Part shown: in pieces, positions 1 through 32,000 of the stretch
Numbering within the stretch: position 1 is the first letter of the stretch
How the letters are laid out: every line of letters starts with the position of its first letter
The notes under the pieces: model-generated
The model's database searches: none
Told to the model about the DNA's origin: nothing
Seen by the model: the letters and a program-made list of their open reading frames with translations, nothing else
NCBI RefSeq assembly: GCF_001462395.1
Contig: NZ_LNTB01000001.1
Span: 90,001 to 122,000 of the forward strand
Length of the DNA stretch: 32,000 nt
DNA from: Pyrodictium occultum
Lineage (GTDB): Archaea; Thermoproteota; Thermoprotei_A; Sulfolobales; Pyrodictiaceae
Direction of reading: 5' to 3'
Translations under genes and position numbers: made by a program

Positions 1-82
1 AGCTGAGGCCTCTAGGCTAGTTGAGGCCGAGCGGCTATCCGGGGGCCAGGGCTCCTGATATCCTCCGCAGGGAAGCGGGGTC

Positions 83-778
83 ATGGGGGCTCCTAGGCCC
101 ATCTACCGCTGCCGGGTCTGTGGCGTCTTCACTGAGGAGCCGGTGCACTGCGGCAAGCCTGCCGAGCTATTCATGACGCCTGAGCAGCGGCTCCGGCTGA
201 GTAAGCTGATGAGCGCCCTCCTCCGCCACATACCTCATGAGGCGGGGCTCCAGCTGGACGAGCAGGGATGGGTCAGGGTGGAGGAGCTGGCCAGGGCTAT
301 TAGGGAGAGGTGGAGGCGACGCGACCTCTACCAGTGGGTAACGCCGGAGCATATAGTCGCGGTTGCCCTCCTCGACCCGAAGGGAAGGTTCCAGCTCTCC
401 GAGGACATGCGCCGCATACGGGCAGCCTACGGCCATAGTATCCGCTTAAGGCTCGGCTACCGCCCCCTCAGCAGTAGGGAGCTGCCCCAGGTCCTCTACC
501 ATGGCACTGTTGTGGAGAACCTCCGGCCAATACTGAGGGAGGGCCTCAAGCCCATGAAGAGGCTAATGGTGCACCTCTCCGCCAGGCCCCAGGAGGCCCT
601 CGAGGCGGCCAGGAGGCATGGAGACCGCGTAGTATTGCTGCATATAGACCCCCAGTGCCTAGCCAGCCGGGGCATCCCTGTGTATAGGGCTAGCCACGTG
701 ATGTATCTCGCCTCCCATGTGCCCCCAGAGTGCATAAAGAGGATTGAACGTCTCCAGGGCATGGAGACCCCCGTTTAA
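83..778 (+). CDS. kptA: RNA 2'-phosphotransferase (Tpt1/KptA family) with an extra N-terminal Cys/His mini-ribbon
   Basis: 231-aa ORF with ATG start. Conserved Tpt1/KptA blocks are present: RLSKLMSALLRH, GWVRVEEL, LLDPKGRFQL, IRAAYGHSI, LYHGT, MVHLS. The first ~30 aa (YRCRVCGVFTEEPVHCG) are an add-on. Confidence 0.85.
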   Translation: MGAPRPIYRCRVCGVFTEEPVHCGKPAELFMTPEQRLRLSKLMSALLRHIPHEAGLQLDEQGWVRVEELARAIRERWRRRDLYQWVTPEHIVAVALLDPKGRFQLSEDMRRIRAAYGHSIRLRLGYRPLSSRELPQVLYHGTVVENLRPILREGLKPMKRLMVHLSARPQEALEAARRHGDRVVLLHIDPQCLASRGIPVYRASHVMYLASHVPPECIKRIERLQGMETPV

Positions 779-804
779 GAGAAGGGCCCGGGGCAGGGGC
801 CGCA

Positions 805-1608
805 TTGAGCGCGAAGTTCAGCCTCAACGGGCTACGTGTGCTGGTAACAGCCTCCACCAGGGGCATAGGCTTCTACGTGGCCCGGGGCCTTGCATCCTGG
901 GGTGCCAGGGTAGCCATAGTGGGGCGCAGCAGAGAGTCGCTGACAAGAGCTGCCAGGGAGATAGTGAAAGCCTCCGGGGAGGAGCCCCTAGCGCTCATAG
1001 CCGATATGAGGAGGAGGGAGGACCTGGAGCGGCTCGTAGATGAGGCGTGGAGCGGCCTGGGAGGCCTAGACGCCCTCGTATTCAATGTTGGCAACGTGTC
1101 CTGCGAGCCATGCTACCTGGACCAGGCGGGCTACGAGGACTGGATGGAGGCTGCTCAGCTCCACCTCATAGCCCCGGGCTACCTGACGAGCCTCCTCCTG
1201 CCGAGGTTTCTCGAGCAGGGCCGCGGCTCGCTCATATACCTCTCATCGGTGACCGTTAAGGAGCCGATGCCGCACTTCACGCTCGCCGACACGGCCCGCG
1301 CGGGGCTGGTGCAGCTCGCCAAGAGTCTCGCCCGCCACTACGGCGGCAGGGGTATACGGGCGAACACCATACTCATGGGCAGCTTCGATACCCCTGGCGC
1401 CAGGAGCAACATAAGGAAGCTGGCCGAAATGAAGGGGGTCGAATTTGAGGAGGCGTGGCGCCGCTGGGTGATAGAGCTCACCCCTATGAGGAGGGTCGGC
1501 AGGCCGGAGGAGATAGCGGGGCTTGTAGCCTTCCTGCTGAGCGACGTGTCGGGCTACATCAATGGCTCTACGATAGTCATAGACGGGGCTATGACGGGGT
1601 GCGTGTAG
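805..1608 (+). CDS. Short-chain dehydrogenase/reductase-fold protein (FabG-like, atypical active site)
   Basis: 267-aa ORF with TTG start. It has the Rossmann motif VLVTASTRGIGFYVARGL, an NVGN motif, IRANTILMG and a C-terminal GSTIVIDGAM typical of SDRs. No YxxxK motif is present. Confidence 0.8.
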   Translation: MSAKFSLNGLRVLVTASTRGIGFYVARGLASWGARVAIVGRSRESLTRAAREIVKASGEEPLALIADMRRREDLERLVDEAWSGLGGLDALVFNVGNVSCEPCYLDQAGYEDWMEAAQLHLIAPGYLTSLLLPRFLEQGRGSLIYLSSVTVKEPMPHFTLADTARAGLVQLAKSLARHYGGRGIRANTILMGSFDTPGARSNIRKLAEMKGVEFEEAWRRWVIELTPMRRVGRPEEIAGLVAFLLSDVSGYINGSTIVIDGAMTGCV

Positions 1609-1621
1609 CCCCTCCCGGGGG

Positions 1622-2422
1622 CTAGAGGGGCAGGCGGGAGAGCGTCTCCACCCTGTAAGTGGCGCTACAGCGGTCTCCCCTCTCTCCGGCTACACCAGTT
1701 AGCACGAGCACGCTGTCTATGCCAAGCCTCCTGGCGGCCTCTATGTCGGTGTCGCAGCGGTCCCCTATTGCCAGAGCCTCTCCCGGCTCTACGCCCCTCT
1801 CCTCAAGCACAAGACGGTACATGTAGGGGTTGGGCTTCCCGGCCACAAACAACGCCCTTGTACCGGTGGACCTCTCGAGCGCCGCTAGTATTGCCCCCGC
1901 GCCGGGCACATCGCCCTTCTCGGCAGGCATTGAGGCGTCGTCATTGGCTGCCACTAGCTTGGCCCCGCACCTTCTCACAGCAGTGTGGGCAGCCTTAAGC
2001 CTGGAGTAGGTGAGGTTCCTATCCAGGCCCACGACTACATAGTCTACCGGGCAGCGGCCTCCATCCGCAGCGCTCAACACTATATGGCCCTGGGCTAGTA
2101 GCTCCTCGACAAGCCCCTCCTCGCCCAGGGCGAGTGTTCTTGAGGGGCCCTCCTGCTCTCTGATCCAGCGCGCCACGGCATAGCCGCTAGTAACTATATC
2201 GTTCACAGCCACGTTGAATCCCATTATCTCTGTGAGGCGCTCCGAGTACACCCTCCTACTCCTAGTGGAGTTGTTGGAGACGAATACTATGGAGGCTCCC
2301 TTCTCCCTCGCCCTCTGCAGCCACTCGATGTTTTCCCGGAGGAGCCTAGACCCCCTCCACACGACGCCGTCAAGATCGACAAGGAGCAGCCTATATCTAT
2401 CGGCCAGGCCCAACACGCTCAT
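1622..2422 (-). CDS. HAD-superfamily hydrolase, subfamily IIA (NagD / p-nitrophenylphosphatase-like)
   Basis: 266-aa ORF. Motif I is LLVDLDGVVW, followed by VSNNS, GKPNP and GDRCDTDI, matching HAD-IIA sugar phosphatases. It overlaps the upstream sfsA stop by 4 nt. Confidence 0.8.
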   Translation of the reverse strand: MSVLGLADRYRLLLVDLDGVVWRGSRLLRENIEWLQRAREKGASIVFVSNNSTRSRRVYSERLTEIMGFNVAVNDIVTSGYAVARWIREQEGPSRTLALGEEGLVEELLAQGHIVLSAADGGRCPVDYVVVGLDRNLTYSRLKAAHTAVRRCGAKLVAANDDASMPAEKGDVPGAGAILAALERSTGTRALFVAGKPNPYMYRLVLEERGVEPGEALAIGDRCDTDIEAARRLGIDSVLVLTGVAGERGDRCSATYRVETLSRLPL

Positions 2423-3174
2423 CCCCGTAGAAGCCCTCTATGGCTCCTGGAATCTCGGGGCCGCCTTAGCACGACCGGGAGGTCGGGTGCATATAGCCTA
2501 ACCCCCCGCCTCTCAGCGTCGAAGTTCAGGCCCAGCGCCTTCACAATTACGCCCGCTTTAACGGCCTCCTCCACGAGGCCCGGTATCTCGGGGTCGCCCT
2601 CGGGGTTCGGGGCGAAGCCCCGGGCCCCGGGCAGCGCGGCTATAAATACAAGGGCAGCCCTTACACCCCGCCGAGCATGCTCTATAAGCTCGCGTATGTG
2701 CCTCCTACCGCGCTCAGTCGGGCAGTCCGGGTACATGGCTAGGCCGCCGGGCCCCATAAGCACGGCGCTCTTGGACTCCACGTAGACTTCTCCAGCCGGG
2801 CAGCGGAGCAGGAAGTCGAGCACCGAGCCCCCTAGTCGGGGCCTCCTCGAGGCCACCCTGCAGCCGGCTGCCCAGGGCACCAGGCCCTTGTCTACGGCGG
2901 CGGCGAAGGCATCCTCTTGTAGCCTGGTATCGACAACGGCGTAGCCACCGTTGTACTCCACTGCTATAAGCCTGAGCCTCGTTTTACCAGGCCTCCTGGC
3001 CGGTATGCAGAGGGCTCGGCGGCCCGGAGCCAGCACGTCGGCAAGTCTTCCGGTATTGGTGTTGTGGGCGAGTATCCTCTCGCCGCCGGCTTCCGCCTCG
3101 ACGACGAAGCGGTTAACCCTGCGCAGCAGCCTACACTCTATCAGATTGTCAACCTGCAGTACTATGCTCAACAC
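2419..3174 (-). CDS. sfsA: SfsA family protein (sugar fermentation stimulation protein homologue, nuclease-fold)
   Basis: 251-aa ORF. N-terminus CRLLRRVNRFVVEAE...AHNTNTGRL and the later YVESKS / YPDCPTERGRRH blocks are characteristic of SfsA. Confidence 0.85.
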   Translation of the reverse strand: MLSIVLQVDNLIECRLLRRVNRFVVEAEAGGERILAHNTNTGRLADVLAPGRRALCIPARRPGKTRLRLIAVEYNGGYAVVDTRLQEDAFAAAVDKGLVPWAAGCRVASRRPRLGGSVLDFLLRCPAGEVYVESKSAVLMGPGGLAMYPDCPTERGRRHIRELIEHARRGVRAALVFIAALPGARGFAPNPEGDPEIPGLVEEAVKAGVIVKALGLNFDAERRGVRLYAPDLPVVLRRPRDSRSHRGLLRG

Positions 3175-3271
3175 TGCGCCTCCCTTCTCGCTGAGCCTCG
3201 GACATGCATGTGCGTCGCTACCCTTTTATTCTGTATCAAGTTAACTCTTGTTAAACCGGAGGCTGTGGGCC

Positions 3272-3646
3272 ATGGCCAAGGCGTTTGGCGAGCTAATATA
3301 CACTCGGGAGGCCGGGGGCCCGGCCGCGTCTAAGGCAGAGACCCATGCGCCCAAGATAGAGGCGCCGGAGAAGGTGAGGAAGGGCGAGCCCTTCAATGTG
3401 ACCATTAAGGTAGGCCCGCACCCTAACGAGGTGCAGCACTCCATACGCCGCCTCGAGATATGGTTCCAGGAGGAGGGCCGCGCCTTCAACCCGATACATA
3501 TAGCCACCATAGACCTTGAGCCGGTGTACGCAGAGCCCGAGATAACTATAACTATTAAGCTGGAGAAGAGCGGCACCCTCTATGCGCTCGGCTACTGCAA
3601 CCTCCACGGCCTCTGGGAGTCCCGCAAGGAGATAAAGGTAGAGTGA
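3272..3646 (+). CDS. sor: Superoxide reductase, 1Fe neelaredoxin type, with natural Lys-to-Thr change in the EKHxP motif
   Basis: The ORF is open from 3248. ATG 3272 is preceded by GGAGG at 3258-3262. The 124-aa product aligns block by block with Pyrococcus-type SOR: ETHAPKIE, HPNEVQHSIRRLEIWF, LYALGYCNLHGLWE. All four His and the Cys iron ligands are present. Confidence 0.9.
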   Translation: MAKAFGELIYTREAGGPAASKAETHAPKIEAPEKVRKGEPFNVTIKVGPHPNEVQHSIRRLEIWFQEEGRAFNPIHIATIDLEPVYAEPEITITIKLEKSGTLYALGYCNLHGLWESRKEIKVE

Positions 3647-3678
3647 AGAGCCCCAAGTACTTCTTTTCCTGCAGGCCC

Positions 3679-3716
3679 GGCCTCTCCGCTTCCTCGGCCG
3701 CCGAGAGGCCCTTTTT
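3679..3716 (+). terminator. Hairpin plus T5 tract downstream of sor
   Basis: GGCCTCTC (3679-3686) pairs with GAGAGGCC (3703-3710), and TTTTT follows at 3712-3716. A second T-rich tract (CTTCTTTTCC) lies at 3660-3669. Confidence 0.45.
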
Positions 3717-3857
3717 GCCGGACACCGCGCCCTGGCTGTATAAGCCTCCACCTCTGTACTGCACGGCCGCGCCGTCCCGCCCACTCTCTGTACGGCTTCT
3801 CTAGGCATAGGGCCAACGGGCTGTGCTTCTCCCGGCGCTCCACCCGGCTAGGGGGAA

Positions 3858-3928
3858 TCAGCACTCAAGACCCTCTTCACAGCCCGGCGCTGCCTCGGTG
3901 CAGGGCTCCGTAGGCGCGGGGTCATCAC
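3858..3928 (-). ncRNA. Candidate C/D-box sRNA (1)
   Basis: The minus strand reads GUGAUGA (3928-3922), an 11-12 nt spacer, CGGA (D'-like), ~25 nt, GUGAAGA (C', 3880-3874), exactly 12 nt, then CUGA (3861-3858). A minus-strand TATA-like TAGTAAAAAC (3970-3961) lies ~30-40 nt upstream of the C box. Confidence 0.4.
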
Positions 3929-4016
3929 ATCCAGCGTTACAAGTCCCTATGTGTCTGAGGGTTTTTACTACTCCGGCTTGGCGGCTAGGACTATACCTCG
4001 CTAAGGGACCCTCTGG

Positions 4017-6722
4017 ATGGAGACCAGCTGCCTTGAGACGGGCTGGTGTGATCTAAGCGAGGAGCACCGTAGGATAAGGGCTGCTCTCGAGGGTCTCCTG
4101 GCCAGCTATGTGAGAGGCGACGCCGACGAGTACTGGATGCCGGTTATAGTGGCTCCCTACGGCTCCGGGAAGACTACGCTGCTCCGCCACCTGGAGTGGT
4201 ACGCTGGGAGAATAGGGACCAGAGCGCTGAGGGTCGAGCTATCAGACATAGTCGAGTATATCATAGAGCGGCATGGCAGCGTCCATGAGTCGGAGCTGCC
4301 TAGAGTTCTGGAGGAGTATGCTAGAGAGAAGCTGGGCAGAGGAGACGGTGTAACGGTACTCCTCGTGGACGAGGTGGAGGAGAGCTACGACCTCCTACGC
4401 GGAGTGGTGGAGTATGAGACCTCCCCCTTCCGCGGCGTCGCCGAGGCGATAAGGACCCGTAGCACTAGTGTATACCTCGTGCTCGCCTTCGGCCCCTCCT
4501 CAACCCTCAAGGAGGCCGTCTTTGGCCCCGTGGCCTGGCGCAGCCGCGTCTTCACACTCCCCCTGCTCCCCAAGCAGGTTATAGAGAGGATGGTCAGGGA
4601 GAAGCTCGGCGACAGCCTGGGCGAGGCCACGGACTTACTGGCCAACACGGTCTGGTGGGCCTCTAAGGGGCGTATAGCCTGGGCGCGGATGCTGGTAGAC
4701 ACCGTGGCCGCTAAGCTGGCTAGCGCGCTCCGGAGTGGCCCCGAGAAGGTGGAGAGTCTGCTTCTAGGCGAGGAGGCCCTCTCCCGAGAGATAGTCGAGG
4801 GGGTGCCGCTCTTTGACAAGACGGGCTACAGGGAGGTCCGGAGGCTTGTCGAGGATAAGGCGCTGGTACCGCTTCTCGCGGCCCTTGTAGGCCCCGTCCC
4901 GCTCTCGCTCCTCGAGAAGATGCTGGGCCGCGAGGTGCTGCCCGAGGCCAGCCTGGCCGTGGTGTACTCGAGGACGGCTGTGAGGGTGGAGGATCTCCTC
5001 TCTGAGGCGGAGAGCTGGATTACCCGTTACGCGCGCGCGAAGGGCTTCCAGGCCTCCTCAGTAGAACACGCGGTGTCCGCGCTGGAGCATGTGGCGCAGG
5101 CCTGGAGCCGCGGCGGCCTCATGATCTACGAGCCCCAGTCGCTCCGCGAGCTGTTCTCCCTGGCGGCCGACGTGGCCAGGGAGATCTACAGTGACGACCC
5201 CCACGCGGCTCAGCTCATAGAGGCGCTGAGCCCCGACCTCCTAAGCCCGCCGCTGGAGAGGCTCGACGAGCCAGCGGCGGCGCTCAAGCCAGGTATGGTG
5301 GCCCGCATCTACCCCGTGGCCAGCAGCTCGCCTCTGGTGGGATGCGCCAGGAGGGTAGGGCCGAGCCAGGTAGCAGAGGTCGTTGAAACGCTGTCCCTCA
5401 GCGAGCTGCTAGACTATAGCGCTAAGCTGTCCGAGGTTTTAGGCCTGGAGAGCATGATCGGGAAGCATGGCATGAAGCTGGCGGTGCTCCCTCTCCGGCT
5501 GGCCCAGTCTCAAGCCCGGAGCATAGCCTGCAGGATGCTCTCCGGCGAGCGGCTGGCGGTACTCGTAGTAGACACAAGGCGGGAGCGCAGGGAGGCTAAG
5601 CTGCCTAGACTCCTCGAGGCGGTAGCCGATCTCTCCGGCGGCCTAGTAGCCGAGGCGGGGCCAAGGCTGAGCCTCTTCATTTACTCTCTGCTCTACGGCC
5701 TCTCGGTGTCTACATCGGGCTGCCTGCCCGAGAACCTGTCTGGCAACGACCGGCGGGCTGTGAATCTCTACGCCGATCTTCTGCGTAGCCTCTTGATAGA
5801 GGTGCTTGCATCTAGGGGCAGCCGCGGCCTAGCCAGCATAGAGGCTAGGGCTAGGCTCGTGGAGCGCGAGTACGGCGAGACGGCATACGCCCTTGCAGCG
5901 CTCATAGGCTCTGTGGGGGTCGAGCCAGCGAGGAGGATGGTCGAGGAGGCGGCGAGGCTCCAGCAGCGGGCATGGAGCCTGGGCGAGAGGATAGCTAAGC
6001 TCCTAGGTGGCCCCGCTCCCCCGAGGCAGGCAAGCCCGGCCAAGGTATTCAGCGAGGTTGAGGGGATCTACTCGCTGCTCGAGAAGAATGGGTACACTGC
6101 TGTAGCCGGCGTAGCCGGATCCTGCAGCACCGGCATCAAGGGTATACGGGCTCCACGCATTGTCGCACTGCTGCTCGGCATCGAGAGCTACCGGCCGGAG
6201 GAGAACCCGGAGGACCTGGCGGAGCTGGCCGAGAAGCTGCTAGCCTATTCCCGCCGCCTGCCGAGGCACGGTGTGCTCGCCGAGGCGGCTAGGCTTGCTG
6301 AAGAAGCAGCCTCGCTCATGGAAGAGGTAGGGAGCAGCGGCCCTGCGCAGGCGCTGGCACGGCTGGTCATGGCGCCGTTTATCCCGGCAGCCTCAAGGCT
6401 TGTCGAGGAGCTGGCCTCCCTCGGCAGGGTCTACGAGAGGCTTGAGGCCGAGCTGGCAGCTCTGCCGGAGGCGCTGCGCAGAAGAGCGGAGGAAGCGGTA
6501 GCCAGCGACCTCTCTAACGTTAAGAGCCTATCCGAGGCAATGGACTACCTGGCGAAGGCTGTCAGCCTCGTGGGGAGGCTGAGAACTCTCTCCGAGCAGG
6601 AGGGCCCTGGGATAGAGGACCTCAAGAACAAGATAATAAGCCTAATTGACTCGATAATTTCTGATTATACCCAGGCTAGCTACGCCGGCCAGGAGGCTAG
6701 AGAAGAAGCCCTAGCAGGGTGA
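4017..6722 (+). CDS. Large P-loop NTPase (ORC/Cdc6-like AAA+/STAND-type N-domain) with ~650-aa alpha-helical C-terminal region; family not recognised
   Basis: 901-aa ORF with ATG start. Walker A is VIVAPYGSGKTTLL (aa ~44-57) and Walker B is VLLVDEVEE (aa ~114-122). A sensor-1-like YLVLAFGPSS and a lid-like segment RVFTLPLLPKQVIERMV...ASKGRIAWARMLVD follow. The remainder is Ala/Leu/Glu/Arg-rich. Confidence 0.8.
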   Translation: METSCLETGWCDLSEEHRRIRAALEGLLASYVRGDADEYWMPVIVAPYGSGKTTLLRHLEWYAGRIGTRALRVELSDIVEYIIERHGSVHESELPRVLEEYAREKLGRGDGVTVLLVDEVEESYDLLRGVVEYETSPFRGVAEAIRTRSTSVYLVLAFGPSSTLKEAVFGPVAWRSRVFTLPLLPKQVIERMVREKLGDSLGEATDLLANTVWWASKGRIAWARMLVDTVAAKLASALRSGPEKVESLLLGEEALSREIVEGVPLFDKTGYREVRRLVEDKALVPLLAALVGPVPLSLLEKMLGREVLPEASLAVVYSRTAVRVEDLLSEAESWITRYARAKGFQASSVEHAVSALEHVAQAWSRGGLMIYEPQSLRELFSLAADVAREIYSDDPHAAQLIEALSPDLLSPPLERLDEPAAALKPGMVARIYPVASSSPLVGCARRVGPSQVAEVVETLSLSELLDYSAKLSEVLGLESMIGKHGMKLAVLPLRLAQSQARSIACRMLSGERLAVLVVDTRRERREAKLPRLLEAVADLSGGLVAEAGPRLSLFIYSLLYGLSVSTSGCLPENLSGNDRRAVNLYADLLRSLLIEVLASRGSRGLASIEARARLVEREYGETAYALAALIGSVGVEPARRMVEEAARLQQRAWSLGERIAKLLGGPAPPRQASPAKVFSEVEGIYSLLEKNGYTAVAGVAGSCSTGIKGIRAPRIVALLLGIESYRPEENPEDLAELAEKLLAYSRRLPRHGVLAEAARLAEEAASLMEEVGSSGPAQALARLVMAPFIPAASRLVEELASLGRVYERLEAELAALPEALRRRAEEAVASDLSNVKSLSEAMDYLAKAVSLVGRLRTLSEQEGPGIEDLKNKIISLIDSIISDYTQASYAGQEAREEALAG

Positions 6723-6727
6723 TACCT

Positions 6728-7846
6728 ATGGTATGGGCGCTTGAAAGCCTCGTAGAGGAGTACGAGGCAGCCCTCAGCTCCAAGAAGTCGATGGAAGAGG
6801 CGCTCCACGGTATAGAGGCAAGCCTGGAGACGGCTAGGGCAGCCCTCACGGCACTGCCCGAGACCCTGCGCTACGAGATAGCCGCGAGGCTCAAGACGGT
6901 CAGGGACTACGTGGCTGCATCGAGCTACGACAAGGCACGCCTCGAGGCCTCAACGGTATGCAGGCAGGCCCTCCAGGCCCTAGCCAGAGCGGTGGCGGAG
7001 GCCCATGTCGAGGTGGAGGAGTGCCCTCCCCCGGATGCCGTCAAGGCAGTAGTGGCTGTGGTTAATGCCAGCGGCCCGCTGGCTCCCGTTACCCGCTCTC
7101 TCCTTAGGGCAGGCGCTACAACCTTTAACGACGTAGCATATAATGCTAGACGCATAGCCACCCGCTGGGAGGACGTTAGCAGGCAGCTACTCAGCATCTA
7201 TAATGCAGGCCGTAGCCTCGAGGCTAGGGAGCTGGCGAAGATCCATGATGTGGTACTGCTGGCGTCAAAGCTGGTAGAGGCTGAGAGCTTCGAGGCCGCT
7301 CTAGAGCACCTTGAGGCGGTGGCGGCCAGGCTTACCGAGGTGGCCCAGCTGTTCGAAGCCCTTGGCTCCAGTATGAGCGATCTCTCAGAGGCCCTCAACA
7401 TATGCCGTGAGGGCATGGGCGCGGAGACGCCGCTCTGCCGCTGGCTCTCCCGGGTGATCGGGAGCATCTTGTCAGCATATGATAGCGCCTCCGACCTCAT
7501 GAATCTGAGCGGGCTGGAGGACCTCGTGGCGGTTGCAGCGAGGATACGGAAAGCCTACGAGAGGCTAAGCGCTACAAGGCGCTTACTGGAGAAGCTGTCC
7601 TCAAGCATTGCATCGGCGGCCGGCGTGGGCGTGGCCGCTTCGAGCATGAGAAAGGCTATGGAGGCTATAGCTGCCGGCAGGGAGCGGCTGGGGCTAACAC
7701 CCCAGGAGGAGGAGCTGCTCATAGAGCTGGTGGAGCGCGACGTGCTAGACCTGCTCGAGGTGTACCGGCAGGGCAGGGAGCGGCTAGAGGCTGCACTCCG
7801 GCTCTGCAGCCATGGACTGGCCAGGTGCAGCCTCCACGCATACTAG
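6728..7846 (+). CDS. All-alpha, Ala/Leu/Glu-rich hypothetical protein translationally coupled to the ATPase
   Basis: The ORF is open from GTG 6719, which overlaps the upstream TGA as GTGA. ATG 6728 sits 4 nt after the SD-like GGGTGAT (6717-6723). The product is 372-375 aa with no recognisable motif. Confidence 0.7.
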   Translation: MVWALESLVEEYEAALSSKKSMEEALHGIEASLETARAALTALPETLRYEIAARLKTVRDYVAASSYDKARLEASTVCRQALQALARAVAEAHVEVEECPPPDAVKAVVAVVNASGPLAPVTRSLLRAGATTFNDVAYNARRIATRWEDVSRQLLSIYNAGRSLEARELAKIHDVVLLASKLVEAESFEAALEHLEAVAARLTEVAQLFEALGSSMSDLSEALNICREGMGAETPLCRWLSRVIGSILSAYDSASDLMNLSGLEDLVAVAARIRKAYERLSATRRLLEKLSSSIASAAGVGVAASSMRKAMEAIAAGRERLGLTPQEEELLIELVERDVLDLLEVYRQGRERLEAALRLCSHGLARCSLHAY

Positions 7847-7908
7847 CACGTATGAGGCCAGGATATTAGGTCCCCAGCTCGCCCCTCCCGCTCCCCCCGG
7901 GGTGGCTG

Positions 7909-8253
7909 GTGCCGCGCGAGCAGCTTGCCGACACGCTGAAGAAAACCGGGGTATGCAGGAAGGTCGTGGAGGTAGAGGAGTCTAGCGAATGCATCCTCCT
8001 CTACTGCAGCGACGAGGACGGCATGCTGATAGCGGCCGCGAGCTACTACGACTGGGTCTACGCCAAGACCGTTGCGGAGGGCGCTATAAAGCCTCACATG
8101 TGGCACTGTAGCGACGTCTTCTACACGCCCTACGGCCTCTACAGCTTCTCCAAGAACGTGGAGGAGCTTGCCAGAAAGATAGCGGAGAAGAAGCCCCTCG
8201 TCTACGCCCAGATGAGAATGGCGCTCGAGAAGCTAGCCGCGGTCGAGGAGTAG
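7909..8253 (+). CDS. Hypothetical small protein (114 aa)
   Basis: ORF with GTG start on the same strand as its neighbours. Composition is mixed rather than low-complexity. A TATA-like GATATTAGG lies ~40 nt upstream. No family recognised. Confidence 0.55.
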   Translation: MPREQLADTLKKTGVCRKVVEVEESSECILLYCSDEDGMLIAAASYYDWVYAKTVAEGAIKPHMWHCSDVFYTPYGLYSFSKNVEELARKIAEKKPLVYAQMRMALEKLAAVEE

Positions 8254-8279
8254 CACCAAGCCCCAGGGGTGCAGTCCTC

Positions 8280-8972
8280 TTGAGCGATACACGGAGCGAC
8301 TACCGGATACTCATGGCCGAGCACGCGCTCGGAATGCTGGAGTCCATAATAAAGTCCAAGAAGCTGCCCCTGCCCGTAAACTGGAAGAAGGCCCAGGAGC
8401 TACACGCCCAGGCGCGCTCTATCCTAATGCAGATGAAGTACAGCTTCATGCCGCCGACGATGCTCGCCCGCAGCGAGGAAGCCAGGAAACTCCAGGAGAT
8501 TTCACGGCAGCTAGCCTCCATACTACTGCCGCGAGAGTGGCTTGAGAGAGCCCAGCTAGACCAGAGGGCCAGGCGGGTAATGGCCGACGTAAAGTACGCC
8601 ATTAGGATGCTCTACGGGCTTCCCGCAAGGCTCAGCCTCGGAGACGATAACGACCCCCTACACGCTGTTGACATAGAATGTGTTGAAGTGCTAAGCGTGG
8701 CAAAGCACCCCAACGCCGACAACCTCTACATCACACGTGCACGGGGCGTGTTCACCTACACCGTGGTTACAAACATAAAGGATGTGAGGAAAGGCGACCT
8801 GCGAGCCGTGGCGATACTCCCTCCTGTCGAGCTCAGAGGACAGCTGAGCGAGGCGATGTACTGCAGCAGAGGGAGGATAGAGGGCTGCACGCCGGGTAAA
8901 AGGCCGCCAATAAGCGAGGTGGAGAGGGGGGAGCTAGAGAAAATAATATATAGCGTACTACGCGGCCGGTAG
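8280..8972 (+). CDS. tRNA-binding-domain protein (Trbp111/CsaA/EMAP-II-type OB fold) with novel N-terminal helical domain
   Basis: 230-aa ORF. TTG 8280 is preceded by the SD-like AGGGGTG; an alternative ATG lies at 8313. The C-terminal block VEVLSVAKHPNADNLYITRA...VVTNIKDVRKGDLRAVAILPPVELRGQLSEAMYCS matches the HPNADKLYV...NLKP.KLRG..S.GM tRNA-binding OB-fold signature. Confidence 0.75.
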   Translation: MSDTRSDYRILMAEHALGMLESIIKSKKLPLPVNWKKAQELHAQARSILMQMKYSFMPPTMLARSEEARKLQEISRQLASILLPREWLERAQLDQRARRVMADVKYAIRMLYGLPARLSLGDDNDPLHAVDIECVEVLSVAKHPNADNLYITRARGVFTYTVVTNIKDVRKGDLRAVAILPPVELRGQLSEAMYCSRGRIEGCTPGKRPPISEVERGELEKIIYSVLRGR

Positions 8973-9001
8973 GCGCTCTACTCCTTGAGGGCCTTATAGC
9001 T

Positions 9002-9844
9002 CTAGTAGCTCTGCCTGCTCAGCCAGACCCACTTGGTAACATGGCTTGATACGCGCCTAAACCCGTACCCGGCTTTTACAAGCTTAACTACGACGTCCTC
9101 ATTATGCCTTGGGACGCTGACTCCCGCCACGAAGTCTACCCCGAGAGCTTCGGCCCCAGCAGCGTGGAAGCTTGACGTAGGGCCTACGAAGCCGCGTAGA
9201 CGGGCCCTCTTAGCCGCCTGGAGTACTAGGCCTATGCGTGGCTCCACCAGGCTAGCCCCGCTTGCAAGAACTATATCGAAGTCATCCGCGTCGAGGAGAA
9301 GCTGGCTTCCAGGATTTACTTTAAACCCGTCTCTACGAGCAAGCGCCCTATGGGTGGGGTTGTCCTCGTATACTACTACACGGGCTCCTCTCTCGGCCAG
9401 CCGGCGTGCAATGCCCTCAATATAGCCCACAAGTGCTACCAGCTCGCCGGGGCCCGGATTAACTATCTCGACCACGTCCCCGCCTTTAACTAGGCCGGGT
9501 AGACTAGGAGAGTCCTTGACTAGAGCGTCCGTGGCTGCGTTGACTGCAGCCAGGGCCAGCCCCGTCAGAGTAGGGTGGCCCCAGGCATAGCGTACCAGCT
9601 CGGATACCCGTACCTCCCTGAGTACAAGCTCCTCGGGGGGAGGCTCGTAGTCGCCTACAAAGGCTAGCCCCACTCCAGGCCCCCGGAGACGTACGAGAAT
9701 GAACCTCCTTGCGAGCACTATCTCCTCGATCCTCTCGTCGAGAGAAGGGTAGGCCTCCCTTACAGCTCTTAGAGAAGTCTCCAGGGCTCGCCGGAGCAGG
9801 TTATCCCTCGGCACGAGGTCTGGGCTACATCGGGGCTTCAACAC
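9002..9844 (-). CDS. DUF4213/DUF364 family protein (putative heavy-metal chelation Rossmann-like domain)
   Basis: 280-aa ORF. Blocks GLALAAVNAATD, LVALVGYIEGI, DIVLASGASLVE and GFVGPTSSFHAAGAEALGVDFVAGVSV fit the DUF364 pattern as I remember it. The gene sits next to a metal ABC transporter, as is typical for this family. Confidence 0.65.
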   Translation of the reverse strand: MLKPRCSPDLVPRDNLLRRALETSLRAVREAYPSLDERIEEIVLARRFILVRLRGPGVGLAFVGDYEPPPEELVLREVRVSELVRYAWGHPTLTGLALAAVNAATDALVKDSPSLPGLVKGGDVVEIVNPGPGELVALVGYIEGIARRLAERGARVVVYEDNPTHRALARRDGFKVNPGSQLLLDADDFDIVLASGASLVEPRIGLVLQAAKRARLRGFVGPTSSFHAAGAEALGVDFVAGVSVPRHNEDVVVKLVKAGYGFRRVSSHVTKWVWLSRQSY

Positions 9845-9889
9845 AGCATCCTCTGCATGGAGGGCTGTGTAGTACCGGGCGGGGTGAAA

Positions 9890-10693
9890 TCAGTGCTTGT
9901 AGCTGACTACCCTATGCTCGTCGCTTATGTGTACATGTTCCTTGACGTATAGTATAGACTCGCCATACACTTCCCTGAGAATGTCCTCCCTTAGCACGAT
10001 CTCGGGAGGACCAACGGCCACTACCCTACGATTAACAAGTATTATCATGTCTGTATACTTGAGAAACATAATGGGGTCATGGCTGGTCAGGACGACGAGA
10101 CGGCTCTTTGCAAGCGATGCTATGAGGTTGGCCAGGTCCCGTTTCCCCTTAGGATCCACGGCTGAGAGCGGCTCGTCCATCAGCAGTATTGGCGGCTCAT
10201 ACACCAGGGCCCTGGCTATGAAGGCCCGCTGGCGCTGGCCCCCGCTCAGGCTGCGGAGCGGCTTATGCCATGCCTCCGGGGGCAGGCCGACGGCCTTTAG
10301 AGAGTCCTCGATTAGGGCCTGCGTCTCTCTCCAGCCTCTCCTCTGCAGGAGGCGGCGCCGGGCATGTATCTCATACTCTACAAGCTCCCAGGGGGTTACG
10401 GGGAAGTGTGTAGCCGTCGTTACTATCTGCGGCACGTAGCCTATAAACCGCCCCGCCTTGCTAGGCCTGGCGGTTACATCTCGGCCGCATACTAGTACCT
10501 GGCCGCTTCTTAGGGGTGCCAGCCCGAGGATTGATTTGAGGAGGGTGGTTTTGCCGGCCCCGTTAGGGCCTAGCACCTGCACCAGGGCTGGCCCCTCTAA
10601 GTGCAGGTGGTCAACTGTGAGCACAGTCTCGGACCCATAACCTACCTGGAGCGAGTGTATGTCTATCTCTGCCCTGCTGCAGCGCTCCAACAC
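9890..10693 (-). CDS. ABC transporter ATP-binding protein (ZnuC/TroB-like metal importer ATPase)
   Basis: Walker A GPNGAGKTTLLKSILG, signature LSGGQRQR, Walker B ILLMDEPLSAVD and H-loop LTSHD are all present. Confidence 0.9.
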   Translation of the reverse strand: MLERCSRAEIDIHSLQVGYGSETVLTVDHLHLEGPALVQVLGPNGAGKTTLLKSILGLAPLRSGQVLVCGRDVTARPSKAGRFIGYVPQIVTTATHFPVTPWELVEYEIHARRRLLQRRGWRETQALIEDSLKAVGLPPEAWHKPLRSLSGGQRQRAFIARALVYEPPILLMDEPLSAVDPKGKRDLANLIASLAKSRLVVLTSHDPIMFLKYTDMIILVNRRVVAVGPPEIVLREDILREVYGESILYVKEHVHISDEHRVVSYKH

Positions 10694-10724
10694 AGGCCCC
10701 TGTTGTGCACACTAGCTGGGTAAA

Positions 10725-10733
10725 CATTATAAG
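10725..10733. promoter_or_regulatory. AT-rich TATA-like box in the divergent ABC-transporter spacer
   Basis: CATTATAAG is the only AT-rich element in the 76-nt spacer. It lies ~32-40 nt from the minus-strand start (10693) and ~37-45 nt from the plus-strand ATG (10770). It is flanked by TGTGCA at 10704-10709 and 10737-10742. Confidence 0.4.
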
Positions 10734-10769
10734 TACTGTGCATGAGGAGGCGGATCCGGGCAGCATGCA

Positions 10770-11747
10770 ATGACCTCTAGGGCTGTCATGGCGATAGCGT
10801 TAGTAGCCGTAATAGTAGCTGTAGCCGTAGCAGCATATATGATGAGCAGTGGTGGAAGCTCCCCCGCTGCAACCACCGGGAAGGCCGCCCCCACGGCCAC
10901 GACGGTGTCCACTGCGTTAGGGAGCACCACCGTAACAGGAGGCGGTAAAGGCCTGCTAGTAGCTGTAACGTTCCCCAACCTAAAGTATGACGTAGAGCAG
11001 CTGCTCTGCAGCGACGACAGCGTCTATCCGATAGCATCATCGGCTATTGATCCACATGAGTACCAGCTCACACCGGAGGATATAAGTCATGTAAAGAAGG
11101 CAGACCTCGTCATCTCACTAGCTCATGCACCATTCGAGCTTAAGCTCAGGGACATCGTTGAGAGCAGTAAGCTGCTAGAGGTCCCCAATATACCTGGTAT
11201 GAGGTTTCTCATCAACCCGGATACCGGGAAGAGGAATCCCCACATGATAATATACGATCCAGGCAACTACATTGTGTTCGTAAAGGCTGTTGCTGAGAAG
11301 CTTTCAGCGTTGAGGCCAAGCTGCAGGAAACACTATCTAGAGAAGGCCGCGTGGATAGAGGAGCAGATAAAAGCTCTAATGTCTAGTATTCCTAAGCTAA
11401 ACGCTACCGCGGTTGCATCGCTTCCCTACACGCAGTATGCGGTAAGCTGGATGGGAATACGTGTGGTTAAGCTGCTTAAGAAGGATGCGGGTGTCCAAGT
11501 CACGCCAAAGGATATAGAGGAGGTAGAGAAGCTGATGAAGGAGGGTAAGGCTAAGCTTGCGGTAATAGCTGTGTTCAATGGTGAGCCTGCAACTCCTGCA
11601 GACGAGAAGCTTCTCGAACTAGCAGAGAAGCATAATGTCCCAGTACTCCGTGTGCCATCGCCCTTCGGCCCGGGGACTATGGTCAATAAGCTGAGAGCTG
11701 TTGTGACGGATGTGGAGAAGCTGTCTAGCGCGATCCAGGAGAGCTAG
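10770..11747 (+). CDS. Metal ABC transporter substrate-binding protein (ZnuA/TroA cluster-9 family), membrane-anchored with Ser/Thr-rich linker
   Basis: 325-aa ORF. An N-terminal hydrophobic helix and a T/S/G-rich linker are followed by a TroA-like body (DPHEYQLTPEDI, ADLVI, NPHMIIYDP). Confidence 0.8.
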   Translation: MTSRAVMAIALVAVIVAVAVAAYMMSSGGSSPAATTGKAAPTATTVSTALGSTTVTGGGKGLLVAVTFPNLKYDVEQLLCSDDSVYPIASSAIDPHEYQLTPEDISHVKKADLVISLAHAPFELKLRDIVESSKLLEVPNIPGMRFLINPDTGKRNPHMIIYDPGNYIVFVKAVAEKLSALRPSCRKHYLEKAAWIEEQIKALMSSIPKLNATAVASLPYTQYAVSWMGIRVVKLLKKDAGVQVTPKDIEEVEKLMKEGKAKLAVIAVFNGEPATPADEKLLELAEKHNVPVLRVPSPFGPGTMVNKLRAVVTDVEKLSSAIQES

Positions 11748-11768
11748 CCGAGCGCTTCATGGGGGTGC

Positions 11769-12644
11769 GTGTCAGCGGTGAAGGGGAGGCATAGAGCCGT
11801 CCTTATAGCATTGGTCCTTTCTATTGCAGGCTTCTCCCTATATGGCTACTGGCAGGCTGTGTCAGTTTACCCGGCGGTCTCGGTGCTTGCGGCTGGGCTG
11901 GCCTTTGGGCTTATGAGCGGCCTTATAGCTGCCCGCCGCCTCTTCTTCCTGGCGGGTGCTAGTCCCCACTCGGCCCTACTGGCTGCTATAGGCGCCGTCC
12001 TACTTGCCGGGGACCTCAACGCGAGGGCTTACGTTGTTGCAACTCCATTGGCAGTAGTGTTGATATACGTGGCAGGCTATATGATATTTAGGGGTTTTGA
12101 CCCCGATGTGGCTACCTCGGTGCTTGTATCGTTCTCGGCGTCGCTTAGCGTAGTACTGGTCTACTATGCTGAGGCTGTGAGCAGCGGCGCAGAGATCACA
12201 GCGGTAGTGTTTGGCGACCCTCTGCTCGTGACTCCCTTTGAGGCCTGGATGACCGTTATAGTGGCTCTCCTCGTGCTGGTCCTGGCGGCTCTAAGCTACC
12301 GGGAGCAAATACTCATAGGAATAGAAAGGGATTTGGCCAGGATATCCGGCATCCCAATCTGGCTCTACGACCTAGCATTCTTCACCGTAATGGGCCTGGT
12401 AGTGAGCGTTATGGTCCGGGTTGTAGGCTTCGTGCTCGAGCATGTCCTAATGCTCCTACCTGGCGCAGCGGCTGCGATGTCTGCCCGTAGCGCGCGCGAT
12501 GCAATACTATTATCCGTGGTCTCCTCGGTAACCGCGGCAGGGCTGGGGCTCGCCCTAAGCCTGTTATTAGGAATATCGCCCGCCGGCGCCACGGGGCTAG
12601 TCATGCTCACCATCTACATAGGGCTTGTACTGCTGGCACGGTGA
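11769..12644 (+). CDS. Metal ABC transporter permease (ABC-3 / ZnuB-TroC family)
   Basis: 291-aa polytopic hydrophobic ORF immediately downstream of the binding protein, in typical ABC-3 operon order. Confidence 0.8.
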   Translation: MSAVKGRHRAVLIALVLSIAGFSLYGYWQAVSVYPAVSVLAAGLAFGLMSGLIAARRLFFLAGASPHSALLAAIGAVLLAGDLNARAYVVATPLAVVLIYVAGYMIFRGFDPDVATSVLVSFSASLSVVLVYYAEAVSSGAEITAVVFGDPLLVTPFEAWMTVIVALLVLVLAALSYREQILIGIERDLARISGIPIWLYDLAFFTVMGLVVSVMVRVVGFVLEHVLMLLPGAAAAMSARSARDAILLSVVSSVTAAGLGLALSLLLGISPAGATGLVMLTIYIGLVLLAR

Positions 12645-12654
12645 GGTGATCTCG

Positions 12655-13059
12655 TTGTCCGGAAGGAGGCGTTTCGGCGTCTCACTCCCCAGGGCGGTGG
12701 CCGACGAGCTTGACTCCCTCGCCATGAAGATGAGGGTAGACCGGTCTAAGCTAGTAGAGAAGGCTCTCATATCGTTCCTAAACGAGTACCGCCACTATCT
12801 CAACGACCATGTATGCAGTGGTGTAATGATAATAGTTAGCAGCTTCGATGCCGGCATGGTGGCTTCCCTACTAGACAAGTATAAGGATATAGTTATGACC
12901 ACAACTCACATACACCTTAACAGCCACTGTATTGAGATAGTAGTTGTTAAGGGGCCCTCGGAGAGGATAGCCGAGATGCATTCCGAGCTCTCCTCTCTAA
13001 AGGGATGCAGTGTGAGATACATACCATTCGCGACCGTGCATGGGGGCCTGGAGGACTAG
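12655..13059 (+). CDS. nikR: NikR-like ribbon-helix-helix metal-responsive regulator
   Basis: The ORF is open from 12625. The SD-like GAGGTGAT (12643-12650) precedes in-frame TTG 12655. The N-terminus RFGVSLPRAVADELDSLA...RSKLVEKAL is a CopG/RHH motif. The C-domain HIHLNSHCIEIVVVKGP resembles the NikR metal-binding ACT-like domain. Confidence 0.65.
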   Translation: MSGRRRFGVSLPRAVADELDSLAMKMRVDRSKLVEKALISFLNEYRHYLNDHVCSGVMIIVSSFDAGMVASLLDKYKDIVMTTTHIHLNSHCIEIVVVKGPSERIAEMHSELSSLKGCSVRYIPFATVHGGLED

Positions 13060-13092
13060 CCCCGCCGGGAGCGCCGCTCCTACCCCCTGGGG

Positions 13093-13983
13093 GTGCCTGC
13101 ATGGATGGAGCACTTCACTCCCGCAGAGGGCTTGAAGCCCCGCTGGGTGGTTGAAGGCAGGCTAGCAGTATCCCCTATGCCGAGGCCAGACGACCTAGAG
13201 GAGGTGCTGTCCAAGTTCCGTACAGTAGTCTCTCTAGCGTCTCCATCCGAGCACGCTTTCAGCGGGGGCTACGACCCCCGGCTGCTTCAGGGCATGGGTG
13301 GCGTGAAGTTCGTCTGGCGGCCTATAGGCGAGTATAACGCGCCTACACTGGTAGAGTTGTCCTACATCATAGAGTCCATTGAGGAGCCTGCGCTCGTCCA
13401 CTGTCTCCGAGGCTGTGGGAGGAGCTCCACTGTGGCGGCCGCCTGGCTCGTCGCGAAGATGGGTGTGAGGCCGTACCTCGCAGCCGAGTCGGAGGTCGTC
13501 AGGACGACGGGCTGCGGGCTTGAGACACTGCCCCAGCGCAGTGTTCTCGAGGCCTACTCGCTCGCTGTGAGAAGCGGTACTGCCAGCGAGCTCTCCAGGA
13601 GCCGCGATATCGACGACCCCTTTCCCGAGTATGCCGCACTGCTCTCTCTCAGTCTATCCTCCTACCTGGGCGCTGAGCCGGAGGAGCTGTTCCGCAGCGC
13701 GTTAGAGCTTGACACGTCCCTGGCCAGAGCGGCACGGCTGTTAGCCGACATTGCCGGCTACACTGTGGCGGGCATGGCGGCGAGGAAGGCCGGCAAGAAA
13801 GTGGCTCTAGAACTCACCATATGGGTTCCGAGGAGATCCCATCCGGCGGCGATACGCAGGATACCACAGGTAGACCATGGGAAGCTGAGCAAAGGTCTTG
13901 CCTCGATACTCGCTACTATGGGCGTGGATGTGGAGCCGGTGGTAAGGGTTAGAAAGCCGGAGGATGTGCCCTGGCTCTCTTAG
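13093..13983 (+). CDS. Dual-specificity / Cys-based protein phosphatase domain fused to an unknown ~140-aa C-terminal domain
   Basis: 296-aa ORF. The active-site loop VHCLRGCGRSSTVAAAWL matches the HCx5R(S/T) signature. Confidence 0.7.
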   Translation: MPAWMEHFTPAEGLKPRWVVEGRLAVSPMPRPDDLEEVLSKFRTVVSLASPSEHAFSGGYDPRLLQGMGGVKFVWRPIGEYNAPTLVELSYIIESIEEPALVHCLRGCGRSSTVAAAWLVAKMGVRPYLAAESEVVRTTGCGLETLPQRSVLEAYSLAVRSGTASELSRSRDIDDPFPEYAALLSLSLSSYLGAEPEELFRSALELDTSLARAARLLADIAGYTVAGMAARKAGKKVALELTIWVPRRSHPAAIRRIPQVDHGKLSKGLASILATMGVDVEPVVRVRKPEDVPWLS

Positions 13984-16079
13984 CCTCTCAGCACTCTCCC
14001 CAGCAGGGCGCCTAGAGCAAGCGCTATCCCGGCAAAGGCCACGCAGGCTGCCGGCGTGCCTAGGCCCGCGCCTCTCCGTGTAGGTGTATTGTTTGCTGCA
14101 ACCCCTGCTGTCGTGCTTTTAATGGTTAATGTTGTGGTTTTTTCCAGCGTCTTAGTTAACGTGGTGGTGCTTACCGTTGTGCGCGTATAGTATTTGGGTT
14201 TGGTTACTGTAACCGTTTCCTTCGCCGTAACCGTATGTGTTATGGTAACGGTGGTTGCTGCCCCACCCACTCCTCCCGTAGTGGCCCCGGCTGCGGCTGG
14301 CGGCTTTGCCCCCGTGCGGCTTCCTCCTATGATGGCCAGGAGCAGTGCATAGCTTGAGGCCTGCACGTAGAGATCGAGCTTGCCTCCGACGTCGACGAGG
14401 GTCTCAGCGTACTCTCGGTACATCATTGGGAGGAGTGGGGTGAGCCCGAGGCCCAGCAGCTTCTCGACCAGTATGTCTAGGCTCTTCCTGGATGCATCGA
14501 GCACCGATATCCCGGTGTTGAACACCTGGTGGAGCTTCCCGTCGACCTGGGCTAGCCCTTGCACCGAGTAGGCTAGTGCCTGGAGAAGCTGTACCCTATC
14601 CCCGGTTTCTGCCGCCTGGGCCGCGAGCTGCTTGGCCTCCGCCACCCTTTCAGCTACGTCGCTCACGTCCACTCCGAGGGTCTGCAGGTAGCTTAATGCT
14701 GACTCGGCAAAGTAGGTGTAGGTATCCACTACCCTGGGCAAGGTATCTATGTTTATCGGCTTTCCGCTGGGCGCAGCTAGGGCTAGCTCGAGCCACTGGC
14801 TTGCAGTCATTGAGCGGTAGTAGCTGTAGATAGCCTCCTGCAGTGCTTTGTCAAGAATGCTTGCCGCTGCAAGCCCGGAGGACTTGCTCGCCGTCTTCAG
14901 CAGTGAGGCAGCTTCCTCTAAGCTCTCATTTGCATCGGAAAGCCTCGAAGCGGAGGCTGTGAGCAGCTGCAGCTCTACATCGCTGATGTCTCTCTTCCCC
15001 TCCAGGAATCTATGCATCAGCTTGTATGCGTCGCCGAGCATGGCGCTGGCAGCGTCTATGTAGCTCCTAGCTTCTTCGATTATCGTCGTCGCCGGCTGGT
15101 CGCTGGAGAAGGCCTTAGCTATACCGCAAGCATAGGTAGCCTCTATCGCGGCTGCAAAGTATCTCGAGGCTGCAGCGTACAGCTTGCCTGCCGCATCGAG
15201 GCTTCGGCCCACGTTAACGCTGTGGCCGGCATCATCTATTATGCCGTGGAGCTGGTCTGCTATAGAACCTGGCAGTTTTGCCAGCAGCTCCTCGGCGCAG
15301 GTCAGATTGGTGGAGGCGGCTTCCCGGTATACCTCTATGCTCCTCTTAAGAGACTCCGCCAGCCATGCAGGGTAATTAAGGTTGAGCTGTTTCGGGGTAT
15401 AGAGCTTATCCCCAGTGGCGGCCTCGTACGCCTCTGCTATGGTGCCCGCCTCTACTACTTTGACCCCAAGCTGCCTGCCAAGGGCAACTACGTCCACTCT
15501 ATCCCCGGTGTTAAGGTCTATGCTGTAGCGCTGCCCGGCGGGTATGACGAAGACTTTCACACCAGCCTTGGCAGCGGCCTCAAGCTTCTCGGGTACACCG
15601 CCCACGGGGCCGAGGGTGGCATCGGGGTCTACCATACCCGTCATCGAGAAGTTCTCCGGTATCCTCTTGCCCCTCAGCGCGGCTATTATCGCGACTGTCA
15701 TGGCCCCGCTAGCGCTAGGCCCGCCAATGGTTGTCGCGTTGGACTCGAGCCTTATGAAGTAGTCGTAGGAGTAGTAGTTAACCCCAGCCAGTATAGAGGC
15801 TACGAGAGCCGCCATGCGGGCGGCTGCTTGTGTGTCCAGCTCGGTCAGCGGGTTAGCGGAGAAGTAGACTATACCGCTACCCGGCCAGGCCACGGTGACT
15901 ATAAGCCGCGACATAGCCCCCTTGTAGCCTTCCGGCGTCTCTACAACACCGGGTACATTAACTACAACAGTGTTAATCCACTTGTACCCGGGGGCTGTGG
16001 ATCCCGCGACGGGGGCTACTATGGTAGCCATAGTGAGGAAGAGGAGTGAGAGAAGCACTAGAGGCCTACCTGGCGTCAT
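13980..16079 (-). CDS. Secreted/anchored Lon-type (S16) serine protease domain protein lacking an ATPase module
   Basis: 699-aa ORF with an N-terminal signal-like segment (LVLLSLLFLTMATIVAPVAG). The S16 catalytic blocks GGPSASGAMTVAIIAAL and VGGVPEKLEAAAKAGVKVFVIP are present. A ~400-aa helical region, a Thr-rich tract and a C-terminal hydrophobic helix (ACVAFAGIALALGALLG) follow. Confidence 0.75.
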   Translation of the reverse strand: MTPGRPLVLLSLLFLTMATIVAPVAGSTAPGYKWINTVVVNVPGVVETPEGYKGAMSRLIVTVAWPGSGIVYFSANPLTELDTQAAARMAALVASILAGVNYYSYDYFIRLESNATTIGGPSASGAMTVAIIAALRGKRIPENFSMTGMVDPDATLGPVGGVPEKLEAAAKAGVKVFVIPAGQRYSIDLNTGDRVDVVALGRQLGVKVVEAGTIAEAYEAATGDKLYTPKQLNLNYPAWLAESLKRSIEVYREAASTNLTCAEELLAKLPGSIADQLHGIIDDAGHSVNVGRSLDAAGKLYAAASRYFAAAIEATYACGIAKAFSSDQPATTIIEEARSYIDAASAMLGDAYKLMHRFLEGKRDISDVELQLLTASASRLSDANESLEEAASLLKTASKSSGLAAASILDKALQEAIYSYYRSMTASQWLELALAAPSGKPINIDTLPRVVDTYTYFAESALSYLQTLGVDVSDVAERVAEAKQLAAQAAETGDRVQLLQALAYSVQGLAQVDGKLHQVFNTGISVLDASRKSLDILVEKLLGLGLTPLLPMMYREYAETLVDVGGKLDLYVQASSYALLLAIIGGSRTGAKPPAAAGATTGGVGGAATTVTITHTVTAKETVTVTKPKYYTRTTVSTTTLTKTLEKTTTLTIKSTTAGVAANNTPTRRGAGLGTPAACVAFAGIALALGALLGRVLRG

Positions 16080-16143
16080 TGCCCTAGCCCCAGGGCCCTC
16101 CAGCCCCCGGGCTTCTGATACAGGTAGCGGTCGCGCTTCCAGC

Positions 16144-17307
16144 CTAGCCCCGTGCCTTCATAAGTGCTGATTCTAGGTCAGAGATTATGTCCTCCGGGTC
16201 CTCTAGCCCCACGCTGAGCCTTATGAGGCCGGGGGTTATGCCTAGCCTCCTCTTCTCCTCCTCGCTGAGGTCCCGGTGGCTGCTCTCATAGGGGTAGGCT
16301 GCGAGGCTCTCGGCGCCGCCCAGGCTCGGGGACGGCGTTACCGTCTTCAGCGCCTGGAGGAACCTTTTGGCGGCCTGGGCCCCGCCCTTCAGCTCGAAGG
16401 ATACGACACCGCCGTAGAGGCCGTTGAATAGCTGCTCCGCGGTGCCGTGGTCGGGGTGCTCGGGGAGGCCTGGGTAGTAGACTTTGGCCACCTCGGGCCT
16501 CTCCCGAAGCCATTTTGCTATAGTCATAGCTGATTCGGAGGAGTATCTAACACGTAGGTGGAGCGTCTTGAGCCCTCTGGCGGCCAGGTAGGCGTCTAGA
16601 GGCTGGAGTATGGTCCCCATGAGCTTCCTCCATTCCCAGACGCGTTTGCGGAGGCCTGGCTCGCGGCCGCAGATGGCGCCGCCCAGCACATCGTTATGAC
16701 CGGCTATGTACTTGGTTAGGCTTTCAACAACAATGCTCGCGCCATCCTCCAGCGGCCTGTAGATAACGGGGGTCGCGAATGTGTTGTCGACCACGAGCGT
16801 GCACTCCCTGTTAATGCACTCCTTTGCCATCTCTCGTAGGGGTGGCACTCGGAGGGTGGGATTGCCTATAGTCTCTACAAGCACTATATCTCCGGGCTTC
16901 ATGGCGGCGAGCAGCTCGTCCCATGGTGGCCCTGCGTAGGCAAGTTCAAAGTCCTTACCCACTGTTGTAAGCTTCTCGAGAAGCGTTCTCGTCGAGCCAT
17001 AGAGAAGCCTGCTCGCGACAATCCTCCTTCTCGGGCCCGCTAAGCTGAGAATAAGCGTGGCTATGGCTGCCATGCCAGTGTTGAATGCAAGGCACCATTC
17101 TCCCGACTCTACCTCGGCGAGCGTCGACTCGAGACGCATTGTGGTTGGATTATTCTCGCGCCCGTACTTTATCTCCTCATCGGGGCTGGTTGCTGCCTCG
17201 ATAAACCGGTATACCACGGAGATGTTTATAGGCGGAACTACGTCCTCTGCGGTGATGGGTCCTTCATGGACCCCGTGTATAGCTCTGGTAGCCTTGTAGC
17301 GCTTCAT
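16144..17307 (-). CDS. Cys/Met-metabolism PLP-dependent enzyme (cystathionine gamma-synthase / gamma-lyase / O-acylhomoserine sulfhydrylase family)
   Basis: The ORF is open to 17388; the probable start is ATG 17307 (MKRYKATRAIHG). The PLP-lysine block is VESLTKYIAGHNDVLGG, and the C-terminal SLGGAESL...GLIRLSVGLED is typical of the family. Confidence 0.85.
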   Translation of the reverse strand: MKRYKATRAIHGVHEGPITAEDVVPPINISVVYRFIEAATSPDEEIKYGRENNPTTMRLESTLAEVESGEWCLAFNTGMAAIATLILSLAGPRRRIVASRLLYGSTRTLLEKLTTVGKDFELAYAGPPWDELLAAMKPGDIVLVETIGNPTLRVPPLREMAKECINRECTLVVDNTFATPVIYRPLEDGASIVVESLTKYIAGHNDVLGGAICGREPGLRKRVWEWRKLMGTILQPLDAYLAARGLKTLHLRVRYSSESAMTIAKWLRERPEVAKVYYPGLPEHPDHGTAEQLFNGLYGGVVSFELKGGAQAAKRFLQALKTVTPSPSLGGAESLAAYPYESSHRDLSEEEKRRLGITPGLIRLSVGLEDPEDIISDLESALMKARG

Positions 17308-17324
17308 CCCTGCTCCTCTCCCCT

Positions 17325-18269
17325 CTACCTTATCGCGCTGGCCGGTCCAGCCGTTCTCGCAACCTTCACCTCCTCTATATCGCAGCACTTACAATTCTTA
17401 AGCACGCTGTCTGCTACCCTGAGTGCCTTGTCCCGAGTCTCGGTGAGCGCTATCATGGAGGGCCCGGCGCCGCTTATTGTGACACCGAGAGCTCCTGCAT
17501 CGAGGGCAGCATTCTTTATGACGTCGTAGCATGGTATGAACCTGGACCTGGCGGGCTCTATTATCTCGTCCTGCATCATCATCGCGCCGAAGGTTCTGAG
17601 GTCTCCTCGTGCCGCCGCAGCAACCAGCAGCGCCAGTCTACCCCAGTTCCTGGCTGCCCTATCTAGCTCCATCTCCCTGGGGAGTACCTGGCGCATGAAC
17701 CTTGTCTTTGCGGAGCCTACCTCGGCCCTAGGTATTATGAGGGTCATCCAAGCGTCCACGTCTATGCTGGTAACATGAAGCCTACCGTTCTTGTCAAGCG
17801 CTGCTATGGCAAGGCCACCTAGTAGGCTTGCAGCCACGTTATCGTAGTGCGGCTCACCGGCGGCAGCCGCTTCCCCCCGGCCGGCAGCCTCGACGAGAAT
17901 GCTGTCAGGAACCTTGAGGTCTAGGAGTATCTGGACAGCCTTTACCGCCGCTGCTGCGGAGGCGCCGCTGCTCCCAAGTCCCCGGCCAGGAGGCACACCC
18001 TTGTAGATGCGGAGAACTATGCTGTGGCCTTCAATGCTCCTCTTGGCGAGTCTTAGCAGCTCCTCTACCGCTCTGCGGGCGGTTTCGGCTCTGCCAGCTC
18101 CATGGGCGTAGGGGCCATAGACGGACTCTACAACCACCTGCCCCCTCCCCGGGGTGAGGCGAGCCTCCACCTCGTCGTAGAACGCCGTATGGGCTATCGC
18201 TAGGCTGTCGAAGCCCGGGCCCAGGTTGGCGCTGCTGGAACATGCTCTAACCCTCACGCCTCCGTGCAT
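17325..18269 (-). CDS. thrB: Homoserine kinase
   Basis: 314-aa GHMP kinase. It has the N-terminal SSANLGPGFDSLAIA block and the ATP-binding motif PPGRGLGSSGASAAAAV. Confidence 0.9.
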   Translation of the reverse strand: MHGGVRVRACSSSANLGPGFDSLAIAHTAFYDEVEARLTPGRGQVVVESVYGPYAHGAGRAETARRAVEELLRLAKRSIEGHSIVLRIYKGVPPGRGLGSSGASAAAAVKAVQILLDLKVPDSILVEAAGRGEAAAAGEPHYDNVAASLLGGLAIAALDKNGRLHVTSIDVDAWMTLIIPRAEVGSAKTRFMRQVLPREMELDRAARNWGRLALLVAAAARGDLRTFGAMMMQDEIIEPARSRFIPCYDVIKNAALDAGALGVTISGAGPSMIALTETRDKALRVADSVLKNCKCCDIEEVKVARTAGPASAIR

Positions 18270-18397
18270 GCATGACCCCCCGGCACCTCGAGGCCCTTCC
18301 TTGCTAGTGTCACTCCCCTATGCCTCGGGGAGCCCTAGCTCTAGGAGAGTAGCTTAAATGTGGGTTTTCCCCCCGGGATGCTGGGGGTAGTGAGGCT

Positions 18398-19933
18398 GTG
18401 CTAGGGTACCCAGTGCCTCTAGCAATGGCTACCCAGCATCCAGACTCCGCAAGCAGAGGGTTTACCGCGGAGGAGGAGGTCGAAGAGGCTCTGCGCGACC
18501 TGCTCCCTAGGGATCGTGGAGGCCTAGGGCTGGATGAGAAGATGATAGATTATGAGGGGAAGCTCACGCCTTATCACCAGGTAGCGTGGGTTGTTGAGGA
18601 GACCCTCCGCTATGGGCTGCAGCCCGGGGAGGACTTCCTCATAACGCCTAGGATACCCTCGGAGAGGCTTGAGGACCCGGAGCGCCAGGTAATGGTGCTC
18701 TGGGGCGTTCTAACAGCCAACAAGAGGTCGATAGTCAGGACGGGCAGCCAGGCAGTCAAGTATATAATAACTCCTATGTGTTCTAGTGGCTATGAGGTTT
18801 ATGTGCTTCAGCGCAGGATATTCAAGATTCAGAGGCTCGCAGAGGAGGAGCTCGGCGTAAAGACCGGCCACATAGAGGTTATACCGCTCGTTGAGGACAT
18901 GGAGTCACTCCTGCATGTCGATAAGATACTAGAGGGCATGAAGAACGCGCTGCTAACCTACCTAGGACTGCACTACAGCCACTACCGCGTCCTCCTAGGC
19001 AAGTCGGACACCGCGCTAGCTTACGGCCACGTGGCCTCCAGTATAGCTATGGTCTATGCCCTCTCCCGTCTCCACCGCTGGGCCGAGAAGGAGAATACAC
19101 GTGTACACCCTATAATGGGTGTTGGCGCGCTTCCTTTCCGCGGCCATCTTTCGCCCTGGAGTGTTAGAGAGTTCGTCAAGCAGTATGCCGGCTACTCGAC
19201 TGTAACCATCCAGTCTGGCCTCCGCTACGACCAGGGGCCGAAGGCCGTAGAGAAGGTGGTGGATGAGCTGCACCGTAATCTTCACGCGCAGCCTAGGCTG
19301 CTTAGCCAGGAGGAGGAGAGGCTGCTAATAAGCATAGCCAAGGTGTTCACCGCGGAGTACCTACGCCTAGTGCTGCGTATAGTCGACATAATACCCTATA
19401 TAGCCAGCTTTGTCCCCCGTAGAAGGGCTAGGCTCTCCCACGGAGAGTATCCACGGAGCATTGAGGCCAGCCTGGCATTCGCGGCGGACCGGGAGCTTCT
19501 CTCCATGAAGCCTCCTAGGAGCCTCAAGCTCCCAAGAGCCATATCCTACGCTGCTAGCCTATACACAATGGGTATACCCCCGTCACTCATAGGGTTTGGC
19601 CGAGGGCTTAGACGCGTAGAGAAGGAGCTTGGTAGCGATGCTGTCGAGCATCTACTCCATGCACTGCCGCTGCTAAAGCAAGACATAAAATATGATCTAA
19701 GGTTCTACGTGCCTGAGGTGGCAGCTAGCTTCATAAAGGATCCTAAAGCCTTTAGCCTCCTTGAGCAGGATGTTGAGATGGCCAAGAGCATTGTCGGAGG
19801 CGACCCGCCGGAACCCACCGAGGAGTATGTGGAAGCCCTCAAGAGCGCTGAGCGCGCTATAAGGCTTGGGCTTAAGGAGGCTGCGGAGAAGGCCATAGCC
19901 CGTGCAGGCGTCCTCCGCGGGAGCCTGGGCTGA
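18398..19933 (+). CDS. ppcA: Archaeal-type phosphoenolpyruvate carboxylase
   Basis: 511-aa ORF. The N-terminal VPLAMATQHPD matches the conserved P-x-x-M-(S/A)-TQHPD start of archaeal PEPC, and the size (~510 aa) is typical. GTG 18398 is preferred over ATG 18425 because the conserved residues lie upstream of the ATG. Confidence 0.9.
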   Translation: MLGYPVPLAMATQHPDSASRGFTAEEEVEEALRDLLPRDRGGLGLDEKMIDYEGKLTPYHQVAWVVEETLRYGLQPGEDFLITPRIPSERLEDPERQVMVLWGVLTANKRSIVRTGSQAVKYIITPMCSSGYEVYVLQRRIFKIQRLAEEELGVKTGHIEVIPLVEDMESLLHVDKILEGMKNALLTYLGLHYSHYRVLLGKSDTALAYGHVASSIAMVYALSRLHRWAEKENTRVHPIMGVGALPFRGHLSPWSVREFVKQYAGYSTVTIQSGLRYDQGPKAVEKVVDELHRNLHAQPRLLSQEEERLLISIAKVFTAEYLRLVLRIVDIIPYIASFVPRRRARLSHGEYPRSIEASLAFAADRELLSMKPPRSLKLPRAISYAASLYTMGIPPSLIGFGRGLRRVEKELGSDAVEHLLHALPLLKQDIKYDLRFYVPEVAASFIKDPKAFSLLEQDVEMAKSIVGGDPPEPTEEYVEALKSAERAIRLGLKEAAEKAIARAGVLRGSLG

Positions 19934-19966
19934 GACCCACCTGTAGGATGAAGCTAACGAGATTCT

Positions 19967-20022
19967 TCAGCCTCCGCCATACACGCTCATCGCCTGCGCT
20001 CGCCCCTAGCGAACGTCATCAC
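19967..20022 (-). ncRNA. Candidate C/D-box sRNA (2)
   Basis: The minus strand reads GUGAUGA (20022-20016), 12 nt, GCGA (D'), 9 nt, AUGAGCG (C'), 13 nt, then CUGA (19970-19967), 56 nt in total. C' positions 5-6 (GC) can pair with D' positions 1-2 (GC). The minus-strand TATA AATTTTAAGC (20060-20051) lies ~30 nt upstream of the C box. Confidence 0.5.
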
Positions 20023-20178
20023 CGCTTTCCCTCAAGGCATTAGGGCTGGCGCTTAAAATTGAGCTATGAGAGCCCTTGGACGAGTTATGCTTCCTCACCC
20101 TCATCCTGGGGAGCCGGCGTAGAGCTTATAACCACGAGTTAGGATCATGCCATCCTTGGTGCATGGAGGCCCGCGGGC

Positions 20179-20256
20179 GGGCCCGTCGTCTAGCCTGGTT
20201 AGGACGCCGCCCTTACACGGCGGAGGTCCGGGGTTCAAATCCCCGCGGGCCCACCA
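20179..20256 (+). tRNA. tRNA-Val (anticodon UAC), CCA encoded
   Basis: Hand-folded cloverleaf. Acceptor GGGCCCG/CGGGCCC, D arm GUCU..GGAC, anticodon stem CCGCC/GGCGG with loop CUUACAC, T arm CGGGG-UUCAAAU-CCCCG, discriminator A and CCA. Confidence 0.95.
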
Positions 20257-20427
20257 CTCTCCAGCCTCCTCTCAGAGGCTCCTTGCGCTCATTCTGGTGC
20301 GTCCTGTCCTGCGCTTCATAGCTGCTTCTCCACCATGCTTTTACTCCCCCTCAAGACGCACTCCCCCTCTTGGGCTTAGGGGAGGGCTCCAGAGCTTTAA
20401 GAAAGGCGAGGCTTTGGGGGCGGCGTC

Positions 20428-21345
20428 TTGGCGCATAAGCTTCCCTGGAGGATAGTGGCCGAGTGGACGGATGAAGGAGAGGCGTGTATACGTAGTGTGA
20501 AGAAGATATACGCTGCAGGATCTACGAGGTTCCAGGAATACCTTATAGCTGAGCTTGCAGGCATAGGGAAGGCCCTTGTCCTCGACGGCAAGGTGCAGAG
20601 TAGCTTGTTTGACGAGCACTGGTACCATGAAGCCCTGGTACACCCGACGCTGCTGTCTCATCCCTGCCCCCGGCGGGTTCTGGTAATTGGTGGTGGAGAG
20701 GGCGCCACTGTCAGAGAGGTGCTGAGGCACAGCTGTGTGGAGCACGTAACCATGGTTGATATAGACAAGGAGCTTGTGGAGCTTGCTAAGAAGCATCTGC
20801 CCGAGTGGCACCAGGGAGCTTTCGACGATGAGAGGCTGGAGCTAGTGCTAGAGGATGGACGCAAGTTCCTCTCTGAGACTAGTGAGCGGTTCGACGCAGT
20901 TATACTTGATCTGGTGGACCCCATGGAGGGAGGACCGGCGGCTCTCCTCTACACGCTTGAGTTCTATAAGCTCGTCGCCGGCGTCCTGGAGCCCGGCGGG
21001 ATAGTGGTGACTCAGGCATCCTCGCCGGTGCTCACTCCAAGGGTCTACGCCACTGTAAGGAACACCATGGCCTCGGTGTTCCGTATTGTAAGGCCTTATG
21101 TTACCTATGTGAGAAGCTATAATGGGCTCTGGGGCTTTGTGGCAGCCTCCGACGCCGTTGATCCTGCGGCTCTCCGGGCCGCAGATGTGGACAGGCTGAT
21201 CCGGGAGAGGATTAGGGGGACTCTACGCTTCTACGATGGCGCTACACACGAGTGGATGTTCACTTTGCCAAAACCCATACGTGACAGCCTTGAACGCTAC
21301 ACCGACGTAGCCACCGATAGTAACCCCGTCTATGTTCCTGTATAG
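20428..21345 (+). CDS. speE: Spermidine synthase / polyamine aminopropyltransferase
   Basis: 305-aa ORF. The blocks YHEALVHP, VLVIGGGEGATVREVL, VTMVDID and VILDLVDP form the SpeE signature. Confidence 0.9.
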   Translation: MAHKLPWRIVAEWTDEGEACIRSVKKIYAAGSTRFQEYLIAELAGIGKALVLDGKVQSSLFDEHWYHEALVHPTLLSHPCPRRVLVIGGGEGATVREVLRHSCVEHVTMVDIDKELVELAKKHLPEWHQGAFDDERLELVLEDGRKFLSETSERFDAVILDLVDPMEGGPAALLYTLEFYKLVAGVLEPGGIVVTQASSPVLTPRVYATVRNTMASVFRIVRPYVTYVRSYNGLWGFVAASDAVDPAALRAADVDRLIRERIRGTLRFYDGATHEWMFTLPKPIRDSLERYTDVATDSNPVYVPV

Positions 21346-21356
21346 GCTGTGCTGGG

Positions 21357-21361
21357 TTTTT
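21357..21361 (+). terminator. Oligo-T tract after speE
   Basis: TTTTT lies 12 nt after the speE TAG stop. Archaeal RNA polymerase terminates at oligo-T. Confidence 0.45.
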
Positions 21362-21435
21362 GCGTGGGCTTATGCCCGGGGGAAGCAAGTGTAAAAGCCC
21401 CCAGTCCGATGTTAAGGCTATCCGGTCACCTGGGC

Positions 21436-21566
21436 GCCGGGGTGGCCGAGCGGTCCAAGGCGGTGGGCTCGAGACCTGCATGTATCCCTTTCCGGCTGCC
21501 CAAGGCTCCGGGAGACCCACTGCCCCGTGGAGGGGCGCGCGGGTTCAAATCCCGCCCCCGGCGCCA
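21436..21566 (+). tRNA. tRNA-Ser (anticodon CGA) with ~41-nt intron at the canonical 37/38 position, CCA encoded
   Basis: Acceptor GCCGGGG/CCCCGGC. The anticodon stem GUGGG...CCCAC is interrupted after loop CUCGAG by ~21474-21514. A long variable arm (CCCC-GUGGA-GGGG) and T arm GCGGG-UUCAAAU-CCCGC are present. Confidence 0.9.
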
Positions 21567-21582
21567 CACTTAAGCTTCAAAA

Positions 21583-21615
21583 CCTCCCGGGGGGCTCTGT
21601 CCATCCCCCGGGAGG
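21583..21615. repeat. Perfect 11-bp inverted repeat (hairpin) between tRNA-Ser and tRNA-Leu
   Basis: CCTCCCGGGGG (21583-21593) and CCCCCGGGAGG (21605-21615) are exact reverse complements with an 11-nt loop. Confidence 0.9.
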
Positions 21616-21626
21616 GCCTGCTGGGC

Positions 21627-21714
21627 GCGGGGGTGCCCGAGCCAGGTCAAAGGGGGCGGGCTGAGGACCCGCTGGCATAGGCCTGCGTGGGTTCAAATCC
21701 CACCCCCCGCACCA
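21627..21714 (+). tRNA. tRNA-Leu (anticodon GAG), CCA encoded
   Basis: Acceptor GCGGGGG/CCCCCGC, anticodon stem GCGGG/CCCGC with loop CUGAGGA, long variable arm, T arm GUGGG-UUCAAAU-CCCAC. Confidence 0.95.
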
Positions 21715-21721
21715 CCCCTAC

Positions 21722-22057
21722 CTACCCTCCATTGTACACCACGGGCCCTATGTAGAGGCTGCCGCCCCTGGTCCTCATTACGTAGACTTGCCTAGAGCAG
21801 GCTAGGCTGCCACTCTGGCTGCAGAGTCTCGCCTCGATCCCGGTCACCGGCTCCATTACTGTTATGCAGCCCTCTAGGCTCCGGCAGGCGAGCTTCATTC
21901 CCCGTTTGGCTGCCAGGCTGCAGAGCGGCTCTATGCTGCATGGAAGATCTACGTGGCTCTGCCTAGCCCTCATACAGCCCTTCGGATGATAGTGGGCCTT
22001 CAGCCTCAGTGCTGACCCGTGTAGCGTGAATATTATCAATAACGGTTTCTTGCACAT
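21722..22057 (-). CDS. Hypothetical Cys-rich protein ending in Gly-Gly
   Basis: 111-aa ORF with ATG start, and the only ORF filling the gap between tRNA-Leu and deoA. It has several Cys and a C-terminus ...IGPVVYNGG-stop. No family recognised, so coding status is uncertain. Confidence 0.4.
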   Translation of the reverse strand: MCKKPLLIIFTLHGSALRLKAHYHPKGCMRARQSHVDLPCSIEPLCSLAAKRGMKLACRSLEGCITVMEPVTGIEARLCSQSGSLACSRQVYVMRTRGGSLYIGPVVYNGG

Positions 22058-22222
22058 GGCGGAGGCTCCGCCGACGCGTGCCCGTGCACCAATGCCGCTT
22101 AAGAGCTAACTGTTAGCATTGAAGCTGCATCTGCGGCCACTGGTACCTGCCTAAGCGTATCTAACCCTGGGCTCGTGTCCCCTGGAATGCGGCGTCTCTT
22201 CAGACTCTACTGGTGGCCTGCT

Positions 22223-23737
22223 ATGGCTAGCCGTAATGGTGGTTTCCACGTAGAAGAGGCCGACATAGATATTGGTGATTCCGCTGCTCTCCTCAACCCT
22301 AAGGATGCTGAGAACCTGGGTATCCCCGCAGGCTCCCGCGCAGTTGTGGTGTGCGGTGGCCGGAGCCTTGGTGTGGTAGCGCTCCATAGTACCCGGGTTG
22401 AGCCCGGCTCACTGGCGCTTACCCGCCAGGCTCTCGAGAGGCTGGGCGAGTGCAGAGCCGCTGAGATATACCCCCTCGAGTTCCCTGCCAGCTTTGATGC
22501 CTTCGAGCGTAGACTTGAAGGTAAGCGCCTCGATGCAAATGACTACAAGCAGCTCATAGGCGACATTGTGGCCGGGCTCTACGATGACGCGCAGATAGCA
22601 GCGTTCCTAGTGAGCCAGATGCATTACAGGATTACCGAGGATGAGCTCGTCTACCTAATACGGGCAATGGTTGACACCGGCGATGTCGTAGCCTTCGGCG
22701 AGCCCGTGTACGATGAGCACAGCATAGGCGGCGTCCCGGGCAATAGCAAGGTTGCGCTCCTAGTGGTGCCTATAGTGGCTTCCCGAGGGCTGCTCATACC
22801 CAAGACGAGCAGCCGAGCCATAACAAGCCCAGCCGGCACAGCGGATACAATGGAAGTGCTTGCAAGGGTGACATTCACCCCAGAAGAGATACATGAAATG
22901 GCCCTCAAGGCTCGCGGGCTCATAGTGTGGGGCGGTGCCCTCAACCTCGCGCCCGCCGACGACATATTCATACGGGTTGAGAGGAGACTCGGCATAGACC
23001 CTCCAACACAGATGGTTGCCAGCATCTTGGCCAAGAAGCTTGCCATGAGCGTTTCAAGGCTTGTTATAGACATACCTGTGGGCCGTGGAGCCAAGGTCGA
23101 GAACGAGAAGGACGCCACGTCCATGGCCTCCCTGTTCCTCTCGCAGGCGGGCAGGCTCGGGATAAACATGAGGGTAGCAATAACCTACGGCAACGAGCCT
23201 ATAGGCTATGGCGTCGGCCCAGCCCTGGAGGCTCGTGAAGCGCTTGAAACCCTCATCAAGGGTGATGGCCCCCTGAGCCTTGTGGAAAAGGCGTGCAGCC
23301 TGGCCGGTCTTGTGCTTGAGCTGGGCGGCGTGGCCCCACGTGGCGGCGGCTATAGCCTGGCATGTGAATCGCTTAGAAGCGGGGCAGCCTACAGGAAATT
23401 TAGAGAGATACTAGATATTCAGCAGGGCGACCCCGACATTAAGCCTGAGGACATACGCCTGGGGCGTAAGCAGATAACGCTAAGGGCGCCGCGGGACGGG
23501 GTGGTGTCGACGATAGATAATGTTGCCATAACTCTCGCGGCTAGGGCTGCCGGCGCGCCGGATGACAAGTCGGCTGGCATAAGGCTTCATGTTAAGACGG
23601 GGTATAGGGTGAAGAAGGGCGACCCCTTGCTCACTATATATTCTTCCAGCGATGCGCGGCTACATGAGGCGCTGAGGGTGGTTGAGGAGCATGAGGCGGT
23701 AATAATAGAGGGGGTAGTGGTCAAGCTTTTCCCCTGA
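22223..23737 (+). CDS. deoA: AMP phosphorylase (archaeal thymidine-phosphorylase family II enzyme)
   Basis: The ORF is open from 22175; the probable start is ATG 22223. It aligns along its whole length with the Thermococcus AMP phosphorylase pattern: HSIGGVPGN, VPIVA, IPKTSSRAITSPAGTADTMEV, WGGALNLAPADD, GPALEAREA, AARAAGAP. Confidence 0.9.
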   Translation: MASRNGGFHVEEADIDIGDSAALLNPKDAENLGIPAGSRAVVVCGGRSLGVVALHSTRVEPGSLALTRQALERLGECRAAEIYPLEFPASFDAFERRLEGKRLDANDYKQLIGDIVAGLYDDAQIAAFLVSQMHYRITEDELVYLIRAMVDTGDVVAFGEPVYDEHSIGGVPGNSKVALLVVPIVASRGLLIPKTSSRAITSPAGTADTMEVLARVTFTPEEIHEMALKARGLIVWGGALNLAPADDIFIRVERRLGIDPPTQMVASILAKKLAMSVSRLVIDIPVGRGAKVENEKDATSMASLFLSQAGRLGINMRVAITYGNEPIGYGVGPALEAREALETLIKGDGPLSLVEKACSLAGLVLELGGVAPRGGGYSLACESLRSGAAYRKFREILDIQQGDPDIKPEDIRLGRKQITLRAPRDGVVSTIDNVAITLAARAAGAPDDKSAGIRLHVKTGYRVKKGDPLLTIYSSSDARLHEALRVVEEHEAVIIEGVVVKLFP

Positions 23738-23836
23738 ACAGTTCCGGGGGACGGATAAGCATATATAGAGAGCTTATGTTGTGAGGCAGCGCCGGCAAGG
23801 TCTTGTTAATGTAGAGCGGTGGATGGAGGTAAAGCT

Positions 23837-24130
23837 ATGCAATTCTGTCCCCGCTGTGGCGGACTAATGATACCAGTTAAGCGTGAAGATGGCAAGGTGG
23901 TGCTACGCTGTACAAGGTGCGGCTATACTATGACCGTGGAGAGCAGCCAGCTGAGGGACTATACCATAGTCGGCGCTACCCCGAAGGAGGAGCGCACTAT
24001 AACAACATTAAAGGTGAGCGAGGCCAAGCGCAAGCCCCCCAAGTCGCTTGAGGAGTGGGAGCAGGAGCGTGATGAGTACAAGGAGGTGCTTCAGGAGCTA
24101 CTCCAGGAGGAGCTTGAAGGCGAGGAGTAG
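23837..24130 (+). CDS. Rpb9/TFS N-terminal-type zinc-ribbon protein with acidic C-terminal tail
   Basis: MQFCPRCGGLMIPVKREDGKVVLRCTRCGY has the CxxC-x17-CxxC layout of the N-ribbon of archaeal TFS/RpoM. There is no second (catalytic) ribbon, and the tail is E/K-rich. The ORF is open from 23819. Confidence 0.7.
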   Translation: MQFCPRCGGLMIPVKREDGKVVLRCTRCGYTMTVESSQLRDYTIVGATPKEERTITTLKVSEAKRKPPKSLEEWEQERDEYKEVLQELLQEELEGEE

Positions 24131-24180
24131 CGCTGGATCCCGTGCCTCCTCACTCTAAGCGCCCAAGCCATTACGCATTG

Positions 24181-24185
24181 TTTTT
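24181..24185 (+). terminator. Oligo-T tract downstream of the zinc-ribbon gene
   Basis: ATTGTTTTTCGC lies ~50 nt after the stop codon. Confidence 0.4.
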
Positions 24186-24290
24186 CGCGATCCTCGGTTG
24201 CTATGAGCGGTATCCTCGTTGACTAACATTAACAAAGAATATCTGGCACATCCTGTTGACATAGTATTCGCTACACGGAGCTTGCTGGGC

Positions 24291-24378
24291 GCGGGGGTGC
24301 CCGAGCCAGGTCAAAGGGGGCGGGCTTAAGACCCGCTGGCGTAGGCCTGCGTGGGTTCAAATCCCACCCCCCGCACCA
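24291..24378 (+). tRNA. tRNA-Leu (anticodon UAA), CCA encoded
   Basis: Same cloverleaf as the tRNA-Leu at 21627, but with anticodon loop CUUAAGA. It is 88 nt with only 3 differences from the other copy. Confidence 0.95.
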
Positions 24379-24379
24379 G

Positions 24380-25813
24380 TTAGTGGGTACAGGGAGCCTG
24401 CACGTCCACCTCAACTGGTACGGGCGTCGGGGCTCCATGCTTCCTCACTATCGCGGTACCTTCTTCCAGGCTTGAGAGCAGCGAGTCGTCCTCAAGGCCT
24501 ATTGCACGTGCAACGAGAAGCCTATCGTTTACCGAGACTATTCTATGTGCCACTATCGTATTGAAGTTAGCCTCGCTCAGCTCGGGGAGCAGGCGTGGGG
24601 TGTGGACAACCATTACGAAGCCTATACCGTATTTGCGTGTTTCAGCTAGCAGCTCGGGGACTACATTGTTGTTTAGCAGATTGTGAGCCTCCTCCACAAC
24701 TATGAGGATCCTGGCTGGCTGTCCAGAGGTGGCGAGGGTGTAGAGCATTTGGAGAAGATATATGGCGTACATCTTCCTTATGCGTGTTGAGCGTATAGAG
24801 TCGAGCCGGATTACTGTCGGCATTGGGTCCTTGAGATTCGCTATGGCTTCAAACCTCCTTGTGCCCCTTATCGTGAATAGGTCTGCATACCCGCTGGTTG
24901 TTATCAGGTTTAATCTCCTCAGGAGGGCTAGCCATATCTCCCTCTCTGCCTTCGTCATTTCATCCCGTTTCCTGGCTACTACAGAGGATATGGCCCGTAG
25001 CAGCTCGTGCACAGTGTTCCCCGATTCAAGAATACCCTGGATCTCCTCAATGACACCTGGCTCGAGCTGGCTGGTTAGGGCGTCGAGTAGTCCTTTAGCC
25101 GTGTTAACGCTCTGGCTGGCTGCCAGGGCTAGGAACGCGGCCAGTATGCTCGACTGGAAGGGGCTAAGCTCCAGCACGCTTTCCAGCACTGAGATGGAGG
25201 ACTCGAGGGGGATGCTGGGGCTCGTGAAGGCCACGGGGGGCAGCCTGGGGTGGGAGAAAACGTTGTATTCATCTACGCCCTGCTCCCGGAGTAGCTGCTC
25301 GTACTCTCCATGCCAGTCGAGTATAACCGGCTTGAAGCCTATCCTGCTGCTGCATGCAGCTATCCTTGCAGCGGTGTGGCTCTTACCGGAGCCCGTCGCC
25401 CCCACAACGAGCACGTGGCGCAGGAGAGCCTCCTCGTCAAGCACCAGGGGGGAGCCGGCACAGTAGCCTAGGACCAGGCCTCCAGCCTCCGCCCCTCCGG
25501 GGTACCCATTGCACCAGAGTATTTCATTGCCGCGGGGAGGCGGTAGCAGTGTGTACCCCTCATCCCCCTTCTGGCTTCCCGGCTCGCTTAGCAGAAGCCC
25601 TGGAGCCGTGACCGCGGCCTGGTACTCGCGTGCCGGCAGCTCTATCCTCGAGCTGCATGAGCCCGAGCGGCACTCGAAAACGTAGCGGCCGCCCGCGCCT
25701 AGCAGGCGCTTGTAGAACACGTCCATGTAGTCTACAAACTGCTCCCGGACCCCGGCCACTTCTAGGATGCTGGCCCGGCTGAGCAGCCTGCGGATCTGCT
25801 CCAGCGCCTGCAA
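24380..25813 (-). CDS. HerA/DUF87-type (FtsK-HerA superfamily) P-loop ATPase
   Basis: 477-aa ORF. Walker A is VLVVGATGSGKSHTAARI and Walker B is ARILIVVEEAHNLL, with a long helical insert between them as in DUF87/HerA-like proteins. Its stop codon is 1 nt from the tRNA-Leu CCA end. Confidence 0.8.
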   Translation of the reverse strand: MQALEQIRRLLSRASILEVAGVREQFVDYMDVFYKRLLGAGGRYVFECRSGSCSSRIELPAREYQAAVTAPGLLLSEPGSQKGDEGYTLLPPPRGNEILWCNGYPGGAEAGGLVLGYCAGSPLVLDEEALLRHVLVVGATGSGKSHTAARIAACSSRIGFKPVILDWHGEYEQLLREQGVDEYNVFSHPRLPPVAFTSPSIPLESSISVLESVLELSPFQSSILAAFLALAASQSVNTAKGLLDALTSQLEPGVIEEIQGILESGNTVHELLRAISSVVARKRDEMTKAEREIWLALLRRLNLITTSGYADLFTIRGTRRFEAIANLKDPMPTVIRLDSIRSTRIRKMYAIYLLQMLYTLATSGQPARILIVVEEAHNLLNNNVVPELLAETRKYGIGFVMVVHTPRLLPELSEANFNTIVAHRIVSVNDRLLVARAIGLEDDSLLSSLEEGTAIVRKHGAPTPVPVEVDVQAPCTH

Positions 25814-25876
25814 TAGACGCCCGTCAGAACCTCCGCGTGCGCGGCGTGGGCCCGGGATACGCTTCAGCGAAACTGC

Positions 25877-26476
25877 CTAGGAGCCCCGGCCGAGCATTTT
25901 GAATAGCCAGCGCAGCCTAGGCCTCCTGGCCCTCGGCATGCACCGGACGGGCGGCCTCCCAAACTCCCTCCTAAGATGTATGAATAGCAGCGCGGCGTGT
26001 ACAGCGTCGCTCACAGGATCGTGGAATCTCCGTGGGGGCATGTGCAGGCCAAGCGTTGCAGAGAGCGCATCCTCAAGGGTGAGACGCCCCGCCTCCACTG
26101 CCCTGCCCCTAATACTCGGTACGCTCAGCAGCCACGAGAGCACGTCGACGTAGCAGAGCTCTTCGGCGCCAACTCTCCTACGCCTGGCCTCGGCAGCCAG
26201 GAACTCTACGTCATGACGCCCGTATACCACTAGGACTCTGCCCCTCACCGCCCTAAGCACGTCCTCAAACCAGCCTTCGGCGCGGCAGGAGCCCGTGACC
26301 CCATGCACCAGCGCCGAGGCGCCAACGGTGCGAGGCGGCTCGGAGTAGTACACGACCCCCGAGAGGTCCAGAGTATGGCCGTCGAAAGGCACCACTGCCA
26401 CCGAGACCAGCCTGCAGTTATTAGGGTCGAGGCAGGTGGCCTCTACATCAACCGCGGCGTAGCCCCGGCCCCTCAC
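25877..26476 (-). CDS. DEDDh 3'-5' exonuclease (DnaQ/epsilon-like)
   Basis: 199-aa ORF. ExoI is AVDVEATCLD, ExoII is YGRHDVEFL and ExoIII is HDPVSDAVHAA. It overlaps the upstream gene by 4 nt. Confidence 0.8.
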   Translation of the reverse strand: MRGRGYAAVDVEATCLDPNNCRLVSVAVVPFDGHTLDLSGVVYYSEPPRTVGASALVHGVTGSCRAEGWFEDVLRAVRGRVLVVYGRHDVEFLAAEARRRRVGAEELCYVDVLSWLLSVPSIRGRAVEAGRLTLEDALSATLGLHMPPRRFHDPVSDAVHAALLFIHLRREFGRPPVRCMPRARRPRLRWLFKMLGRGS

Positions 26477-28131
26477 GGCCCCATACCCCGGCTCCTGGCA
26501 TAGTCCACAAACCGCTGGACTGTGCGTAGGACGGAGCGGAGAATCGAGCGCTCCAGGCCGCTCAGCTCGCCCGTCTCTACCCTAGTCCCGCCATGGACCG
26601 CCTGGATCCACAAGGTAAAGGAGAGCAGTAGCTCGTATGCCTCAGCCACGTCGGCCGCCAGGTCCCCCGGAACCACGCCAATAGCTGCCAGTTCACGTAG
26701 CCTATCAAGCGTGTTAACCGGCTTCCAAACCCCCTCAGCCATGGCGAACGCCTTGACCGCGTAGACCACTGGCGCGAGCCCGTGAGCCTTGAGGTCTAGC
26801 TCGCGTGGAAGCCTGCCAGCCAGCCCCAGCCTGGGCCTATAAGCGGGGAGCACTTCCAGGATGTAGCTGCTGGATCCCCGGAGGCTCTCGGCTATACTCC
26901 TTCGAACCCACTCGGCCGCACCCTCCCTTCCCCAGACGTTCGCGGCGTCATACATCATGCTGAGCATGACGAGGTTTTCATCCCGGGGGTTAGCAGCCAT
27001 AGAGCCTATAGCCTCGGCCAGGGCGTCTCCAGAGTATAGGAGGCGCCGAGCAGTATAGCCCTGCCTACAGCCGGGGAAGCCCGCCTTATCGAGGATAGAC
27101 TCCACCTCCTCGGCAAATGCACGTGCACGGCCCTCCCCTAGGCCCCAGTAGACCAGCATGGTATCCCTATCGCTCGCGAGAAACTGCTCAAGCCTCCCAT
27201 TACTGCCTAGAGTAAGGTAGGCAACTCCACTCTGTCCGATGCCAAGCCTCCTAGCTGCTAGATCAGCAGCCTTCTCCATAACGCCTCTAAGGGCTAGGCT
27301 CGCCATACGCACGAGATGCGCAGCCTCCCTGCCTTCTCCCGGGCGGAGGCGGCGAGCCTCCCGGCGGAGTACACGGACAAGCTCGTGATACCGCTCGGCG
27401 AGCTCCTCCACGCTGGAGGCGCTACGTATGCGCCGGAGCATATAGAGGGGCCCTAGGGCCTCCGCGTAGGCTATATCACGTACACTGACGACCCCCTTCA
27501 CCCTGCCATCATCGTCAACCACGACTAGGTGCTTCACATACCTCCGCATCATGAGATAGGCAGCCTCCATGCATGTAGCTGAGGTCCTCACGGAGAGCGG
27601 GTTAGGCGTCATATACTCGGACACGGGCCTCGATAAATCCATGTGAAGCGCAACCAGCCGGCGAAGATCAGTATCAGTGAATATGCCCAAAGGCCTCCGC
27701 TCACCATCAACAACGACTATCGAGGAGACACCCTCACGGTGCATTATGCCGACCGCTTCAACTACCGGAGTCTCGGGGCTAACCGTCACCGGGCTGCGAT
27801 ACACAAGGTCACTAACCGAACACGACTCCTCATCGCTGAGAGCAAGAACCGCGCGAGCACATTCGGTATCGGCGTAAATCACCACGGACTCTCGTACAGC
27901 CTTTACACCACCCTCCGAGACAACGTAGTCACCCGGCTCAAACTCCTGCTGCCCAACAGATAGCAGGCCGCTATAAACTATGTAGAGCCCAGGCTCCCGC
28001 GCCTCCTCGCCCTCACGGAGAAGCATGACACGGCTACAGGCAAGCATGTTCTCGAGAAGGCTGGGAGGAGAGTGGGGAAACACCTTAGAGTGCAAAAAAA
28101 CTAGGAGATCACGCGGCACGCGCCTCCTCAT
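26473..28131 (-). CDS. cNMP-binding + CBS-pair + DUF294 nucleotidyltransferase + DUF294_C protein
   Basis: The ORF is open to 28227; ATG 28131 (MRRRVPRDLLVFLHSKVF...) keeps a full cNMP-binding-like N-domain (LLREGEE...LYIVYSGLLSV). Two CBS motifs follow (VTVSPETPVVEA..., LSVRTSATCMEA...VVVDDDG). An NTase core (TLGSNGRLEQFLASDRDTMLVY) and a helical C-domain complete the protein. Confidence 0.8.
   Translation of the reverse strand: MRRRVPRDLLVFLHSKVFPHSPPSLLENMLACSRVMLLREGEEAREPGLYIVYSGLLSVGQQEFEPGDYVVSEGGVKAVRESVVIYADTECARAVLALSDEESCSVSDLVYRSPVTVSPETPVVEAVGIMHREGVSSIVVVDGERRPLGIFTDTDLRRLVALHMDLSRPVSEYMTPNPLSVRTSATCMEAAYLMMRRYVKHLVVVDDDGRVKGVVSVRDIAYAEALGPLYMLRRIRSASSVEELAERYHELVRVLRREARRLRPGEGREAAHLVRMASLALRGVMEKAADLAARRLGIGQSGVAYLTLGSNGRLEQFLASDRDTMLVYWGLGEGRARAFAEEVESILDKAGFPGCRQGYTARRLLYSGDALAEAIGSMAANPRDENLVMLSMMYDAANVWGREGAAEWVRRSIAESLRGSSSYILEVLPAYRPRLGLAGRLPRELDLKAHGLAPVVYAVKAFAMAEGVWKPVNTLDRLRELAAIGVVPGDLAADVAEAYELLLSFTLWIQAVHGGTRVETGELSGLERSILRSVLRTVQRFVDYARSRGMGP
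28094..28100 (-). terminator. T7 tract just after the actP-like stop codon (inside the 5' end of the next ORF)
   Basis: Plus-strand AAAAAAA at 28094-28100 reads TTTTTTT on the coding strand, 9-15 nt downstream of the symporter stop (28109-28111). Confidence 0.35.
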
Positions 28132-29860
28132 CGGTGGCACCCCTAGCAGCAACGGTGGCAGCGCTCTCTGTACGGACCGGTACGCGTATGCGCTCCACCA
28201 GCTCCTGCACCTGCCTCGGAGGCTCACTGGTGGCCAGCGACACCACTATGTTCACTATCAAGTTTACTAGGAAGCCGATAACGCCCCATGCTATAGTGCC
28301 TATCTTCTGGCCCGCTATGCTTACGGGACTCATGTAGCCCAGCGACACGCCCACGACGTACGGCACAGCAACTATCAGCCCCGCAAGCATGCCGGCGATA
28401 GCACCCTCCTTGGTGGCCCTCTTCCAGTGCAGGCCCAGCAGCATCGCGGGAGTCAGCGTTGAGGCAGCGAAGGCGAAGGCCCATGCCACAGTCTTGGCTA
28501 TATAGGCCTTTATCACGGGGTTGGCAGCCATCAGGTACGCTAGCAGGCCAGATATGAACGCTATGCTCACCATTGATATCCTTGCTATCATCAGCTCCTT
28601 CTTCTCGCTAGCCCTCGGGTTGATTATCGACTTGTAGATGTCACGCGTGGCAGCAGTGGTCATGGCCAGTATCAGACCGTCAGCCGTGGATAGCGCGGCG
28701 GAGATACCGCCCACCAGTATTATCGAGGCTATTACGGGCCCTAGGCCGTACATGTCGGGTAGGCCTAGCACAGCTATGTCCTTATGGATGCTGAACACGT
28801 CCTTACCGTACTCGAACACGCCATCACCATTCTCATCTACAAGCTTTATTAGCCCAGCCTCCATCCACTTCCTAACCCAGCTGATGCTCATAAGCTTCTG
28901 CTTCACAGCATCAAACGGCTGGCCATCCATGCTCTTAACCAGCGCGGTCAGCTGGTACTCCTTCTCACCCGCCAGCGCGGCGTACACCGGGGCTGTGAGG
29001 TATAGCAGGCTGATGAATAGCAGGCTCCAAGCCACGCTCTTACGTGCATCCCTCACGCTGGGCACAGTGTAGAACCTCATCAGCACGTGCGGCAGCCCCA
29101 TGGTGCCAAGCATCAGCGCCAGTGTGCTGAGCACCCAGTTGAGCTGCCCAGTACCGCTGGCATAGGGGCGCCAGAACGGCTCGGTCCATGCATGCCCCTT
29201 TAGCTGCTCGACTATCTCGTCAACCTTCTCCACGTGCTGCCCGTAGGCTATATGGGGTATTGGATGCCATAGGTGGCTTATGAGCACTATCGGGATCCAG
29301 TAGGCAGTTATCAGCGCGATGTACTGCGCCACCTGGGTCCAGGTAATGCTCTTCATTCCGCCGAGGCTGCTGTAGAGTATCACTAGCAGAGGCGCTATCA
29401 GAGTCATTATGGTGGCGTCGACTCCGAAGGCCCTGGACAGCACTATACCTACGCCCAGCAGCTGGCCGGTCAGGTAGGTCAGCGACACTACGTAGAGCAT
29501 TATGACAGCGAATAGCCTGGCAGTCTTACTGTAGTAGCGGTCCTCGAAGAAGTCCGGTATGGTGTACTTGCCGTAGCTGCGCAGGAACGGTGCCACAAGC
29601 ATGGCAAGCAGCACGTAGCTAAGGCTCCAGCCTATCAGGAAGACGCTGGCATCGTAGCCTAGAATAGCCACGGCGCCCGCCATTGATATGAAGCTAGCAC
29701 CGCTCATCCAGTCAGCGGCAGTAGCCATGCCGTTGCGGAGCGGCGAGACCCTGCGGGCCGCTACGTAGAACTCCTCCGTGCTAGTGGCGCGGGCCCTATA
29801 AGCTATTAGGATATAAGCTATTATGGTGGCCGTTAGGAAGGATACCGCGAGTACATCCAT
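28109..29860 (-). CDS. actP: Sodium:solute symporter family transporter (ActP-like cation/acetate symporter)
   Basis: 583-aa polytopic ORF with ATG start and SSS-family blocks (AADWMSGASFISMAG, ...GGMKSITWTQVAQY...). It is preceded by a DUF485 gene, as in bacterial yjcH-actP. Confidence 0.85.
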   Translation of the reverse strand: MDVLAVSFLTATIIAYILIAYRARATSTEEFYVAARRVSPLRNGMATAADWMSGASFISMAGAVAILGYDASVFLIGWSLSYVLLAMLVAPFLRSYGKYTIPDFFEDRYYSKTARLFAVIMLYVVSLTYLTGQLLGVGIVLSRAFGVDATIMTLIAPLLVILYSSLGGMKSITWTQVAQYIALITAYWIPIVLISHLWHPIPHIAYGQHVEKVDEIVEQLKGHAWTEPFWRPYASGTGQLNWVLSTLALMLGTMGLPHVLMRFYTVPSVRDARKSVAWSLLFISLLYLTAPVYAALAGEKEYQLTALVKSMDGQPFDAVKQKLMSISWVRKWMEAGLIKLVDENGDGVFEYGKDVFSIHKDIAVLGLPDMYGLGPVIASIILVGGISAALSTADGLILAMTTAATRDIYKSIINPRASEKKELMIARISMVSIAFISGLLAYLMAANPVIKAYIAKTVAWAFAFAASTLTPAMLLGLHWKRATKEGAIAGMLAGLIVAVPYVVGVSLGYMSPVSIAGQKIGTIAWGVIGFLVNLIVNIVVSLATSEPPRQVQELVERIRVPVRTESAATVAARGATDEEARAA

Positions 29861-29873
29861 CCACGCCCACCCC

Positions 29874-30158
29874 CTAGGCCTCTATACCATACTTCTCGTC
29901 GAGCTTGTTTATGGTAAAAGCATAGGCGAAGGCTAGGACAACGCCAAGCGCTATGCTTACCTGTATCATCCACCAGTTCAGCGGCGCGCCATTGATCCTT
30001 GCAGGGCTACCTGGGGGCGCGTAGAGGCTCTTAGCAGGCAGATGTAGGCCGAAGGCTATTGCCAGCCATACCAGGAAGAAGACCAGCGTCGCTAGCATAA
30101 ACGCCCTCTTGTACCTCTCATAGTCGACTCTAGCTAGTGCTGACAAGTCACCTCGCAC
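29874..30158 (-). CDS. DUF485 (YjcH-like) two-helix membrane protein
   Basis: 94-aa ORF with GTG start and two hydrophobic helices. It lies 13 nt upstream of the symporter, the classic yjcH position. Confidence 0.7.
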   Translation of the reverse strand: MRGDLSALARVDYERYKRAFMLATLVFFLVWLAIAFGLHLPAKSLYAPPGSPARINGAPLNWWMIQVSIALGVVLAFAYAFTINKLDEKYGIEA

Positions 30159-30525
30159 CGGCTCCCGACGTACTCTCGGTAGAAGTATTTAAAACTAATT
30201 ACTCCAGTTGTAAAAGTATAAAGAGTTATAGAACATGTAGAATTATGTATGCGGATATATGCTAAGCTCACAAGGAAACAGAAGAAGCAGGATGAAGACC
30301 GGGCCGGGCATCAACGTAGTATCGATACATCCTGGCCGAGGCGAACAATTACATCCGCTTGATTCCGGTGTCGCAGCGTGATAGGGATCAGGATAGCGTG
30401 ATTAGGCAACGTATATTATGGAGTAACGCAGGAACGGCGTCAGGGAACAGCTGTAAACCAGGCCGTGGCGGGCATCTGCGCCATAATACGGTTGAAGCCA
30501 GGGTTACGGCTGCGGCTTTGAGGGT

Positions 30526-30604
30526 TGGTGCGGCGGCCGGGATTTGAACCCGGGATCGCCGGCTTGGAAGGCCGGCGTCCTAGTCCAGGCTAGACGACCG
30601 CCGC
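30526..30604 (-). tRNA. tRNA-Gly (anticodon UCC), CCA encoded
   Basis: The reverse complement folds with acceptor GCGGCGG/CCGCCGC, anticodon stem CCGGC/GCCGG with loop CUUCCAA, and T arm CCGGG-UUCAAAU-CCCGG. Confidence 0.95.
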
Positions 30605-30795
30605 GCTCCATGCCGATGTTGTCCCTAAAAGGCCGGCGGATTATATCCCTTGATGCCGGGGGCCTGTGCTGAGAAGAGGGTCTCTTGACCCCCGAAGACG
30701 GGGATGAAGAGAGCCGGAAAAGCTGAGACCCTCCTCGCTTGAACCATTAGTGGTTAGCCTTAAGAGTCCCTGGCGGCGTGCCCCCTAGACATGGT

Positions 30796-30870
30796 GCCGC
30801 CGTAGCTCAGCGGGAGAGCGCCCGGCTGAAGACCGGGCGGTCCGGGGTTCGAATCCCCGCGGCGGCACCA
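30796..30870 (+). tRNA. tRNA-Phe (anticodon GAA), CCA encoded
   Basis: Acceptor GCCGCCG/CGGCGGC, D arm GCUC-AGCGGGA-GAGC, anticodon stem CCCGG/CCGGG with loop CUGAAGA, T arm CGGGG-UUCGAAU-CCCCG. Confidence 0.95.
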
Positions 30871-30924
30871 TCGGTGCCGCCCGGTCCGCATGCTCCCCTC
30901 TGCTTCTCGCTTCCCAGCGTCTAG

Positions 30925-31005
30925 AGAGGCCCGGTGATGAGGACTTGCCCATGCGAGCCCCTCGAGGAGGGGCGTTGACGTGGTACCGTGGCGGCTGAGG
31001 CTTCT
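30925..31005 (+). ncRNA. Candidate C/D-box sRNA (3), possibly co-transcribed with tRNA-Phe
   Basis: A 7-bp terminal stem AGAGGCC (30925-31) / GGCUUCU (30999-31005) encloses GUGAUGA (30934-40), 12 nt, GCGA, the hairpin GCCCCUC-GAG-GAGGGGC, a weak C' (UUGACGU), 13 nt and CUGA (30995-98). The internal boxes are poor and a competing hairpin exists at 30997-31015. Confidence 0.3.
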
Positions 31006-31048
31006 TGCAAGCCTCTTGCCTGCCCCTCGGGGTCCCAGGGCAGTGCTA

Positions 31049-31056
31049 CTTATAGA
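31049..31056 (+). promoter_or_regulatory. TATA-like box of the uS13-uS4 operon
   Basis: CTTATAGA is the only AT-rich element in the GC-rich spacer, ~62 nt upstream of the proposed uS13 start. Confidence 0.4.
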
Positions 31057-31117
31057 GGGGCTCACTCTGGCCGGGGCGCCTGGGGAGCAGGTATCGCGTG
31101 GACTGAGGTGAGCTGGC

Positions 31118-31567
31118 CTGAGCGAGCAGCAGTATAGGTACATTGTTAGAATAGCCGGCACGGACATACCGGGCGATATTAAGACTGTTTATGGGCTCTC
31201 GTTGATCAAGGGTGTTGGTGTTAACTTTGCCCTCGCTCTCTGCCGGCTCCTGGGCATAGATCCGAACAAGAGGATAGGCTTCCTCACAGACGCGGAGATA
31301 GAGAAGATAGAGAACGCTATAGCCAATCCCACCGCGGTGGGTATACCTTCCTGGATGCTGAACCGCCGTAAGGACTACGAGACAGGCAAGGATCTACACT
31401 TAGTAGGCGCTGATCTAATATACTATGTGAGGAGGGATATAGAGCGTGAGAAGAGGATTAGAAGCTGGAGGGGTATACGCCACGCCCTCGGCCTCAAGGT
31501 GCGCGGCCAGAGGACCGCTACCACCGGCCGCATAGGCATGACCGTTGGCGTGAAGAGGCGCAAGTAG
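31118..31567 (+). CDS. rps13: 30S ribosomal protein uS13 (S13P), apparent CUG initiation
   Basis: The ORF track starts at TTG 31202, but the frame is open from 31112. It encodes the conserved archaeal uS13 N-terminus [36 protein letters not shown]. The only near-cognate codon upstream is CTG 31118, 6 nt after GAGGTGA (31105-31111). That start gives 149 aa. Confidence 0.8.
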
Positions 31568-31589
31568 TGTTAAACTCGGGGTGGTGGCG

Positions 31590-32000
31590 ATGGGTGACCC
31601 GAAGAAGCCGCGTAAGAAGTGGATGGGGCCTAAACACCCCTGGATCAAGGAGCGCCTGGTCCGCGAGATAGAGCTGATGGGCAAGTATGGGCTCCGTAAC
31701 AAGAGGGAGCTGTGGAAGCTAGAGACGCTAGCTAGGTACTTCAGGCACCGCGCACGCGGTCTTCTGGCCCTGCCGCCGGAGGTTCGCGAGAAGGAGGAGA
31801 AGGCCCTCCTATCCCGCCTCCACGAGCTGGGCGTGCTGCCTGAGAACGCTACGCTTGACGACGTGCTCGGACTTACGGCGGAGCACTTCCTCGAGAGGAG
31901 GCTCCAGACCATAGTATATAAGAAGGGGCTCGCACGCTCAATACATGAGGCGCGCCAGCTTATAGTACATGGCCACATAGCCATAGCAGGCCGTAGGATA
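31590..32000 (+). CDS. rps4: 30S ribosomal protein uS4 (S4P), 3'-truncated by the window edge
   Basis: ATG 31590 begins [23 protein letters not shown]...[34 protein letters not shown], the canonical archaeal uS4 N-terminus and S4 domain. There is no stop codon before 32000. Confidence 0.9.

Follow-up and report, generated by a model that had tools for sequence, protein, structure and literature searches.

Two genes lie in tandem on the plus strand of the window, the 32,000-nt stretch of Pyrodictium occultum DNA that was analysed. Gene 1 (CF15_00515; 4017..6722) is an ORF with an ATG start encoding an AAA+ ATPase of 901 aa, a short form of an unnamed BrxC/DpdH-like superfamily, and its translation was 100 % identical to the CF15_00515 protein of P. 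occultum. Gene 2 encodes an all-helical partner and ends at 7846; it starts either at GTG 6719 (375 aa) or at ATG 6728 (372 aa), and the sequence fits both. The GTG overlaps the stop codon of gene 1 in a GTGA at 6719-6722. A first-pass annotation of the same DNA had placed the ORFs, the ATPase motifs and this junction correctly. Immediately upstream, a block at 3949..4016 (plus strand) is almost identical in P. delaneyi and contains a TATA-like TTTTTAC (3962-3968) about 50 nt before the ATG; judged from this alignment, it is the putative promoter/leader of gene 1.

The surroundings of the pair are conserved. Downstream of gene 2 lies a 114-aa ORF (7909..8253, plus strand) with no Pfam match, which shows 46-53 % identity to its counterparts next to gene 2 in five related loci and is likewise placed and oriented in P. 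delaneyi and H. butylicus. Four of the MAG loci carry it on the opposite strand, which makes its place in the module uncertain. The gene order Tpt1, SDR, HAD, SfsA, gene 1, gene 2, 114-aa ORF, tRNA-binding protein, DUF364, ABC and ZnuA was kept in P. occultum, P. delaneyi and the MAGs, and in H. butylicus on the downstream side. On the pairing check proposed in the first-pass annotation, the two genes were adjacent in every locus examined and are located, in Pyrodictiaceae, in a core housekeeping block. Neither a helicase nor a PLD nuclease, TGT or Que gene occurs in the window, and dpdA/B/C, E, F, G, J and K are likewise absent.

The AF2 model of gene 1 (pLDDT 88.5, pTM 0.70), analysed with DSSP, is ordered as AAA+ base, lid, winged helix, alpha/beta domain of about 250 aa and helical tail of about 330 aa. 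Conserved columns, DSSP and Foldseek delimit an N-terminal helix, bearing a conserved W10/D12/H17/R21 signature, and the AAA+ alpha/beta base (residues 1-185; 4017..4571). Walker A (G49-T53, GSGKT; 4161-4175) and Walker B (D118-E122; 4368-4382) are 66 aa apart. Strands 2 and 3 are separated by two helices (75-85 and 91-106) and a short extended piece, which in the model is consistent with an HEH insert. The helical lid (residues 186-256; 4572..4784) carries N210, W213, W214 and R219. From their positions, R175, directly before strand 5 (4539-4541), is a putative trans-acting arginine finger, and R219, at the start of a lid helix (4671-4673), a putative sensor 2. We take the segment W-R-S-R-V-F-T-L-P-L to resemble the SRC arginine-finger motif of clamp loaders. 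G51, K52, D118, E119 and W214 were invariant, as were R175 and R219 across a 14-sequence N-terminal set, and G159 and P160 also in the 43-sequence core alignment; across 80 superfamily members, Walker A and B did not vary, and R175 and R219 were each at least 90 % conserved.

The remainder of gene 1 had been described as a featureless helical region of about 650 aa, of which only residues ~571-901 form a helical tail. Residues ~257-323 (4785..4985) form a winged-helix domain with the order strand-helix-helix-helix-hairpin in DSSP, inside the ~300-column alignments with RuvB and RFC. It is followed by an alpha/beta middle domain (residues ~324-570; 4986..5726) that begins with a two-helix connector; its conservation, 0.37-0.59 per 50-residue block, is on par with that of the ATPase domain, and P425, P433 and P439 are invariant across the core family. 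The helical tail (5727..6719) is variable, with a conservation of 0.28-0.37; in the model its helices are interrupted at ~701-731 by a non-helical stretch, which might mark the tip of a coiled-coil hairpin.

Structural comparison confirmed the earlier view that the N-domain is AAA+-like. Foldseek matched the gene 1 model with probability 1.0 to RuvB, RFC, p97, spastin, DnaA and ClpX over ~260-320 columns, the best matches for residues ~1-320 having E values of 1e-5 to 4e-4 and 12-19 % identity. The N-domain is therefore an AAA+ ATPase, with a P-loop base carrying Walker A and B followed by a helical lid. Known-fold matches were confined to the first ~300 residues: the whole protein had no Foldseek match (best TMq 0.19-0.21), the middle domain had none among the Foldseek matches listed, and the tail gave only compositional helical-bundle matches in the PDB. 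Two marks of the ORC/Cdc6 clade, an HEH insert after strand 2 and a C-terminal winged helix, may be represented in the model by the two-helix piece and the wHTH at 257-323; the Foldseek ranking placed RuvB, RFC and p97 on top and DnaA 44th, with no ORC/Cdc6 entry among the 50 PDB matches listed. A PDB profile search with gene 1 returned short motifs only, at E values of at least 2e-4, with ORC4 and DnaA at 0.02-0.04. Unlike gene 1, RuvB, the RFC small subunit, DnaA and Orc1/Cdc6 have no such alpha/beta domain, helical tail or dedicated partner. SMC/Rad50-type ABC ATPases have an N-terminal Walker A that the coiled coil parts from a C-terminal Walker B and signature motif, a layout ruled out for gene 1 by the 66-residue distance between Walker A and B within one N-terminal domain; matches of the gene 1 family to SMC_N, Rad50, JetC and LmuB were sub-threshold and compositional.

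The AF2 model of gene 2 is all-helical, with low confidence (pLDDT 55). Gene 2 evolves faster than gene 1, retaining 19-29 % identity where gene 1 retains 38-49 %. C78, C99, C360 and C367 (numbered from ATG 6728) are invariant in its alignment, and its C-terminal segment (7691..7843, plus strand) ends in the motif L-C-x2-[GK]-[ILV]-x2-C, which was found in 19 core loci, one of them with N for the first Cys. This segment, possibly a winged helix, also connects the short-form partners with those of the long forms described below, in an hhalign alignment of 63 columns (probability 89 %, E 2.5e-6).

Gene 1 had 44 further homologues with 19-68 % identity, and wherever the locus extended far enough, a gene 2 homologue followed immediately. 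The tight coupling noted earlier was general, with junctions of -29 to +27 nt in 21 loci. Both genes are real and are conserved as a two-gene operon in Pyrodictium. The module is not an orphan, as had been supposed: the gene 1 superfamily has 71 representatives below an E value of 1e-30 and 338 below 1e-10, the lower tiers of this count including coiled-coil false positives. As the first-pass annotation had concluded, no described family accommodates either gene in Pfam, NCBIfam or PADLOC, and neither protein shows a recognisable effector domain there. In an NJ tree, the Pyrodictium-type short form is monophyletic, and its branch arises from within the long forms. Long forms come from Thermofilum, Vulcanisaeta, Caldivirga and one Pyrodictiaceae MAG. 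The short form is without the long-form insert between Walker A and B and without part of the tail.

In all four of these long-form lineages the pair is located upstream of a DpdJ-type helicase. The long-form operons have the order gene 1-like, gene 2-like, helicase, 820-915-aa protein and PLD nuclease. The helicase matched DpdJ strongly (PADLOC E 4e-50 to 4e-53; hhalign probability 100 %, E 1.5e-40), the 820-915-aa protein matched the C-half of DpdJ weakly but collinearly, and the best match of the PLD protein was DpdK (E 2e-10). The flanking genes encode QueF, Vut_1 and TGT+DUF6884; DUF6884 has been given as the DpdC domain, and the TGT protein was 26 % identical to bacterial DpdA (E 3e-20). 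Thermofilum and Vulcanisaeta have 7-deazaguanine genes in addition to the DpdK-type nuclease, those of Thermofilum being QueF and a DpdA-DpdC-like TGT+DUF6884 gene. A position upstream of dpdJ-dpdK inside a dpdA (and dpdC) island was found in two long-form loci (L016 and L023). In a third (L017) the helicase, the PLD nuclease and Vut_1 are present, with no TGT gene in the stretch covered, and the sequences of L013-L015 end before any nuclease. None of the short-form loci examined, the window included, places the pair upstream of dpdJ-dpdK in such an island. Since the long-form pair stands before a DpdJ-type helicase and a DpdK-type nuclease, it occupies the position of DpdH-DpdI ('BrxC-like'), and the literature lists 'DpdHI/BrxC' among the Dpd factors. 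The suggestion of an undescribed system is correct for the ATPase-partner family itself and not for the systems of its relatives, which are recognisably Dpd-like.

The canonical bacterial order is dpdG-H-I-J-K, and its gene sizes match those of the long-form operons; the 291-aa gene upstream of the archaeal pair had no similarity to DpdG. DpdH-DpdI likewise consists of a large ATPase with an N-terminal P-loop (~1040-1070 aa) and a small overlapping partner directly upstream of dpdJ and dpdK. DpdH and the gene 1 family share a C-D-x4-H-x3-R signature before Walker A and the same pattern of weak AAA_22/nSTAND Pfam matches. The N-terminal 330 residues of the family aligned with DpdH in hhalign (probability 74.5 %, E 2.7e-5) with this signature in register; probabilities were 2-10 % with a narrow profile and 59-75 % with a broad one, in the N-terminal region only. 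In contrast, Walker A and B are ~250 aa apart in DpdH and 66 aa apart in gene 1, the DpdH models of NCBIfam and PADLOC matched neither gene 1 nor 38 superfamily members, hhalign of gene 1 residues 320-600 against DpdH gave nothing, and gene 2 had no detectable similarity to DpdI. The profile similarity to DpdH is weak and not decisive; in the reading favoured below, gene 1 and gene 2 would be homologues of DpdH and DpdI and not analogues.

BrxC, proposed earlier as a comparison, proved the most useful lead, both through the DpdH-DpdI position of the long forms and through its domain order. The published order is AAA+, wHTH, a novel alpha/beta domain, a second wHTH and a coiled coil with a distal subdomain. 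Compared by description, gene 1 mirrors most of this order: its AAA+ domain and lid lead into a wHTH, after which the two-helix connector introduces the alpha/beta domain, and the tail with the break at ~701-731 comes last; the second wHTH was not identified in the model. Gene 1 and gene 2 sum to 1273 aa, compared with 1200-1300 aa for BrxC, in two genes and not one. The distance between Walker A and B is 191 aa in Acinetobacter BrxC. BrxC models (DUF6079/DUF499, NCBIfam, PADLOC) matched neither gene 1 nor 38 superfamily members, and no solved BrxC entry was among the Foldseek or PDB-sequence matches listed for gene 1. No BrxA/B/L genes occur near the pair, and both the window and all related loci examined are free of PglZ and PglX. 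BREX-related systems centred on DUF499 combine a BrxC-like AAA+ ATPase with a helicase and are common in archaea, including TACK lineages; their ATPases differ from gene 1 in ending in wHTH and RRM and not in a coiled coil, and they pair with an N6-methyltransferase. The window has no DUF499 match and no methyltransferase.

Considering these results, we somewhat favour the explanation that the pair descends from a Dpd-like system and forms an ATP-driven scaffold or sensor of two subunits that binds DNA, of the same type as BrxC and DpdH-DpdI. We infer oligomerisation, DNA binding, a gene 1-gene 2 complex and the cellular role in Pyrodictium along the following lines. The AAA+ active site of gene 1 is predicted to be completed by the arginine finger of an adjacent protomer, in which case the protein should assemble into dimers, rings or spirals when it binds ATP. 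BrxC itself has been reported to form multimers in an ATP-dependent manner and to bind DNA. Contacts with DNA would be made by the winged helix and the alpha/beta domain of gene 1, and the long tail would bind the co-translated gene 2 protein, which would add its cysteine-bearing C-terminal segment, maybe a winged helix. As has been proposed for BrxC in BREX, the most likely task of the long-form pair is to detect DNA that lacks the modification or to license the helicase and nuclease. The Pyrodictium form would be a streamlined, vertically inherited derivative in which the ATPase and partner persist without a helicase, nuclease or modification gene beside them. As no effectors are adjacent, they would be encoded elsewhere, or the pair would serve in surveillance of host DNA.

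For a defence gene, housekeeping synteny as strict as that seen across Pyrodictiaceae is unusual, a point against the explanation above. The conserved block gives some weight, well short of an even chance, to the explanation that the pair is a domesticated housekeeping factor for chromosome maintenance (an Orc1/Cdc6-like loader or an SMC-kleisin stand-in) whose link to defence is evolutionary only. Catalytic residues that stay intact over 41-68 % identity and the absence of an adjoining effector gene agree with this, and the AAA+ domain, wHTH, long tail and possible winged-helix partner are compatible with a DNA-organising complex. However, among the genome matches listed, the family is present in some Thermoproteota and not universal, and the close outgroups are all in helicase/nuclease or defence-island settings. 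The fast divergence of gene 2 also speaks against it, and an apparent frameshift in gene 2 of H. butylicus would be odd in an essential gene. A further reading, to which we give slightly less credence, is that a defence-derived pair was domesticated in the Pyrodictiaceae core genome as a stand-alone ATP-driven complex for DNA organisation or surveillance, built as a ring or spiral of AAA+ domains whose coiled-coil arms are closed by the winged-helix partner, by analogy with SMC-kleisin logic. If true, archaea would have a kind of chromosome-associated machine that has so far gone unrecognised.

We regard it as unlikely that gene 1 is a sensor NTPase of the STAND type (nSTAND5/NACHT-like) that detects a ligand of an invader through its helical C-terminal region, with gene 2 as effector or adaptor. 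The layout of NTPase, helical, WH and sensor parts is like that of NOD modules, one variant locus (L025) has the pair next to an nSTAND3 gene, and weak precomputed PF25199 matches exist on three gene 1 homologues. The Pfam matches of gene 1 itself to nSTAND_NTPase5 (E 0.059, 13.6 bits against a cut-off of 34) and NACHT (E 0.036, 14.3 bits against 26.7) are, however, far under the gathering thresholds, and the STAND and KAP comparisons of the first-pass annotation reduce to such sub-threshold P-loop matches. No named STAND protein was among the 50 PDB matches listed by Foldseek, where classical AAA+ structures ranked best. The conserved Arg before strand 5 agrees with the arginine finger of ORC/Cdc6 type that has been described in BrxC and BrxD, and the family searches above recognised no effector domain in either protein. 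That the pair is a decaying, non-functional remnant of a Dpd-like system after loss of helicase, nuclease and modification genes is very improbable, since the lack of partner genes nearby, the loss of the Walker A-B insert and part of the tail, and the H. butylicus frameshift are opposed by two full-length ORFs, catalytic residues invariant at genus- and family-level divergence, and a conserved synteny and near-identical putative promoter block in two Pyrodictium species that point to purifying selection.

Short forms outside the Pyrodictium type have neighbours of their own. In two such loci (L027 and L028) a DUF123 gene overlaps the end of gene 2, and in another short-form locus (L029) the pair lies amid Csx1, HEPN and PIN-MazE genes.

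Gene 1, which encodes the ATPase (4017-6722, + strand; 901 aa), and gene 2, which encodes its helical partner (GTG 6719 or ATG 6728 to 7846, + strand; 375 or 372 aa), are both real genes, the product of the former being 100% identical to P. occultum CF15_00515. The GTGA stop/start overlap between them was found as the first-pass annotation had described it, and the ATPase motifs named there were present and conserved in an alignment of 43 sequences, in which G49-S50-G51-K52-T53, D118-E119-x-E121-E122, G159-P160, W174-R175, W213-W214 and R219 were invariant. Scans of the two proteins against Pfam, NCBIfam and PADLOC gave no match above threshold, and no family in these collections fits either protein, in agreement with the earlier failure to place the module in a described family. 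Among PDB sequences, the full-length gene 1 profile retrieved only compositional matches to designed helical bundles and coiled coils, all in the tail, and the N-terminal profile retrieved only marginal generic AAA+ matches and no BrxC. SMC/Rad50-like and kleisin-like readings of the pair were dropped on motif topology.

An AlphaFold2 model of the gene 1 protein, built on the 43-sequence alignment, was confident (mean pLDDT 88.5, pTM 0.70), and its DSSP assignment gave an N-terminal helix and AAA+ alpha/beta base (residues 1-185), a helical lid (186-256), a winged helix (~257-323), a two-helix connector with an alpha/beta domain (~324-570) and a helical tail (~571-901) with a non-helical break at ~701-731. 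The "650-aa featureless helical region" initially reported therefore needs correction, because a winged helix and an alpha/beta domain precede the tail, and residues 324-600 are as highly conserved as the ATPase, with lower conservation in the tail. In a Foldseek search of the PDB, the model matched RuvB, the RFC small subunit, p97-D1, spastin, DnaA and ClpX (E 1e-5 to 4e-4, probability 1.0), the matches being confined to the first ~260-320 residues; no whole-protein match was obtained in this search, with a best query-normalised TM-score of 0.19, and viral predicted structures likewise gave AAA+/clamp-loader matches only. R175 lies directly before strand 5 and R219 opens a lid helix, so that by position in the model they would correspond to the arginine finger and sensor 2, respectively. 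Structure prediction of gene 2 from a two-sequence input reached a pLDDT of 55.

The pair is conserved and has superfamily relatives, and is thus not the orphan it was first taken for. Full-length gene 1 homologues were found in P. delaneyi (67% identity), Hyperthermus butylicus (53%) and many Desulfurococcales and Thermoproteota MAGs (36-55%). Those of Thermofilum (~32%) and Vulcanisaeta (26%) have ~1080 and 1119 aa, respectively. A word-indexed homology search with gene 2, singly and as a profile, returned only itself and one other protein, a likely result of the index being swamped by low-complexity helical sequence, and its homologues were recovered from fetched genome and metagenome loci instead. 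Wherever the fetched DNA extended far enough, the gene 1 homologue was immediately followed by a gene 2 homologue or a helical ORF of the same size, with junctions of -29 to +27 nt. Gene 2 evolves faster, with 19-29% identity where gene 1 retains 38-49%; its short forms, those of the Pyrodictium type, share four invariant cysteines, and the C-terminal motif L-C-x2-[GK]-[ILV]-x2-C was seen in 19 loci of both forms, one of them carrying a substitution. The H. butylicus homologue (CP000493.1 locus, 11718-12841) is called as two genes of 43 and 318 aa, the first ~45 codons lying in another frame and the remainder being 39.5% identical to gene 2 over residues 48-372 of the latter; a true frameshift, an error in the sequence and recoding are all possible explanations.

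The larger relatives, or long forms, occur in Vulcanisaeta, Caldivirga, Thermofilum and one Pyrodictiaceae MAG as a pair of 1009-1119 and 370-436 aa followed by a 927-992-aa SF2 helicase, and in Thermofilum and Vulcanisaeta the helicase gene is in turn followed by genes for an 820-915-aa protein and a ~240-255-aa PLD nuclease. These genes resemble components of Dpd, the bacterial 7-deazaguanine DNA modification and restriction system. The helicase matched DpdJ in PADLOC (E 4e-50 to 4e-53) and bacterial DpdJ in hhalign (probability 100%, E 1.5e-40), the 820-915-aa protein is a weak collinear continuation into the DpdJ C-half, and the best match of the PLD protein was DpdK (E 2e-10). In the flanking DNA lie QueF, a gene of the Vut_1 family (preQ0 transporters) and a TGT gene whose product is 26% identical to Enterobacter DpdA (E 3e-20) and also contains DUF6884, the DpdC domain according to the literature and a relative of YaaA. 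The two domains were seen in a single protein on Thermofilum-type metagenome contigs (L016, 14985 to the end; L023, 14680 to the end). This apparent DpdA-DpdC fusion beside QueF and the Vut_1 transporter suggests 7-deazaguanine DNA modification in hyperthermophilic Thermoproteota. That these neighbours are mere crenarchaeal tRNA-archaeosine genes was rejected in view of DUF6884, the DpdA identity and the recurrence with Vut_1 in independent loci.

The bacterial clusters fetched have the order dpdE-F-G-H-I-J-K, with a DpdG of 291 aa, a DpdH of 1068 aa, a DpdI-position protein of 282 aa and a DpdJ of 1478 aa. On a Deinococcus taeanensis plasmid (10760-15545 of the fetched locus), DpdJ is divided between a 1027-aa DEAD/DEAH helicase and the hypothetical protein after it, a division also seen in the archaeal long-form loci. 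Because operon order and neighbours match the canonical dpd clusters, and because a 2025 preprint counts "DpdHI/BrxC" as a BREX-like factor of Dpd, we place the archaeal pair in the DpdH-DpdI slot. Vulcanisaeta, Thermofilum, Caldivirga and Pyrodictium are not mentioned in the accessible part of the supplementary files of the YprA preprint.

In BrxC, the ATPase is reported to be followed by a lid, a wHTH and a ~200-aa alpha/beta domain behind a two-helix connector, this domain being without a structural match, and then by a second wHTH and a coiled coil of 250-500 aa that bears a distal subdomain; multimerisation with ATP, DNA binding and contact with BrxB-PglZ have been shown. The gene 1 model is close to this published order except for the second wHTH. 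The positional and architectural evidence for a link to DpdH and BrxC is strong, while similarity at the sequence level is weak. The curated BrxC and DpdH models did not match gene 1, and 38 outer superfamily members searched against NCBIfam and PADLOC yielded no DpdH, BrxC or other named component. With hhalign, the probability against DpdH was 2-10% with the core profile; an 80-sequence profile raised it to 59-75%, in the N-terminal region only, and no similarity was detected between the gene 1 middle domain and DpdH, between the gene 2 family and DpdI, or between the archaeal upstream 291-aa gene and DpdG. Given strong position and architecture and weak sequence, we call the pair DpdHI/BrxC-like, working like these proteins and probably related to them, and file it in neither family.

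An exhaustive profile search returned 71 representatives at E<1e-30 and 338 at E<1e-10, some of the latter being coiled-coil false positives, and the superfamily comprises ~37 full-length core members and a halo of 1000-1700-aa metagenomic proteins that share W10, H17, R139, R175, N210, W213/W214, R219, P439 and F554 with the core. Both halo contexts inspected have a ~500-aa putative partner downstream, followed in one (L030) by a SNF2/DEAD helicase, within an island that also encodes a PLD nuclease, two DNA methylases, HEPN and YaaA/DUF328, and in the other (L031) by AAA_5 and VWA genes. In a crude midpoint-rooted NJ tree of 576 columns, the short form is one clade nested within the long forms and adjoining the Thermofilum type; the distance from Walker A to Walker B is 65-68 aa for short forms, 72-120 aa for long forms and 88-138 aa for the halo. 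Outside Pyrodictiaceae, one short form lies among Csx1, HEPN and PIN-MazE genes, and two short-form loci carry a DUF123 (PF01986) gene (L027, 10776-11273; L028, 10665-11159) overlapping the gene 2 homologue at its 3' end. Its Y-x-Y-[IV]-G-S-A...R-H pattern is reminiscent of GIY-YIG nucleases, to whose clan we take DUF123 to belong, and its product may be an alternative effector; the gene is absent from the window and from the Pyrodictiaceae loci.

In Pyrodictiaceae the pair sits in a conserved housekeeping block, in the order Tpt1, SDR, HAD, SfsA, (SOR-like gene), gene 1, gene 2, 114-aa ORF, tRNA-binding protein, DUF364, ABC and ZnuA, which recurs in P. delaneyi and MAGs, and in its downstream half in H. 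butylicus. This points to vertically inherited core genome and not a variable island. No helicase, nuclease, TGT or Que gene was found within the window. We lean, with modest confidence, towards an ATP-driven, putatively DNA-binding ATPase that serves as a scaffold or sensor and has a dedicated partner, the two deriving from the ATPase-partner core of archaeal Dpd-like systems and being fixed in the Pyrodictiaceae core genome without adjacent helicase, nuclease or modification genes. Such a pair could serve defence together with effectors encoded at other sites, or could be domesticated. That it is a domesticated chromosome factor seems unlikely to us, the housekeeping setting of the short form standing beside the Dpd-like operons of the long forms. 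A STAND-like sensor is quite doubtful: sub-threshold matches in the family scans included nSTAND5 and NACHT, together with AAA, AAA_22, mad8 and compositional coiled coils, and the Foldseek matches were to AAA+ proteins. A dead remnant, stranded without neighbouring effectors but with invariant ATPase residues, is hardly credible.

The proposal of an undescribed system stands in part: the ATPase-partner superfamily is absent from Pfam, NCBIfam and PADLOC, although the system is not wholly new, its relatives being Dpd-like. The mechanism of BrxC and DpdH/DpdI, which hold a central place in BREX and Dpd, is poorly understood; the unannotated superfamily fills the DpdHI slot of archaeal Dpd-like islands and also appears with the SNF2 helicase, AAA_5 plus VWA, and DUF123 modules. 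The Thermofilum and Vulcanisaeta loci, with their split DpdJ and, in Thermofilum, a DpdA-DpdC-like fusion, suggest that hyperthermophilic Thermoproteota may possess 7-deazaguanine DNA modification and restriction, and no description of such systems was found in the literature searched. At 901 + 372 aa, the Pyrodictium short form is the smallest version, and its size, hyperthermophile origin and high-confidence large-subunit model therefore make it an attractive minimal system for structural and biochemical studies of DNA binding and assembly in this class of ATPase. Being fixed in a housekeeping block, it could also serve as a test case of how a defence component becomes domesticated.

Several further features of the region were noted. 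The 114-aa ORF (7909-8253, + strand), with no Pfam match, has counterparts of 46-53% identity beside gene 2 in Pyrodictiaceae, co-directional in the three cultured species and one further locus (L010) and on the opposite strand in four (L002, L003, L006, L007). An apparent 840-bp gap is filled by a desulfoferrodoxin/superoxide-reductase-like gene (3272-3646, + strand; 124 aa), 84% identical to a P. delaneyi protein that carries Pfam Desulfoferrodox/SoxY; the Arg-rich 171-aa ORF overlapping it (3293-3808, - strand) was discarded as spurious. Just upstream of gene 1 and divergent from it lies a likely archaeal C/D-box sRNA (~3853-3935, - strand), for which Rfam gave no match, with a C box GUGAUGA (3928-3922), a 12-nt guide CCCCGCGCCTAC and a degenerate D' box, then a C' box UGAAGA (3879-3874), a 12-nt guide GGGTCTTGAGTG and a D box CUGA (3861-3858). 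The C box and first guide are exactly kept upstream of gene 1 in P. delaneyi, L004 and L006, and the C' box, second guide and D box in P. delaneyi and L010, despite only ~38-43% gene 1 identity there. A 477-aa HerA/DUF87-type ATPase (24380-25813, - strand) adjoins a 199-aa ORF without a Pfam match (25877-26476, - strand), just downstream of tRNA-Leu. An Rfam tRNA match over 128 nt at 21436-21563 (+ strand), not called by ARAGORN, may be an intron-containing archaeal tRNA.
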